Positions 1 to 40,398 of a DNA stretch of 40,398 nucleotides are shown here, in pieces (positions within the stretch are counted from its first letter, which is position 1; each line of letters starts with the position of its first letter). Both the position numbers and the translations under genes were made by a program. Below the pieces are notes generated by a model. That model had not been told where the DNA came from, did no database searches, and saw only the letters and a list, made by a program, of their open reading frames with translations. The DNA comes from a bacterium (GTDB lineage: Bacteria > Patescibacteriota > Minisyncoccia > Phycocordibacterales > Phycocordibacteraceae): positions 1-40,398 of the forward strand of contig DAICZA010000003.1 in assembly GCA_027311385.1 (NCBI GenBank), written 5' to 3'.

Positions 1-191
1 AACGTAACATTTCGAGGAGAATACGGCGTAAAGAAAGGAGATATCGTTCAAAAACGGCTGTAATAGTTGCAAACGGGTGTAACATTTCAAAACCGAACAA
101 AGCGAACACGAAAAGACGCATTTTGAGTGTTCGGTTTCTGTTTGCTCTCGGGACGAACAGAGCGATCCTATGCGATGGATCCGACTCTCAC

Positions 192-460
192 AAATGAGAC
201 TAATGAGACCATTTTGGGCATAATTTGGAGTCTCACTTTGGCATTTATAAAATACCTGATTCCCCGAGACATGTCATTCACCCGCCATACGGTGGCGTAT
301 TTGCTCAAAATGAGACAAATGAGACACTCCACACATGTCCTCACTGTGTCTCATTTGCCGATTTAAAATGCCAACAAATGCCAATAATTCAGGAAAATGG
401 ATCGGGTACAAATTGGACAAAATGGACAGCCGAGGAGACAGATTGGGCGTGTCCAATTTG
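192..460. repeat. AT-rich field of short direct and inverted motif copies (iteron-like)
   Basis: AAATGAGAC at 192-200, 308-316 and 317-325; TAATGAGAC at 201-209; inverted TGAGAC core at 230-235. AAATGAGACAC (317-327) and GTGTCTCATTT (346-356) form an 11-bp inverted repeat. AAATGCCA at 366-373 and 376-383. AAATGGAT 395-402, CAAATTGGAC 409-418 and AAATGGAC 420-427, with inverted GTCCAATTTG at 451-460. Local GC is about 40%. Confidence 0.6.
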
Positions 461-534
461 ATGGAGTTGCACAATATCCTTTTTGCGAACCGTTCCTGCA
501 GGAGCACGTGAATGCTAGCCGGAATCGTGAATTT

Positions 535-831
535 CTAGACAATCTCAAAAGACTTTGTATTGTAATGCTCCTTGATAATTGCATTGGCGGTTGAATTCAT
601 CGCGCACGATTTGCAGGAAGCGAAGAGGTGCAGACGGTCTCGCTTCCCTGACAGCCATGATAACATTTTTTCCTCAAATTCTTCACGTTCCTTGAAGGAA
701 AGGCGACCGACGTAGAGCGTGGGCTGCAATTTGGACAGGCCGTAATTTTTGCACTGTTTCTCGGCTTGCACCTGGTGCTTCTGACTCGATGTCCGCCAAG
801 CGGCAATCGTGAGAAATCCGGGATCGTTCAT
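535..831 (-). CDS. cas2: CRISPR-associated Cas2-like protein
   Basis: 98-aa ORF whose ATG overlaps the cas1 stop (ATGA at 828-831). Its size and the segment LYVGRLSFKEREEFEEKML recall the Cas2 VYVG...RE region (E. coli-type Cas2, from memory). The call rests mainly on size and coupling to cas1. Confidence 0.6.
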   Translation of the reverse strand: MNDPGFLTIAAWRTSSQKHQVQAEKQCKNYGLSKLQPTLYVGRLSFKEREEFEEKMLSWLSGKRDRLHLFASCKSCAMNSTANAIIKEHYNTKSFEIV

Positions 832-1880
832 GGGGTGTATTCGAAAGGTATATACATCTTTTCCTTCTCCAAAAAGATGCGGGCAAGCAGTTCGCTTTGT
901 TCCGTAATCGCAGCGCGGAGCGTGCGTTTCTTTCCCCGGTGCGCGACTTTCTGGTCGAGGCGCTTCAGGACTGCTCCAACCACCTTGCTCTTCCCTTGTG
1001 CCGAGAGACGGTATTCACTTTTAGCCACGAGTTCGAAATCCCCTCGTTTGCCAAGCTCTTTATTTATAAACAGCGGAATAATCGCGGCATCCACCAGAGG
1101 GACGCGAAATTCCTCCACCATATCGAGCACGAGCGCCGGTTTGCCGTAGCGCTCGGAGTGATACAGACCGAGATACGGATCGAGGCCGATGTACAGGCAG
1201 GCGCGTTCGACTTCGTTATAAAGGATGCCGTAGCCGTAGTTGAGCGCGCTGTTGAATTTGTCCCGGCCTTGCGGGATACGGCCCGGGAATTTGAAGAGTG
1301 TTCTCATGCCTCGCCAGTACCGTTCCGCGATAGAGCCTTCGAGACCGAGCATCTCTTCGTTCGCCCGATTGCTCGGAAGCAGTTTCGCGATTGATTCGAA
1401 CACCGCTTCTGCTTGCATACGCTCCTTTGCGTTTTCAGCACCATATCGGTCGGCAAGATGGCGCATGAAGCGAATCTGATTTCGGCATTTGCCGACAACA
1501 AAGGTACGCGCAAGCTCGAAGGATTTGATTTGATCCGAAGAGGTCGTGAGCTGCGCGCGTCGCAATGTCGCAAGACCCTTCGGGTCGCTCGAGAAGATGC
1601 GGCCAACCGGCTTGCCGAACGCGCCGAGATAGACGATATCCACCTCGTGATCGAGTGCGAGCTGTACGGCATGCATGGAGATAGAGGAAGGTCGCAAAAT
1701 CACTATTTTATTGAGCCGACGAATCGGATACTCCTTTCTTGTTCGCGGAGGTTTCGGCAATCCTGTCTTCCGGCGTTTTCTTCCCGGGGGCAGAGGAGGT
1801 TTAGGGCCGGGAAGAGAGATGGTGATACGCTCGCCAGTCGCCCCGATGAAGGTGCCGTACGTGTCGATGAGTAAATCCAT
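828..1880 (-). CDS. cas1: CRISPR-associated endonuclease Cas1
   Basis: Cas1 hallmark block NALNYGYGILYNEVERACLYIGLDPYLGLYHSERYGKPALVLDMVEEFRVPLVD. The ORF opens at 1898. I prefer ATG 1880 (MDLLIDTYG...) because TTGACT-17nt-TATATC (-10 at 1889-1894) ends 8 nt upstream of it. Confidence 0.9.
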   Translation of the reverse strand: MDLLIDTYGTFIGATGERITISLPGPKPPLPPGRKRRKTGLPKPPRTRKEYPIRRLNKIVILRPSSISMHAVQLALDHEVDIVYLGAFGKPVGRIFSSDPKGLATLRRAQLTTSSDQIKSFELARTFVVGKCRNQIRFMRHLADRYGAENAKERMQAEAVFESIAKLLPSNRANEEMLGLEGSIAERYWRGMRTLFKFPGRIPQGRDKFNSALNYGYGILYNEVERACLYIGLDPYLGLYHSERYGKPALVLDMVEEFRVPLVDAAIIPLFINKELGKRGDFELVAKSEYRLSAQGKSKVVGAVLKRLDQKVAHRGKKRTLRAAITEQSELLARIFLEKEKMYIPFEYTP

Positions 1881-1888
1881 GGGTATAG

Positions 1889-1931
1889 GATATATCATTC
1901 CATTGACTTTCAGTCAATGGCATCGTTTGAT
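1889..1931. promoter_or_regulatory. Back-to-back divergent promoters built on a 21-bp palindrome
   Basis: CCATTGACTttcAGTCAATGG (1900-1920) presents TTGACT on both strands. On the minus strand, TTGACT, a 17-nt spacer and TATATC (1889-1894) point to cas1. On the plus strand, TTGACT (1903-1908), 17 nt and TTTGAT (1926-1931) point toward the recombinase. Confidence 0.5.
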
Positions 1932-2018
1932 GCGCTCTAAAGATACCAACTCACCCCTCATGGACTCCTCCGAGGGGTTGTGGCATCCCTTGTACCTGTA
2001 CCAGATAATACAAGGAAT

Positions 2019-3344
2019 ATGGAAACAACAATGGTTCAGGGCGGTTTCGGAGCGGCGGTCGCTCCAGTCGAAATGGTTCCAGTCCGGTACTGCCTCTATG
2101 CGAGGAAGAGCACCGAGAGCGAAGAACAGCAGGTGTTGAGCATCGATAGTCAGATCAAGGAAATGCTGGTTTTGGCTGAGAAAGAGAAATTGGAGATCGT
2201 CGAAGTGAAGCGTGAATCGCATTCAGCCAAGGAGGCCGGGGCACGACCGATATTCAATGAGATCGTGGAGGAAATTAAGAGCGGCAAGTTCAACGGCATA
2301 CTGACCTGGGCACCAGATCGCATCTCTCGCAACGCGGGCGATCTCGGTCGCATCGTCGATCTCATGGATAGCAAGCACCTGATTGACATCCGCACGTACG
2401 GCCAGCGATTCACGAATAATCCGAACGAGAAATTCTTGCTGATGATATTGGGGAGTCAAGCAAAATTGGAGAACGACAACAAGCGCGTCAATGTGAAGCG
2501 AGGACTCCGAGCGAGAGTCGAGATGGGCCTATGGCCCGGCATCGCGCCCACGGGATATCTGAATGACGGACGAAAGGATCATCGGTGTGAAGTATTAGTT
2601 GATCCCGTCCGCTCCCCTGTCATCAGACAGGTCTTCGAGAAGATCGGGGTGGAGCGCTGGAGCGGGCGAAAAGTACATGCGTGGCTCAAATCGGATATCA
2701 AGTTTGCCTCTCGGATTGGCAAGAGCATGAATCTCTCTACCTTATACAAGATGCTCAAGAATCCCTTCTATTGCGGTGTCTTCGAGTATCCGAGGGGCTC
2801 GGGCTCCTGGTATACCGGCAAGCATACGCCGATCATCACCCAGGAACTCTTCCAGGCAGTCCAAGAGAAGATCGCCGAGGAGAACCGCCCCAAGACCAGG
2901 TTCGAAGAGTGGAACTTCACCAAACTCCTCCTCTGCGGATACTGCGGTTCCGGCATCACCGCCCAAGAGAGAGCCAAGATACTGAGTACCGGTGAACCCG
3001 TCTCCTACGTGTACTACTCCTGCTCCCGCGCCAAGGACGTGAACTGCAAGAATCCGTACCTGCGCGAGGAGAAAGTTATCGAGCAACTCGCTGGTCTGAT
3101 TGACAAGATATCCCTCGACGAAATCGGTGCCCGTCACCTCATTGAGCGCGAAGTGTCGCGATACAACAAGTTACGTGCGGAGGTTGAAGGGAAAAGCGAA
3201 ACCATCAAGGCTAAGGAAATGGACATTCGCAAATATGCAAAGTATCTATTGAAGAATGGATCAAGAGAGGAGAAGCGCGAACTGCTTGAACACTTGCGTG
3301 ACCGTCTGATCTTGAACGACCACATTATCACGCTCGCCGATTAA
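2019..3344 (+). CDS. Large serine recombinase (resolvase domain, recombinase domain and zinc ribbon)
   Basis: N-terminal [22 protein letters not shown] catalytic-serine region and [10 protein letters not shown], then a recombinase domain and CGYC...YYSC...NC zinc ribbon, then a C-terminal coiled coil. The ORF opens at GTG 1980. ATG 2019 is preceded by GATAAT (2004-2009), and ATG 2073 is also possible. Confidence 0.85.
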
Positions 3345-3376
3345 CACAAAAGCGCGACATTCATCGCGCTTTTGTG
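3345..3376 (+). terminator. 13-bp perfect hairpin immediately after the recombinase stop
   Basis: CACAAAAGCGCGA-cattca-TCGCGCTTTTGTG. No clear T-tract follows, so terminator function is inferred from position only. Confidence 0.5.
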
Positions 3377-3446
3377 CGGAAATGACCCTCGCGGTTGCGA
3401 ACTGAAATTGATGCCTCGCGGTCTAAAAACCGCGTGCTGACTGCTG

Positions 3447-3517
3447 TGCGGGATACGAGAATCGAACTCGTGCCTCAACCTTGGGAAGGTCGCGTCCTAC
3501 CACTAAACCAATCCCGC
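3447..3517 (-). tRNA. tRNA-Gly (anticodon CCC)
   Basis: The reverse complement folds as a cloverleaf: GCGGGAT acceptor, anticodon stem CGACC/GGTTG with loop TTCCCAA, T arm ACGAG-TTCGATT-CTCGT, and 3' ATCCCGC-A. CCA is not encoded. Confidence 0.9.
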
Positions 3518-3559
3518 ACAAAAAGCGAATGCCGGTTCTGCCGTTAAACCATACCCGCA

Positions 3560-3898
3560 TTAAAACCAACTCAATATCTTCTGCCACCAGGACGGCGTCG
3601 TGGTGGGCGTCGCCGTGGCCGGCGGCACCACCACGATAACCTCTTCCCCCGGCCGCGCAACCCCGAAGGCCGTCCGGATGGCCGCATCCTGCCCGCGCGG
3701 CGTCGCGAGAGCGGCGAGATTCGCCTCCAGCGTCGCTTTGCGCGTCTCAAGCGCCTGATACTGCGCTTTCTCCTGGCCCGCCTGGGACACGGCAATATGC
3801 GCTTTCCCCACAAGCCCCCAGATGCTTGACGCAAGCCAGGCGCCAATCAAGATGAGGACGCCGATGATGATTCCCTGCCGCCAGTGTCTCGCGCGCAT
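3560..3898 (-). CDS. FtsB/DivIC-like septum formation initiator (membrane anchor plus coiled coil)
   Basis: One N-terminal TM helix, a heptad-like QEKAQYQALETRKATLEANL segment, and AIRTAFGVARPGEEVIVV resembling the family C-terminal motif. TATACT (3905-3910) lies 6 nt upstream of the ATG. Confidence 0.6.
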   Translation of the reverse strand: MRARHWRQGIIIGVLILIGAWLASSIWGLVGKAHIAVSQAGQEKAQYQALETRKATLEANLAALATPRGQDAAIRTAFGVARPGEEVIVVVPPATATPTTTPSWWQKILSWF

Positions 3899-3917
3899 AC
3901 GGAGAGTATACCAATTC

Positions 3918-5786
3918 TCATTCAGCCGACGATTGGACCATTTTCATAAAGACTTCTTCGGGGATATTCACCTTCCCCCGCCCGCGCTCCAAGAGCTTCT
4001 TCTTGCCGCGCTTCTGCTTGTCCAGGAGCTTGTTCTTGCGCGAGACGTCGCCGCCGTAGAGATAGCCGGTGACATCCTTGCGCATCGCCGAGAGCGTTCG
4101 TGAAGAGATGATGCGGCCCAAGGCGCGCGCCTGGATCTTCGTCACAAAGAGCTGTTTGGGCAGGAGGCCGTGAAGTTTCTCCACCATCTTCTCCGCCTCT
4201 TCCTCCACCCGCCGGCGCGCGACCACGCGCGCAAACGCGGCCACCGGCTCGTCGGCCACCAGCACGTCAAGCCGCACGACATCCGCTTCCCGTTCGGCGA
4301 GGATTTCATACGACAGCGAGGCGTAGCCGGATGAGACGTTCTTCAATTTATCAAAGAATCCGCGCATGAGTTCGCGCAGCGGCATCTCAATGGTCATCTC
4401 AATGCGACCGTCGCCGAACGTCTCGGTCGCGAGTGTCTGCGCCTCGTGGTCGTAGAGCATCTGGACGAGCGCGTTCACCGCCTCGGGCGGCGTGATGATG
4501 ATGACCCGCGCCCACGGCTCCTCAATCTTCAGGATGTCGCCGTATTCGGGGAACTTCGCCGGCGTATAAATGGTCTCGCGGACGCCGCTCGTCTTCGTGA
4601 CCACGTAGGAGATAGTCGGGATAGTGACGATGAGCGTAAGGTTGAATTCGCGGCGCAGGCGTTCGGTAACTATTTCCAAATGGAGGAGCCCGAGGAAGCC
4701 GCAGCGGAACCCGCGCCCGAGCACACCGGAAGACTCTTCCTCAAACGAGAGCGAGGAATCGGAGAGCCGCAGGCGCTCAAGCGATTTGCGCAGGACCGGC
4801 AAGTCATCTTGGCTCTCCGGATACACCGACGCCCACACGACCGGCCGCACCCGCTCGTAGCCCGGGAGCGCGGGCAAGGAGCCCTTCGCCGCACCGATGG
4901 TGTCGCCGACCGCGACGACGCCCGGCTCCTTGATGCCGGTGACAATGTAGCCGATTTCGCCGGCGGAAAGTGAATCGGCGGGCGTCTCGCCTGGCGTGAA
5001 GATGCCGGTCTCAAGCGCGATGAACTCTTTCCCCGCCGCGCGAAACGCAAGCGGCTGGCCTTTCTTGAACGTGCCGTCAAACACGCGCAGATACACGGCG
5101 ACGCCGCGGTGCGTGGAATACGAGAAATCAAAAATAAGTCCGCGCGGTTCCTCGCCGGCGGACGGCGCGGAACCGCGCGGCGACGGAATGCGCGTCACGA
5201 TGGCTTCCAGCAGTTCGGCAACGCCCGCACCCGTCTTCCCCGACACTGCAAGCACCTCCTCGGGCGAGGCGTGCACGAGCTTGGCGAGCTCCGCCTTCAC
5301 CTCGTCCACGCGCGCGGCGGGAGAATCTATCTTGGAGAGCACCGGGATGACGACGCACCCCTGCGCCTCGGCCATTGCGAGCGTTGTCAGGGTTTGCGCC
5401 TGGACGCCATGGGTGGCATCCACAAGGAGAAGCACTCCCTCCACCGCATGGAGCGCGCGCGAGACTTCGTACGAGAAATCAATGTGCCCCGGAGTATCAA
5501 TCAAGTTGAGTACGTAGTCGCCGTACTGCATCCGTACGGGCTGCATTTTGATGGTAATGCCGCGCTCGCGTTCCAGGTCCATACGGTCAAGCACCTGGTC
5601 GCGCATCAATCGCTCGGGAATGGCGCCGGTGCGCTCCAAGAGGCGGTCGGCCAGCGTTGATTTGCCATGGTCTACATGGGCAATGATAGAGAAATTGCGA
5701 AAGTGTTCTTGGTTCACCCCGTTAGAGACCCGATTCGCAGACGAATCGGCAGACATTCCAGATGTCTTGTCTCTAACGGGGTTCAT
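3918..5786 (-). CDS. lepA: Elongation factor 4 (LepA)
   Basis: [32 protein letters not shown], and a LepA-type C-terminal domain. ATG 5786 overlaps the murJ stop (ATGA). An alternative GTG at 5717 would remove the 23-aa extension encoded by a palindromic element. Confidence 0.95.
5716..5782. repeat. Palindromic element, copy 1 (14-bp perfect terminal inverted repeats ACCCCGTTAGAGAC)
   Basis: ACCCCGTTAGAGAC (5716-5729) pairs with GTCTCTAACGGGGT (5769-5782). Two internal hairpins are present: CCGATTC-gcagac-GAATCGG and AGACAT-tccag-ATGTCT. The element lies between the murJ stop and the conserved lepA core. Confidence 0.8.
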
Positions 5787-7510
5787 GGCTGGAGCGGCTC
5801 GTCGCCGGAGGGAGGAAGTATGGCGGAGCGGCCGGTATGCGTCCGGATGAGTTTCCCGAGCGCGCTGGTCACGATGCCGAATTCCTCGTTCTCAAGGAAA
5901 TAGAGCGCGAGCGCCGAGGCGGCAAGGCCGACAATGCCTGCGACAAGACCCTGCGTGAGGACGGACATAAGCGTCGTCAGGGGCGCGATGCCGCCCTCAA
6001 GCGTCAGCACCGCGTACGCAGCCGCGCCGCCCGCAACGGCGGCGATGGAGCCGTCCAGAGCCGGACGCAGGAGCGTCCGGCTGAGTCCGGGAGCGATATT
6101 CCGAAGCGCGATGAGCGACAGAAACACGAGGAAGAATTGTCCGAGGATGTTCGCGAGCGCGAGAAGCAGAATGCCCGTCCCGGGCACGTCGGACACTTTC
6201 AGAAACGCCGCGAGCGAAGCGGGCATGCTGCTATTCGGCATCGCGAGGAACACGAACGCGAGCACGACCGTGAGTGCGCCGCCGGCAATCTGGTACGCAA
6301 GCGGCCGCCAGGACTGGCGCGCCGCGTAGAGCGCGCGCGAGAACAGTAATTCCAGCGCGTCCACGACCAAGCCGACGACGGCGATAGCAAGGAGCGCCGC
6401 CGTGAGGCGCGTCGCGTCCCAATTAAACGCGCCGGTCCCGAGCACGACTCGGACGATATGCGCACGCAAGACGACGACAAGCCCGAGCGCCACGATAGAC
6501 CAGAGGATGATGTGCCGCGCGCTCGTGGAAAGAATTTTCATAAATTCATCATGCTTCTTCAAGGAGAGCGCTTCGGAGAGCGCCGGGAACGCCGCAACGG
6601 CATAGGAGGAACCGATGATGGCGAGCGGAACCGCCTCCAGATTGCCGGCGAAGGTGAACACCGATACCTCGCCCGTGCCGAGCCGGGACGCCATCGCCGT
6701 CAGAAACAGCATCGTGAAGGAGTTCACGCCGAGCGCGAGCGAGCGCGGCACGGAATTCTGCACGACCGGCCTCATAAGCGCAAAGGATGGGAGACGGAAG
6801 CGCGGCAGTACGCCGGCGCCGATGACGACCGGTATATTGACGGCGAAGTATCCGACCGCGCCGATGACCACGCCGATGCCGATGCCCGGCAAGCCCCACA
6901 GGGGATACAAAACGACCGTGCCGAAGATGATGCCGAGATTGTAGAGAACCGGCGAGAGCGCGAAGAGGACGAACCGCCGGTGCACCTGCGTGACGCTCGC
7001 AAAGACGCCGGAGAGGCCGAGCAAGATGGGCTGGACGAGCAGAATGCGCGCAAGGAGAACAAACTGCGGCTGGTACGCCGAGGTAACGAAATCCGGATAG
7101 AGAAACGCCAAGAACTGCGGCATAAAGATGCCGATAATGACGCAAATGACGCCGCCGACGCTAAGGAGGAACGTTGCCGATTCGGAGAGGAGCCGTCGCG
7201 TCGCGTCGCGATCCTGCCCGGTAATAAGCGGAATGATAACGTACGCACTCACCAAGGACGACACCAGTGCGAAGACCAGATCCGGCATACGAAACGCCGC
7301 ATAGTAGAGGTCCAGCACCTGCCCCGCGCCGAAGGTGTGTGCAAAGGTGCGGTCGCGGAGAAGTGCCAAAGCCTGCGACGCGAGCGTGAGCGCGGCGAGC
7401 AGATACGCGGCCTGATGCAGGCCGCGTATCGGCGCGGCAATACGCGAATACGCGGCTTTCCTAAGCCCGCGTATTGGTGCCGCGATGCGCTCATACGTCT
7501 CCCGAACCAT
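5783..7510 (-). CDS. murJ: Lipid II flippase MurJ/MviN
   Basis: Polytopic membrane protein with [30 protein letters not shown], typical of the MurJ N-terminus. The ORF opens at 7546. I prefer ATG 7510 because TACTAT (7517-7522) is 6 nt upstream and a terminator hairpin with T-tract ends at about 7549. Confidence 0.85.
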
Positions 7511-7555
7511 TGCCTCATAGTACCCTTTTTCCGCCGCGTTCTCCATAGGAAAAAC

Positions 7556-7588
7556 GGAAAAGGGGCGCCCGACTGGACGCCCCTTTCC
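7556..7588 (-). terminator. Rho-independent terminator after the O-antigen-ligase-like gene
   Basis: GGAAAAGGGGCG...CGCCCCTTTCC stem. On the minus strand it is followed by TTTTT (plus-strand A-run 7550-7554). Confidence 0.65.
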
Positions 7589-7606
7589 TAAAAATGCTTC
7601 TGACGA

Positions 7607-10018
7607 TTACTGAGCCGGTGCGGGCGCGGCCGCCGGCGTCGTCGGTGCCGGGCTGGCCGATGCGGGCGTTACCGAGAGGAGATTCGCCGGGAACGGATTC
7701 TTCCCCGCTTGGAGCTCGGCAAGCTGGGCGGCGACCGCCTTTGCGTTATCAGCCGACATATCCGAGATCGCCTGCACCTGTGTGATGGCATCCGGGAAAT
7801 TCTTCTGCTTCGCGTACACCGCCGCGAGGAAGTAGCGCGCGTTTGCGAATTGCGGATTCGCAGTGACCGCCGCGGAGAGCGCCGAGACGGCGTTCGCGAG
7901 GTCGTTCTGCGCCGCATACAGGATGCCGACCTGGAAGAGGATGTTCGGGTCGTTCGGCGTGAAGTACGCCGCGGCGAGTGCCGAGGTAAGCGCGTCTTTT
8001 ACGTTGCCGTCCTGCACCTCAAGCTGGGAGAGGAGGAAGATGGCGGCCGTATAGTCCTGCTTGAGCGCGATGGCGGCCTTCAGGTCGGCCTCGGCGGACT
8101 TGTTGTCCTTGTTCGCGATATCAAGCTGGGCGAGGACGTACGGTATCTGCGGATTCGTCGGATTGAGTTTCTGGGCACTGTCGTAGGCGGACTTCGCGCT
8201 GTCATAGGCGCCCTTCACGCCAAGCGGCACCGCCTGGGCGTAGAGATTACCGAGCGCAAGCCAGTTCTGGTAGTCGGACGGCATGAGGCGCGTCGCAGTC
8301 AGGGCCGCGTTGATACCAGTGGAGAGTGCCGTCTGGAACGCCTGCTGGGCGGCGGACGTTGGCATCGTTGACGATGCGACTATCTGGCTCAAACGCCCGG
8401 TGGCGACACCCGCTTCAATCTGATACGCGGCGGCGGTCGGTGCGAACGCGACGGAATTTTGCGCCGCCTGGTCGGCCTGGTCCAGGTTCCCCGCGGAGAA
8501 TGCCGCGCCGGCACTGGCGAGTTCCGCCGTGGCAATGGCGCGCCCGACGAGCGTATACGCGGCGACCACCGATGCGAGCAGAAGGATAGTCAGCGAGAAT
8601 ACGATGACGAAGCCGAGCCGCGGGCTCCGCGAGAAGATGACGCCCCATTGCTGGCTCCGCGCGGCGAAGCGCGTCGTGGACACGAAGAGACCGGCGAAGA
8701 CGAACGCGAGCACGAGGATGACCGCATTCGGCAGGTCAAAGACCGCGGTCGCGAAGAGGTAGAGCGCCGACACGAACGAGAGTATCGCGACGTAGCGGAC
8801 AAACGCGTCCTCCGGCGCGCGCAAGATAAGCATGCGCAAGCCGCACACGATGAACAGGAGGAGGAACGCAACCCACGCGAGCGCCCCCGCGAGACCGGTC
8901 GTCACGAGCGAGGTCGGGATGAAGCCGATGCCGGACGAGAAATCAATATTCCAGAACACGGTTGAGTTGAGCGATGCGTCGCGGTATTTGAGCCATTCTA
9001 CGCCGAACGTGCCCGGGCCGGATCCGAAGATCGGCGTGGTGGCGTAGGACTGGTGCGCAACCGAGAACGTTGACTGCCAGGAGGGACGGACATTCAGCAC
9101 ATTGACGTGGAGCGCATTCGCCAAAGCGCCGCCGAGCGTTCCGCCGATGAGGAAGAAGAGCGACACGGCAAGCACGAGGAGCGGCAGAACGAGCGAATGG
9201 CTGCCCTCGTCCGCCTCAGGCGTCGCGTCGCCAAGCATCGCCGCTTCATCTAGGTCGCCGTCGGCAGACTTGGGACCGCGCTGCATCACCGCCTCAACAA
9301 AGAGCCCGAGCGAGACGAGCGCAAGGAGCGTCCAGACGAGAGAGGAGTTGGCGATAGCGAGCAGGAACAGCGCCGCAATGCCGCTCGCGGCGAGCAGTTG
9401 GTACGCGCGGCGCGGCAATTGAAGGAACCGGAACGTGATGAGGACGCCGACGACGCCGAGCCCCATCAGGAACGCGAGGTCGTTAAACGAACCGACGAGC
9501 GAGAACGCGGGGGAAATGGTATTCGGCGCAAACTGCCCGATGATGACCACCAACACTTCAAGAAGCGCAGCGACGCCGAACACAAACGCACTGGTGCGCA
9601 GGAAAGAGCGGTAGTGTTCGGAACGGCGGAGGATGAATGCGGCGAGCGTACCGAGAACGGCCGCGACGAGCATAAAGCCGAACGTATCCGGTTCAAGCGC
9701 CGTTCCCCAAAACGTAGTGCCGAATGCCACGCCCGAGAACGATGCCGAGAGCGCGTAGGCGATAGCCGGCAGCCACAATGCGCCGACGAGCATAAACGGC
9801 GGGAGGATAATGTTCCCGCGCGCGAGCCGCGCGAGGATGTAGAGCGCAAGCGTGATGAGCGCGCCTGCAGCAAGCAGGAAGGTTTTCGTCGTGGAAAGTG
9901 GAATCGCCGAAGACGGGATGAAAAAGAACACGCCCACGATGAGTGTCACAAGAAGCGCCCACACACTTATGGTCTCAAGCGAACGTCGGCGCGAAGCCGT
10001 TGGTTGATACGGAGGCAT
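7607..10018 (-). CDS. Large polytopic membrane protein: O-antigen ligase/Wzy-like region plus C-terminal TPR repeats
   Basis: 803 aa with more than 10 predicted TM helices. The C-terminal ~250 aa are degenerate 34-aa TPR-like repeats (e.g. NWLALGNLYAQ, NILFQVGILYAAQNDLANAVSALSAAV, ARYFLAAVYAKQKNFPDAI). Confidence 0.65.
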   Translation of the reverse strand: MPPYQPTASRRRSLETISVWALLVTLIVGVFFFIPSSAIPLSTTKTFLLAAGALITLALYILARLARGNIILPPFMLVGALWLPAIAYALSASFSGVAFGTTFWGTALEPDTFGFMLVAAVLGTLAAFILRRSEHYRSFLRTSAFVFGVAALLEVLVVIIGQFAPNTISPAFSLVGSFNDLAFLMGLGVVGVLITFRFLQLPRRAYQLLAASGIAALFLLAIANSSLVWTLLALVSLGLFVEAVMQRGPKSADGDLDEAAMLGDATPEADEGSHSLVLPLLVLAVSLFFLIGGTLGGALANALHVNVLNVRPSWQSTFSVAHQSYATTPIFGSGPGTFGVEWLKYRDASLNSTVFWNIDFSSGIGFIPTSLVTTGLAGALAWVAFLLLFIVCGLRMLILRAPEDAFVRYVAILSFVSALYLFATAVFDLPNAVILVLAFVFAGLFVSTTRFAARSQQWGVIFSRSPRLGFVIVFSLTILLLASVVAAYTLVGRAIATAELASAGAAFSAGNLDQADQAAQNSVAFAPTAAAYQIEAGVATGRLSQIVASSTMPTSAAQQAFQTALSTGINAALTATRLMPSDYQNWLALGNLYAQAVPLGVKGAYDSAKSAYDSAQKLNPTNPQIPYVLAQLDIANKDNKSAEADLKAAIALKQDYTAAIFLLSQLEVQDGNVKDALTSALAAAYFTPNDPNILFQVGILYAAQNDLANAVSALSAAVTANPQFANARYFLAAVYAKQKNFPDAITQVQAISDMSADNAKAVAAQLAELQAGKNPFPANLLSVTPASASPAPTTPAAAPAPAQ

Positions 10019-10107
10019 GGTGAATGAAATTGATACTATTTATGGTAATGCCGTTCAGTATACTCCGCCGGTCTCCGGATAAGACGCTTATCCACACATT
10101 ACAACAC

Positions 10108-10177
10108 GAGGTGTCACCTTACGTTTATCACATGTTTCTAGTTGTCCTATTGACTTCGTGAGGTGACACCTTACACT
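10108..10177 (+). promoter_or_regulatory. Two 15-nt copies of a palindromic box overlapping a candidate promoter
   Basis: GAGGTGTCACCTTAC (10108-10122) and GAGGTGACACCTTAC (10160-10174). Each core AGGTGnCACCT is a palindrome. The second sits in the spacer of TTGACT (10150-10155), 16 nt, TACACT (10172-10177), 8 nt before ATG 10186. Confidence 0.5.
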
Positions 10178-10185
10178 TGCAGGAT

Positions 10186-10857
10186 ATGGCAAGGACAAAT
10201 GGGCCGTTTACTGCCGGTGAGTGGTACCACTGCTACAACCGCAGTATTGAGAAGCGCATTTCATTTGAGGATTCTCAGGATTACCAACGGTTTCTGGAGC
10301 TTCTCTATTTGGCAAATGACGAGTCGCCTCTCCGGCGCGGCGACATAGGCGCCCGCACCTTTAAGGAGGTTCTGGGTATCCCCCGCGGCAAGGCGCTTGT
10401 CGCCATCGGCGCGTTCTGCCTGATGCCGAACCGCTTTGACTTGGTGTTGCGCGAGGTCTCTGAGGGCGGCATCACCACATTTATGCGGAAGCTCGGGACA
10501 GCCTATACCCTCTACTTCAACGCACGGCACAAGCGGGTGGGCAACCTGTTCCTTAAACCCTTCCAGTCCAGCCACGTGCCTATGGGCCGTTCATTCCAGC
10601 ACATAGTCAGCTACATACACTCTAATCCGGCAATGCTCTATGAACCAAAATGGGAACGCAACCACGTCGTGGACCCTCAGTTCTTGGAAGAACGCTTGAT
10701 GGCATATCCGTATTCAAGCCTTGCCGCCCATACCGGCGCGCCGGCACCAACCCGCGCCATTCTGGACGCACAGGTGCTCTCTGCGGCGCGGGTGCTTCCC
10801 CTGCAGAAGATGTTGCAGGAGGCGCGGCAGTATGCCGCTGATTTCGAGACCCCGTAA
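10186..10857 (+). CDS. IS200/RayT-like Y1 transposase homologue with degenerate HUH motif
   Basis: WYHCYNRSIEKRISFEDSQDYQRFLELL, FCLMPNRFDLVL, YTLYFNARHKRVGNLFLKPFQS and SYIHSNPAM follow the COG1943/REP-associated transposase pattern. The HxH positions read R-F-D. The ORF opens at TTG 10177. Confidence 0.7.
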   Translation: MARTNGPFTAGEWYHCYNRSIEKRISFEDSQDYQRFLELLYLANDESPLRRGDIGARTFKEVLGIPRGKALVAIGAFCLMPNRFDLVLREVSEGGITTFMRKLGTAYTLYFNARHKRVGNLFLKPFQSSHVPMGRSFQHIVSYIHSNPAMLYEPKWERNHVVDPQFLEERLMAYPYSSLAAHTGAPAPTRAILDAQVLSAARVLPLQKMLQEARQYAADFETP

Positions 10858-10890
10858 GGGGGACGCTACGCGCTTTTATATTAAGTGTGG

Positions 10891-10896
10891 TATAAT
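10891..10896 (+). promoter_or_regulatory. -10 box (TATAAT, preceded by TGg) for rnpB
   Basis: gtgTGgTATAAT lies 6-7 nt before the first base of the P1 helix of RNase P RNA. Confidence 0.6.
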
Positions 10897-10900
10897 GAGC

Positions 10901-11245
10901 GCGGACCGGGCTGGGCGATCGCTCCGCAGGAAACTGCGGGGAGGAAAGTCCGAACATGCTCCCGCCGCAAGGCGGGAAATAGGTAGCGGGTAACGCCCGT
11001 CGTCCGCGAGGATAGAGGTGACCACAGAAACGTCAACGCCGAAAGGCCGCGAATTCCCTCGTGGAATAGGTCCGCCGCGAGGCGGAAATGCAACGAACAA
11101 ATCCTTACCCGCATGCAAGGCCGTGCCCGACTTCGGTCGGGAGTGCCGCTCGAGCCTGACGGCAACGTCGGGCCCAGATAAATGACCGCCTCGGCCCTCT
11201 TCATGAAGGTCCAGACAGAATTCGGCTTATCGGCCCGGTCCAACT
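10901..11245 (+). ncRNA. rnpB: RNase P RNA, bacterial type A
   Basis: Universal elements GGAGGAAAGTCCGAAC, ACAGAAA, AGATAAATGACCGCC and ACAGAATTCGGCTTATCGG are present. P1 pairing is GGACCGGGC (10903-10911) with GCCCGGTCC (11233-11241). Confidence 0.95.
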
Positions 11246-11249
11246 TAAT

Positions 11250-11281
11250 GCGAAATCCCGCGCTCCTGCGCGGGATTTCGC
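11250..11281. terminator. Bidirectional 14-bp hairpin between rnpB and the RNR gene
   Basis: GCGAAATCCCGCGC-tcct-GCGCGGGATTTCGC, between convergent rnpB (+) and nrdJ (-). Confidence 0.7.
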
Positions 11282-11294
11282 ATTTCCGGAATCA

Positions 11295-13676
11295 CTACAC
11301 TATCTCGCAGGTGCCGCCGGCGCACGCCAATTCCCTTTTCATGTCGCTCTCGTCCTGCCGTTCGTACGCGATGAGCTGGGAGTAATCCACCTTCGGGAAG
11401 CGCGCGAGGCGCTCCTCGTACTCCTCTTTCGTAATGGCTTCGTAGGGCGCGAGACGATACACATGATTGGAACGCGGGAGGAACGAGAGTCCACCGATGA
11501 TGTCCCAGTTTTTCTGAATCCAGTCCACGACGCCGATCCACTCATCCTCGCCCACTGAAACGGTCGCTGACGGGTTGTGATGCGTATAGTTGAGCTTCAC
11601 CATCTTCCAATACTCCAGCTGGTCAAGCGCCGTAAGGTCGTCCTTGAAACGCGCCTCCTTGGAGTGGTCGGGCGCCTTGACCGGGAATTCAAACACGAAC
11701 GTATTCGCCTCTTCCATAGACTGCCCTACCTCCGGGTAATACGGCACGCCCTGAGCGCGGAGCATCTTGAAGAGCGAGTCTGTTGCGCTGATGCGCACGC
11801 GGCGGATGTAGTACGGCGCGTGACGCGGGTGGATGCCGGAGGCGCAGTTAAATGTCTGCGAGACGGTGCCCGAGGGCTTCACCGCCGTGACCGACATAGA
11901 GCGTTCAATGCCGAATCGCTTCGCGTACGCCGCGTTTGTCTTGTCGGCCATATCGCGCATTTTGCGCATCACCTCGGCCCGGCGCACGACCGGAGAGTCC
12001 CACTGCCCCGTGATAGACACGCCGAGAAGCCGCTCTTTCTTATTGTGGTCAGTCCAGTCCTTGGAAATGTACTGGAAATTCGTAAGTGTGGATTGGTACG
12101 TGCCGATGAGAGCCGCAAGGCGCGCCTTCCGGAGGAGCGAAGCCTCGGTGTCGTGTGCGCGCGCGATGACTTCCGAGAGATTGCAGAACTGCTTGGACTG
12201 CAGGATGATTTCGGCGCACGGATTCGTGCCGACAGGACCGTGCGTCACGCCGTCCTCGCCGATGAACCCGATTGACTTGAAATAATCCACGCGACGTTTC
12301 GGCATCGTCTTTGCAAGCGAACCGCGGTTAAAGATGCCTCGCTCACCGCTCCCGCTCTTCATAAGCGCGACCCACTCGTCCATCAGCTCGGCGTTGGTCG
12401 GCTGGGTCTCATACACTGCTGAGTTATTGGCGACGGCGCGATGCGGGTCGGTCATATAGAACTGGCCCTTCTTAGCGTCGCGCATTTCCACGTCGTCCAG
12501 GTCGGAGAGCGATATCATCGCGGTGCGGCGCACGCCGCCGGCGACCACGCACTCGCCGATCTTGCAGATGACGTCGTGCGCATCAATGGCGCGCAGACGG
12601 CGCCCCTGGCGGCGCAGGACGCGCTCGCGTGCAAAGGCAAGCAGGGACTTGAGCGGTTCGGGGCCGCTCGCCTTCCCGCCCATCGTCTTCAGTCGCGCGC
12701 CTGCGGGGCGAATCTGCGAGAAATCAAACGTAATATCCTTGCCGGCGTACCACGTCGTGAGTCCGAGCGTGAGTGCATCGCACCAGCCCTCCTTGGAATC
12801 GGCAATGACGTGCGTCTCCAGTTTCTTCCCCGACTGCTTCATAATTTGCGGAAGCTGTTCCACATTCTGGCTCTCTACCGCAAAACCGACGCCGGCACCC
12901 TGCATAGACAGGTACATAATTTCAGCGAAGTCTTCCAGCTTGGTCGGCGCGGTAAACGTGCAGTTGTACGCGCACGTGTTACAGCGGCGCGCCGCCTCGC
13001 CCGAGAACTGCATCAAGCGCATTGAAGGCATCACTTCCTGCTTCAAGATACCCGTACGCACCTCGGAGTATTCTTTCTCGGTCAGTTTGTTGCCGAGGTT
13101 CTCGCGCATAAAACTGATGTAGCGGTCCACGGTCTCAATCCACGTCTCGCGGCGGCCCTCCTCCGGAATCCATTTCGCGTACGTGCGCAGGTAGACGAAC
13201 TCGCCGAGCGCGTTGCCGTCAAAATATTTCTTACTCTCCTCGGCGAGCTTCTTCACATGCGCCGGTATCTCCACGTGCGCGGCGCGCAGCTGCGCGCGCT
13301 TGTCGCGGTAAAGGATGTACGCCTTCGCCGTCTTCACGTAATCATTGAGAATGAGGTATTTCTCCACCGAATCCTGCATACCCTCAACCGTCGGGAGGAA
13401 ACTCTTGTACTTTTTAGAGAATCGCCCGAGCTCGCCGGAGACTTGGTGCGCAACGAGGACCGCATCTTCCTGGCCGCCTTCCCCCGCTTCCGCCATCGCC
13501 TTCTGCACGGCGGTGACAATCTTGTCAAAATCAAACGCGACGAGCCGACCGTCGCGTTTCTCCACTTGCGGAATCATTTCGCGGTATCGCAACGTCTCCT
13601 TTGAGACCGCCTGCTTTGCAACGGCAGTCGCGGTCGCGGTCTTCGTACGGGCGGAAACTTTTGCGGTTTTGGACAT
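11295..13676 (-). CDS. nrdJ: Class II (adenosylcobalamin-dependent) ribonucleotide reductase
   Basis: N-terminal ATP-cone (VEKRDGRLVAFDFDKIVTAV), GTNPCAEIILQSKQFCNLSEV active-site loop, and C-terminal redox tail CAGGTCEIV. Confidence 0.9.
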   Translation of the reverse strand: MSKTAKVSARTKTATATAVAKQAVSKETLRYREMIPQVEKRDGRLVAFDFDKIVTAVQKAMAEAGEGGQEDAVLVAHQVSGELGRFSKKYKSFLPTVEGMQDSVEKYLILNDYVKTAKAYILYRDKRAQLRAAHVEIPAHVKKLAEESKKYFDGNALGEFVYLRTYAKWIPEEGRRETWIETVDRYISFMRENLGNKLTEKEYSEVRTGILKQEVMPSMRLMQFSGEAARRCNTCAYNCTFTAPTKLEDFAEIMYLSMQGAGVGFAVESQNVEQLPQIMKQSGKKLETHVIADSKEGWCDALTLGLTTWYAGKDITFDFSQIRPAGARLKTMGGKASGPEPLKSLLAFARERVLRRQGRRLRAIDAHDVICKIGECVVAGGVRRTAMISLSDLDDVEMRDAKKGQFYMTDPHRAVANNSAVYETQPTNAELMDEWVALMKSGSGERGIFNRGSLAKTMPKRRVDYFKSIGFIGEDGVTHGPVGTNPCAEIILQSKQFCNLSEVIARAHDTEASLLRKARLAALIGTYQSTLTNFQYISKDWTDHNKKERLLGVSITGQWDSPVVRRAEVMRKMRDMADKTNAAYAKRFGIERSMSVTAVKPSGTVSQTFNCASGIHPRHAPYYIRRVRISATDSLFKMLRAQGVPYYPEVGQSMEEANTFVFEFPVKAPDHSKEARFKDDLTALDQLEYWKMVKLNYTHHNPSATVSVGEDEWIGVVDWIQKNWDIIGGLSFLPRSNHVYRLAPYEAITKEEYEERLARFPKVDYSQLIAYERQDESDMKRELACAGGTCEIV

Positions 13677-13761
13677 AAGCGAGGCGGTTTAGTGAGTAAG
13701 AATAAATCGGCTTGTTCCTCCTAGTTTACCCCCGCGCAAGCAAAATGACCTGTGGACAGCG

Positions 13762-14232
13762 CTACTCTAAAACGGTTGGGAAATTTTTCAACAGAAGCGG
13801 CGTACCGGTCTTGATTGCGTGCGCGCGAGCAAACCCAGCCGCGGTCTCTAGGACATATCGCGCCGGCGCTGTCGGATAAAAGACATCAGGGAAGCTGGAG
13901 GTCGCGACGTCCGGGGCGATGTACACGACTTGTCCTTGAGCGTTGAGCCAGAACATATCCAACGGCACGAGCGTATCCTTCATCCAGAAGCCGTAATAAC
14001 CGTCTTTTGGGAAGACAAAGAGCATCCCGTAGTTGTCCGGGATGCTGGTACGGCCGCCGAGGCCTTTCTCCCGCGCGGCCTCTGTTGTCGCATAATCAAT
14101 GCTTAAGGACACGCCGCCAAATTCGGCGGTCGGCGGCGGCTCAGCCGGCGGCGCTGATGTCCGAAAGAAGAACAGGGCTGCCCCGCCCGCAATAGCGAGG
14201 ATGGCAAGCCAAAAATACGCGTTCCGCAGCAT
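13762..14232 (-). CDS. DUF192 family protein with N-terminal membrane anchor
   Basis: MLFVFPKDGYYGFWMKDTLVPLDMFWLNAQGQVVYI matches my memory of the DUF192/COG1430 core. ATG 14232 is preceded by TACAGT (14240-14245) at 7 nt. The ORF opens at GTG 14241. Confidence 0.65.
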   Translation of the reverse strand: MLRNAYFWLAILAIAGGAALFFFRTSAPPAEPPPTAEFGGVSLSIDYATTEAAREKGLGGRTSIPDNYGMLFVFPKDGYYGFWMKDTLVPLDMFWLNAQGQVVYIAPDVATSSFPDVFYPTAPARYVLETAAGFARAHAIKTGTPLLLKNFPTVLE

Positions 14233-14315
14233 GGGTCGCACTGTAGCACGGCGCGTGGTAGATTACGGCCGGAAAGAAGCCCCCTAAATCAGCGCTACCA
14301 CCCTATGGAGACCGC

Positions 14316-14858
14316 ATGGACACCTATGAGATCCGCTTCCCAATCACGAATCAAAAACCGTACGACCAGGTATGCACCCTTCAAAATCAGGTCGCGCATT
14401 TCACTGCGGTTAACCCGCCGAACTTTGACACGCCCCCTTTTGTCACCTACATCCGACAAATACGGGGAGTCGATGACGTTGTCGCGGAAAAGCTCATAAA
14501 GAGCGTCGCCACACGAATGCGGCGGGCACCCATTGCCCTCCACGGTGTATTGCCGTCCAAGGAGCCGAACGTCGTCATCCTTCCGGCATTGGCGACACAG
14601 GGCGTCGCATCCCTGCTGAATGGAATTGCGGAAATTTTTTCGTTCCTGCCACACCAAGGCGGCGACACTGCCGCGGATAACATGCTGTACGTTCCCCTCA
14701 CCGCTGAATTATCGTCAGTATCCGATCGGACGCGGTCGCTCATCAGGGGAATCCTCGTTCCGCTCATAATCGCCCCTCTGACAATCATTGAGCTGTACCG
14801 GAAGCCGGTAGCAGGGGGAAAATACAAAAAGATTGCCTCTTTCCCTCTGCTGGAGTGA
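14316..14858 (+). CDS. Hypothetical protein (no family recognised)
   Basis: It is the longest ORF at this locus (180 aa) and is followed directly by a strong plus-strand terminator. The overlapping minus-strand ORFs have no such support. Confidence 0.55.
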   Translation: MDTYEIRFPITNQKPYDQVCTLQNQVAHFTAVNPPNFDTPPFVTYIRQIRGVDDVVAEKLIKSVATRMRRAPIALHGVLPSKEPNVVILPALATQGVASLLNGIAEIFSFLPHQGGDTAADNMLYVPLTAELSSVSDRTRSLIRGILVPLIIAPLTIIELYRKPVAGGKYKKIASFPLLE

Positions 14859-14878
14859 GGCAGGCACACAAACGCAAG

Positions 14879-14911
14879 GCGCCGGGGAGGATTTCCCCCG
14901 GCGCTTTTTTT
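14879..14911 (+). terminator. Rho-independent terminator
   Basis: GCGCCGGGG-aggattt-CCCCGGCGC followed by TTTTTTT. Confidence 0.85.
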
Positions 14912-14928
14912 ATTTCACTACGTTCAAG

Positions 14929-14950
14929 ACTGCGGAGACGGAGAGATTCG
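14929..14950 (-). pseudogene. Displaced 3' fragment of tRNA-Ser (T-arm 3' strand plus acceptor 3' strand)
   Basis: GCGGAGACGGAGAGATTCG (14932-14950) versus GCGGAGGCGGAGAGATTCG in the tRNA (15037-15055): 19 nt with 1 mismatch. Read on the minus strand the fragment gives CTCTC-CGTCTCC-G. Confidence 0.6.
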
Positions 14951-15034
14951 GTCACGCATAATTCCCTGCTGGGAATTTGCGCGACCCCGCCTCGCGCCGA
15001 CCCCATTTCGGCTTCGGATTCCGATTTCCAATTT

Positions 15035-15124
15035 TGGCGGAGGCGGAGAGATTCGAACTCTCGAGACCCTTTCGAGCCTGCCGCCTTTCCAAGGCGGTGG
15101 AATAAACCACTATCCGACGTCTCC
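15035..15124 (-). tRNA. tRNA-Ser (anticodon GGA), CCA encoded
   Basis: GGAGACG acceptor, anticodon stem CCGCC/GGCGG with loop TTGGAAA, long variable arm, T arm GAGAG-TTCGAAT-CTCTC, and 3' CGCCTCC-G-CCA. There is an A5:C68 mismatch in the acceptor stem. TATGAT (15131-15136) lies 6 nt upstream of the 5' end. Confidence 0.9.
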
Positions 15125-15376
15125 ATTCCTATCATACTGCGCTATTATGCGTTTTTTCTCAAGCCAGCCAAGCGGATGTTTTAGAAACCATTCGCGTTTC
15201 TCGGCTGCAGACTTAGTTGGGAAAGATTCCGTATATATGATGACCCAAGGTCGATACGGTTTAGTGGAACGAGTAGAGCCGTAATTATGCATTGAAAGTC
15301 GTTCATCCACATCGCGTGATGATCCAATATAGTACCGGTGGAATTTTAGACTCCGAAGAATATATACAAAATGCAT
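15110..15376 (-). CDS. Small GIY-YIG nuclease family protein
   Basis: MHFVYILRSLKFHRYYIGSSRDVDERLSMHN carries the GIY...YIG signature and conserved Arg region. The last 15 nt, including the stop, overlap the 5' end of tRNA-Ser. The longer ORF to 15448 overlaps the htpX end. Confidence 0.75.
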   Translation of the reverse strand: MHFVYILRSLKFHRYYIGSSRDVDERLSMHNYGSTRSTKPYRPWVIIYTESFPTKSAAEKREWFLKHPLGWLEKKRIIAQYDRNGDVG

Positions 15377-15390
15377 GGCATTCAGAATGT

Positions 15391-15416
15391 TACCCCGAAG
15401 GGGCCCCTTTGGGGTA
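15391..15416. repeat. GC palindrome TACCCCGAAGGGGCCCCTTTGGGGTA (family copy 1, intergenic)
   Basis: Near-perfect 26-nt palindrome between the htpX stop (15429) and the GIY-YIG start (15376). The core CCCCGAAGGGGCCCCTTnGGGG recurs at 20333-20354. Confidence 0.8.
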
Positions 15417-15428
15417 GCAGAAAAACCT

Positions 15429-16334
15429 TTATGTTGCCTGCGGGGCAAGCAACGCTTTGATGCGGTCGGGAATGGGCGGATGGGTGGAAAACATTTTCTC
15501 TATCCAATTGCTCGAACCCTGCCCCTTCGCGCCGAACGGGTCGCCGATGAAGAGGTGCGCCGTGGCGAGATTCGCGCTCTTCATCGGCGCGGCGTAGTTC
15601 CCTATCTTCTGGAGCGCGGAGGCAAGCCCTTCCGGATAGCGGGTCAAGAGTGCGCCGGAAGCGTCGGCCAGATACTCGCGCCGGCGCGAGACGGCCAGCT
15701 CAATGAGCTTCGCGGCAAGCGGCGCGAGCACGATGCCGATGATGGCGAGCGCCATAATGAGCGCATTCCCATTGTCCCGGTTGCTGCTGCGCCCGCCGCC
15801 CCAAAACGACATCCGCAGGAAGATGTTTGCAACGAGCGCGACGAAGCCGGCGAGCACGACGGCGATGGTCATGAGCAGCATATCGCGGTTCTTCACGTGC
15901 GAGAGCTCGTGCGCGACGACGCCCTCCAGTTCCGGCCGCGTCATCATCGCGAGGAGTCCGGTCGTCGCGCACACGACCGCGTGGGTCTCGTCGCGGCCGG
16001 TCGCAAAGGCGTTCGGCGCCGGGTCGTCTATCACGTAGAGCTTCGGCTTCGGCAATCCCGCCGTGATGGCGAGATTCTCGGTCACCGTATAGAAATCAAA
16101 GAATTCCTCGCGCGAAGCCGGCCGCGCATGATTCAGGGAGAGCACGAGCGTATCGCTCGCCCAGTAGGCGTAGAAATTCGTCGCCACGGCAATGACCACC
16201 GCGATGTAGAGAATGGCGGGGTTGCCGTAGTACCAGGAAATCGCGTACCCGACCGCGATGACTACGACCAGGAAGCCGAAAATGAGCGCCCACGTCCGGC
16301 GGATATTGCTTGCGCGCTGGTCGTAGAGGTTCAT
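15429..16334 (-). CDS. htpX: Zinc metalloprotease HtpX (M48)
   Basis: HELSHVKNRD (HExxH), four TM segments and typical HtpX length. The start overlaps the stop of the upstream GGDEF gene (ATGA). Confidence 0.9.
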   Translation of the reverse strand: MNLYDQRASNIRRTWALIFGFLVVVIAVGYAISWYYGNPAILYIAVVIAVATNFYAYWASDTLVLSLNHARPASREEFFDFYTVTENLAITAGLPKPKLYVIDDPAPNAFATGRDETHAVVCATTGLLAMMTRPELEGVVAHELSHVKNRDMLLMTIAVVLAGFVALVANIFLRMSFWGGGRSSNRDNGNALIMALAIIGIVLAPLAAKLIELAVSRRREYLADASGALLTRYPEGLASALQKIGNYAAPMKSANLATAHLFIGDPFGAKGQGSSNWIEKMFSTHPPIPDRIKALLAPQAT

Positions 16335-16993
16335 AGTTTGTCCCCCTCGTTTCCTCCCGTTGATACAGAAACACGATTTTTCCCCGCTCCTTTTGCATCA
16401 AGCGCGGCGAGGTCTGCTAAATGTACCAAGGCCACCGGGTCGGTTGACCGGCGCGATGAACTGACGCCGATGCTCGCACCGATATTGAATTGGCGGAGTA
16501 TCGGGTTGCTCCCTATACTTTCTAGGATCTTATTCCCCATCGCCTCCGCGTCTTTCTCATTTATGCGCGGAAGAAGAATATAAAATTCATCTCCGCCGAA
16601 ACGCGAGACGACATCGGTATCGCGTACCGAGTGGGTGAGAACTTTTGCGACTGTCTTTAGCGCCTCATCTCCGACAAGGTGTCCGAAGGAATCGTTCACT
16701 TCCTTAAAATTATCCAGGTCTATAAACAGTACGCAGACTTCTTGAATCCGCTCGCCGGCTGCACGATGATGCTCCGGCACTTCTCCCCGAATGAATTCAA
16801 GCGCTCGTTTGAGTTCGCGGTCAAAGACTGCTCGCGTGTTTAATTGCGTGAGAGGGTCCGTCCCTCCTTCCGCCTCTCGTACTTCGTCGTTCCATTCATG
16901 GAGACCAATTACAAGGTCTTGCTCCTGATTTTGCTTCAGCAATTCATTCTCCAGACCCTTCCCGCCGTGTCGTTCTGCTTTCCCGAATTCCAT
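16331..16993 (-). CDS. GGDEF-domain diguanylate cyclase with short N-terminal region
   Basis: FIDLDNFKEVNDSFGHLVGDEALK, and RDTDVVSRFGGDEFYILL (an RxxD I-site five residues before GGDEF). ATG 16993 was chosen because the longer ORF would overlap lemA. Confidence 0.85.
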   Translation of the reverse strand: MEFGKAERHGGKGLENELLKQNQEQDLVIGLHEWNDEVREAEGGTDPLTQLNTRAVFDRELKRALEFIRGEVPEHHRAAGERIQEVCVLFIDLDNFKEVNDSFGHLVGDEALKTVAKVLTHSVRDTDVVSRFGGDEFYILLPRINEKDAEAMGNKILESIGSNPILRQFNIGASIGVSSSRRSTDPVALVHLADLAALDAKGAGKNRVSVSTGGNEGDKL

Positions 16994-17000
16994 GGAGGTA

Positions 17001-17570
17001 CTAGAACTGCACCGAGACCGGCTCGGCTGCGGCGGCATCCGCGGCTGCCAATTCAAAGAGATCCATCGCCTTGAAACCGAAACTGCCCGCAATGACATTC
17101 CCCGGGAACGACTGGAGCGCCGTATTGAGCGCCATCACCGTCGTGTTGTAGAAGCGGCGGGACGCCTGAATCTTGTCCTCGGTGTCGCCGAGCTCCTGCT
17201 GGAGCTGGAGGAAGTTCTGGTTCGCTTTCAGGTCCGGGTACGCCTCGGAGACGGCGAAGAGCGTCTTCAGCGCTCCGGTGAGCTGATTCTCGGCCTGCGC
17301 CTGCGCGGCGGGCGTGGCACTCGCGCCGGCACCCATCGCGGCGGCGCGCGCCTTGGACACGTTTTCAAACGCGGTGGATTCGTGTGCGGCGTACCCCTTC
17401 ACCGTCTCCACGAGGTTCGGAATGAGGTCGTAGCGGCGCTTGAGCTGGACTTGGATGTCGGCCCACGCCTCCTTCGCCCGGTTTACGAGCGTAATGAAGC
17501 GGTTATACGCGAGAATGGCCCACAGCACGACGACGGCGAGGACGATGAGCACAATGGTGGTAGTAGTCAT
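17001..17570 (-). CDS. lemA: LemA family protein
   Basis: One TM helix, then AYNRFITLVNRAKEAWADIQVQLKRRYDLIPNLVETVKGYAAHE, typical of LemA. TATACT (17578-17583) is 7 nt upstream of ATG 17570. Confidence 0.85.
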   Translation of the reverse strand: MTTTTIVLIVLAVVVLWAILAYNRFITLVNRAKEAWADIQVQLKRRYDLIPNLVETVKGYAAHESTAFENVSKARAAAMGAGASATPAAQAQAENQLTGALKTLFAVSEAYPDLKANQNFLQLQQELGDTEDKIQASRRFYNTTVMALNTALQSFPGNVIAGSFGFKAMDLFELAAADAAAAEPVSVQF

Positions 17571-17627
17571 ACCCCCCAGTATATCATCGTGCCGTATACT
17601 CGCCACGGTACGACACGCGGCGTCGGA

Positions 17628-18050
17628 TTAGTGGATACGGGTGAAAAAATAGACGCCCATCGGCACGCACCACGTGAGCCAGTCAAGAATGCCTTTGCGC
17701 CAGAGCTGGCGGTACGTCTTCCGTTGCAGGTAGAACTCCTGAAAGGTGATGAAGCCGATGGCGATGGCGAGAAATACGTAAATAGCGTTCGGACTGCCGA
17801 ACAGACGTTGCGAGAGATACGCCGCAGTACTGAGGAACAGGATGGAGCCGGCGAGATGGAAGACTTGCCGATAGGCGTCAAGCTTGAATCCGTAGTGGCC
17901 GGCGCCGTACTGCCGTTGAATCCGGGCGAGCGTTGCGTTGTACGAGCGGACGCCGCGCACCCACTGCCCCGCTACCTGCGTTTTGAACGGATAGACGTGG
18001 TCCGGCAGTACCACGAGCGCGTGATATAAACCGGAATGTTTCTCCCGCAT
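17628..18050 (-). CDS. Hypothetical membrane protein
   Basis: 140-aa ORF with 3 hydrophobic helices in the C-terminal half. TACACT (18057-18062) is 6 nt upstream of the ATG. Confidence 0.55.
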   Translation of the reverse strand: MREKHSGLYHALVVLPDHVYPFKTQVAGQWVRGVRSYNATLARIQRQYGAGHYGFKLDAYRQVFHLAGSILFLSTAAYLSQRLFGSPNAIYVFLAIAIGFITFQEFYLQRKTYRQLWRKGILDWLTWCVPMGVYFFTRIH

Positions 18051-18054
18051 ATCC

Positions 18055-19227
18055 CTAGTGTACCGCGCGCGCGACCGCTTTTACCACGCGCGGGTCAAGC
18101 ATATCGGGGATAATCTTCGCCGCGGTCGGCCGCGCGACGAGCGCCGCGAGCGCGCGGGCGGTGCGGAGTTTCGTCGCTTCCGTGATTTTCTTCACCTCTT
18201 TGTCCAGGGCGCCGCGGAAGATGCCCGGGAACACGAGCGAGTTGTTAATCTGGTTCGGGAAATCGGAACGGCCGGTTGCGATAACCGCGGCGCCCGCCCG
18301 CAATGCTTCGCCTGGAAGGATTTCCGGCTCGGGATTCGCCATCGCGAAGACGATGCTCTTCGGCGCCATGCTCTTGATATGTTCCGCTGTGAGCACCCCC
18401 TTCCCCGAGAGACCGATGAACGCGTCAGCGCCAACCATCGCCTCCGCAAGCCCGCCCGCTACCCTGCGCGGGTTGGTGAGCGCGGCGAGCTCGGCCTTAG
18501 ACTCATTCAGCCCCGGGCGGGCGGCATAGATGGTGCCGGTGCGGTCCAATAGGACAATGTCCCGCACGCCCGCCGCAATGAGCAGTTTCGCGGTCGCGGC
18601 GCCGGCTGCGCCGGCGCCGCTCACAACGACTTTCAATTTCTTCATATCTTTCTTCACCACCTTCGCCGCATTCATAAGCCCGGCGAGGACGACGATGGCC
18701 GTGCCGTGCTGGTCGTCGTGCATCACGGGGATGTCCAGCTCCTCAATAAGCCGTTTTTCAATGGCAAAACATTTCGGCGAAGCGATGTCTTCCAAATTGA
18801 TGCCGCCGAACGCCGGCGCGATGGCTTTCACCGTGCGGACGATCTCGTCCGGATCCTGCGTATCAAGCACGATAGGCCACGCGTCCACGCCTGCCATTTC
18901 CTTGAAAATAAGCGCCTTCCCTTCCATCACCGGCAGGGCGCCGTAGGGACCGATGTTCCCGAGACCGAGCACGGCCGAACCGTCGGAGATGACGGCGACG
19001 CTGTTCTTCTTGACGGACATTTTCCGCGCGTCCTCCGGGTGCTTCGCGAGGTGAAGCGAGGCGACGCCCACGCCCGGCGTGTACCAGAGCGAGAAATCTT
19101 TTTTGCTTTTGAGCTTGGCGCGTCCTTTCGTCTCCACTCGCGCGCCCTGACTCTTAAACGCCGCCAGTATTTTTTTAGATTTTGTGTCCACCCCGTTAGA
19201 AACCCGCTTTGGAGAGTTGTTTGTCAT
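18055..19227 (-). CDS. NAD(P)-dependent malic enzyme (short form)
   Basis: FSLWYTPGVGVASL, AVISDGSAVLGLGNIGPYGALPVMEGKALIFK, and Rossmann motif VVSGAGAAGAATAKLL. Alternative GTG start at 19191. The first 12 codons are encoded by palindromic element copy 2. Confidence 0.9.
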   Translation of the reverse strand: MTNNSPKRVSNGVDTKSKKILAAFKSQGARVETKGRAKLKSKKDFSLWYTPGVGVASLHLAKHPEDARKMSVKKNSVAVISDGSAVLGLGNIGPYGALPVMEGKALIFKEMAGVDAWPIVLDTQDPDEIVRTVKAIAPAFGGINLEDIASPKCFAIEKRLIEELDIPVMHDDQHGTAIVVLAGLMNAAKVVKKDMKKLKVVVSGAGAAGAATAKLLIAAGVRDIVLLDRTGTIYAARPGLNESKAELAALTNPRRVAGGLAEAMVGADAFIGLSGKGVLTAEHIKSMAPKSIVFAMANPEPEILPGEALRAGAAVIATGRSDFPNQINNSLVFPGIFRGALDKEVKKITEATKLRTARALAALVARPTAAKIIPDMLDPRVVKAVARAVH

Positions 19228-19269
19228 AAATATGTTACTAACATTTAGTGGGTGAGTTTCTAACGGGGT
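19190..19269. repeat. Palindromic element, copy 2 (terminal inverted repeats ACCCCGTTAGAAAC)
   Basis: ACCCCGTTAGAAAC (19190-19203) pairs with GTTTCTAACGGGGT (19256-19269). It spans the start of the malic-enzyme gene in the divergent intergenic region with recG. The internal palindrome is ATGTTAcTAACAT. Confidence 0.8.
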
Positions 19270-19296
19270 CCATAGAAATGCCAGTATACTCTACCT

Positions 19297-21552
19297 GTGA
19301 ATCCGGACGACCTTGTTGATAAGCATTTCCCGCGGCTCCGACCGGAGCAGAAGCGCGCGCTCCATAAGCTCGGCATACGCACCGTCCGCGACCTGCTGTA
19401 CCACGTCCCCGCCCGCTATGAGTCAAGCGGAGACGTGGGCACCATTGCGGGCGTTGCCGCCGGCGCCGACGTAACGCTCTACGGCACGGTGCGCAAGCCG
19501 GATATCAGGAAGACATGGAAAAGCCGCCGCCCCATCGCCGAAGCGTGGCTGGAGGACGCCTCGGGAAAGATTAAGATGATGTGGTTTTCCCAGCCGTACA
19601 TAGCAAAGTCGCTTCATGACGGGATGGTAGTGAAAGTGAGCGGACGCGTGGCGGGTACGACGCGCCCCGACGGGGTCCCTTCGGGGAAGGTGTATCTCGC
19701 GAATCCTGAAATAGAGAAGACTGCCATCGAGCCTGGAGATATTCACAACTCGCTCTTCGCCCGCCCTCAGGATTTAAATGTTAAACATTTAAATCCCGAC
19801 TCTCTTTTTGTAAAAGGCGTTGCGGCAGACAAGACGCTGTACCCGGTGTATCCCGAGAGTCAGGGGATTTCGTCGCTCTGGCTGATGCACGCGGTGCGGA
19901 AAGTATTTGAGACGAATGTGCACGAGCAGATTCCCGACCCGATTCCGGGAGACATCCTCGCGCGCTATAACCTGCCGTCGCTCTCTGCCGCACTCGTATT
20001 CATCCACGCACCCCAGAAGCAGTCGGATGCGGACGCGGCGCGCAAGCGCTTCGCCTTTGAGGAAGTCTTCGCGCTCCAGATTGTGATGCAGCAGCGCAGG
20101 AATGCGCTCCTGCGCGAAGAAGCGCTCCCCGTCTCGGTAGACCGCGCGGCGCTCGCCGATTTCGTTGCGTCATTTCCCTTCCCTGCAACCAATGCGCAAA
20201 CACGCGCGATTGATGCGATTGTGAGCGACTTTGAAAAGACACACCCGATGCTCCGCCTGCTTGAGGGCGATGTGGGGAGCGGCAAGACCGCGGTCGCCGC
20301 GGCGACCGCGTATCTCGTCGCGACCTCGCTCCCCCCGAAGGGGCCCCTTAGGGGCGAGCGGCGCATCGCGGGGACGCTCCAGGTCGCGTATCTCTGCCCC
20401 ACCGAAATCCTCGCGAAACAGCATTTCTCCACGTTCGTCTCCTACTTCCGCGACCACCCCATCCCCATCGGCCTCATCACCGGAAGCGAATGCCGCGTAT
20501 TCCCGTCAAAAGTCCGGTACGAAGAATCCGCGAAACTCTCCAAAGCGACCTTTCGCAAGCGCGTCGCGGACGGGCTCATCCCCATCGTTATCGGCACGCA
20601 CGCGCTTATTGAAAAATCGCTCTCGTTTAAATATTTCGCCTACGCCATCATTGACGAGCAGCACCGCTTCGGCACGATGCACCGCCAGAAGCTCGCGACC
20701 AAAGGCGCCATTGCGCCGCATCTCTTGTCTATGACGGCAACGCCCATCCCGCGCACGCTCGCGCTCACCCTCTACGGCGACCTGGACCTCACGCTTCTTG
20801 ACGAGATGCCCGCCGGAAGAAAAGTCGTACTGACGGAAGTACTGGGACCCAAGGAGCGCGAGCGCGCGTACGAGCGCGTGCGTGCGGAACTCGCGGCCGG
20901 GCACCAGGCGTACGTCATCTGCCCGCGCATTGACGAGCCCGACCCGGCGAAGGAGCTCGCGCTCCAGGCGAAGTCGGTCAAAGCCGAGGCGGCGCGGCTC
21001 AAAACATCGGTCTTCCCCGGCGCAACCATAGATATCCTGCACAGCAAGATGACGCCATCGGAAAAGGAAGACGTGATGAGCCGTTTTGAAAATGGCGGTA
21101 TCAATATCCTCGTCGCCACCTCGGTGGTGGAGGTGGGCGTGAACGTGCCAAACGCAACCGTCATCCTCATTGAGGGCGCGGAACGCTTCGGGCTCGCTCA
21201 GCTCCATCAACTGCGCGGTCGCGTCATCCGCTCCACGCATCAGTCGTACTGTTTCGCGCTCCCGGAATCATTCGGCGAAACGACCCGCGAGCGTATGAAG
21301 GCATTTGTGAACGCGAAGAACGGTTTTGAACTCGCCGAATACGACCTCGCGCTCCGGGGCGCCGGCGAGCTCGCGGGCGGGCGGCAATGGGGCGTCTCGG
21401 ACATCGCGATGGAAGCGCTGAAAAACATCAAACTCGTGGAGGCCGCGCGAACGGAGGCGGCGAACCTCGTCGCAGCTGACCCCGATTTACACCGGCACCC
21501 TGCCCTCTTACGGCGCGCCCGCACCGCCGACACGGAGATGCATTTGGAATAA
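19297..21552 (+). CDS. recG: ATP-dependent DNA helicase RecG
   Basis: GDVGSGKT, DEQHRFG, TATPIPRTL and QLHQLRGRVIR, with an N-terminal wedge/OB region. GTG start at 19297, with TATACT (19285-19290) 6 nt upstream. Confidence 0.9.
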   Translation: MNPDDLVDKHFPRLRPEQKRALHKLGIRTVRDLLYHVPARYESSGDVGTIAGVAAGADVTLYGTVRKPDIRKTWKSRRPIAEAWLEDASGKIKMMWFSQPYIAKSLHDGMVVKVSGRVAGTTRPDGVPSGKVYLANPEIEKTAIEPGDIHNSLFARPQDLNVKHLNPDSLFVKGVAADKTLYPVYPESQGISSLWLMHAVRKVFETNVHEQIPDPIPGDILARYNLPSLSAALVFIHAPQKQSDADAARKRFAFEEVFALQIVMQQRRNALLREEALPVSVDRAALADFVASFPFPATNAQTRAIDAIVSDFEKTHPMLRLLEGDVGSGKTAVAAATAYLVATSLPPKGPLRGERRIAGTLQVAYLCPTEILAKQHFSTFVSYFRDHPIPIGLITGSECRVFPSKVRYEESAKLSKATFRKRVADGLIPIVIGTHALIEKSLSFKYFAYAIIDEQHRFGTMHRQKLATKGAIAPHLLSMTATPIPRTLALTLYGDLDLTLLDEMPAGRKVVLTEVLGPKERERAYERVRAELAAGHQAYVICPRIDEPDPAKELALQAKSVKAEAARLKTSVFPGATIDILHSKMTPSEKEDVMSRFENGGINILVATSVVEVGVNVPNATVILIEGAERFGLAQLHQLRGRVIRSTHQSYCFALPESFGETTRERMKAFVNAKNGFELAEYDLALRGAGELAGGRQWGVSDIAMEALKNIKLVEAARTEAANLVAADPDLHRHPALLRRARTADTEMHLE
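20333..20354. repeat. GC palindrome CCCCGAAGGGGCCCCTTAGGGG (family copy 2, inside recG)
   Basis: 21 of 22 nt match 15393-15414. It is translated in frame as PPKGPLRG within recG, just after the Walker A helix. Confidence 0.8.
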
Positions 21553-22077
21553 TCAGGGGGCGCATTGGGGAAGAGAAAAAGGGACGGTAACGACATAGTC
21601 GTCACTCGTACCCCAGACGCCGTCCGGGCCGACCGTCCTGAAAGTGTCTGCACGACAGGGCTGCGCCGGTATCTCTCCCTCATTCTCATCAAAAGTAAAC
21701 GGACTTCCCCACGGGTCCCGCATGAGCGTCGTCAGATTGGCAACATAGCCGTTGGTAGCCGCTTGTATCTTGGTCACGCCATTCAACCACGACGCATAGC
21801 AGGCGTTTGAGGTCGGCACGTTCCGTAAATCGACTCCTACACACACCCCGCAATATGAACAGCCACTACCGGTTATCTGCTCAAGCGTCTTGTGTGACTC
21901 TCCCTGCGCAAGAATCACGTCTTTCACGACCTGGCTCAACTCAGCTTCCGCAACGGCGTATTGCGCCTTAGTCCGCGCCGCCGATAGGGCGGCGAGCACA
22001 ACGGAAGAGAGGATACCGATAATTGCGATAACAACGAGTAGTTCAATGAGGGTGAAGCCGGCTGTGGAAGCTCTCAT
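21553..22077 (-). CDS. Type IV pilin-like / pseudopilin protein
   Basis: Prepilin-type N-terminus MRASTAGFTLIELLVVIAIIGILSSV. Confidence 0.8.
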   Translation of the reverse strand: MRASTAGFTLIELLVVIAIIGILSSVVLAALSAARTKAQYAVAEAELSQVVKDVILAQGESHKTLEQITGSGCSYCGVCVGVDLRNVPTSNACYASWLNGVTKIQAATNGYVANLTTLMRDPWGSPFTFDENEGEIPAQPCRADTFRTVGPDGVWGTSDDYVVTVPFSLPQCAP

Positions 22078-22081
22078 ACGG

Positions 22082-22360
22082 CTAGCGGACCGGCGGCAGC
22101 TCGTTCTGGAACAATTCCGGGTGCGCGGCTTTCATCGCGTCATAGTTCCCGTACGAGCCTGCCGTAAAAGGATTATGCGCAAGTATCACTGCCGCCGCGA
22201 GTATGCAGAGAACTGAGAAGCCGAGCAGGACATACCTCGCACTGCGTTCGTCTTTTGCGATTTTCCAGGCAACCAAGCGGCCGGTAAGTCCGCGCGGAGT
22301 TCCCTCCCGACGCGGGGGCGACCAATTGGAGTCTTCGTTGAAGACTACCTCGTCAGTCAT
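22082..22360 (-). CDS. Small hypothetical membrane protein
   Basis: 92-aa ORF with one central TM helix, 4 nt upstream of the pilin gene. TACTAT (22370-22375) is 9 nt upstream of the ATG. Confidence 0.5.
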   Translation of the reverse strand: MTDEVVFNEDSNWSPPRREGTPRGLTGRLVAWKIAKDERSARYVLLGFSVLCILAAAVILAHNPFTAGSYGNYDAMKAAHPELFQNELPPVR

Positions 22361-22418
22361 ATGACTAAAATAGTAGCATGAGTTCCCGCGTCAAGACCGC
22401 CCACAAAGAGTTGCCGTC

Positions 22419-22461
22419 TGGTGCGCCCTCTTGGACTCGAACCAGGAACCGCCGAGGTATA
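22419..22461 (-). pseudogene. 3' half of a disrupted tRNA (Ile-UAU-like), CCA encoded
   Basis: The minus strand reads TATAC-CTCGG-CGGTT-CCTGG-TTCGAGT-CCAAG-AGGGCGC-A-CCA. 29 nt are identical to the intact tRNA-Ile. Its acceptor strand is complementary to the 5' half at 22638-22644. The T stem has a C:A mismatch. Confidence 0.75.
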
Positions 22462-22504
22462 TGTAGGCATGCGACCATCGACCTCGTTCGGAATAACACT
22501 GGGC

Positions 22505-22581
22505 TGGTGGGCGTGCCTGGACTCGAACCAGGAACCGCCGAGGTATAAGCTCGGTGCTCTAACCAATTGAGCTACACGCCC
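22505..22581 (-). tRNA. tRNA-Ile (anticodon UAU), CCA encoded
   Basis: GGGCGTG-TA-GCTC-AATTGGTTA-GAGC-A-CCGAG-CTTATAC-CTCGG-CGGTT-CCTGG-TTCGAGT-CCAGG-CACGCCC-A-CCA. All stems are Watson-Crick. Confidence 0.9.
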
Positions 22582-22608
22582 AGTTTATTTCTCTCTCGTC
22601 CTCGCCCG

Positions 22609-22644
22609 TAAGCTCGGTGCTCTAACCAATTGAGCTAAGGGCGC
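22609..22644 (-). pseudogene. 5' half of the same disrupted tRNA
   Basis: The minus strand reads GCGCCCT-TA-GCTC-AATTGGTTA-GAGC-A-CCGAG-CTTA, then diverges. 29 nt are identical to the intact tRNA-Ile. Confidence 0.75.
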
Positions 22645-22652
22645 GCTCTTTT

Positions 22653-22658
22653 ATAGTA
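22653..22658 (-). promoter_or_regulatory. -10 box (TACTAT) upstream of the tRNA cluster
   Basis: TACTAT on the minus strand, 8 nt before the 5' end of the disrupted tRNA 5' half. No comparable box is seen directly upstream of the nested intact tRNA. Confidence 0.5.
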
Positions 22659-22672
22659 CAACAACCGGAAGT

Positions 22673-24625
22673 TTACGCGATATGACCCGAGCCCGATGGC
22701 GCAATAACGACGCCCCCTTCCTCTTCTTCTTTCTTTTTCGGCACAATGCCGTTGAGTATCAAAATCTTTTCAAATTCCGCGCGCTCAATGGTCTCCTTCT
22801 CAATGAGTTCTTTCGCGATAGCGTCCAGCGCGGTGCGATGCTCCTCTATAACTTTCGTCGCGCGCGCTTTCGCCTCGTCTATGATGTGCGAGACTTCGGC
22901 GTCTATCTCCGCTGCAACGCGCTCGGAGTACGGCTCGTTCCCAAGCGCACGCTCGCCAAACGCGATGGGGCCGAGCTTCTTGCTCATTCCGTAACGCGAG
23001 ACCATATCGCGCGCAAGCGCGGTGATAACCGCAAGGTCGTTACTGGGGCCGGTCGTCACGTCGTCAAACAACATTTCTTCGGCGACGTAGCCGCCCAAAG
23101 TCGCGGCGATGTCGTCCAGGAACTGCTTGCGTGACTGCATTTTCTTGTCTTCAAACGGCAACTTGAGCGTGTACCCCGCCGCGCGGCCGCGGCTGATGAT
23201 GGAAATCTTGTGTACCGGGTCGGCGTTCGGGAGGATGGAGGAGACGAGCGCGTGGCCGGCCTCGTGGTACGCGGTCAGTTCTTTTTCTTTCTTGGAGAGC
23301 AGGTGCGACTTGCGCTCGGGGCCGAGCATCACTTTCTCAATGGAACGGATGAGGTCGTACTGGGTTATTTCTTTGCGCGAGTCGCGGGCGGCGAGGATGG
23401 CGCCCTCGTTCATCAGCGAGTAGAGCTCGGCTCCCGAGAAGCCCGGCGTGCGCTCGGCGATAACGGCAAGTGCCACGTCCGGACCCAAGGGCTTTTTGCG
23501 CGCGTGTATCTTGAGGATGTCCTCGCGGTCGCGGCGGTCCGGCAGGTCAATCGTCACGCGCCGGTCAAAGCGCCCGGGGCGAAGCAGTGCGGGGTCCAGC
23601 ACGTCCGGCCGGTTCGTCGCCGCCATCACCACCACTTTCTCGGTCGGCTCAAAACCGTCCATTTCCACGAGAATCTGATTGAGCGTCTGTTCGCGCTCGT
23701 CGTTGCCGCCGCCAACCCCGGTGCCGCGCACGCGCCCGACCGCGTCAATCTCGTCTACGAAAATGATGGCGGGCGCGGCCTTCTTCGCGAGCTGGAAGAG
23801 GTCGCGCACGCGGGAGGCGCCCACGCCGACGAACATCTCCACGAACTCGCTCCCCGAGATGGAGAAGAACGGCACGCCCGCCTCGCCCGCGACCGCGCGC
23901 GCAAGCAGGGTCTTGCCGGTGCCGGGCGCGCCCATGAGGATGATGCCCTTCGGAATGCGCGCGCCGATGTCCAGGAATTTCTTCGGACTCTTGAGGAAGT
24001 CCACAATCTCCAGCAATTCTTCCTTTGCTTCGCGCGCGCCGGCGATGTCGGCGAAGGTCACGCGCTGGGAGACGTCAGCCGGGTCGGTAACGCGCGCCTT
24101 GGACTGGCCAAACGTAAACGCCTGCATCCCCGCCCCTTTTACCTGCCGCGTGAGAAACCAGAAGAGGAAGCCGAGGAATAAGAGCGTGAGCACGGTCGGT
24201 GCGAGCGTGAGGAACCAGAACTGGAATCCCGACTGTCCTTGCACCGTGATGGCGACCTTGGCGAGTTCGGCGGGCGTCACGCCGTAGGTCGCGAGCGTCT
24301 CGGGGAGACCGGCGGACGGGTCCTTGCGCGAGGTCTTCGTCGTTTGGTCAAAGTAGGTGAGAGAAAGCTGGTCGCCGTTGACCGTAATCGCGCTCACCTT
24401 CCCGGCGGCGACATCTGCGGCGACAGTGGAGAGCGGGATGTCCGTGCTCGGCTGTGTCATACCTGCAATGAGCGAATAAGCGCTCATGAGGAGCAAGAAG
24501 ATGAGGATGGTGGTGACGAGGTTGCCGAAGAACGACGGGCCGCCGAGGAGCCCGCGCCAGCCGCGGCGTACAGGAGGCTTCGCGGGCTTCTTCCCTCGCG
24601 GCTTCTTCGGTGAGACGGGTGCCAT
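22673..24625 (-). CDS. ftsH: ATP-dependent zinc metalloprotease FtsH
   Basis: [32 protein letters not shown] and HEAGHAL. ATG 24625 (MAPVSPKK...) has TATACT (24634-24639) 8 nt upstream. The 86-codon upstream extension in the track runs through terminators. Confidence 0.95.
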
Positions 24626-24671
24626 ATCGGGACAGTATACAGAAAAACGCTTTATTTTCCTACTCGCGGCA

Positions 24672-24699
24672 CGCAAAAACCGCCCGGGGGCGGTTCGCA
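24672..24699 (-). terminator. Hairpin with T-tract upstream of the ftsH promoter
   Basis: On the minus strand, AACCGCCC-cc-GGGCGGTT is followed by TTTT. Confidence 0.55.
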
Positions 24700-24866
24700 A
24701 TGTGTGGAGGCGCGGAGGTTGGTCACGAGTCGCTAAATAAAATGCTCCGGGCACTCGCATTTTATCAAGCGCTCGCGACCCCGGCTCGGTCGTTTTGCGA
24801 ATACGCAAAACATACCTCCGCCTTCCAATCCCCCAGAAGCAAAGCAGTTTGCTTCTTTCGCCCCAC

Positions 24867-24907
24867 AAAAAATGAAAATCCACTCGGATGAGTGGATTTC
24901 ATTTTTT
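24867..24907 (-). terminator. Rho-independent terminator directly after tmRNA
   Basis: AAAAAATGAAATCCACTC-atcc-GAGTGGATTTTCATTTTTT on the minus strand. It starts 2 nt after the tmRNA 3' end. Confidence 0.85.
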
Positions 24908-24908
24908 G

Positions 24909-25329
24909 TGGAGGCGGGGGGAATTGGACCCCCGTCCGAATCTGGCCAAGAAAGCGAGTCTACGACGCATAGTCGACGTTAGCTTTGAGGCAGGATGCGA
25001 GGAACGCCGGCGAAACCATTCCTGCCCGATCCCTTATTTAAATGCGCCGGACGGGAGGCCGGGCACCGAGTTCACAGATAATTCCGCCCATCTCCTACGC
25101 TGTGAACGCCGAGAGAAGATGAACGTCGCGCGAGGCGATGGCGAGCTTACGCTCGAGCCGTCGCGTAGGCGAACGCAATGTCGCCGACCTTACCGAAGTA
25201 AGGAGACTTCGTTGCGCTTGCAAGAGTGTTCTTGGCAAGTTTGGTTGCTCGGACGGATTACAGTGTCATACGAGCGTGCACTGCGTCGCACGTCTTTCAA
25301 GGTACAGACCGTCAAAGCCGGTCACCCCC
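24909..25329 (-). ncRNA. ssrA: tmRNA (SsrA)
   Basis: 5' GGGGGTGACCGGCTTTGACGG and 3' GGACGGGGGTCCAATTCCCCCCGCCTCCA form a tRNA-Ala-like acceptor with G3:U70. It lies 39 nt downstream of smpB. CCA is not encoded (CAA follows). Confidence 0.9.
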
Positions 25330-25368
25330 GAGAAATGCAGAATCGGAAAACTTCTGAACTTTTCGGGA

Positions 25369-25812
25369 CTACCGATTTTTCAATACTCGCGACATGTCGC
25401 GCGTCGCGTCGCGTTTCTTCAGGTCTTCGCGGCGGTCGGCCTTGCCTTTGCCGCGGACAATCGCGATGCGCGCCTTCACGAACCTGCCGGCAGTATACAC
25501 CTCAAATGGGATGATTGTCAACCCTTTCTTCGCCTCGGCGGCGAGAAGCTCGGCGACCTCTTTCTTGTTGAGCAGGAGACGGCGCGGGCGCTCGGGGTCA
25601 TAGCTCTTCGGCGTATTCGCGGCTTGGTACGGCGGGATGGTCATCCCGACGATGAACGCTTCCCCGCCGCGCACCACCACCCGCGCACCGTCCAAGGAGC
25701 CCTGCTTGGCGCGGAGCGCTTTCACCTCAGTACCCACGAGTTCAAGACCCGCCGCGAAGTGCTCCAGCGGGGCGTATTTCAGGTGCGCTTTCTTATTCGC
25801 AACGAGGGTCAT
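25369..25812 (-). CDS. smpB: SsrA-binding protein SmpB
   Basis: NKKAHLKYAPLEHFAAGLELVGTEVKALR, and LLLNKKEVAELL...IPFEVY...KARIAIVRGKG. TATACT (25820-25825) is 7 nt upstream of ATG 25812. Confidence 0.9.
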   Translation of the reverse strand: MTLVANKKAHLKYAPLEHFAAGLELVGTEVKALRAKQGSLDGARVVVRGGEAFIVGMTIPPYQAANTPKSYDPERPRRLLLNKKEVAELLAAEAKKGLTIIPFEVYTAGRFVKARIAIVRGKGKADRREDLKKRDATRDMSRVLKNR

Positions 25813-25930
25813 ACGGCAAAGTATACCGCACCTTTGACTTTCCACCCGATTTTACGTAGTGTGGCTCCTGTAATTAGCTGTAATCCGCAGATGTAGTTAT
25901 CTGTTCTTCAATCCAGACCAAGGAGGCACT

Positions 25931-26647
25931 ATGTCTCAGAAAGTGAGTCTCACCCCGGCCGAGCAATTCGTCAGGTTTGCACTGAGAATCGGCTCAATCG
26001 AACTTATCCCACAAGGGCGGCCTCTGAAGAATGGACGGGTATCGCCCTATTTCTTCAATGCCGGATTGTTCAACACGGGCGAGGAAATCGGGGAACTTGC
26101 TGGTGCCTATTCGGAGGTCATCATGGAACACTTCGACACCGCCGCCGGAGACGAGCAACCGGCATATGACATCCTGTATGGCCCGCCGTATAAGGGAACG
26201 ATTCTTGTTCCCGTGATTGCCTACAACCAATATATGTATGGGCGGCACGGAAGTATTCATTTCTGTTCCAGCCGCAAAGAGGCCAAGGATCACGGCGAAG
26301 GCGGTTCGCTCATCGGCTCGCCAATCCAGTCCGGGGATCGCGTGCTTATTGTCGACGACGTCATAACCGACGGCTGGACGAAAAAAGAAGCCGTGGAATT
26401 CATCAGGGGCTTCGGCGGCATACCTGTCGGCCTCATCATCGCGTTCGACCGACAAGAACGCGGAAAGGGCGAGCTATCGGCAGTGCAGGAGTTCGAGAAG
26501 GAGTATGGAATTCCGGTACATGCCGCTGCGACACTCGCCGACCTCATCTCATTCCTACAAAAAACACCGGCCGAGAGCGGCGACGATAATATCGGCGAAG
26601 TGCTCGAAAAGATCCTCGCTTACCAAAAGCAGTACGGCGTCTCATGA
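25931..26647 (+). CDS. pyrE: Orotate phosphoribosyltransferase
   Basis: SPYFFNAGLFNTGEEIGEL, YGPPYKGTILV, and PRPP loop VLIVDDVITDGWTKKEA. An AAGGAGG Shine-Dalgarno site lies 6 nt upstream. Confidence 0.85.
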   Translation: MSQKVSLTPAEQFVRFALRIGSIELIPQGRPLKNGRVSPYFFNAGLFNTGEEIGELAGAYSEVIMEHFDTAAGDEQPAYDILYGPPYKGTILVPVIAYNQYMYGRHGSIHFCSSRKEAKDHGEGGSLIGSPIQSGDRVLIVDDVITDGWTKKEAVEFIRGFGGIPVGLIIAFDRQERGKGELSAVQEFEKEYGIPVHAAATLADLISFLQKTPAESGDDNIGEVLEKILAYQKQYGVS

Positions 26648-26666
26648 GCTAGAGACACCGTTAGCG

Positions 26667-26700
26667 GGCCGCAACCGAAGTCTGGTTGCGGCCTTTTTCT
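26667..26700. terminator. Bidirectional terminator between pyrE and cfa
   Basis: GGCCGCAACC-gaagtct-GGTTGCGGCC followed by TTTTTCT. Confidence 0.8.
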
Positions 26701-26701
26701 T

Positions 26702-27817
26702 TTACCGCACGCTCGTGTACCCGCCCGGGACGCCTCCTTTGGAGAGGACGATTTGCCAGAGCTGCATCTCTCGCGCGCGGAAGCCGCCGGCGCAGGTGAG
26801 GAGATAATATTTCCACATCCGATAAAATCGGTCTCCGTACTTTTCTTTGAGCGAGGGCCACGCGGCGTCAAAGTTCGCAAACCACGCCATCAACGTCTTA
26901 TCGTAATCGGCGCCGAAATTGTGCAGGTCCTCCACGATAAACAAATTCTCAATCGCCTTCCCCATCTGCGCGATGGACGGAAGCACACCGCCCGGGAAAA
27001 TATATTTCTCAAACCACGGGTCGCTCGTGAGCTGGGAGACCTTGTAGCCGATGGTGTGCAGGAGGAAGAACCCGCCGTCTTTGAGGCACCGGTTCGCGAC
27101 CTCAAAGTACGTCCGGTAATTCTTCACGCCCACGTGCTCAAACATACCGAGCGAGACGATGTGGTCAAATTCCTCGTGTACGTCGCGATAGTCTTGCACG
27201 CGTATCTCCACCGACAGGCCAGCGCAGTTTTCACGGGCGAGTTCTGCCTGCTCTTTGGAAACGGTGACACCGACAACCTGCGCGCCGTATTTCTCCGCCG
27301 CGTACTTCGCGAAGCTCCCCCAGCCGCACCCGATGTCCAGCACGCGGTCACCTTTCTGGAGTCCTATTTTCCGGCAGACGAGGTCAAGCTTCGCCTCCTG
27401 CGCTTCATCAAGCGTCGTTGCATCCTTCCAGTAGCCGCAGGTGTACACCATACGCTTGTCCAGCATTGCTTCGTACAGGTCGTTCCCGAGGTCATAATGC
27501 ACCTCGCCCACTTTGAACGCGCGCTGGCTTGACTGCAGATTGAACACAAACGCCTTCGCGATGGCGAGCACGGAGGCGAGGTTAATCTCAAACTCCTTCT
27601 CCAGATGCGCCAGAAACACGTCGTGAATGAACACGTCCAGCGCGTTCGCGTCCCACCAGCCGTCCATATACGCTTCGCCGAGACCCATGGTCCCAAAGCG
27701 GATGACGCGGTTAAACAATCGCTCGTCGTGCACCGTGATGTCTTGCGGGCGCGACCCGCCGATTTCCACATCGGCCTTTTTCAAAAGGCCTCCTATAAAT
27801 GCGCGTGCAGATGCCAT
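26702..27817 (-). CDS. cfa: Cyclopropane-fatty-acyl-phospholipid synthase family SAM methyltransferase
   Basis: VLDIGCGWGSFAKYAAEKYGAQVVGVTVSKEQ and HIVSLGMFEHVG. TATAGT (27826-27831) is 8 nt upstream of the ATG. Confidence 0.85.
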   Translation of the reverse strand: MASARAFIGGLLKKADVEIGGSRPQDITVHDERLFNRVIRFGTMGLGEAYMDGWWDANALDVFIHDVFLAHLEKEFEINLASVLAIAKAFVFNLQSSQRAFKVGEVHYDLGNDLYEAMLDKRMVYTCGYWKDATTLDEAQEAKLDLVCRKIGLQKGDRVLDIGCGWGSFAKYAAEKYGAQVVGVTVSKEQAELARENCAGLSVEIRVQDYRDVHEEFDHIVSLGMFEHVGVKNYRTYFEVANRCLKDGGFFLLHTIGYKVSQLTSDPWFEKYIFPGGVLPSIAQMGKAIENLFIVEDLHNFGADYDKTLMAWFANFDAAWPSLKEKYGDRFYRMWKYYLLTCAGGFRAREMQLWQIVLSKGGVPGGYTSVR

Positions 27818-27857
27818 ATGTCCGCACTATATCGCTCCCGTACAGAAAATCCAGTCT

Positions 27858-29657
27858 CTACCGGCGGGCTTTGGCGCGGTCGTTTTCCGTCAAGTACTGC
27901 TTGCGCAGGCGAACCGACTTCGGCGTGATTTCCAGGTATTCGTCGTCGGACATGATCTCCATACCGCGCTCAATCGTGAGGTCAAAGATGGGCACGAGCG
28001 TGAGCGCCTCGTCCATGCCGGAGGAGCGCACGTTGGACTGATTCTTGCCCTTGGTCGGGTTCGCGCTCATCTCTTCGCCCTTCGCGGTATTGCCGATGAC
28101 CATGCCCTCATACACCTCCGTCGCCGGCGTGATGTAGAGCTGGCCGCGGTCCTGCAAGTACCAGAGCGAATACCCGAGCGCCTTGCCCGTTGCCATAGAA
28201 ATCATAGAGCCGACCTGCCGCTTCTTAATCTCGCCCGCGTACGGCTTGAAGCCGACAAACTGCGACGAGAGGATGCCCTCGCCCTTCGTATCAATAACGA
28301 AAATGTTCCGGTAGCCCAAGAGGCCGCGCGTCGGGCCCTGGAGCGTGAGCCGGACGATGTTGCCGTGCTGGGTGAGATTCTGGAGCACGAACGCGCGCAG
28401 GCCGAGCTTCTCAATAATGGCACCCTGGAATTCCGACGGTGTATCAATGACGACTTCTTCAAACGGCTCCAGCTTCACACCGTTCTCTTCGTGTGTGATA
28501 ACGTGCGGCTGGGAAATCTGGAGCTCGTACCCTTCGCGTCGCATATTTTCCAGAAGCACGGCGATGTGGAGCTCGCCGCGGCCGGAGACGAGAAACGTCT
28601 CGGCGCTCCCGAAGTCCACCTTGAGCCCGACGTTGACCTCCAGTTCCTTCTCCAGGCGGTCGCGTATCTGGCGGCTTGTGACGAACTTCCCTTCGCGTCC
28701 GGCAAAGGGCGAATTGTTCACGAGGAAATTGAGCGCGATGGTCGGCTCGTCCACCGCGATGGCCGGAAGCGGCGCGGCCGACTCGTTCGTCGTCACCGTC
28801 TCGCCGATGTAGATGTCGGGCAGCCCCGCGATAAGCGCGATGTCGCCCGCGCTCGCTTCCGGCGTCTCCACGCGCTCCAGTCCTTTGAAGGTGAATATCT
28901 TCGTCGTGCGGCCGGTGCGCACCGTGCCGTCCGGCTTTTTGATGAACACGGTTTGGTTGGGGCGCACGGTACCCTCGTAGATGCGGCCGACCGCGAGCCG
29001 GCCCATAAAATTGTCGTAGGCGAGATTAAACGGCTGGAGCAGAAGCGGCGCATCGGCGGACGCATTCGCGTTTGCCGGCGGCACTTTCTCCAGTATCAAA
29101 TCCAGAAGCGGCGAGAGGTCTTTCTCTTCACCCACGAGGAGCTCGTCGGGCGTGAGCGCAGCACGGCCGTCGCGGCCGATCGCGTAGACCACCGGGAAAT
29201 CGCACTGTTCGTCGGTTGCGCCGAGTTCCATAAACAACTCCAGCACTTGGTCGTGTGCGCGCGCCGGGTCGGCGGCCGGCTTATCTATTTTATTGAGCAC
29301 AACAATCGGCTTGAGGCCGAGCTCCAGCGACTTCTTGAGTACGAACCGCGTCTGCGGCATCGGCCCTTCCTGCGCGTCCACGACGAGCAGAACCGAATCA
29401 ATACTGCGGAGCACGCGCTCCACTTCGCTGCCGAAGTCCGCGTGGCCGGGCGTGTCCACGATGTTTATCTTGGTGCCCTTGTACTCCACCGCCGCGTTCT
29501 TGGCGTAAATGGTGATGCCGCGCTCCTTCTCCAGCGCGTTGGTGTCCATCGTGGTGCCTTCCGGCGAGGCGCCCGTCTGCTTCAGAATGGCGTCGGTGAG
29601 CGCGGTCTTCCCGTGGTCCACGTGTGCGATTATCGCTATATTTCTTATTTCGGTCAT
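27858..29657 (-). CDS. typA: Translational GTPase TypA/BipA
   Basis: [31 protein letters not shown] and NKIDK, with BipA-type C-terminal domains. ATG 29657 has TATAAC (29666-29671) 8 nt upstream. Confidence 0.95.
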
Positions 29658-29732
29658 ATTCAAAGGTTATACCGCAACTGAAATGACTCTCGCCCCGTAG
29701 CCGCCCGAGCGAAGCGAGGGCGTGGTACTGGG

Positions 29733-29771
29733 GTGGTCCACGTGTGCGATTATCGCTATGTTTCTAATTTC
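29733..29771. repeat. 39-nt copy of the typA 5' coding end, 120 bp upstream of the original
   Basis: 29733-29771 matches 29613-29651 at 37 of 39 nt (mismatches at 29760 and 29766). With ATG 29774 it opens a 35-codon ORF ([14 protein letters not shown]...) ending at TAA 29667-29669. Confidence 0.85.
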
Positions 29772-29843
29772 CATAAATAAAAAATGCCCTCGGGCGATGA
29801 ATTCAATATACAACACGAATGCGCGAAGCGCAATGCGCGGTCG

Positions 29844-31232
29844 CTAGAACCAGAACGAGGCGATGGCGGCGACACCGGAGAGCGCCATGATGGCGATGGT
29901 CACCCAGCCGATGAAGGACGCGAACGGGTGGTTCGCGTACTCGCCCATATGCCGCTTGTCGCTTGAAAGCCGCACCACGAAGAAGAGGATGACGGGCGCG
30001 ATCACGCCGTTCGCAACCGCGGCGTAGATGAGCCCCTTGATCGGGTCCAGGTGCGCGAAGTTCGCGGCGATGCCAAGCAGCATGGAGACGATGATGACGC
30101 CGTAAAACGCGTACGCCTGCTTCAGCTTGCGGTAGAGGCCGTACTTCCAGCCGAGACTCTCGGCTATCGCGTACGCGCTGGAGCCCGCGAGGACGGGCAC
30201 CGCCAAGAGGCCGGTGCCGACGATGCCGAGTGCGAAGAGGAAGAACGCGGACTCGCCAAAGGGGCGTAGCGCCAAGGCGGCCTGGTCCGCCGTCGCGATG
30301 TTCGTGATGCCGTGCGCGTAGAGCGTGCCGGCGCACGCGGCGAAGATGAAAAACGTGATGAGGTTGGAGAACAGCATCCCGCTCCATACGTCGGTCCGCA
30401 TGCGGCGTATCGTCTTCGGGTGCACTTGTGCACGGCGCACTTCAATCGTGTCCTCTCCCTTCAGTATCTTCTCCTCCACTTCCTGCGACGTCTGCCAGAA
30501 GAAGAGGTAGGGAGAAATGGTGGTGCCGAGCACGGCGCAGACGAGGAATATCTGAGTCTTGGAAAACGTCATAGAAGGAACGACGAGATGCCGGAGCACA
30601 TCGCCCCAATCAAGCCCGACCGAGAATGCGACGACGACATAGGAGAGGAGCGCGAGCGCGAGATATTTCAGGTATTTCGCATAGCGCGCGTAGGTGGTGA
30701 ATACTTGGAGGATGAGGCTCGCGAGCGCGAAGACGATAACGAGCAGTTCAAATCCGAACTGCGGCAGGACGAGCCGCGTCCCCGCCGCCATCGCGCCGAG
30801 GTCGGCGGCGATGTTGAGCACGTTGGCGAGGAAGAGGAGCGCCGTGACCAGATAGAGCGCGCTCGACGAATAGTGGCGGCGGATGTTCGCCGCGAGCCCC
30901 TGCCCGCTCACAATGCCAATCCTCGCGCACATCTCCTGCACCGTCGCCATAAACGGGTAGGTGAAGAGCGCGGTCCAGATGAGCTGAAGCCCGTACTGCG
31001 CGCCCGCCTGCGAGTAGGTGGCGATGCCGGACGGGTCGTCGTCGGCGGCGCCGGTCGTGAGCCCGGGGCCGAGCGTATCCCAGTATTCTTCCGCGAGTTT
31101 GAACGGCCGCTTGCTGATGATTCTTTTCTCTCCTTTCTTCGCAAGCTCAATGCCCTCCTCCAATACTGCCGCCGGTGCTTCAAACGCTTCCTCCATTTCT
31201 TTCCGGAACGGGTGCTGCTCTTCTGCATTCAT
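29844..31232 (-). CDS. NRAMP-family divalent metal transporter
   Basis: GPGLTTGAADDDPSGIATYSQAGAQYGLQLIW is an NRAMP-like DPxG-type motif, with about 11 TM helices. ATG 31232 has TATGAT (31242-31247) 9 nt upstream. The ORF opens at GTG 31271. Confidence 0.8.
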   Translation of the reverse strand: MNAEEQHPFRKEMEEAFEAPAAVLEEGIELAKKGEKRIISKRPFKLAEEYWDTLGPGLTTGAADDDPSGIATYSQAGAQYGLQLIWTALFTYPFMATVQEMCARIGIVSGQGLAANIRRHYSSSALYLVTALLFLANVLNIAADLGAMAAGTRLVLPQFGFELLVIVFALASLILQVFTTYARYAKYLKYLALALLSYVVVAFSVGLDWGDVLRHLVVPSMTFSKTQIFLVCAVLGTTISPYLFFWQTSQEVEEKILKGEDTIEVRRAQVHPKTIRRMRTDVWSGMLFSNLITFFIFAACAGTLYAHGITNIATADQAALALRPFGESAFFLFALGIVGTGLLAVPVLAGSSAYAIAESLGWKYGLYRKLKQAYAFYGVIIVSMLLGIAANFAHLDPIKGLIYAAVANGVIAPVILFFVVRLSSDKRHMGEYANHPFASFIGWVTIAIMALSGVAAIASFWF

Positions 31233-31288
31233 AGTGACCTCATCATACCTTTGGAATCCCGGACCGGACACTTAATCCACACGGTGCG

Positions 31289-32815
31289 TTATTTCCCCAA
31301 ATCCAGAATATCGTCAATGCGTACCTGCGCGACAAACTCCGGCACGTGGGAGACGAGGATGAGCGCACCCGCGTACTGGTCCAGCGCCTTGGCGATAATC
31401 GGCAGGTGGCGGAAATTGATGTGGTTTGTCGGCTCATCCAGGATAAGGAGGCCGGGGCGCTCGAGCACGAGCGAAGCGATCGCGACGAGCCCCTTCTGCC
31501 CTTCGGAGAGACTGCCGATTTTCGTATGGATGACGTCGGCGGTAATGAGAAATCCGGCGGCAATCGTGCGCAGGCGCTCTTCGTCCGGCCGGCCCATCGC
31601 GTGCCGGAGCGCTTCCAGCACCGTCTGGTCAAAATCCAGCGTGGAGAAATCCTGGCGGTAGTAGCCCACCTTCACGCCGTCGGAGATGACCGCTCCCTCG
31701 GCGATGCCGCGCGCAATCGCCTCAAGCAGCGTGGTCTTGCCGATGCCGTTGGGCCCGCGAAGCAGGAGATGCTGATTCTTACGGAGTGCGATGTTCGTCT
31801 TCTTCGTAATCGGCTTGCCCTTCGGCGACTGCACCGTGTATGACGTGAGTGCGAGCACAACGCCGCTCAAGTGCTCCTGCGCGGGAATCGTAAACGGCCG
31901 GATGGTCTTGTCCTCTTTGCGCACGTCCACTTTCGCCTCTTCCATCTCTTCCACTTCGGTGCGCATCTTCTTCGCAACGAGGCGCATCTTCCCGCCTTTC
32001 TGCGCGAAGAAGTTCGCCTTGTCTTTGTTCTCCTGGATTTTTTTCTCCAACTGCGCGTTCTTGCGGTTCTCCTTCTCAATGCGCGCGAGGATGTCGCGCT
32101 GCACGTCATGATAGTTGCCGGGGTACTGCTCAATCTTCCTCGTGAACACGTCCAGGTAGAGCACGCCGGTGGTAAAGGCGTTCAAGAACTCGGCGTCGTG
32201 CGAGATCACGACGCAGGTGCCCTGATACGCCACGAGAAAGTTCGTGAGGTGTTCAATGCCGGCTTTATCCAGATTGTTCGTGGGCTCATCCAAGAGGAGG
32301 AGATCGGGATTCTGGATGAGCGCGGAGGCGAGGAGGAGGCGCGCCTGCTGACCGCCCGAGAAGCTCTTCACAATGCGGTCGTGCACTTTCGTGTGCCCTT
32401 TCAGGTTCACCACCTCCAGCACGTCGTCTATCTTCGGGTCTATGTCGTACGCCTTTGCATCAAGATAAGATTGGAAGAAATCGCGGACGGTGAGTTCCAT
32501 CTTCTCGCGCGGTATCACCTGCGAGGCGAGCGCCACCTTCATGCCGTGCGCAGTATGTATCTCGCCGGACTCGGGTTTGAGTGCGCCGGTCATGAGAGAA
32601 AAGAGCGTGGACTTGCCGGCGCCGTTCTGCCCCATCACCGCCATCTTCATCCCGCGGCGCAGCGAAAAATCCACCTCCTCCAAAATAGGTTTGTTGTGCG
32701 ACCAATTTCTCTTGCCCGTACCCGGGCTTAGAGAAATGGAAGTGCCCACGTCCTCGTGGGCCCCGTATTCAAACGACACGCTTTCAAAGCGTATGACGCT
32801 TTCTTCTTTGGCCAT
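31289..32815 (-). CDS. ABC-F family ATPase (two ABC cassettes, no TM domain)
   Basis: Walker A GQNGAGKST and GPNGIGKTT. Signatures FSGGQQARLLLA and LSEGQKGLVAIA. A charged linker (ENRKNAQLEKKIQENKDK) joins the cassettes. TATGGT (32822-32827) is 6 nt upstream. Confidence 0.85.
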   Translation of the reverse strand: MAKEESVIRFESVSFEYGAHEDVGTSISLSPGTGKRNWSHNKPILEEVDFSLRRGMKMAVMGQNGAGKSTLFSLMTGALKPESGEIHTAHGMKVALASQVIPREKMELTVRDFFQSYLDAKAYDIDPKIDDVLEVVNLKGHTKVHDRIVKSFSGGQQARLLLASALIQNPDLLLLDEPTNNLDKAGIEHLTNFLVAYQGTCVVISHDAEFLNAFTTGVLYLDVFTRKIEQYPGNYHDVQRDILARIEKENRKNAQLEKKIQENKDKANFFAQKGGKMRLVAKKMRTEVEEMEEAKVDVRKEDKTIRPFTIPAQEHLSGVVLALTSYTVQSPKGKPITKKTNIALRKNQHLLLRGPNGIGKTTLLEAIARGIAEGAVISDGVKVGYYRQDFSTLDFDQTVLEALRHAMGRPDEERLRTIAAGFLITADVIHTKIGSLSEGQKGLVAIASLVLERPGLLILDEPTNHINFRHLPIIAKALDQYAGALILVSHVPEFVAQVRIDDILDLGK

Positions 32816-32868
32816 CAGCCAACCATACCTTATTTCGCATTAAAACGGAAAGAATGTATAGTACCGGC

Positions 32869-33576
32869 ATGTCAGACGACTACCCGATGCGCATCAACAA
32901 ATACCTCGCCCACGAGGGCATTTCCACGCGCCGCGGCGCGGACGAACTCATCGCCCGCAAGAAGGTGCTCATAAACGGCCGCGTCGCGGTCATCGGCGAA
33001 AAGGTGAATGAGGGCGACACGGTGGAACTACGCGGCAAGAGTTCCGCGAAGAAGTTCGTCTACTACGCCTACCACAAGCCGGTCGGCGTCATCACCCACT
33101 CGCCGCAACTCGGCGAGAAAGACATCAAGCAGAGCGTCGCGCTCCCGAAGGACGTGTTCCCCGTCGGCCGGCTGGACAAGGACTCCAGCGGGCTCATCAT
33201 CCTCACGAACGACGGCCGCGTGACCGACCGCCTGCTTGCGCCCGGCTACGACCACGACAAGGAGTACCGCGTGCGCACCGCGGAGCCCCTGCGCGAGAGC
33301 TTCAAGAAGACGATGGAAGCGGGCGTGGACATTGAGGGCTACCGCACCAAGCCGTGCACGGTGCGCAAAACCGGCCCGAAGAGTTTTACGATTACGCTCA
33401 CCGAGGGCAAGAAGCATCAAATACGCCGGATGGTCGCGGCCATGCACAACCAAGTCGCGGAGCTGGAGCGTATGCGCATATTAAATGTGCGGCTGGACAA
33501 TCTCGCGCCGGGCGCCTGGCGCGCGATTGAAGGCGCCGAGCTTACGACGTTCCTTTCGCAAATCGGGATGAAATAG
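32869..33576 (+). CDS. RsuA/RluB-family pseudouridine synthase with S4 domain
   Basis: MRINKYLAHEGISTRRGADELI (S4) and catalytic VGRLDKDSSGLIILTNDG. TATAGT (32857-32862) is 6 nt upstream of ATG 32869. ATG 32887 is also possible. Confidence 0.85.
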   Translation: MSDDYPMRINKYLAHEGISTRRGADELIARKKVLINGRVAVIGEKVNEGDTVELRGKSSAKKFVYYAYHKPVGVITHSPQLGEKDIKQSVALPKDVFPVGRLDKDSSGLIILTNDGRVTDRLLAPGYDHDKEYRVRTAEPLRESFKKTMEAGVDIEGYRTKPCTVRKTGPKSFTITLTEGKKHQIRRMVAAMHNQVAELERMRILNVRLDNLAPGAWRAIEGAELTTFLSQIGMK

Positions 33577-33582
33577 AGCGGC

Positions 33583-34041
33583 CTACGCCGGGCGCGCGAC
33601 GCCGGCGAGGCTCCGGAACACGTCGCTCGGCTTCATATATTCTTCGGTGATAGCGGAAATAAGCACGTCATCGCCCGCGTCAAAGTTATGCGTCGCGTCG
33701 GTCATCACGTCGCCGACGTGCGGTCCGCATTCTTCGCGCACCTGCACCGTCACGGGGATGAACGGCACGCCGTGCGTATGAAATACCTGAATGCGGTGAT
33801 TGCCCGCTTCAAGCCGGAATTTCTTATTGCGCACGCCGACACGCATGATAAGCGGGTCGTGGAGCCCTTCGCTCACGATGTTGTCCCAGAGCTCGTCGAG
33901 CGTCACGATGGTGCCGTCTTTGAGGTCGGCTTCGGGCGATACGTCGGCACCCCGATACGCCCAGACCCAGTCGGTCGGCACGAGTTCTATCTTCCCCGCC
34001 GCATACAGCGGATGATTCTTCCAGAGTGCTCGTATGTCCAT
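33583..34041 (-). CDS. Hypothetical protein, possible ParB/sulfiredoxin-like fold
   Basis: KKFRLEAGNHRIQVF resembles the ParB-like nuclease-domain GxHR motif. The assignment is weak. It lies 6 nt downstream of the DUF2061 gene. Confidence 0.4.
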   Translation of the reverse strand: MDIRALWKNHPLYAAGKIELVPTDWVWAYRGADVSPEADLKDGTIVTLDELWDNIVSEGLHDPLIMRVGVRNKKFRLEAGNHRIQVFHTHGVPFIPVTVQVREECGPHVGDVMTDATHNFDAGDDVLISAITEEYMKPSDVFRSLAGVARPA

Positions 34042-34047
34042 AGGCCG

Positions 34048-34281
34048 TTACGCGCGGTGCGGAAGCGGCTTGCGGCCCCAGTGGATGTGCGCCCAGACGC
34101 GCTCGTGGAGGTAGTAGAGAATGGTGCTGTACCCGTCTACAAATATGACGATGCCGACGGAGAGCGCCGCGCTCCTCGTGAAGAAGTACGCGACGCACAA
34201 ATCGGTGATGATACTCACCACGCGATAGCTGACTGATTTCACGATCGAACGGTTGTACGTCTCCGCAGATGTCAATTTCAT
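34048..34281 (-). CDS. DUF2061 family small membrane protein
   Basis: RSIVKSVSYRVVSIITDLCVAYFFT...ILYYLHERVW matches my memory of DUF2061. TATGAT (34288-34293) is 6 nt upstream. Confidence 0.6.
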   Translation of the reverse strand: MKLTSAETYNRSIVKSVSYRVVSIITDLCVAYFFTRSAALSVGIVIFVDGYSTILYYLHERVWAHIHWGRKPLPHRA

Positions 34282-34339
34282 ACGCGCATCATAGCAAATA
34301 AAAAAGCCGGCGATTCATCCGGCGAAAAGCGGTGTACGC

Positions 34340-34365
34340 AAAACCCCCGCAGAAGCGGGGGTTTT
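34340..34365. terminator. Strong bidirectional hairpin
   Basis: AAAACCCCCGC-agaa-GCGGGGGTTTT. A second, weaker hairpin with a T-tract on the minus strand lies at about 34303-34326. Confidence 0.8.
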
Positions 34366-34371
34366 ACAAGC

Positions 34372-34488
34372 TTATGCTGCCGGAGTTTCCGGAGCCGGAG
34401 TCTCTTCCGGAGTTGCCGGCGCTACCGGCATATCGGCGGTCTGCGCAGGATCTACGGGAAGTCCTGCACCATTCATTTCATCAGCCAT
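34372..34488 (-). CDS. Candidate 38-aa acidic, Pro-rich peptide
   Basis: ATG 34488 to TAA 34372 encodes MADEMNGAGLPVDPAQTADMPVAPATPEETPAPETPAA. It is followed immediately by the strong terminator. There is no SD and only a weak -10, so coding status is unproven. Confidence 0.3.
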   Translation of the reverse strand: MADEMNGAGLPVDPAQTADMPVAPATPEETPAPETPAA

Positions 34489-34563
34489 ATTTGTATGTAG
34501 TTAGTGTCTGGCAAAAACGACCTTTCCCAGCATAGCACCCTTTGCCGCCGGTGTGAACCCCCT

Positions 34564-34935
34564 CTACCCTACGTAGAAGAGGCAGAGACCGGCGACGAGG
34601 ACGATGAGGCCGTAGATGCTGAGTGACCGGAAGAATTTCTTTGTCGCGAACCGCTCCAGCACCTGCGGCGCGAAGATGTAGAGCAAGCCCTTTGCAAGGA
34701 CGAGCCAGAGGATGATGGTGATAATCGCGCGCCACGTGCCGTCCCAGATATTGCTCTTGAAAAGCAGCAGGGTGGAAACGACGACCATGCCGACGCCGAG
34801 CAAGTACACGATGGCCGGGTGGTCAAAGAGGTCCTTGATCAGTTGCGGGACCGTCTTGCCTTTGAATATGAGGAAGAGACCGGCGACGACGAGATACACG
34901 CCCAGCACTTTTGCAATCAGCAACGAAATGCTCAT
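34564..34935 (-). CDS. Hypothetical membrane protein (4 TM helices)
   Basis: 123-aa ORF, hydrophobic throughout. No family recognised. Confidence 0.55.
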   Translation of the reverse strand: MSISLLIAKVLGVYLVVAGLFLIFKGKTVPQLIKDLFDHPAIVYLLGVGMVVVSTLLLFKSNIWDGTWRAIITIILWLVLAKGLLYIFAPQVLERFATKKFFRSLSIYGLIVLVAGLCLFYVG

Positions 34936-34980
34936 AGCGAATTAATGATGGTTAATGCGTATAGCGTAGCACCTTTTCAT

Positions 34981-35009
34981 TTGATTTTTGCCGGTTATGC
35001 GTCTAGTAT
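34981..35009 (+). promoter_or_regulatory. Sigma-70-like promoter TTGATT-17nt-TAGTAT
   Basis: -35 at 34981-34986 and -10 at 35004-35009, with exact 17-nt spacing, about 45 nt upstream of an AAGGAGG-led small ORF. Confidence 0.55.
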
Positions 35010-35056
35010 TGGGAACCAGAGCAGTATCCCGCCAACCAACAGAAAAAGGAGGCGTT

Positions 35057-35248
35057 GTGATCCATATCCAGGTAGAGTTTGAGTCCGGAGGCTTCGGCGC
35101 GTGTCTGTTTACCGATCAAAAACAAAAGGACAAGCGGCGAATGAAAAAGCCCCATTCGCGCAGGCACACCCAGAGAAGCAAGCGGGAAATAGCTCGTATT
35201 AAAAATGAGCTCCTGCGGCTCATGTTGCTGTTCCCCGTTACCCTATAG
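35057..35248 (+). CDS. Small basic hypothetical protein (63 aa)
   Basis: GTG 35057 is preceded by AAGGAGG (35046-35052, 4-nt spacer). A GGCGCGCC-cacca-GGCGCGCC hairpin lies downstream (about 35264-35284). The sequence is VIHIQVEFESGGFGACLFTDQKQKDKRRMKKPHSRRHTQRSKREIARIKNELLRL... Confidence 0.45.
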   Translation: MIHIQVEFESGGFGACLFTDQKQKDKRRMKKPHSRRHTQRSKREIARIKNELLRLMLLFPVTL

Positions 35249-35289
35249 CCCTCCCCGACACCGCGGCGCGCCCACCAGGCGCGCCGAAC

Positions 35290-36024
35290 TTATTTCCCCT
35301 CCTCCCCTTTCCCCAAATAGTGCTTGAGCGTATATATCCAGTCCGTCTCGGTAGCCGGCTCCTTCTCCTTTTCGGCGAGGAGCCACTCCAGATAACTCCG
35401 GTCCGTCTTCGCGACCTCCTCCAGCTTCTTGCCGTTGTACTTGCCGAACCGGATGGTGGTAAAGAGGAGTGGACGCGCCGATATCGCGAGCATCGCCTGG
35501 AGCGCCGCCTCTTCGGTGCCGTGCCGCTCCTTCATCTTGTCCATCAACCGCTCAAAGAGCGCCTCCAGCACGAGCACGTCGCCGAGCGCGTCGTGCGCCT
35601 CGGCCTCTACATCCAGGTCAAGCAGGTAGCGCAGGTACTGGAGCCGGTAGTTCGGCAAGAGGTCGTCCGGGTCAAGCGCGTAGGCGACCTTGTAGGTGCA
35701 GATGCTCCGGCGCGGGGTGACGCCCTCGCGCGCGAGCATAGAGAGGTCAAATGCCGCGTTGTGCGCGACGAGCAGCACCTCGTCGCTCTCCAGGAGGTCT
35801 TTCAGCCCCGGGTATTCGGGCGCATCGGTAAACGCCGGCTTCTCCGCCACCATCTTCTCGGTGATGTGGTGAATCGCCATAGACTCTATAGAAATCGGCA
35901 CCGGCGGCTTGTAGAGCGCGTTCACGAGCGGTTCGTCTACGTAGCGCTCCTTGACCGCCAATTGGCACAGGCGGTCTTTGTCGCTATTGCCCGTCGTCTC
36001 GGTATCTAGAAAAATAATCCGCAT
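35290..36024 (-). CDS. DEDD-family 3'-5' exonuclease (DnaQ-like) with C-terminal extension
   Basis: IIFLDTETTG, VAHNAAFDLSML and HDALGDVLV form the ExoI-III motifs. TACAAT (36031-36036) is 6 nt upstream of ATG 36024. The longer track ORF (to 36171) lacks homology. Confidence 0.85.
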   Translation of the reverse strand: MRIIFLDTETTGNSDKDRLCQLAVKERYVDEPLVNALYKPPVPISIESMAIHHITEKMVAEKPAFTDAPEYPGLKDLLESDEVLLVAHNAAFDLSMLAREGVTPRRSICTYKVAYALDPDDLLPNYRLQYLRYLLDLDVEAEAHDALGDVLVLEALFERLMDKMKERHGTEEAALQAMLAISARPLLFTTIRFGKYNGKKLEEVAKTDRSYLEWLLAEKEKEPATETDWIYTLKHYLGKGEEGK

Positions 36025-36130
36025 GAGAGTATTGTACCGCATCGCCTCGGAAGGCGCGGCTCTCCAGTACCGGATTGTGGTAGCATATATGTCTCGGAGT
36101 TCCCACTCCATTACCCTAACGGGAGGTGCT

Positions 36131-36376
36131 ATGGCGACAGTAAGAGCGTGTAAGAAACACCGCCCGACCAACCTGTTGTACGCAAAAGTGCGGGTACGAG
36201 TACCGTTCTTTTGGTGGTTCTACTGGGACGTTTTCCTCGGGAGAGAGGGACTCGTCATCAATGTTGCGTGGGACACACGACGAAGCGAGTCCCTCTGTAC
36301 CGTCCTTTTCGGGGCTTCGTGTGACGGAGTACAGCGAGTATATCCCCAAGGGAGGCTTGAATCCCTTGACCCGTGA
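36131..36376 (+). CDS. Candidate 81-aa ORF with strong SD in a 550-nt gene-free region
   Basis: GGAGGTG (36122-36128) is 2 nt before the ATG. An extended -10 TGgTAGCAT lies at 36078-36086 and a terminator at 36407-36431. Codon third positions are atypical for this genome, and an 11-bp hairpin (36244-36254/36286-36296) lies inside, so it may be RNA rather than protein. Confidence 0.35.
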   Translation: MATVRACKKHRPTNLLYAKVRVRVPFFWWFYWDVFLGREGLVINVAWDTRRSESLCTVLFGASCDGVQRVYPQGRLESLDP

Positions 36377-36406
36377 CCTTTCATCAAAAAAAATCTGACG
36401 ATTGAA

Positions 36407-36431
36407 GGAGCCCGACTGGCTCTTTCTTTTT
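36407..36431 (+). terminator. Rho-independent terminator
   Basis: GGAGCC-cgact-GGCTCT followed by TTCTTTTT. Confidence 0.6.
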
Positions 36432-36577
36432 ATCCGCCTCCCTGTGCGCGTCTGCTAAATGCCGCTCGCCGCGCGCTCCGCGCGCGGCGGTTTCTTTCTC
36501 CCCTCAATTCCCTGTCGTCTCCGTGTCCAGAAAGAGGATTCTCATAGGTCTATTCTACCGCACTCCCCGGTGAATCC

Positions 36578-37222
36578 TTACGGGTACTGCGTGCCGTCGC
36601 CCGTGATGGGTATCGTGTCACCCAAATATTTCGGCTTCAGGTGGAAGACCACGTCAAAGAGCGCTTTCTCGTCGGAAAATACTTCGCGGAGATAATTGCC
36701 GGGGAGGATATGACCGGAGTCGGCGTTCACGCCGTACGCCTGTATGCCGAGAGCCCGCGCGATGAAGAGTGCGCGCGGCAGGTGGAATGATTGCGTCGCA
36801 ATCAGCATAGAGGACACGCCGAAAATGGCGCGGGCGCGGTACATACTGCTATAGGTATCAAAGCCGGCATGGTCCAGGAAAATGTCTTTGTCCGGAATGC
36901 CTTTCGCGAGCAAGTAGAGCCGGACGGGATTCACCTCGTTATGGCTCACGGTGCTGTTATCGCCGGAGACGAGTATCTTCGCCACCTTCCCTGCCTGGTA
37001 TAGGGCGATGGCTACGTTCACGCGGTCGGTGAAGATGGGTGCGGGCTTGCCGTCTGCGAGAATCGCCGCGCCGGGAATCAGCGCGACCTCGGCGCTCGGC
37101 GCCGCGTCTATGCTCTGGTAGGTGTACGCGTACGTAGACAGACGGATATACGCATTGGTGACGAGGATGAGCGCGGGGAGCGCCACGCCGCCGAACATAC
37201 CGAGGGATATCAGGCGCTTCAT
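36578..37222 (-). CDS. sanA: SanA/DUF218 family membrane-anchored protein
   Basis: N-terminal TM helix, then ALIPGAAILADGKPAPIFTDRVNVAIALYQAGKVAKILVSGDN and DHAGFDTYSSMYRA. TATACT (37229-37234) is 6 nt upstream of ATG 37222. The ORF opens at TTG 37240. Confidence 0.8.
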   Translation of the reverse strand: MKRLISLGMFGGVALPALILVTNAYIRLSTYAYTYQSIDAAPSAEVALIPGAAILADGKPAPIFTDRVNVAIALYQAGKVAKILVSGDNSTVSHNEVNPVRLYLLAKGIPDKDIFLDHAGFDTYSSMYRARAIFGVSSMLIATQSFHLPRALFIARALGIQAYGVNADSGHILPGNYLREVFSDEKALFDVVFHLKPKYLGDTIPITGDGTQYP

Positions 37223-37296
37223 TCGTGCAGTATACGTCAATTCATAATCCCGCTTCTGTTCTCCCTCCGCCCCTCCCGCGGGTGTACTATAAACCT

Positions 37297-37776
37297 ATGA
37301 ATACAACTCTGAGGAACGTGCTCTGGCTCGCCGTCGGCCTTATCGTCGCCGGTGCGCTCATCGTGTGGCTCACGCCGCGCGGCGCCGTCGCGCCCACCGT
37401 GCCGCCGCTCGCCGCCGACCTGTACCCGCTCTACAGCGCGGACTGGAACGCGCCACACCCGGTCTCCTTGGATATCCCGCCCGCGCCGCTCTCCGGCACC
37501 GGCATTGAAGCCGTCGTCGCCACAAGCACGATGAATCCCGGCGCCGCCTTCAGTCCGTTTGACAAGTACTACGCGGACAAACTCGGCGCGCTCGGCTGGC
37601 GGGTAGACAACAGCCTGGCCGCGGGAGGCCCCGGACGCGGCCAGGTCGTCTACCGCAAGGGCGCCGGCTTCATCGCGGTCAACGTCTGGACCGACTTCCA
37701 CACCGTCTCCTCCACGAGCCCGATGCAGTGCCCCTGCGACGTCACCATCAAACTCTTCTCCACCACGGTGCCGTAG
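37297..37776 (+). CDS. Hypothetical membrane-anchored or secreted protein
   Basis: MNTTLRNVLWLAVGLIVAGALIVWL signal/anchor. TACTAT (37285-37290) is 6 nt upstream of the ATG. A strong terminator follows. Confidence 0.6.
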   Translation: MNTTLRNVLWLAVGLIVAGALIVWLTPRGAVAPTVPPLAADLYPLYSADWNAPHPVSLDIPPAPLSGTGIEAVVATSTMNPGAAFSPFDKYYADKLGALGWRVDNSLAAGGPGRGQVVYRKGAGFIAVNVWTDFHTVSSTSPMQCPCDVTIKLFSTTVP

Positions 37777-37807
37777 CGCCGCGCTAGGAAGCGCGGCGCC
37801 TTCTTTC
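37776..37807 (+). terminator. Rho-independent terminator; last high-GC feature before the right-hand island
   Basis: GCGCCGCGC-taggaa-GCGCGGCGC followed by CTTCTTT. Confidence 0.8.
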
Positions 37808-37822
37808 CCCGAGCATACGGAC

Positions 37823-37850
37823 TTGACAAAGCTTATATTCCGTGTATTAT
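37823..37850 (+). promoter_or_regulatory. Near-consensus promoter TTGACA-16nt-TATTAT
   Basis: -35 at 37823-37828 and -10 at 37845-37850, preceded by TG. It would give a leader of about 135 nt before ATG 37992. Confidence 0.6.
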
Positions 37851-37991
37851 GAGTTGCGGATAGGTGATCTGTACGGGCTATCAGGATTACACGTCTAGCA
37901 CCCAACGCATCGTGGTAACGGCCTTTGCCCCTTCTGAAAAGAAGTAAGCGGTCGTCTCCCTGTCTAATTCATTTTAGACAAGGAGAAAGCA

Positions 37992-38378
37992 ATGTTCACT
38001 TCGATATTCAACTGGTTGAAAACACTTGGGAAACCAGAAGCAACCGAGCAGGAGATTCAAGATTACATTGCGAGATTGGAGAGAGCTGTTGAAGAGCTCA
38101 CAATCGAACTTGATTATCGAGAATACCTTGCGAAGCAAGAAGCAGAGAGAGAAGCTTTTGAACGTGAAGACCGGGAAAGAGAACGAGAAAACCTTGAGTA
38201 CTGGCCTGTATGTAAAGAAGAGATTGATGAAGAAGATCTCGCCAGAGAAGAGAAGGAGCGCAGGGATCGTGAAGAGGAGGAAAGGCAGCAGCATTATCTC
38301 AGCCATTGTCCTCATTGCGGTTCGCGAATTCGTCTCGGCAGATGTTCCGCCTGTGACGACGCTTTTGGTAGAAATTGA
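37992..38378 (+). CDS. Acidic coiled-coil protein with C-terminal CxxC...CxxC zinc ribbon
   Basis: An AAGGAGA SD lies 5 nt upstream. An E/R-rich helical middle (EAEREAFEREDRERERENLE...EEKERRDREEEERQ) is followed by CPHCGSRIRLGRCSAC. GC is lower than in the core genome. Confidence 0.65.
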   Translation: MFTSIFNWLKTLGKPEATEQEIQDYIARLERAVEELTIELDYREYLAKQEAEREAFEREDRERERENLEYWPVCKEEIDEEDLAREEKERRDREEEERQQHYLSHCPHCGSRIRLGRCSACDDAFGRN

Positions 38379-38386
38379 GTAAACTG

Positions 38387-38427
38387 ACCCCGCCTTTCGG
38401 AAACGACTGGTGGGGTTTCTTATTTGG
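38387..38427 (+). terminator. Rho-independent terminator of the zinc-ribbon gene
   Basis: ACCCCGCC...GGTGGGGT stem (one G:U pair) followed by the T-rich TTCTTATTT. Confidence 0.65.
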
Positions 38428-38469
38428 AATTCGCCTTTTGTGGATAGACCCATCCTTTCGTCCCCACCC

Positions 38470-38610
38470 AATCGCCGCGGAGTACCGCGGCGATTCCCTT
38501 GTCCCGCCAGGCCGGCCATCACGGGACCTTCATCCCGTTAGAGGCAGGTCTTTTAAAAGACCGTCGGCTCTAATGGGAAAACCTACCGGGATTTAGGATT
38601 TTCCGAGCTA
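38470..38610. repeat. Cluster of hairpins in the convergent intergenic region, including a degenerate copy of the CCCGTTAGAG element
   Basis: AATCGCCGCGG-agta-CCGCGGCGATT (38470-38495). ACGGGA-ccttca-TCCCGT (38521-38538). CCCGTTAGAG (38534-38543) versus CTCTAATGGG (38568-38577), enclosing the perfect palindrome GGTCTTTTAAAAGACC. GGAAAA...TTTTCC (about 38576-38603). Confidence 0.6.
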
Positions 38611-38664
38611 TTTAGGTAATCCCCAACCTCATTGAATTTATAGCTTTATTTGATATTCTTAGCC

Positions 38665-39663
38665 TTAAGGCCTCCCAGGGTTACCTGGTGGGGTCCCCGA
38701 AGGGACAGAAGGACTGCGGTATTCGACCAAGGCCTTTGTAAATTCGGAGACTCTGTCACGTGCAATGGTGGATAGTATTGTTCTAGAAATCTCTTCGGGC
38801 CCGCCCTTCTTATGAAGAGAATTCATCAATGAGTTTGCTCGATTGATGCGCGACTCGACACGTCGTTTTTTAGCTTCTGAAGCTATCGGGAATGATCGAC
38901 CATATGTACTATTGAAATGTGCCCAACCAAATAAATCCGCGACCTCTAGCCCAAAACTTAAACCTTTTTTATTTTGAAAAGTTAAGCTATGAATACGTTT
39001 CAAACAAAATTTCGCCCACATCTGATACCTTGGTGTATGAGCAAAAGTTGATTTGTGACTTGCAGATATAAATGCCGCTAGCACTGCATCATCTTCTTGT
39101 CTTCGCGATTCCGCCATCACTTCTCCATATGCATCCTTAGTCTCTAGAAAGTGACCGAATTCGAGAATGAGTTTGCGAGCAAGTGCTTCATATAAGAAAT
39201 CGTTAAGGCCTTCCCTCTTTATAAAATCCATCACCAACCGGTCAGATACATTACGTCTTCGAGCGATACGAGTGATTCGTTCCCTATACCAGCTTTTGTC
39301 GATTCGATAAATAAAACAATACATATCAGCCCCTTCAATCAAACCTGTAAGGCGTTTAAAGAACGTGTCAATCCGCGGGTACGGGATTCTTCTGTGTCTA
39401 CGCGTTCCATCTCGATTCTTGAGTAGTCCGCCATCAACGGTGTACATCTTCTCTCGTTCGCCTTCAAATAAATCGAAAGCATGGATATTTTCAGTGGTCG
39501 GAATACTAGATTTCTCCTTGAGTGAAATCATGTAGCTGGAGAGTGCAGAATGTAAATCTTTATCAATTATAAGACCCGAGAGCAGGAAATCATCATGGTC
39601 ATCAGACAACTTTGACTTACCTGATTCGTCAATAAACAGAATGTAATTCTGTTGCTTTTGCAT
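38665..39663 (-). CDS. DUF3800 family protein
   Basis: The N-terminal NYILFIDESGKS motif and overall length fit DUF3800 as I remember it. The ATG is 4 nt after the stop of the upstream helicase-peptidase gene. GC is about 40%. Confidence 0.7.
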   Translation of the reverse strand: MQKQQNYILFIDESGKSKLSDDHDDFLLSGLIIDKDLHSALSSYMISLKEKSSIPTTENIHAFDLFEGEREKMYTVDGGLLKNRDGTRRHRRIPYPRIDTFFKRLTGLIEGADMYCFIYRIDKSWYRERITRIARRRNVSDRLVMDFIKREGLNDFLYEALARKLILEFGHFLETKDAYGEVMAESRRQEDDAVLAAFISASHKSTFAHTPRYQMWAKFCLKRIHSLTFQNKKGLSFGLEVADLFGWAHFNSTYGRSFPIASEAKKRRVESRINRANSLMNSLHKKGGPEEISRTILSTIARDRVSEFTKALVEYRSPSVPSGTPPGNPGRP

Positions 39664-39667
39664 GCAT

Positions 39668-40398
39668 TTATTGTATCAAACCGCTCGGCTTGATAACTTC
39701 TTGAACAATTCCCTGCACACTGTCACTCTCGCCGGGAGTAATCGGCATATGCTTTTTATTTGTACTCCTAGGAATTAGCAGACGAATGCCGTCTTTTCGT
39801 GGACCATATTCTTTAATGGTGACGTTTTCACCACCAAGAAGGGCTATGACCCGGTCACCCGTATCAGCTTTTTCTTGCAGACGGCATAGTACGAGATCAT
39901 CATCATTTATGCCCGCGAGATTCATCGAGTCACCCTCAGCCCTGAGAATGAAATATCTGAATCCAGGTTTTATTTTTGACTTCTCCACTAAAATATAGTC
40001 TTCAATATTCTGTTCTCCTACTAATGGATTACCACACGGAGCCGAGCCCACCAGCGGCACACGGATCATGTCTATAGTAATTGGCGACAAAACAGGTGTA
40101 ACGTATTTCTGATAACTTTCTCTTGTCTCAATTCTACTTTTGAAAAACTTCTCTGTTTCTTTGTCTACAAAATACACATAGCATCCCTTCATTCCGCGAG
40201 TAAGAAGGACACGATAGGTATTTTTAAGGAGGTCGACAAGTTTTTCTCCAGAACGCTTCACGACACTGTCTGCGGATTTCTCCCTTAATGCAATCCAGGT
40301 TTGATTCTCGAAGTTGTAAACAAGATCAGGACCGATGATGACCCCCACGTAATCAAACTCGAAGCCTTGAATCGTATAGATGCTCCCTATTTGATTCA
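39668..40398 (-). CDS. DUF2075/Schlafen-type SF1 helicase C-terminus fused to a LexA/UmuD-like S24 peptidase (5'-truncated by the window edge)
   Basis: The frame stays open to the window end (the M in the track is an internal GTG). IYTIQGFEFDYVGVIIGPDL and YRVLLTRGMKGCYVYF are helicase motifs of DUF2075 type. Next come IRVPLVGSAPCGNPLVGEQNIE (LexA-like cleavage region), GDSM (Ser nucleophile) and VTIKEY (Lys). Confidence 0.75.
   Translation of the reverse strand, partial: NQIGSIYTIQGFEFDYVGVIIGPDLVYNFENQTWIALREKSADSVVKRSGEKLVDLLKNTYRVLLTRGMKGCYVYFVDKETEKFFKSRIETRESYQKYVTPVLSPITIDMIRVPLVGSAPCGNPLVGEQNIEDYILVEKSKIKPGFRYFILRAEGDSMNLAGINDDDLVLCRLQEKADTGDRVIALLGGENVTIKEYGPRKDGIRLLIPRSTNKKHMPITPGESDSVQGIVQEVIKPSGLIQ

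Follow-up and report, generated by a model that had tools for sequence, protein, structure and literature searches.

The window is a stretch of 40,398 nucleotides of bacterial DNA, the first 3446 positions of which hold a divergent cas2, cas1, the gene of a large serine recombinase (LSR) and a tRNA-Gly(CCC). On contig NCBF01000007.1 (GCA_002255405.1), the sequence runs for 69 nt to the left of position 1 and stops there, 603 nt past cas2. The GC content is 43% in 1–500 and 50–56% in 501–3500, and mostly 57–67% further along; herein, the element described below (43–56%) stands out against flanks of about 60%. The genes, hairpin, tRNA, 9-mer and base composition reported in an initial annotation of this DNA were all recovered where it had placed them. 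The features are given in their sequential order:

1–465, no strand: inner part of the left arm, non-coding and AT-rich, running on for 69 nt to the contig end
466–502, plus strand: R, a lone 37-nt CRISPR-type repeat, GTTGCACAATATCCTTTTTGCGAACCGTTCCTGCAGG, 32 nt past the cas2 stop
503–534, minus strand: leader-like stretch separating R from the stop codon of cas2
535–831, minus strand: cas2, divergent, 98 aa, 4-nt overlap with cas1; Pfam Cas2 at E 0.0033, under the gathering score
828–1898, minus strand: cas1, 356 aa; Pfam Cas_Cas1 at E 1.2e-61, TIGR00287 at 219 bits (8e-65)
1899–2018, no strand: intergenic region from which cas1 and the LSR gene diverge, including the palindrome 1897–1908 / 1912–1923
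1980–3344, plus strand: LSR gene; Resolvase 1e-20, Recombinase 1.9e-13, Zn_ribbon_recom 4.3e-08
3345–3357 / 3364–3376, no strand: hairpin after the LSR stop, with 13-nt arms that are 100% complementary; start of the right arm
3387–3408, plus strand: 22-mer of the right arm, CCTCGCGGTTGCGAACTGAAAT, repeated directly by a copy near the left contig end
3414–3446, plus strand: right end of the element, hairpin CCTCGCGGT-CTAAAA-ACCGCG, then TGCTGACTGCTG up to the tRNA
3446–3517 (ARAGORN) or 3447–3517 (Rfam), minus strand: tRNA-Gly(CCC), the integration target, intact; Rfam 64.3 bits

Cas1 clears the TIGR00287 cut-off of 71.7 bits and contains a lineage-specific Pro/Lys/Arg-rich insertion around residues 30–55. 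Its catalytic-type residues E187, H247, D259, and E262 do not vary among 36 family members that span 54–85% identity. The nearest solved structure is Synechocystis Cas1 (7cr6, E 4e-31), and the structural relatives include A. fulgidus Cas1, the I-G and I-C complexes, and the M. mazei casposase (6opm). The subtype models of I-D, I-G, and I-C score best, with every subtype-specific NCBIfam cut-off being missed by a wide margin. One search returned 678 Cas1 homologues at E≤1e-20, most of which, among those listed, are full length. Cas2 is encoded next to cas1 in 62 of the fetched loci. Its profile of 21 family members (A2) matches only Cas2 chains in the PDB (best E 5.8e-4), and its predicted structure, which is of low confidence (pLDDT 57), shows the order β-α-β-α-β with nearly all of the best Foldseek matches being Cas2. 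The position of the β1 Asp is not conserved and reads W-R/E/D-T in A2. Some copies of the cas block decay, since cas2 of L017 has an in-frame internal stop. Both parts of a CRISPR-Cas adaptation module are present at the locus—a Cas1 domain with the metal-binding residues and an adjoining Cas2 partner.

The segment 1–534 contains no tandem or CRISPR-like periodic repeat, which agrees with the initial annotation; what was overlooked there is the lone repeat R adjoining cas2, the termini of which are complementary. Homologues of R with a length of 36–37 nt are located 30–100 nt past cas2 at more than 40 loci of the window's Cas1 family, and both cas2 and R accompany cas1 throughout the identity range of 54–85%. 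The stretch between R and cas2 is partly conserved across loci as far as the cas2 stop (e.g., ...TGCAGG-AGC....) and, by analogy, may act as a leader. The window holds a single R; family loci have one to five, and other genomes of the Cas1 family contain 2–5 identical or near-identical copies. Within one genome, the copies are near-identical (one 1-nt variant occurs, in L006), share one orientation, and occur only on the cas2 side. They are spaced by 220–7709 nt (0.2–7.7 kb) and never by 60–80 nt. Eight of the 18 inter-R distances cluster at about 1.3–1.6 kb, near the size of the cas1-cas2-R unit itself, and remnants of cas1 or cas2 are absent from the inter-R segments, with one match per locus. 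The homology between the window, L041, and L017 stops at the outer edge of R. Two lineages include contigs whose cas1, cas2, leader, and R are identical and which part exactly at the distal edge of R; truncated foreign ORFs abut this edge where such contigs diverge.

A periodic array with a period of about 60–80 nt is found beside the cas genes neither in the window nor at the family loci, and arrays with normal spacing are lacking from every locus of the window's Cas1 family. Normal arrays, with a period of 73–77 nt, did turn up in the same scan at distant relatives of Cas1. Neither a canonical array nor an effector is visible at the locus, and the window's element contains no effector or interference genes. 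No effectors lie within 10 kb at seven annotated loci of the Cas1 family, and 15 large neighbouring ORFs show no match to effector families. In the long family contigs (674 kb and 1.08 Mb), no effector is encoded within 10 kb and the repeats are kilobase-spaced only. Beyond R, no further repeat or cas match occurs in L056 (4.6 kb) or L017 (2.2 kb). The leftward extension that the initial annotation had proposed gained 69 nt, which contain no array or effector and hold a 21/22 copy of the 22-mer. The module belongs to a large Patescibacteria family without nearby effector genes and without a canonical array, which supports the earlier suggestion of a stand-alone adaptation module.

The longest ORF of the LSR starts from GTG at 1980, and the database call of 441 aa corresponds to the ATG at 2019. 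The protein comprises the three domains of an LSR—Resolvase with the Ser motif, recombinase, and zinc ribbon—with the serine motif YARKST as read off the translation. It is weakly matched by the CcrB and XisF models, and at least seven homologues with 87–92% identity, all on Patescibacteria-type contigs, are among the matches listed. The hairpin behind the gene ends 70 nt from position 3446 and is kept in L003, L004, L005, L017, L097, L100, and L102. The right end is formed by ...CTGACYGSTG, followed by TG and the tRNA 3' end, and the same junction occurs at six different tRNA genes on Patescibacteria contigs. Right arm and junction are located at tRNA-Gly(ccc) in the window, L004, and L041, at tRNA-Gly(gcc) in L003, L097–99, and L102, at tRNA-Gly(tcc) in L100, at tRNA-Glu(ctc) in L005, which is a relic, at tRNA-Arg(tct) in L002, and at tRNA-Arg(cct) in L017. 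The 9-mer CCTCGCGGT is present at 3387 and 3414 as described before; it is part of this conserved right-arm module and not an att core. A second copy of the tRNA 3' end, which had been suggested as the marker of the far boundary, does not delimit the element. The syntenic genomes L103 and L104 have empty tRNA-Gly(CCC) sites without LSR and without cas genes and thus provide the empty site in relatives that the initial annotation had proposed to look for.

On the other side, the left arm contains the short repeated motifs AAATGAGAC, GTAACATTT, and AAACCGAACAAAGCGAAC. Positions −67 to 429 of the window are collinear with 1754–2313 of L102 (73.8% over 560 nt, E 5e-107), where no genes are called in the counterpart of the left arm, and the arm also matches the left arms of L100, L002, and L097. 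L002, L100, and L102 span the left junction, and in each of them the left end TGCCCCCTCRCTGTWCTG comes after unrelated host DNA. For the window's own copy, this junction is inferred rather than seen, as the contig breaks off within the left arm; it would lie about 215 nt further out. The homology to the cas-less element L002 begins at 1941, within the cas1–LSR intergenic region. Sibling elements carry other cargo: an Avd and reverse-transcriptase pair of the diversity-generating-retroelement type in L097, a RelE/SocA toxin–antitoxin pair with a 208-aa ORF in L002, and hypothetical proteins in L100 and L102. The R-cas2-cas1-LSR block recurs with 78% nucleotide identity at tRNA-Arg(CCT) in L017 and with 82% at tRNA-Gly(ccc) in L041. 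The left arm is absent within 2.2–4.6 kb of R in L041/L056 and L017; the context of the cas block is therefore not constant.

Positions 1–3446 very probably represent most of an LSR integrative element of about 3.7 kb that carries an effector-less cas1-cas2-R module, in which Cas1-Cas2 would act on R. The LSR element and the block are mobile, and the element family is common in Patescibacteria (Paceibacteria / Kaiserbacteria-like genomes). The initial annotation had considered cas1-cas2 as possible cargo of an integrating element, and the right end at six tRNAs, the block in L017, the left arm, and the empty sites all argue for this. The element encodes one LSR, has a conserved non-coding left arm and a right arm of about 100 nt, and sits precisely at the 3' end of tRNA-Gly(CCC). 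In the proposed mechanism, the LSR would recombine the element site ...GCTGACTGCTG-TG-CCCCCTCACTG... with the chromosomal acceptor/T-arm site of the tRNA, and several tRNA genes would be usable by the LSR family because the target tRNAs compared have similar T-arms (GAATCGAAC). Sibling elements have different genes in the slot that separates the left arm from the LSR; the cargo here is a self-contained module of about 1.45 kb with cas1, divergent cas2, the leader-like stretch of about 30 nt, and one R.

Within this module, Cas1-Cas2 may use R as its integration site. With its single R, the window itself displays no trace of Cas1-Cas2 activity. The Cas1-Cas2 module may insert long DNA at R: in sister genomes, foreign DNA of 0.2–7.7 kb would have been inserted at R with duplication of R, and the window copy would be a module without an insert or with its insert beyond the contig end. 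More tentatively, the Patescibacteria modules could constitute an effector-less CRISPR-derived system that takes in kilobase foreign DNA at R and duplicates R each time (a "giant-spacer" array), with a role in DNA or gene capture or in RNA-level defence free of Cas effectors, and which small LSR elements spread; this reading is plausible and falls short of probable. Canonical Cas1-Cas2 measures short prespacers, and to our knowledge, kilobase inserts are without experimental precedent for a Cas2-associated Cas1.

The cas1-cas2-R unit of about 1.45 kb might also be a minimal casposon-like element that inserts itself and that hopped into the LSR element, the kilobase-spaced R copies being footprints of units or cargo. 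This is unlikely, and it would be compatible with an LSR element that carries the module. In genomes with 85–93% identical Cas1, the unit occurs in unrelated gene neighbourhoods, it is flanked by an 18-nt direct repeat abutting R in L008 (spacing 1450 nt) and by a direct repeat of about 71 nt in L050, and the cluster of inter-R distances near the unit size fits as well. However, flanking direct repeats are present in only two of the 26 loci tested, no terminal inverted repeats or polymerase ORF are seen, and the inter-R segments lack cas1/cas2 remnants. Casposons are characterized by Cas1, a family-B DNA polymerase, terminal inverted repeats, and a target-site duplication of 14–15 bp. The locus resembles them in a Cas1-family integrase tied to mobile DNA and long-DNA insertion, and differs by the Cas2 partner, the lack of a regular target-site duplication, and a mobility that comes from a serine recombinase.

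That the locus is a decaying remnant, with effector and array lost, a lone repeat left over, and non-functional genes, is improbable. The single repeat, the failure to find an effector, the unconserved β1 Asp of Cas2, and the internal stop in L017 would be expected of a remnant, whereas the 678 Cas1 homologues, most of those listed being full length, the four residues invariant in 36 members, and the co-occurrence of cas2 and R with cas1 across the whole identity range would not. Moreover, repeats within a genome are identical or one base apart and strain-level differences lie exactly at R, which argues for recent activity.

It is highly improbable that cas1-cas2 is resident chromosomal DNA beside which the LSR element merely inserted at tRNA-Gly: most family loci have no LSR adjoining cas1-cas2, but the same block is found at another tRNA in L017, cas2 is followed on its far side by left-arm DNA, and the syntenic empty sites lack LSR and cas genes alike. 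The edge of an ordinary CRISPR-Cas locus, with array and effector just past the contig end and the assembly broken at the array, had been considered in the initial annotation and has equally little chance, for although the contig stops 603 nt past cas2, the sister contigs L041 and L004 break nearby too, and repeats or strain-variable DNA often break assemblies, these 603 nt align collinearly with the left arm of LSR elements that have no cas genes, L056 and L017 continue for 4.6 and 2.2 kb past R without array, effector, repeat, or cas match, and the two long contigs show only kilobase-spaced repeats and no effector within 10 kb.

The usual description of Patescibacteria (candidate phyla radiation) is that they have almost no CRISPR-Cas. 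The locus suggests that this group harbours a large, conserved family of adaptation-only modules, which standard array finders would miss because their repeats are single or kilobases apart. In related genomes, copies of R are kilobases rather than about 70 nt apart, a hint that the adaptation machinery may have a use not described so far. If the long-insert reading is true, this would be the first Cas2-associated Cas1 handling gene-sized DNA and a bridge between casposons and CRISPR adaptation; it would suggest a new gene-acquisition or defence route in ultra-small symbionts and could provide a programmable long-DNA integrase. If the module is inert, a family of small tRNA-targeting LSR elements with interchangeable cargo is still documented. 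The element is a vehicle showing how cas genes spread. Its LSR family, compact, directed at several tRNAs and with ends that have been mapped precisely, is also a candidate tool for genome engineering.

Compared with class 1 adaptation modules (I-C, I-D, I-G), the module shares the acidic and His residues of Cas1, the overlapping small Cas2, and a 36–37-nt repeat downstream. It differs in lacking cas4, an effector, and a periodic array, in a leader of only about 30 nt, and in repeats that are single or 0.2–7.7 kb apart. CRISPR parts are known as mobile cargo from CRISPR-associated transposons, type IV plasmid systems, and phage mini-arrays or solitary repeat units; the transposons, type IV plasmids, and mini-arrays contain effectors and/or short RNA-guiding spacers, usually without cas1-cas2. 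Likewise, cargo with a single or few repeats is found here, with the gene content reversed. The likeness to integrons is one of layout only, the sister loci combining an integrase gene with short sites of the same orientation and gene-sized segments between them. In contrast to integrons, there is no tyrosine IntI, attI, or attC, no tyrosine recombinase lies beside the arrays, the repeats are near-identical, 36–37 nt long and CRISPR-like, and the segments often contain truncated genes.

The element resembles other LSR elements (the phage integrases Bxb1 and phiC31, SCCmec Ccr, XisF-type excision elements) in its three-domain LSR, a recombinase gene next to one end, precise junctions, site-specific insertion, variable cargo, and empty sites. 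In contrast to these, it measures only about 3.7 kb without phage or conjugation genes, targets several tRNA 3' ends, and has a long, motif-rich non-coding left arm, a CRISPR adaptation module as cargo, and a sub-terminal 22-nt direct repeat. The left copy of the latter, CCTCGCGGTTGCGGACTGAAAT, lies in the 69 nt beyond the window and agrees in 21 of 22 positions with the right copy, where none is expected by chance. A direct repeat near both ends is not a product of serine-recombinase chemistry. L002 and L100 likewise have both a left and a right copy, and a scan of a genome collection returned single matches of the 22-mer in four Patescibacteria MAGs.

Window 1–3446 makes up most of an integrated mobile element. 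Comparison with loci of related genomes (L numbers) shows a small large serine recombinase (LSR) element that has integrated at the end of a tRNA gene and carries as cargo a complete unit of cas1, cas2, and a CRISPR-type repeat (R).

Features of the element and its insertion site
466–502: R, GTTGCACAATATCCTTTTTGCGAACCGTTCCTGCAGG, 32 nt past the cas2 stop
535–831 (−): 98-aa cas2-like ORF, overlapping cas1 by 4 nt; Pfam Cas2 E 0.0033 as a single sequence
828–1898 (−): cas1; Pfam Cas_Cas1 E 1.2e-61, TIGR00287 219 bits
1980–3344 (+): three-domain LSR, from ORF listing and family scan
3345–3376: perfect hairpin of 13 bp
3446–3517 (−): tRNA-Gly(CCC)

Apart from R, this gene set had been proposed in the initial annotation and is borne out by the ORF listing and the family scans, as is the low-GC segment, with 43% GC at 1–500 and 50–56% up to position 3500 versus mostly 57–67% further on. 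An Rfam scan of 1–3445 gave no match, and promoter and terminator scans did no better than the shuffled level.

The right arm of the element was defined from the four single matches to a 22-mer (window 3387–3408) obtained by scanning one genome per species, all of them Patescibacteria MAGs, together with later loci. In this conserved arm, the LSR stop is followed by the hairpin, the 22-mer, CCTCGCGGT-loop-ACCGCG, and TGCTGACYGSTG, and its terminus lies in every case at the complement of the tRNA discriminator base.

tRNA genes at right-arm junctions
tRNA-Gly(ccc): window, L004, L041
tRNA-Gly(gcc): L003, L097–99, L102
tRNA-Gly(tcc): L100
tRNA-Glu(ctc): L005, a relic without LSR
tRNA-Arg(tct): L002
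tRNA-Arg(cct): L017

The relic in L005 (6470–6581) amounts to ~110 nt of right arm in which hairpin, 22-mer, and junction are kept. It is flanked by a Mur ligase gene and the tRNA and represents either what a deletion left behind or a miniature derivative.

The window is the reverse-complemented end of NCBF01000007.1 (GCA_002255405.1; 54,079 bp), the one contig with an exact match to Cas1, which extends only 69 nt further to the left. The left junction is visible in L002, L100, and L102, where TGCCCCCTCRCTGTWCTG... is preceded by unrelated host DNA; from TGCCCCCTCRCTGTWCTG, the left arm spans ~770 nt of non-coding, motif-rich DNA. Window positions −67 to 429 are collinear with the left arm of L102 (73.8% over 560 nt, E 5e-107), and the left flank of the window also matches portions of the left arms in L100, L002, and L097. 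Hence, the DNA left of cas2 is element DNA. By this collinearity, the left junction of the window copy should lie ~215 nt past the contig end, which would give an element size of ~3.7 kb and a predicted left-arm terminus of TGCCCCCTC, followed by host DNA. The LSR would pair the element site with the tRNA acceptor/T-arm, the putative core being the TG common to both junctions, and the element site in its excised form would read ...GCTGACTGCTG-TG-CCCCCTCACTG....

The 69 nt left of the window hold CCTCGCGGTTGCGGACTGAAAT, which is identical to window 3387–3408 at 21 of 22 positions, with 0 such matches expected by chance. This pair was considered as a CRISPR repeat and as an att core, and both readings were rejected. 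The 22-mer has single matches in four genomes and is located inside the conserved arms, 38 nt from the right junction; from the left junction it is separated by >200 nt in L002 and L100. This marks it as an internal sub-terminal feature. The conserved left arm (window 1–465; L102 1541–2313) is further dense in short repeated motifs, namely GTAACATTT, AAACCGAACAAAGCGAAC, AAATGCCAAC, and, with four copies in the window, AAATGAGAC. Their iteron-like pattern could provide binding sites for a directionality factor or for a function in replication of the circular excised form.

The slot between left arm and LSR differs in content among elements. It holds the cas module (cas1 and cas2, a leader-like stretch, and R) in the window, L041, and L017; an Avd and reverse-transcriptase pair with further genes in L097; a 208-aa ORF in L002, with a RelE/SocA toxin–antitoxin pair across the LSR on the other side; and hypothetical proteins in L100 and L102. 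The L097 pair (6288–7698; LSR 92% identical) is of the diversity-generating-retroelement type and directly upstream of the LSR, with CobT_C and AAA_5 genes farther upstream. The LSR family itself is very large, with at least 8,000 relatives at E ≤ 1e-40.

An empty tRNA-Gly site, which the initial annotation proposed to look for, is found in two syntenic genomes, L103 and L104 (LepA 92% and 88% identical), which share the gene order of the window up to tRNA-Gly(ccc), have neither LSR nor cas genes there, and continue with glutaredoxin, tRNA-Arg, and tRNA-Phe. A second tRNA 3′-end copy, suggested in the same annotation as the far boundary, was looked for and not found. In L103 (9283–9395) and L104 (9677–9850), the 3′ half of tRNA-Gly is directly repeated (18–41 nt) 70–175 nt downstream; these duplications were dismissed as an element boundary, and look like the trace of a different and older insertion event at tRNA-Gly(CCC). 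Since the R–cas2–cas1–LSR block of the window is present with 78% nt identity in L017, the closest LSR-linked relative at tRNA-Arg(cct), the cas genes travel together with the LSR element. With this second tRNA and the left-arm DNA past cas2, the earlier suggestion that cas1–cas2 is cargo of an integrating element is supported.

The cas1–cas2–R unit may also insert on its own, as suggested by direct repeats around it of 18 nt in L008 (9969–9986 and 11419–11436, directly abutting R) and of ~71 nt in L050 (5620–5690 and 7292–7362). However, flanking direct repeats occur in only two of 26 loci, and a self-mobile unit is considered unlikely.

Cas1 scores far below the cut-off of every subtype-specific model in the family scan, and its nearest solved structures are Cas1 of Synechocystis and A. 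fulgidus, the I-G and I-C complexes, and a casposase. The family of the 98-aa ORF adjoins cas1 in 62 fetched loci. Searched against the PDB, a profile built from 21 of its members matches no chains other than Cas2 (best E 5.8e-4), and a low-confidence single-sequence model (pLDDT 57) displays a β-α-β-α-β order and retrieves almost exclusively Cas2 as top matches in Foldseek; the ORF is a divergent Cas2. In L017, codon 20 of cas2 (2989–3282) is an in-frame stop. Window 1730–1810, corresponding to Cas1 residues about 30–55, contains a ~20-aa Pro/Lys/Arg-rich insertion (PGPKPPLPPGRKRRKTGLPKPPRTR) that most family members lack. A viral origin of the Cas1 family was discarded, as a search of IMG/VR found no relative of it. 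Cas1 residues E187, H247, D259, and E262 show no variation in 36 relatives (54–85% identity), and it is improbable that the cas module is a dead remnant.

R came to light when contexts of close Cas1 homologues were compared, as a short match at window 464–504 with several occurrences in other loci. The initial annotation was correct in that no periodic repeat is present in 1–534, but it overlooked this lone copy. Homologous units of 36–37 nt lie 30–100 nt past cas2 in >40 loci whose Cas1 belongs to this family, with Cas1 identities as low as ~42%, and have the consensus GTYGCACAAY..CCTTT...CGA........TGCAGG and partly complementary termini. Terminal pairing (columns 4–8 with 30–34) reaches 82% with only three compensatory cells, and an internal hairpin 76%; this support is too weak, and an RNA structure is not claimed.

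The copy number of R is often one, even where the sequence downstream exceeds 9 kb (L052, L065), and otherwise two to five. Copies within one genome are identical or one base apart, in the same orientation, and on the cas2 side only (17 extra copies downstream versus 0 in upstream flanks of multi-copy loci). They are spaced by 220, 586, 628, 707, 793, 1299, 1327, 1369, 1377, 1411, 1416, 1519, 1584, 2414, 2939, 4796, 7045, or 7709 nt, and a spacing of 60–80 nt was never met among those measured. In the same metagenome scan, ordinary arrays with a 73–77-nt period adjoin distant Cas1 relatives (28–33% identity). Within the 10-kb flanks of seven loci, two of which lie on long contigs (674 kb and 1.08 Mb), gene tables list only housekeeping neighbors, and 15 large neighboring ORFs yielded no Cas family match, five of them being without any match. 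That the segment is the edge of a normal CRISPR locus is thus very improbable, and chance adjacency of cas genes and LSR, the block being present at two different tRNAs, is equally hard to credit. Large ORFs of 929, 696, and 577 aa without Pfam or NCBIfam match directly follow R in L057 (2242–5028) and L020 (7247–11030); a PDB sequence search with the 929-aa ORF gave no match.

Only the 36–37 nt are duplicated, and the flanks of R copies are unrelated. The inter-R DNA is somewhat unlike the host flanks in GC and carries whole and truncated genes, such as a patatin domain stopping at profile position 118/191 and an SpvB/FG-GAP gene running into R. Its proteins are mostly without match in PHROGs and Pfam; one has 392 relatives in viral contigs, another none. 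Cassettes common to arrays of different genomes were sought and not found. Gene direction between repeats is mostly uniform within an array (5/5 in L006, 5/5 in L007, 3/3 in L015) and differs from array to array, which is not predicted by purely random fragment capture.

Contigs with 100% identical cas1, cas2, leader, and R continue from the first base beyond R with three unrelated sequences. The first is shared by L008, L009, L066, and L067; the second by L010 and L011, where a truncated ORF abuts R and GC is 64–69% versus 53–57% in the L008 flanks; in the third (L064), R is abutted by what looks on visual inspection like the C-terminal end of a gene for a tyrosine recombinase. L033 and L034 diverge in the same pattern, and homology among the window, L041/L056, and L017 (Cas1 93–94% identical) likewise stops at the outer edge of R. 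As these contigs were assembled with k-mers exceeding R in length, we infer that chimeric joins at R are improbable. Cas1–Cas2 would target R, with insertion through staggered cuts at both repeat borders; this would account for why exactly 36–37 nt are duplicated, why copies share one orientation and are confined to the cas2 side, and why strains differ at the outer edge of R. The unorthodox part of this proposal is the insert size.

Cas1, Cas2, LSR, and tRNA-site integration are of known kinds, but their combination looks new, namely a 3.7-kb LSR element that carries an adaptation-only module and its lone repeat; the family of the module is phylum-wide, with repeats kilobases apart. A full-text literature search, with most subscription journals outside its coverage, found no published description of the cas module or the LSR element.

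Elsewhere, the window encodes bacterial RNase P RNA (10903–11245), tmRNA (24906–25329), a tRNA-Ser(gga) at 15035–15124 called by ARAGORN and by no Rfam model at gathering score, and a tRNA-Ile (22505–22581) whose TAT anticodon represents an unusual decoding solution. A second low-GC island (38000–40398, 41–49% GC) occupies the right edge and looks defence- or mobile-element-like; it is cut by the window end.

Genes of the right-edge island
38665–39663 (−): DUF3800 protein
39668–40348 (−): C-terminal piece of a Schlafen-type helicase fused to an S24 peptidase

Follow-up and report, generated by a model that had tools for sequence, protein, structure and literature searches.

To our knowledge, group I introns and integrating islands are the only interruptions described so far in bacterial tRNA genes. 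Group I introns occur in the anticodon loops of bacterial tRNAs, for example in cyanobacterial tRNA-Leu(UAA). Islands and prophages integrate into tRNA genes, with the anticodon loop among the known targets of integrases, and they make the gene whole again from a copy of the 3' part that they carry. MITEs of the IS630/Tc1 type, such as Correia elements, are small and non-coding, form a long hairpin and use TA as their target. Archaea have tRNA genes whose disruption lies in or close to the anticodon loop, and leader and trailer sequences pair to join the halves (Kanai group; PMC10714607, PMC3293823). Archaeal introns also behave as mobile elements, and a tRNA fragment can be found beside an intact replacement gene after integration (PMC10714607, PMC3293823). 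In Lak megaphages, inserts of about 80-115 nt with a tRNA-like fold occupy the anticodon loop, and alleles with and without the insert are known; among the four A1/A2 introns compared, three are reported to have no Rfam match and one to contain a tRNA found by Rfam (Devoto et al. 2019, PMC6784885).

Here we describe a bacterial locus at which a complete tRNA-Ile(UAU) gene lies within the anticodon loop of a second tRNA-Ile(UAU) gene. In the window, by which we mean the whole 40,398-nt stretch of DNA analysed, the outer gene is split into a 36-nt 5' half (22644-22609, minus strand, as for all features below), reading from GCGCCCT through the anticodon-loop CTTA, and a 43-nt 3' half (22461-22419), with a 147-nt insert between them. 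The 5' half aligns to the 5' end of the intact tRNA of a related genome, L031, with which the upstream region is also shared. The 3' half, assigned from sequence and by comparison with L031 and a second relative, L033, comprises the TATAC part of the loop, the 3' strand of the anticodon stem, the T arm and AGGGCGC-A-CCA. An initial annotation of this DNA had claimed both halves, and both are present, with acceptor strands that pair at 7/7 positions. Joined through a shared TA, as also proposed there, they form a 77-nt tRNA that ARAGORN calls tRNA-Ile(tat) and that has one T-stem mismatch, C50:A64. The inner gene, with acceptor GGGCGTG and an encoded CCA (22505-22581), is the single ARAGORN call for the locus, tRNA-Ile(tat), and scores 73.7 bits with the Rfam tRNA model; this agrees with the initial reading, and we presume that this is the functional gene. 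Ordinary tandem tRNAs, that is, two complete genes side by side, were not found at the locus; there is one complete gene, and the outer halves are mutually complementary across the insert. The joined outer copy and the inner copy differ at 9 positions, 8 in the acceptor stem and 1 in the T stem. Since the acceptor stems differ (GCGCCCT at the start and AGGGCGCACCA at the end of the outer tRNA, GGGCGTG type in the inner), the two products would be distinguishable.

Only 70 nt of the insert are not tRNA, and no ORF was found within the 147 nt. The flank lengths first given, 26 and 44 nt, are corrected here to 27 nt on the 5' side (22608-22582; 87-94% identity to the 5' flanks of two further contigs, L076 and L020) and 43 nt on the 3' side (22504-22462; 88% identity to their 3' flanks). 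The 5' flank holds the 5' strand of a helix, P1, then a purine-rich GA module and the leader strand of a stalk; the 3' flank holds the trailer strand, a conserved motif, the 3' strand of P1 and a terminal hairpin. The P1 5' strand, TACGGGC (22604-22610), begins with the TA copy of the anticodon and was placed by homology with L076 and L020, in which its partner reads GGCCGTA. Read base by base, its 3' strand in the window, GGTCGCA (22470-22476), pairs at 5/7 positions, compared with 6/7 in L076 and L020. The GA-rich module together with the P2 strand, GAGAGAGAAATAA (22585-22597; sequence and homology), faces the conserved 3' motif CCGAACGAG (22483-22491; family consensus TCCGAGCGA), which is the GA-NN-GA strand of a purine-rich internal loop, occurs in nearly all elements and has two central pairs that covary. 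A repeat search returned the leader strand, GAAATAAACT plus GGGC of the inner tRNA (22578-22591), and the trailer strand, GCCCAGTGTTATTC, immediately 3' of the encoded CCA (22491-22504), as a 14-nt inverted repeat; in relatives, this helix is continuous with the inner acceptor stem. The same search found direct repeats at the locus of 29 nt (100%) and 44 nt (89%). The terminal hairpin GCATG-CCTA-CATAT (22459-22472), which has counterparts in relatives, lies over the 3' junction, its 3' arm being the first bases of the outer 3' half; the insert itself ends in ...CTACA. A -10 box had also been proposed upstream of the outer 5' half. The hexamer TACTAT (22658-22653) matches the consensus at 4/6 positions and is conserved with its surroundings in L031, but was not called in a sigma-70 consensus scan, and we retain it as a possible element of the resident promoter.

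At the same recG-ftsH locus, L031 and L033 each carry one uninterrupted tRNA. The upstream sequence of L031 is near-identical to that of the window, and the recG-ftsH position is also common to both; L033 shares the locus and the tRNA with the window, with an upstream sequence that is weakly similar. Except at position 50, the joined outer halves are identical to the single tRNA of L031 and L033 and to the inner tRNA of a further contig, L002. The window therefore shows a filled site and L031 and L033 the empty one, a comparison of sequences that gives the state of the site and not the direction of change (gain or precise loss). The insert is also found in another setting. L020 and L076 hold it with an identical inner tRNA and flanks about 86-93% identical. 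There it sits in another outer allele (CCGCCCC or CCACCCC, whose body also differs), runs opposite to ftsH and has neighbouring genes that are only about 80% identical. Over 74/74 positions, the inner tRNA of the window is identical to the tRNAs of L003 and L036 and to the inner copies of L020 and L034. Together, the empty sites and the recurrence of the insert support the core of the initial interpretation, an insertion into the anticodon loop that came with a functional copy of its own. The same arrangement, base for base, is present in L082 (GCA_002255415.1), an independent public contig that is 99.97% identical over 3383 nt. The closest relative of FtsH is P0002, at 93% identity.

What had been interpreted as a single insertion event is better described as belonging to a widespread family whose fold is conserved. 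Approximately 47 other contigs from ultra-small CPR (Paceibacteria-type) bacteria have a tRNA nested in this way at the identical anticodon-loop position. Among about 33 assessable genome loci carrying tRNA-Ile(UAU), 7 were nested or half-nested; in metagenomes, searched with a pattern that left the anticodon unspecified, 40 of 44 matches were nested, all of them tRNA-Ile(UAU). Nests reach four layers, as in L038 and L045, which have four 5' halves and truncated outer 3' halves. Copies of the stalk that lack a tRNA stand in tandem with full cassettes, and in partial forms either the 3' or the 5' relic stands alone. A descriptor scan of 582 kb, a small and biased sample, gave strong hits at tRNA-Ile loci and none elsewhere, and the mobility of the element thus rests on comparative inference. 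The descriptor was tuned to one family (A) and misses the family B copy of the window, which was rechecked with the 3' motif and contains one copy.

The flanks of these elements diverge in sequence and keep one fold, consisting of P1, a tandem-GA loop, P2 and a leader/trailer helix that extends the inner acceptor stem. Paired cells amount to 93.5-94.5%, compared with 76% in shuffled sequences (0/500 reach the observed value) and 31-48% when partners are slid. Six of the nine P1 pairs have changed on both sides, P1 covariation is strong in family A, and G:U exceeds A:C by 12 to 2. Judged by this covariation, the stalk is under long-term selection. It spans the insert from its first base to 7-8 nt from the 3' end, where a small conserved hairpin extends over the 3' junction. 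This terminal hairpin is present in nearly all elements with differing sequence (ATATC-GAA-GATAT, AAAAAC-GAA-GTTTTT, TATCGCG-TAAT-CGCGATA). The bases common to both junctions vary as well, being TA, TAT, TATA or TATC (2-4 bases). The predicted folds of 27 elements have an asymmetric junction, 2 nt versus about 12 nt, between the anticodon stem and P1.

We favor, with a probability of about 0.58, the explanation that a non-coding, tRNA-carrying cassette splits and functionally replaces the resident gene, and that the outer halves are relics that are eroding or have been patched by recombination. On this reading, the 147-nt insert is one of a family of small non-coding cassettes in Paceibacteria-type CPR bacteria. 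In each, a stalk of conserved structure carries an entire tRNA-Ile(UAU) gene at its tip; outward from the inner tRNA it consists of the leader/trailer helix, P2, the purine-rich loop, where G:A pairs stand in tandem, then P1 and the terminal hairpin. The cassette lies after U33 in the anticodon loop of the resident tRNA-Ile(UAU), at the conserved recG-ftsH locus, with 2-4 bases shared at the junctions, and its insertion would split the resident gene. The cassette tRNA would then probably be transcribed from the resident promoter within one long precursor, be released by ordinary end-processing, that is, RNase P and 3' processing, and decode AUA. The split resident copy would be a redundant and non-functional relic, free to erode, to be patched from the inner copy or to be partly deleted, and re-invasion of the intact inner copy could give rise to Russian-doll nests. 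The cassette may have moved after DNA uptake, with the conserved tRNA halves serving for homologous recombination, or by some site-specific or RNA-mediated step.

Decay of the outer copies is plain at a number of loci. ARAGORN still calls tRNA-Ile(tat) for 18 of 27 joined outer copies; in others the D arm is lost, loops are broken, anticodon copies are changed or the D loop contains hairpin insertions. The initial annotation also regarded the broken copy of the window as decaying. The C50:A64 mismatch that it cited is present, but decay in the window is weakly shown, and the single change, from T50 to C, matches the base of the inner copy; it looks more like a patch by recombination or conversion than random decay. 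Several observations count against replacement. Acceptor pairing is 7/7 in 19 of 27 outer copies, which could reflect residual function. Between related pairs, identity is 95.5% for the inner tRNA, 88-89% for the outer halves and 77-81% for the flanks, so that conservation is higher in the outer halves than in the flanks; given frequent recombination with the inner copy, this divergence does not tell a relic from a functional exon. P1 and the terminal hairpin pair with both anticodon copies in the manner of an exon-binding guide of an intron. Finally, the stalk is kept where the outer halves are dead (L057, L058, L060) and must have a role that replacement alone does not explain.

A different explanation, possible in our view though on balance unlikely, is that the insert is a new type of tRNA intron. 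The stalk and inner tRNA would be cut out and the outer exons ligated, giving two tRNA-Ile(UAU) species per transcript, and the AUA(U) that ends P1 would act as a guide that binds the anticodon copy of the 5' junction before it pairs with the 3' exon. The element could in addition spread by reinserting as RNA. In its favor, the stalk covers nearly the whole insert and a conserved hairpin spans the 3' junction; against it, none of the known splicing signatures was detected, neither a group I core or another Rfam family nor a bulge-helix-bulge in predicted folds. The AUA at the end of the P1 3' strand can pair with either UAU copy, and L061 displays three-way covariation of UAUC, GAUA and UAUC; duplication of anticodon bases at both junctions is, on the other hand, something that an intron does not need. 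The excess of G:U over A:C is as predicted for a structure acting in the transcript. Most outer copies are intact, with acceptor stems that differ and are nevertheless fully paired, including a compensatory change from G3-C70 to A3-U70 between L020 and L076, but differing paired stems could equally represent different resident alleles that were invaded separately, and the stalk is retained beside many outer copies that are plainly dead. Stalks that lack a tRNA have the same fold; no locus was seen in which a sole tRNA-Ile(UAU) is interrupted by such a stalk, in searches biased against loci of this kind. The anticodon-loop introns of Lak megaphages, which contain a tRNA-like domain (PMC6784885), also count in its favor. 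In its most far-reaching form, which we put forward just as tentatively, the stalk and tRNA would represent both a new bacterial tRNA intron class and a mobile RNA element that finds the UAU of an uninterrupted tRNA-Ile through its AUA guide and reinserts there. Its excision would possibly be helped by tRNA-processing enzymes that the inner tRNA recruits.

The anticodon loop is a frequent target of integrases, which often bring along a replacement part of the tRNA. The insert might be a remnant of integration and excision by an integrase at a tRNA gene, its halves being attL/attR-type duplications that outlasted the deletion of most of an island or prophage, but we consider this highly improbable. 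A short common core (TA or TAT) is present at both junctions, the window contains a gene for a large serine recombinase (1980-3344) and an archaeal case is comparable (PMC3293823). The recombinase gene, however, lies 19 kb away beside a different tRNA, and the 147 nt contain no ORF. Integration leaves one displaced 3' (or 5') fragment kilobases away, whereas here 5' and 3' relics both flank a complete tRNA; moreover, the flanks form a conserved, covarying stalk unlike the random leftovers of a deletion, and the compact form recurs in about 47 contigs. Least credible of all is an accident confined to one lineage, in which a tandem tRNA array underwent two local duplications or deletions, or a repeat-driven assembly artefact, the latter raised in the initial annotation as a reason to doubt the arrangement: direct repeats of 29-44 nt can confuse assemblers, and L012 has a 100-N gap exactly at the junction position, but the arrangement is identical in the independent assembly, junction position and flank architecture are the same in dozens of divergent contigs from different samples, and covariation in the flanks indicates long-term selection.

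Further candidates were considered. Rfam gave no Intron_gpI match at E<=10 for window positions 22350-22720, and both this region and five related loci, including copies lacking a tRNA, matched only tRNA and tmRNA, with no Intron_gpI at E<=1 in the five. Self-cleaving ribozymes (hammerhead, hairpin, twister, pistol, hatchet, HDV-like) had no Rfam match, including in the tRNA-less L055 and L072, although a ribozyme interrupted by a 77-nt tRNA could escape such a search. On inspection, a bulge-helix-bulge (3-nt bulge, 4 bp, 3-nt bulge) is absent from the folds of 27 elements, and the Pfam hits obtained with 28 of the 36 longest non-overlapping ORFs of the 40-kb window include neither the splicing endonuclease EndA nor the ligase RtcB. 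Kink-turn, loop E, hammerhead and hairpin-ribozyme readings of the GA loop were rejected from the sequence, in which the required bulges or core bases do not fit. An IS200/IS605-type insertion 3' of TTAC was rejected because the uninterrupted loop reads TTAT, as were core-site models for serine and tyrosine recombinases, in which the junction lies off the dyad centre and the spacers of element and target differ. Three scans of viral contigs (inner 27-mer, nested pattern, flank motif) did not find the element; the sole match, L081, is a chance match within a coding region, without a tRNA. In a literature search, tRNA introns or nested tRNAs in CPR/Patescibacteria were not described.

Across a large bacterial radiation, then, a 70-nt non-coding stalk bearing a whole tRNA is found again and again at precisely the same site of a single tRNA species. 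As a replacement cassette, it would represent a new route of turnover for an essential single-copy gene, in which the invader brings a spare and nested fossils record successive invasions. If it is spliced, it would define a new intron class, the first bacterial tRNA intron that is not group I, and a bacterial parallel to the split and intron-containing tRNAs of archaea, with a bearing on ideas that tRNAs arose from halves. Were it in addition a mobile intron, each transcript would yield two tRNAs, and the element, as it spread, would never be without a spare of the tRNA it targets. Since tRNA finders report the inner gene only, nested structures are invisible in current annotations; they also break assemblies.

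Compared with known systems, the locus combines familiar features in an unfamiliar way. Like an integrating island, the invader supplies what it destroys, so that insertion is tolerated; an island, however, is a kilobase element with an integrase that supplies a matching 3' part, whereas this insert of 147 nt has neither integrase nor other cargo, supplies a whole tRNA and is directly adjoined by both halves of its target. Like a MITE, it is small, non-coding and folded with TA at both junctions. Unlike in MITEs, the shared bases vary (TA/TAT/TATA/TATC) instead of forming a fixed TA duplication, the 3' arm lies 7-8 nt inside the insert where a terminal inverted repeat would reach the end, and the purine-rich loop cannot form on both strands. 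Instead of dispersed copies there is a single target, with strong matches in tRNA-Ile loci only (582 kb). In the archaeal case, the element is 1.8 kb long with a recombinase, whereas the insert of the window carries a full tRNA; the archaeal junction is at 37/38, that of the window at 33/34-36/37. Archaeal bulge-helix-bulge introns differ in that the window is bacterial, encoding a class A RNase P RNA and a tmRNA, and its predicted folds lack this motif. With group I introns, the insert shares the anticodon-loop site and a P1 helix involving bases of the 5' junction, but it has no group I core and no Rfam Intron_gpI match. The P1 guide of group I introns is at the 5' end of the intron, whereas the P1 partner here is 8 nt from the 3' end of the insert, and group I introns end in G, whereas this insert ends in A.

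The Lak inserts differ in architecture. As we read Table S6, they begin with a 5' hairpin, continue with an A-rich linker and close with a tRNA-like domain 1-2 nt short of the 3' junction, without a leader/trailer stalk, P1 or GA loop; in the window, the tRNA is central and the 27-nt and 43-nt flanks are mutually paired. Except in the Thr insert, which has an Rfam tRNA match, their inner element is degenerate and does not duplicate the host tRNA. Lak inserts are found in phages and in more than one isotype (Tyr, Phe, Thr, Gly), the family described here so far only in tRNA-Ile(UAU) and, in the window, in a bacterium. Common to both is an anticodon-loop insert containing a tRNA-like fold, and should the element prove to be a mobile intron, it would be related in mechanism to the unexplained tRNA-like Lak introns.

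The tRNA-Ile site of the window contains one tRNA gene lodged within another, as the initial annotation had proposed. On the minus strand, a 36-nt tRNA 5' half with the acceptor strand GCGCCCT and the 3' end CTTA (22644-22609) is followed by a non-tRNA flank of 27 nt, an intact tRNA-Ile(tat) (22505-22581; ARAGORN; 73.7 bits with Rfam), a second non-tRNA flank of 43 nt, and a 43-nt 3' half comprising TATAC, an anticodon-stem strand, the T arm and AGGGCGC-A-CCA (22461-22419). The flanks had earlier been given as 26 and 44 nt, which is corrected here. ARAGORN calls a single tRNA-Ile(tat) on the minus strand at the nested site, the inner one. Fused through their shared TA, the outer halves form 77 nt that ARAGORN also calls as tRNA-Ile(tat), with an acceptor stem paired at 7/7 positions and one T-stem mismatch, C50:A64. 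The inner and outer tRNAs have different acceptor stems. At the locus, a repeat search identified direct repeats that are 29 nt (100%) and 44 nt (89%) long; in addition, leader and trailer of the inner tRNA form a 14-nt inverted repeat. Of the -10 box suggested earlier, TACTAT is indeed present, yet it is a weak match and is not called by a promoter consensus scan. At 22492-22511 (minus strand), the encoded CCA of the inner tRNA is followed by a second GCCCA copy (CACGCCCA-CCA-GCCCA-GTG), a trait of the window's subfamily; the related locus L032 has a similar repeat of CAGGCGCA past the tRNA 3' end. In most other copies, CCA is not encoded and pairing with the trailer starts directly at base 73.

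Comparison of all loci fetched from relatives (L numbers) with the window by blastn places tRNA-Ile(UAU) between recG and ftsH in nested and un-nested genomes alike, in an orientation that flips between lineages. This locus is orthologous among the genomes, and the window represents a filled site. In L031 and L033, recG-ftsH holds a single, uninterrupted tRNA where the window has the nested form, the comparison that the initial annotation had called for. Their tRNA differs from the window's fused outer halves only at position 50, where the window's outer copy has C, as does its own inner copy. L031 also has the upstream sequence ...AAACTTCCGrTTGTTGTACTATAAAAGrGC in common with the window, and this match continues to the very position where the gene starts. 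The tRNA nested in the window agrees at 74/74 positions with the inner copies of L020 and L034, and also with the tRNAs of L003 and L036, which are single. The same insert (flanks 86-93% identical) is found in L020 and L076, where it occupies a different outer allele; this allele has the acceptor CCGCCCC or CCACCCC and also departs from the window's in T stem, D loop and anticodon stem. There, the orientation to ftsH is opposite, and the protein genes beside the insert are ~80% identical. The inner copy of L002 is the window's outer-type tRNA, enclosed by a decayed relic of the CCGCCCC type. This looks like successive replacement, from the CCGCCCC to the GCGCCCT to the GGGCGTG type, in an order that we infer.

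The window is a piece of the chromosome of a CPR bacterium: its FtsH is 100% identical to a protein of 'Parcubacteria group bacterium 20-58-5', bacterial RNase P RNA and tmRNA are encoded in it (Rfam), and recG and ftsH flank its tRNA-Ile. The tRNA module is inverted in the window. Two small ORFs (21553-22360, minus strand), one of 174 amino acids with a prepilin N-methylation motif and one of 92 amino acids without a Pfam match, separate recG from the tRNA; this stretch is a local insertion, because the tRNA directly follows recG in L020, L002 and L076. The tmRNA (24906-25329, minus strand, 424 nt) scores 71 bits with Rfam (model of 374 positions) and was missed by ARAGORN; the tmRNAs of three relatives (L043, L044, L072) span ~390 nt, and in that of the window an insertion or an unusual domain may be present. 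Cas1 (828-1898, minus strand) and a large serine recombinase with Resolvase, Recombinase and Zn-ribbon domains (1980-3344, plus strand) adjoin a tRNA-Gly(CCC) (3446-3517, minus strand). GC content is 50-55% across 828-3517 compared with ~60% elsewhere in the window, and this region may represent an element that integrated at a second tRNA gene. At the right end (38001-40398), GC content falls to 44.6%, and ORF 38665-39663, the one scanned of the two ORFs in this region, had no match in Pfam; the region may be foreign DNA.

An assembly artefact is contradicted by L082, another public contig from this organism, which matches the window at 99.97% identity over 3383 nt and shares its nested arrangement exactly. 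A genome scan with the inner 27-mer as query and one genome per species yielded 35 loci, of which nearly all bear the label Patescibacteria/Paceibacterota; at 7 of ~33 assessable loci, an intact tRNA-Ile(UAU) is surrounded by additional half-genes. We also searched metagenomes for a T arm, 45-75 nt, and an anticodon-stem 3' strand with a second T arm, leaving the anticodon unspecified. Among the 44 contigs obtained, an intact tRNA-Ile(UAU) precedes an orphan 3' half in 40, and only 4 are ordinary tandems. All nested cases have the same anticodon-loop break point and co-oriented inner and outer genes, and in the 582 kb fetched, perfect T arms that are orphans all belong to a tRNA-Ile 3' half or to a tmRNA end. 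L038 and L045 have four consecutive 5' halves, the intact gene and nested 3' halves, the outermost truncated; further outer 3' halves are present in L037, L040, L051 and L067. In L012 (minus strand, reverse complement ~1605-1704), exactly 100 N separate ...GAGCTTA from CCTCGG... in a tRNA-Ile with otherwise matching halves, probably an assembly gap caused by a nested repeat. The 147-nt insert of the window (22462-22608), hereafter the cassette, is thus one copy of a recurrent, structured tRNA-in-tRNA element of CPR bacteria. The element is apparently previously undescribed: we found no description of it in the literature searched, and no Rfam family matches its flanks or their tRNA-less copies. 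It was absent from the viral contigs scanned.

Flank sequences vary widely by lineage, and folding of each flank pair with RNAfold gives a constant plan, here called the stalk. From the outside inward, it comprises the outer anticodon stem and two loop bases, usually CU; a helix P1 of 7-9 bp, the 5' strand of which begins with an anticodon copy, UAU or UAC, and the 3' strand of which ends with AUA; a purine-rich loop (5' NA-NN-GA versus 3' GA-NN-GA(C)); a helix P2; and an imperfect leader/trailer helix continuous with the inner acceptor stem. In 13/13 elements, a pair is formed between bases -1 and 73. The P1 3' strand is followed, at the junction with the outer 3' half, by a small hairpin, the 3' arm of which is made of the first bases of the outer half. 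Terminal hairpins include AUAUC-GAA-GAUAU, AAAAAC-GAA-GUUUUU, UAUCGCG-UAAU-CGCGAUA and, in the window, GCAUG-CCUA-CAUAU. The window insert belongs to stalk subfamily B, starting with UAC and containing an extra GA-rich module; its P1 is paired at 5/7 positions compared with 6/7 in L076 and L020. Tandem tRNA-less stalk copies of ~63-70 nt, with a plain hairpin in place of the tRNA and with P1 and the GA loop kept, lie upstream of a full cassette within the same anticodon loop (L055, ~330-400; L072; L029, minus strand, reverse complement 6039-6101; L038, minus strand, reverse complement 2173-2235; L045, 11397-11459).

Covariation was assessed in 17 core constructs with real P1, loop and anticodon-stem segments and with constant linkers in place of the distal stalk and 3' tail. 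Here, 94.5% of cells were paired, compared with 76.4% in shuffles (0/500 reached the observed value) and 31-48% with slid partners, and both-sided changes occurred at 6/9 P1 pairs and at both loop-internal pairs. The corresponding values for 13 full native sequences were 93.5%, 75.8% (0/500) and 33-48%. The P1 and loop pairs include 12 G:U and 2 A:C; therefore, the structure forms on the tRNA-sense strand, either as transcript or as sense single-stranded DNA, and a symmetric DNA palindrome is ruled out for the stalk.

Fused outer copies are still called tRNA-Ile(tat) at 18 of the 27 loci with both halves, and acceptor pairing of 7/7 is kept in 19/27. The other outer copies include three that are undetectable, three with defective loops and three with an altered anticodon copy (TAG, TAA, TGT). 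The alteration lies in the outer 3' half, with TAG in one clade (L044, L040, L060, L032), TAA in L076 and TGT in L080. Splicing of such copies would place a new anticodon on an Ile-type body. Heavily eroded 5' halves are found at further loci (L057, L058, L060, L053). Others have D-loop insertions (L038, L041, L054, L074): in outermost relic 5' halves (L038, minus strand, reverse complement ~2115-2160; L041, L054, L074, L043), this second small insertion type consists of 30-45-nt hairpins, several with GCTTCGGC (UUCG-type loop), which look like another small element colonising dead copies. Identity among related pairs is 95.5% for the inner tRNA, 88-89% for the outer halves and 77-81% for the flanks. 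By-eye sequence comparison of L049, L066 and L078 revealed mismatched outer anticodon stems in which one half has the inner copy's sequence, which points to frequent exchange between inner and outer copies. Only a 3' relic is present in L042, L068, L034 and L004/L070, and only a 5' relic in L021, forms that fit deletion between direct repeats. At loci with unlike inner and outer acceptors, such as that of the window, such a deletion would yield a mismatched chimera, which may explain the persistence of relics.

Taken together, the data best fit a cassette that interrupts the resident gene and takes over its function, leaving the outer halves as redundant relics. The insertion and replacement suggested initially are thus supported by the empty sites in L031/L033 and generalised by recurrence of the element. 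A consensus promoter scan found no promoter-like site inside the insert, so that the cassette tRNA would have to be transcribed from the resident promoter, and normal end-processing would free it. The stalk is under selection even at loci with a dead relic; its role is therefore one of three, namely proper folding and processing of the inner tRNA amid competing half-copies in the precursor, propagation of the element itself, or excision at the RNA level. For entry, DNA uptake and homologous recombination would suffice, with the highly conserved tRNA halves providing the homology. This would also account for layering, because a layer is gained when the recombination involves an intact inner copy. 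Entry by a site-specific or RNA-mediated step would be equally in keeping with the junction hairpin and with the shared core, which is short (TA, TAT or TATA).

The main rival to this replacement cassette is a true intron, in which the insert is spliced from the outer tRNA. It would account for a strand-specific stalk that begins at the insert's first base, with a last helix stopping 7-8 nt short of the 3' junction and giving way there to the small hairpin, and for the P1-terminal AUA, which resembles an exon-binding guide in that either anticodon copy can be its pairing partner. Three-way covariation in L061 and the intact state of the majority of outer copies also agree with splicing. However, none of the known splicing signatures is present, the anticodon is duplicated and many relics are dead; moreover, in searches biased against such loci, we saw no tRNA-less stalk interrupting an only gene. 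A precedent for tRNA-like domains within anticodon-loop inserts is provided by tRNAs of Lak megaphages (PMC6784885). Four Lak A1/A2 introns (Tyr, Phe, Thr, Gly; Table S6, PMC6784885) end just past the acceptor stem of the tRNA-like domain, clearly for Phe, Thr and Gly and one base off for Tyr. In our reading of that table, this is the position where RNase Z would cut, a coincidence hinting, from the sequences, that tRNA-processing enzymes may define the Lak 3' splice site. The Lak insert, which consists of a 5' hairpin, then a linker, and a tRNA-like domain placed directly against the 3' junction (PMC6784885), differs in layout from the CPR stalk.

Follow-up and report, generated by a model that had tools for sequence, protein, structure and literature searches.

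The end of a Parcubacteria (candidate phyla radiation, CPR) contig holds a horizontally acquired islet whose main gene, in our reading, encodes a defense nuclease-helicase switched by RecA-stimulated autoproteolysis, with the adjoining DUF3800 gene as an independent accessory; we put the probability of this reading at about 55%. The window analyzed is the complete contig of 40398 nt, and the features on which the argument draws are as follows.

37776..37807, plus strand: intrinsic-terminator-like hairpin that closes host gene 37225-37776 and marks the low-GC islet boundary
37809..40398, no strand: low-GC islet, in-window portion, GC dropping right after the terminator
37823..37850, plus strand: sigma-70-like promoter match (TTGACA, 16 nt, TATTAT; 11/12) upstream of the small ORF
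37992..38378, plus strand: small ORF, 128 aa, with AAGGAG 7 nt before the ATG
38379..38664, no strand: intergenic region, 286 nt, between the convergent small ORF and DUF3800 gene, with several G+C-rich hairpins
38665..39663, minus strand: DUF3800 protein, 332 aa, a predicted RNase H-like nuclease
39668..40398, minus strand: helicase-S24 gene, last 242 codons and stop, of an 863-aa protein with a MazG-like part, a PD-(D/E)xK-like motif, a DUF2075/Schlafen-group-3 SF1 helicase and S24
39710..40057, minus strand: LexA/UmuD-type S24 autopeptidase domain (Pfam PF00717)
40031-40036, minus strand: predicted scissile Cys121-Gly122, aligning with LexA Ala84-Gly85
39926-39928, minus strand: predicted nucleophile Ser157 in GDSM, aligning with LexA Ser119
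39812-39814, minus strand: predicted general base Lys195 in VTIKEY, aligning with LexA Lys156

Base composition sets the region apart. In 400-nt windows, GC stands at 0.63 to 0.69 at 37000-37799, is 0.45 at 37800-38199 and lies at 0.41 to 0.43 from 38600 to the window end, and at 1-kb resolution the last 2.4 kb show 0.42 to 0.47 against a background of 0.54 to 0.64. A terminator scan resolved the boundary hairpin into a 10-bp stem with nine G-C pairs (37776-37799), followed by a C/T-rich tail, CTTCTTTCCC. An earlier note, made from the letters of this DNA, had described a GC drop after the terminator and a low-GC island; the drop is real, from ~0.62-0.68 to ~0.42, and the region is compositionally foreign. 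The entire islet measures ~4.8 kb, of which ~2.2 kb lie past the window end (about 7075-11855 of sibling contig L001), and the GC of its genes is 0.42 to 0.53, compared with 0.65 to 0.68 for the flanking host genes, which are housekeeping genes. In the foreign-origin comparison, 0.42 to 0.45 stood against 0.60 for the host, and the relatives of the two main islet genes come from genomes with a GC of about 0.42 to 0.44. An integrated prophage or integrative element was considered as the source and rejected: the islet borders have no tRNA target, no convincing flanking att-like repeats and, among the called genes, no integrase, and no phage match was found for the DUF3800 protein.

The helicase-S24 gene runs off the window. 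Its minus-strand frame, which stays open from 40396 until a stop codon at 39668-39670, includes TIQGFEFDYVGVIIG and YRVLLTRGMKG, and window residues 1-78 (40163-40396), comprising helicase motifs V and VI, match Pfam SLFN-g3_helicase/DUF2075 (PF09848) with an E value of 7.9e-25 at profile positions 270-354 of 354. The window ends exactly at a 23-nt indel in this gene that distinguishes sibling assemblies of one organism: L116 has an intact reading frame, whereas in L001, a contig of 54 kb, a 23-nt gap shifts the frame, so that some cells may carry a dead copy. From L001 and L116 we rebuilt the full-length 863-aa protein. On L001, the N-terminal part matches DUF2075 (E = 6.4e-59), and a MazG-like domain is fused N-terminally (PF12643, E = 5.6e-15, residues 39-115); the rebuilt protein shows GGPGTGKS, LIADEAHR, TIQGFEFDYVGVI and YRVLLTRGMKG and qualifies as a whole helicase of this family. 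The earlier note had proposed a helicase C terminus leading into a complete S24 domain, with DUF3800 beside it. Pfam matches were obtained for both halves of the fusion, all three domain calls passed profile searches, and the sibling contigs supplied the N terminus beyond 40398, MazG-like part included. That MazG-like partner lies outside the window and was for this reason missed in the earlier note.

Sequence comparison supports a relationship between the helicase core and the single-protein phage-defense nuclease-helicases Nhi and AbiO. The PADLOC models for Nhi (E = 1e-12, model positions 179-331 of 470 only) and AbiO (E = 6.3e-13, positions 175-340 of 468) match the helicase, and the L009 orthologue matches Nhi with an E value of 1.3e-15 over positions 114-435, all of these being partial model matches that cover the helicase core only. 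In Nhi of S. epidermidis (SERP2475) and the Nhi-like systems of Millman et al. 2022 (10.1101/776245, 10.1101/2022.05.11.491447), as well as in lactococcal AbiO, one polypeptide holds both a nuclease, at its N terminus, and a DUF2075 SF1 helicase, a layout that the present protein, with its putative nuclease motif, may share; like it, they spread horizontally and have other defenses nearby. The present protein differs in its additional MazG-like N terminus and S24 C terminus, neither of which is reported for Nhi, whereas Nhi has a different extra domain of its own. The PD-(D/E)xK-like motif (RLD...IIELKQW) was recognized by visual inspection of L001 and L121, the one profile match there being a weak one to PDC-S41 (E = 1.2e-6); no Pfam nuclease family matched the N-terminal nuclease region, and the nuclease type at this position is swapped among sub-families, being either PD-(D/E)xK-like or GIY-YIG-like. 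Human SLFN11, a group III Schlafen, has the helicase domain family PF09848 in common with the present protein and is activated by ssDNA binding to its helicase domain (PMC13056530). The Schlafen RNase domain is absent here, and it is this domain, not the present helicase, that the bacterial Schlafen defense papers treat.

The unit conserved across phyla is the MazG-like protein plus the DUF2075 helicase. Of 84 loci, 46 have the MazG-like pyrophosphohydrolase, an N-terminal fusion here and a separate upstream gene elsewhere, directly upstream of the helicase or fused to it, and about 14 others have it nearby; no model in PADLOC-DB 2.0 covers the pair. These loci span many phyla and include the cultured Geomesophilobacter sediminis and Variovorax ginsengisoli. 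About a third (28/84) carry the S24 domain. The helicase-S24 fusion forms at least about 30 clusters at 50% identity, both profile halves being matched in about 30 of the best 150 representatives; it has no PADLOC model, and our literature search found no paper describing it; to the earlier note, the three-domain combination was not known as a named system. The fusion occurs in many bacteria and seems to be previously undescribed. Helicase neighborhoods include RhuM/PDC-S05, PDC-S23, HNH, AbiEii/CopG, a CAP12/Pycsar-type TIR protein and a faint Mrr_cat match, a defense context that is moderate, not overwhelming.

The S24 domain has the full set of sequence features required for self-cleavage, as the earlier call of an autopeptidase would predict: the cleavage site and the Ser-Lys dyad are kept and align with LexA. 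Peptidase_S24 matches residues 114-229 (E = 1.5e-18; 67 bits, cut-off 23.3), the NCBIfam matches are lexA (E = 3.5e-19) and the Pol V subunit (E = 1.3e-11), and a profile of 23 homologues found LexA structures at 1e-19 and UmuD at 1.5e-14. Cys121, Gly122, Ser157 and Lys195 are invariant in a 23-sequence alignment (A1), and GxSM is present in 28 of 28 S24-carrying ORFs of both S24 flavors, the second of which has A-G or C-G at the scissile site. LexA, UmuD and lambda cI, of peptidase family S24, share the domain and its dyad, with the cleavage site, Cys-Gly of the UmuD type, in the linker before the core, as here. In contrast to LexA and UmuD, the part released would be a ~740-aa enzyme (pyrophosphohydrolase, nuclease motif and helicase) rather than a DNA-binding domain or polymerase subunit, and a helix-turn-helix is absent. 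Nearly the same module occurs on restriction enzymes, with a 79% identical S24 fused to a BglII-like endonuclease and a 70% identical one fused to an unknown 260-aa domain that adjoins a C5 DNA methylase.

The DUF3800 gene begins with an ATG at 39663, 4 nt past the helicase stop and just as the earlier note had placed it, and is probably cotranscribed with helicase-S24 in this genome. Its product, with the N terminus NYILFIDESGKS, matches Pfam DUF3800 (PF12686; E = 1.9e-5; 25.8 bits, cut-off 21) over residues 8-251, corresponding to profile positions 1-148 of 149. We found 116 homologues, and the residues invariant in the family (alignment A2) are D12/E13 (39625-39630), H61, E67, E185, D191 and E240/D243 (38935-38946). 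In place of the C-terminal QxxD motif there is an invariant E240-x-x-D243 (LEVADL), Q being replaced by E, and a similar departure is reported for the DUF3800 protein of retron type VII (PMC7736814). A PDB search with the AlphaFold model (pLDDT 89.9) gave no match at E <= 0.001 and only faint similarity to NurA and RNase HI; in BFVD, a DUF3800 protein from a phage ranks first (E = 1.7e-10), and weak matches to RNase H come next (E = 0.02 to 1).

Partnership with the helicase is where the earlier reading fails. While its domains, foreign DNA and S24 features, along with the kinship to Nhi and AbiO, are upheld, the claim of a coupled helicase-S24 and DUF3800 system is not: flanks of the other S24-carrying loci hold no DUF3800 homologue (0/27), DUF3800 loci hold no helicase-S24 gene (0/31), and the closest relatives (L002, L003 and L004; 81 to 84% identical) have an HNH nuclease gene at the DUF3800 position, 15, 3 and 17 nt downstream, respectively. 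At L098 and L099, a MazG and a helicase without S24 lie about 1.1 kb upstream of DUF3800, with two genes between. The DUF3800 orthologues follow at least eight unrelated upstream gene types, including type I and type II restriction-modification (R-M) genes and other helicases, and this sub-family, of about 300 to 340 aa, occurs in CPR and DPANN, mostly after R-M genes. DUF3800 is an independent, mobile accessory, predicted to be RNase H-like, and a frequent rider on defense operons, not a regular partner of helicase-S24. In one locus (L102), hsdM and hsdS of a type I R-M operon flank an orthologue. This arrangement brings to mind EcoprrI, a type Ic R-M operon that houses the PrrC anticodon nuclease, which the R-M enzyme guards in a latent state; the resemblance is no more than an analogy, and PrrC belongs to a different protein family. 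Known DUF3800 accessories (retron type VII, TPR-DUF3800 with Cas12a2/a3, and Csx32 of Cas13 CASK loci) and their associated RNA motifs have been described (PMC7736814, PMC10910872, PMC13594972, 10.64898/2026.08.25.746378, PMC5737381). These accessories belong to the same Pfam family as the present protein, share its N-terminal D-E motif and predicted RNase H-like fold, and likewise adjoin varied defense systems, but the present locus is without a reverse transcriptase, Cas gene, TPR domain or known DUF3800 RNA motif.

The small plus-strand ORF may not belong to the helicase-S24 unit. It encodes a Glu/Arg-rich, probably helical stretch and then a C-terminal CxxC...CxxC zinc ribbon, with a weak DZR zinc-ribbon match under the cut-off (E = 0.006); no homologue is present in any of the collected loci, and the public gene call is an overlapping 118-aa frame instead of the 128-aa one. 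The promoter match upstream of it is by consensus only, such matches in the region being no more frequent than expected from shuffled sequence. In the intergenic region beyond, fold z-scores are -4.55 (plus strand) and -2.93 (minus strand), and the first hairpin (about 38386-38417, then UUUCUUAUUU) resembles a terminator for the small ORF. This region has no match in Rfam, DUF3800-associated motifs included, and no similar sequence lies beside the DUF3800 orthologues.

From these features we infer an enzyme that would act like Nhi and AbiO by unwinding the replication intermediates of phages and cleaving them, while its MazG part would hydrolyze dNTPs, possibly modified ones. The S24 domain would dimerize the enzyme and serve as its switch, RecA-ssDNA filaments stimulating self-cleavage at the Cys-Gly site in the linker and cleavage parting the helicase-nuclease from the S24 core. 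We prefer switch-off as the direction, a built-in restriction alleviation that would spare the host chromosome during SOS repair, because a near-identical S24 module is found on restriction endonucleases, which need activity before infection. In E. coli, ClpXP brings about restriction alleviation of type I R-M enzymes after DNA damage. There, as in our proposal, a DNA-cutting defense enzyme is shut down by proteolysis when RecA-dependent repair leaves unprotected host DNA; the switch that we infer would differ in that the protease is part of the enzyme itself and responds to RecA filaments directly.

The switch might run in the opposite direction, which we regard as possible though on the unlikely side. 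The S24 domain would then keep the nuclease-helicase inactive until RecA filaments on phage ssDNA or damaged DNA led to cleavage and an active enzyme, as in the conversion of UmuD to UmuD'. Activation of UmuD by RecA-stimulated cleavage is a precedent, as are Hachiman and AbpAB, which are reported to respond to DNA damage or phage SSB, and the cleavage site and dyad are conserved. An inhibitory domain would also be useful, since expression of one Nhi homologue was toxic (10.1101/776245). The direction of the switch is not given by sequence, but the near-identical S24 domains on restriction endonucleases, one of them methylase-paired, belong to enzymes expected to be always active. A further reading, that S24 no longer cleaves and only dimerizes the enzyme or docks it on RecA filaments, we consider very improbable. 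The C-terminal domains of LexA and cI are dimerization domains, and BglII-type enzymes are dimers. Nhi, too, acts as a dimer (10.1101/776245). However, Ser, Lys and Cys/Ala-Gly are invariant or nearly so in two divergent flavors and many phyla, and selection for catalysis is likely because such conservation is hard to explain otherwise.

Two other readings depart further from a self-contained defense enzyme. A two-component system with an exchangeable effector, in which helicase-S24 would sense infection or damage and control a downstream nuclease, appears doubtful; it is a broader version of what the earlier note proposed. In the window (DUF3800) and the three closest loci (HNH), a predicted nuclease gene does lie 3 to 17 nt downstream on the same strand, and DUF3800 orthologues directly adjoin other genes for DNA targeting, the stop codon of one often overlapping the start codon of the next; because such a gene follows at this distance in three of the four closest loci, a two-gene arrangement may hold in this sub-clade. 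Yet no downstream gene is conserved in L005-L011 or in any of the 16 non-CPR S24-helicases, DUF3800 follows its many unrelated gene types, the helicase already has a nuclease-like motif, and tight gene spacing is common in small CPR genomes. It is also improbable, if less so than a noncleaving S24, that the function is not immunity and that the MazG-like part, helicase-nuclease and S24 form a module for DNA repair or damage tolerance that RecA controls directly, with MazG cleaning the nucleotide pool and the helicase processing stalled forks. A MazG partner and a UmuD-like domain would also fit DNA repair: MazG enzymes are house-cleaning enzymes, S24 matches UmuD and the Pol V subunit, the MazG-helicase pair is found in many phyla, and the islet is flanked by housekeeping genes. 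Patchy distribution and a clear GC anomaly speak against repair, as do the nearest characterized helicases, Nhi and AbiO, the exchange of the N-terminal nuclease between sub-families and neighbors rich in RhuM, AbiE, HNH, TIR and Mrr-like genes.

Further results of this analysis are the definition of the MazG-like protein and DUF2075 helicase as a cross-phylum conserved pair and the finding that this DUF3800 sub-family rides on R-M operons. Known S24 autopeptidases switch repressors, namely LexA and phage cI, and UmuD, a subunit of Pol V; an intact S24 switch on enzymes would extend RecA-stimulated self-cleavage to direct posttranslational control of immune nucleases. More broadly, and only tentatively, S24 autoproteolysis may be a portable RecA-filament-sensing module that bacteria have joined time and again to immune enzymes that cut DNA (Nhi-like nuclease-helicases in many phyla, restriction endonucleases in CPR bacteria), with a second effector (DUF3800 or HNH) possible in a CPR sub-clade. 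The idea can be tested at the bench because orthologues exist in cultured Geomesophilobacter and Variovorax. If true, innate immunity would be wired straight to the SOS signal without a transcription factor, with the host chromosome spared during repair or the enzyme armed on infection, and the fusion would offer a testable answer to the old problem of how restriction-type enzymes are kept off a cell's own DNA during recombinational repair.

The sequence past position 40398 that the earlier note had sought was recovered through two sibling contigs, and it extends the helicase-S24 gene of the window to a protein of 863 aa. An exact match to the DUF3800 protein sequence led to the first of these, L001 (54 kb, GCA_002255405.1, Parcubacteria group bacterium 21-58-10), to which the last 11.7 kb of the window is identical, with the window end at L001 position 9266. 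The helicase on L001 consists of two overlapping ORFs in different frames, which were first read as a fixed pseudogene. Aligned at the DNA level with its two nearest relatives, L001 shows a 23-nt gap at the ORF break, and in the second sibling, L116 (GCA_002255385.1, bacterium 37-58-5, 99.6% identical), the gene is intact and reads through (...GIPPASLWPNDPNGVNQIGSIY...) into the S24 domain. The indel falls at window 40398, L001 9265-9266 and L116 about 768-790. Because L116 is intact and the window contig stops exactly at this point, the pseudogene reading was rejected and the L001 frameshift is taken to be an assembly artefact or strain variant, the indel between sibling assemblies of one Parcubacteria population suggesting mixed strains or faulty assembly at that spot.

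Many database relatives of helicase-S24 are also called as C-terminal pieces only, the gene often appearing as two ORFs, and a programmed frameshift or natural split was weighed. The break in L004 (about 4663-4671) is a -1 shift in an A-run whose sequence also forms a perfect A_AAA_AAG slippery heptamer, that in L121 (about 1765) is one G lost from a G-run, and that in L120 (about 4957-4966) is a run of N marking a scaffold gap. As these breaks, together with the 23-nt gap of L001, differ in place and cause, both explanations were rejected.

Profile searches upheld all three domain calls of the earlier note. The window fragment aligns with the C-terminal 85 positions of Pfam's DUF2075/Schlafen-group-3 helicase model (E 7.9e-25), followed by Peptidase_S24 (Pfam, E 1.5e-18; NCBIfam lexA, E 3.5e-19), and the adjoining ORF scores 25.8 bits against the DUF3800 cut-off of 21. 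The rebuilt protein, encoded by L001 7428-8497 joined to L116 1-1526, carries, in order, a MazG-like part (PF12643, E 5.6e-15), a region with a PD-(D/E)xK-like motif (RLD...IIELKQW), an SF1 helicase (PF09848, E 6.4e-59 for its N-terminal part) and the S24 domain. Its gene lies in a low-GC islet; the features in it and at its edge are:

37776-37799, terminator-like hairpin (hairpin scan), directly 3' of the host gene at 37225-37776
37992-38378, plus strand, small ORF of 128 aa preceded by a strong AAGGAG ribosome-binding site, Glu/Arg-rich in the middle, with a zinc ribbon of two CxxC pairs at the C-terminus
38379-38664, spacer of 286 nt between the convergent small ORF and DUF3800 gene, G+C 0.50, above its neighbours
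38665-39663, minus strand, DUF3800 gene, ATG at 39663, four bases past the helicase-S24 stop, 332 aa, beginning ...NYILFIDESGKS
39668-40398, minus strand, helicase-S24 frame, open from 40396 to the stop at 39668-39670 and running off the window end
L001 7075-7452, beyond the window, DUF4406 gene (nucleoside 2-deoxyribosyltransferase-like), PHROG match E 2.6e-17

The drop in GC reported after the terminator is real: in 400-nt windows, values fall from 0.63-0.69 (37000-37799) to 0.45 (37800-38199) and 0.41-0.43 (38600 to the end), with a window background of 0.54-0.64 at 1-kb resolution. The islet covers about 4.8 kb (L001 about 7075-11855), and its genes have a GC of 0.42-0.53 versus 0.65-0.68 for flanking host genes. 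Positions 1-1000 of the window are likewise GC-poor (0.469 against the same background). No tRNA, att-like repeats or integrase were found around the islet, and the reading as an integrative element was rejected. A phage or plasmid origin was rejected as well, since tblastn with the DUF3800 protein found no match among 50,697 phage records and, on plasmids, the helicase-S24 fragment hit nothing but stand-alone LexA/UmuD or DUF2075 genes.

Two further islet genes were rejected as conserved partners. The 128-aa zinc-ribbon ORF, at which public annotation calls an overlapping 118-aa frame instead, has no homologue in any other fetched locus. The DUF4406 gene, of intermediate GC (0.53), shares 25 nt with the beginning of the MazG-helicase gene and has no homologue in any other MazG-helicase locus.

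To ask how far this architecture extends, we assembled 84 loci, comprising 80 from a scan with the helicase-S24 alignment (one genome per GTDB species) and four from exact look-up (L001-L004), with ORFs called mechanically. Since the loci were drawn with two peptide patterns of this helicase sub-family, the counts describe the sample and not all DUF2075 proteins: a MazG-like gene immediately precedes the helicase gene or is fused with it in 46/84 loci, and an S24 domain is present in 28/84. About 14 further loci have a MazG-like gene nearby. The sample spans Bacteroidota, Pseudomonadota, Actinomycetota, Bacillota, Omnitrophota, Elusimicrobia, archaea and CPR. By sequence, its S24 domains fall into two flavours. 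One is the CPR type (L002-L011); the other occurs, for example, in two cultured bacteria, Geomesophilobacter sediminis (Red875, gene at L067 5456-7861) and Variovorax ginsengisoli (gene at L079 5444-7927), whose predicted cleavage site is Ala-Gly. GxSM is retained in all 28, each with a preceding A-G or C-G site. The putative N-terminal nuclease varies by sub-family, being PD-(D/E)xK-like in the window type (L001, L121) and GIY-YIG-like in the type of L009. When 1.84 billion representatives were searched exhaustively with the profile, 532 proteins scored at E <= 1e-30, and about 30 of the best 150 (50%-identity clusters, typically 680-830 aa) match both profile halves.

Neighbours of 26 S24-helicase loci provide qualitative evidence of defence islands. 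They include RhuM/PDC-S05 (4-6), PDC-S23 (4), HNH (3), HNH_2 (3), AbiEii (2) and CopG (2), with a CAP12/Pycsar-type TIR protein in L005 and a faint Mrr_cat match in L121; no third conserved gene emerged among these 26 loci. In L011, a Saccharibacteria contig, a direct duplication (7710-8649 and 10643-11582) right after the helicase-S24 gene holds an 81-aa and a 154-aa ORF, each present twice, about 2.9 kb apart.

The adjoining DUF3800 gene, four bases from the helicase-S24 stop, had led to the proposal of a coupled three-part module, and this is not a recurring unit in the loci compared. In a phmmer search with the window DUF3800 protein against all ORFs of L001-L084, the only match was the protein itself. 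Among 31 DUF3800 loci, a MazG-like gene and a helicase, without S24, lie upstream of DUF3800 only in L098/L099, with two genes between. On this gene content, DUF3800 is not a conserved partner of helicase-S24. The slot directly downstream of helicase-S24 is held in the three closest relatives by a 230-aa HNH protein:

L002 (84%), 1064-1762
L003 (81%), 1261-1949, split into two ORFs
L004, 5517-6203

The N-terminal domain of this protein is conserved (YREMCDxExxQTLQRGMNFRxNPAYSVILMSQ), has no Pfam match and may be a DNA-modification reader. A helicase-S24 gene followed by a variable nuclease gene is a possible arrangement in this sub-clade.

DUF3800 itself has 116 database homologues, in CPR bacteria and DPANN archaea. 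At 31 metagenome loci, orthologues are usually the last same-strand gene, often with overlapping stop and start codons, and follow varied genes:

L094-L097 and L102, type I hsdM or hsdS
L089, Eco57I-like methylase with TaqI_C
L103, methylase and T5orf172-ResIII
L110, EcoRI methylase and GmrSD-HNH
L085 and L093, ResIII helicases
L088, ABC ATPase

The GC of the DUF3800 gene is also below that of several of its other hosts. Taken together, it behaves as an accessory gene that moves among defence operons directed at DNA. In the type I R-M operon of L102 (1210-8566), one orthologue is placed between hsdM and hsdS and overlaps the stop of hsdM, which is where PrrC is found in the E. coli prr locus. 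Another is split into 134-aa and 222-aa ORFs on two independent metagenome contigs (L108 1974-3043, L109 5185-6254).

An AlphaFold model of DUF3800 (pLDDT 89.9) matches a phage DUF3800 protein by fold (E 1.7e-10) and RNase H proteins weakly; solved structures in the PDB gave nothing significant by sequence or fold. About half of the sub-family shares a conserved Pro/Gly-rich C-terminal tail, GTPPGNPGGP (window 38668-38700; alignment columns about 345-365), for which disorder is predicted (pLDDT below 50). In the literature, DUF3800 is described as RNase H-like and has been tied to retron type VII, to Cas12a2/a3 and Cas13 loci, and to eleven RNA motifs (PMC7736814, PMC10910872, PMC13594972, 10.64898/2026.08.25.746378, PMC5737381). 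None of the eleven motifs is present at the islet (L001 6000-13000). The 286-nt spacer folds better than shuffles (z -4.55 plus strand, -2.93 minus strand), and a perfect 11-bp hairpin lies within it at about 38470-38495. With no Rfam match at E <= 1 across L001 6000-13000 and no counterpart beside DUF3800 orthologues, it was rejected as a DUF3800-associated RNA.

The helicase appears related to the defence enzymes Nhi, Nhi-like and AbiO, to which the 863-aa protein adds a MazG-like and an S24 part. No PADLOC-DB 2.0 model covers the helicase-S24 fusion; the helicase core alone matches AbiO (6.3e-13), Nhi (1e-12; 1.3e-15 for L009) and, weakly, the candidate PDC-S41. In full-text literature, we found no paper pairing DUF2075 with MazG, or MazG with Schlafen, and no description of a MazG-like or S24 addition to an Nhi/AbiO-type helicase. 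Searches for DUF2075 with S24, S24 autoproteolysis in anti-phage defence and S24 peptidases with restriction endonucleases returned unrelated papers only, and the papers on Schlafen proteins in bacterial defence deal with the RNase domain alone.

We infer the functional roles of the islet proteins from sequence. A profile of 23 homologues matches LexA (E 1e-19) and UmuD (E 1.5e-14) structures, aligning Cys121-Gly122 of the window fragment on LexA Ala84-Gly85, Ser157 on Ser119 and Lys195 on Lys156, all four residues being invariant. The UmuD-type cleavage site is Cys-Gly. The S24 domain thus looks able to cleave, and the predicted site (Cys742-Gly743 in full-length numbering, with Ser778 and Lys816 as the catalytic pair) is in the linker after helicase motif VI. 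A cut there would free the MazG-nuclease-helicase part, about 742 aa long, from the S24 core of about 121 aa. The module is also, by its distribution, portable between enzymes. A BglII-like restriction endonuclease (P0029, L119 283-1329) ends in a CPR-type S24 domain 79% identical to the window's, and at 70-74% identity this type is carried on an uncharacterised 260-aa domain (P0036, P0044). The P0044 gene (L117 5001-6173, L118 3224-4396) lies divergently beside genes for a C5 DNA methylase and a GHKL ATPase.

What cleavage would achieve can be read in opposite directions. It could activate the enzyme, as in UmuD, or the S24 domain could have a purely non-catalytic dimerisation role, a rival to be set beside the invariant site and catalytic residues. 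Restriction enzymes must be active before infection, and for this reason we favor, by analogy, self-cleavage as a switch-off of the nuclease-helicase. RecA filaments would signal repair of unmodified or broken host DNA, and self-cleavage would strip the dimerisation domain, thereby disabling the nuclease.
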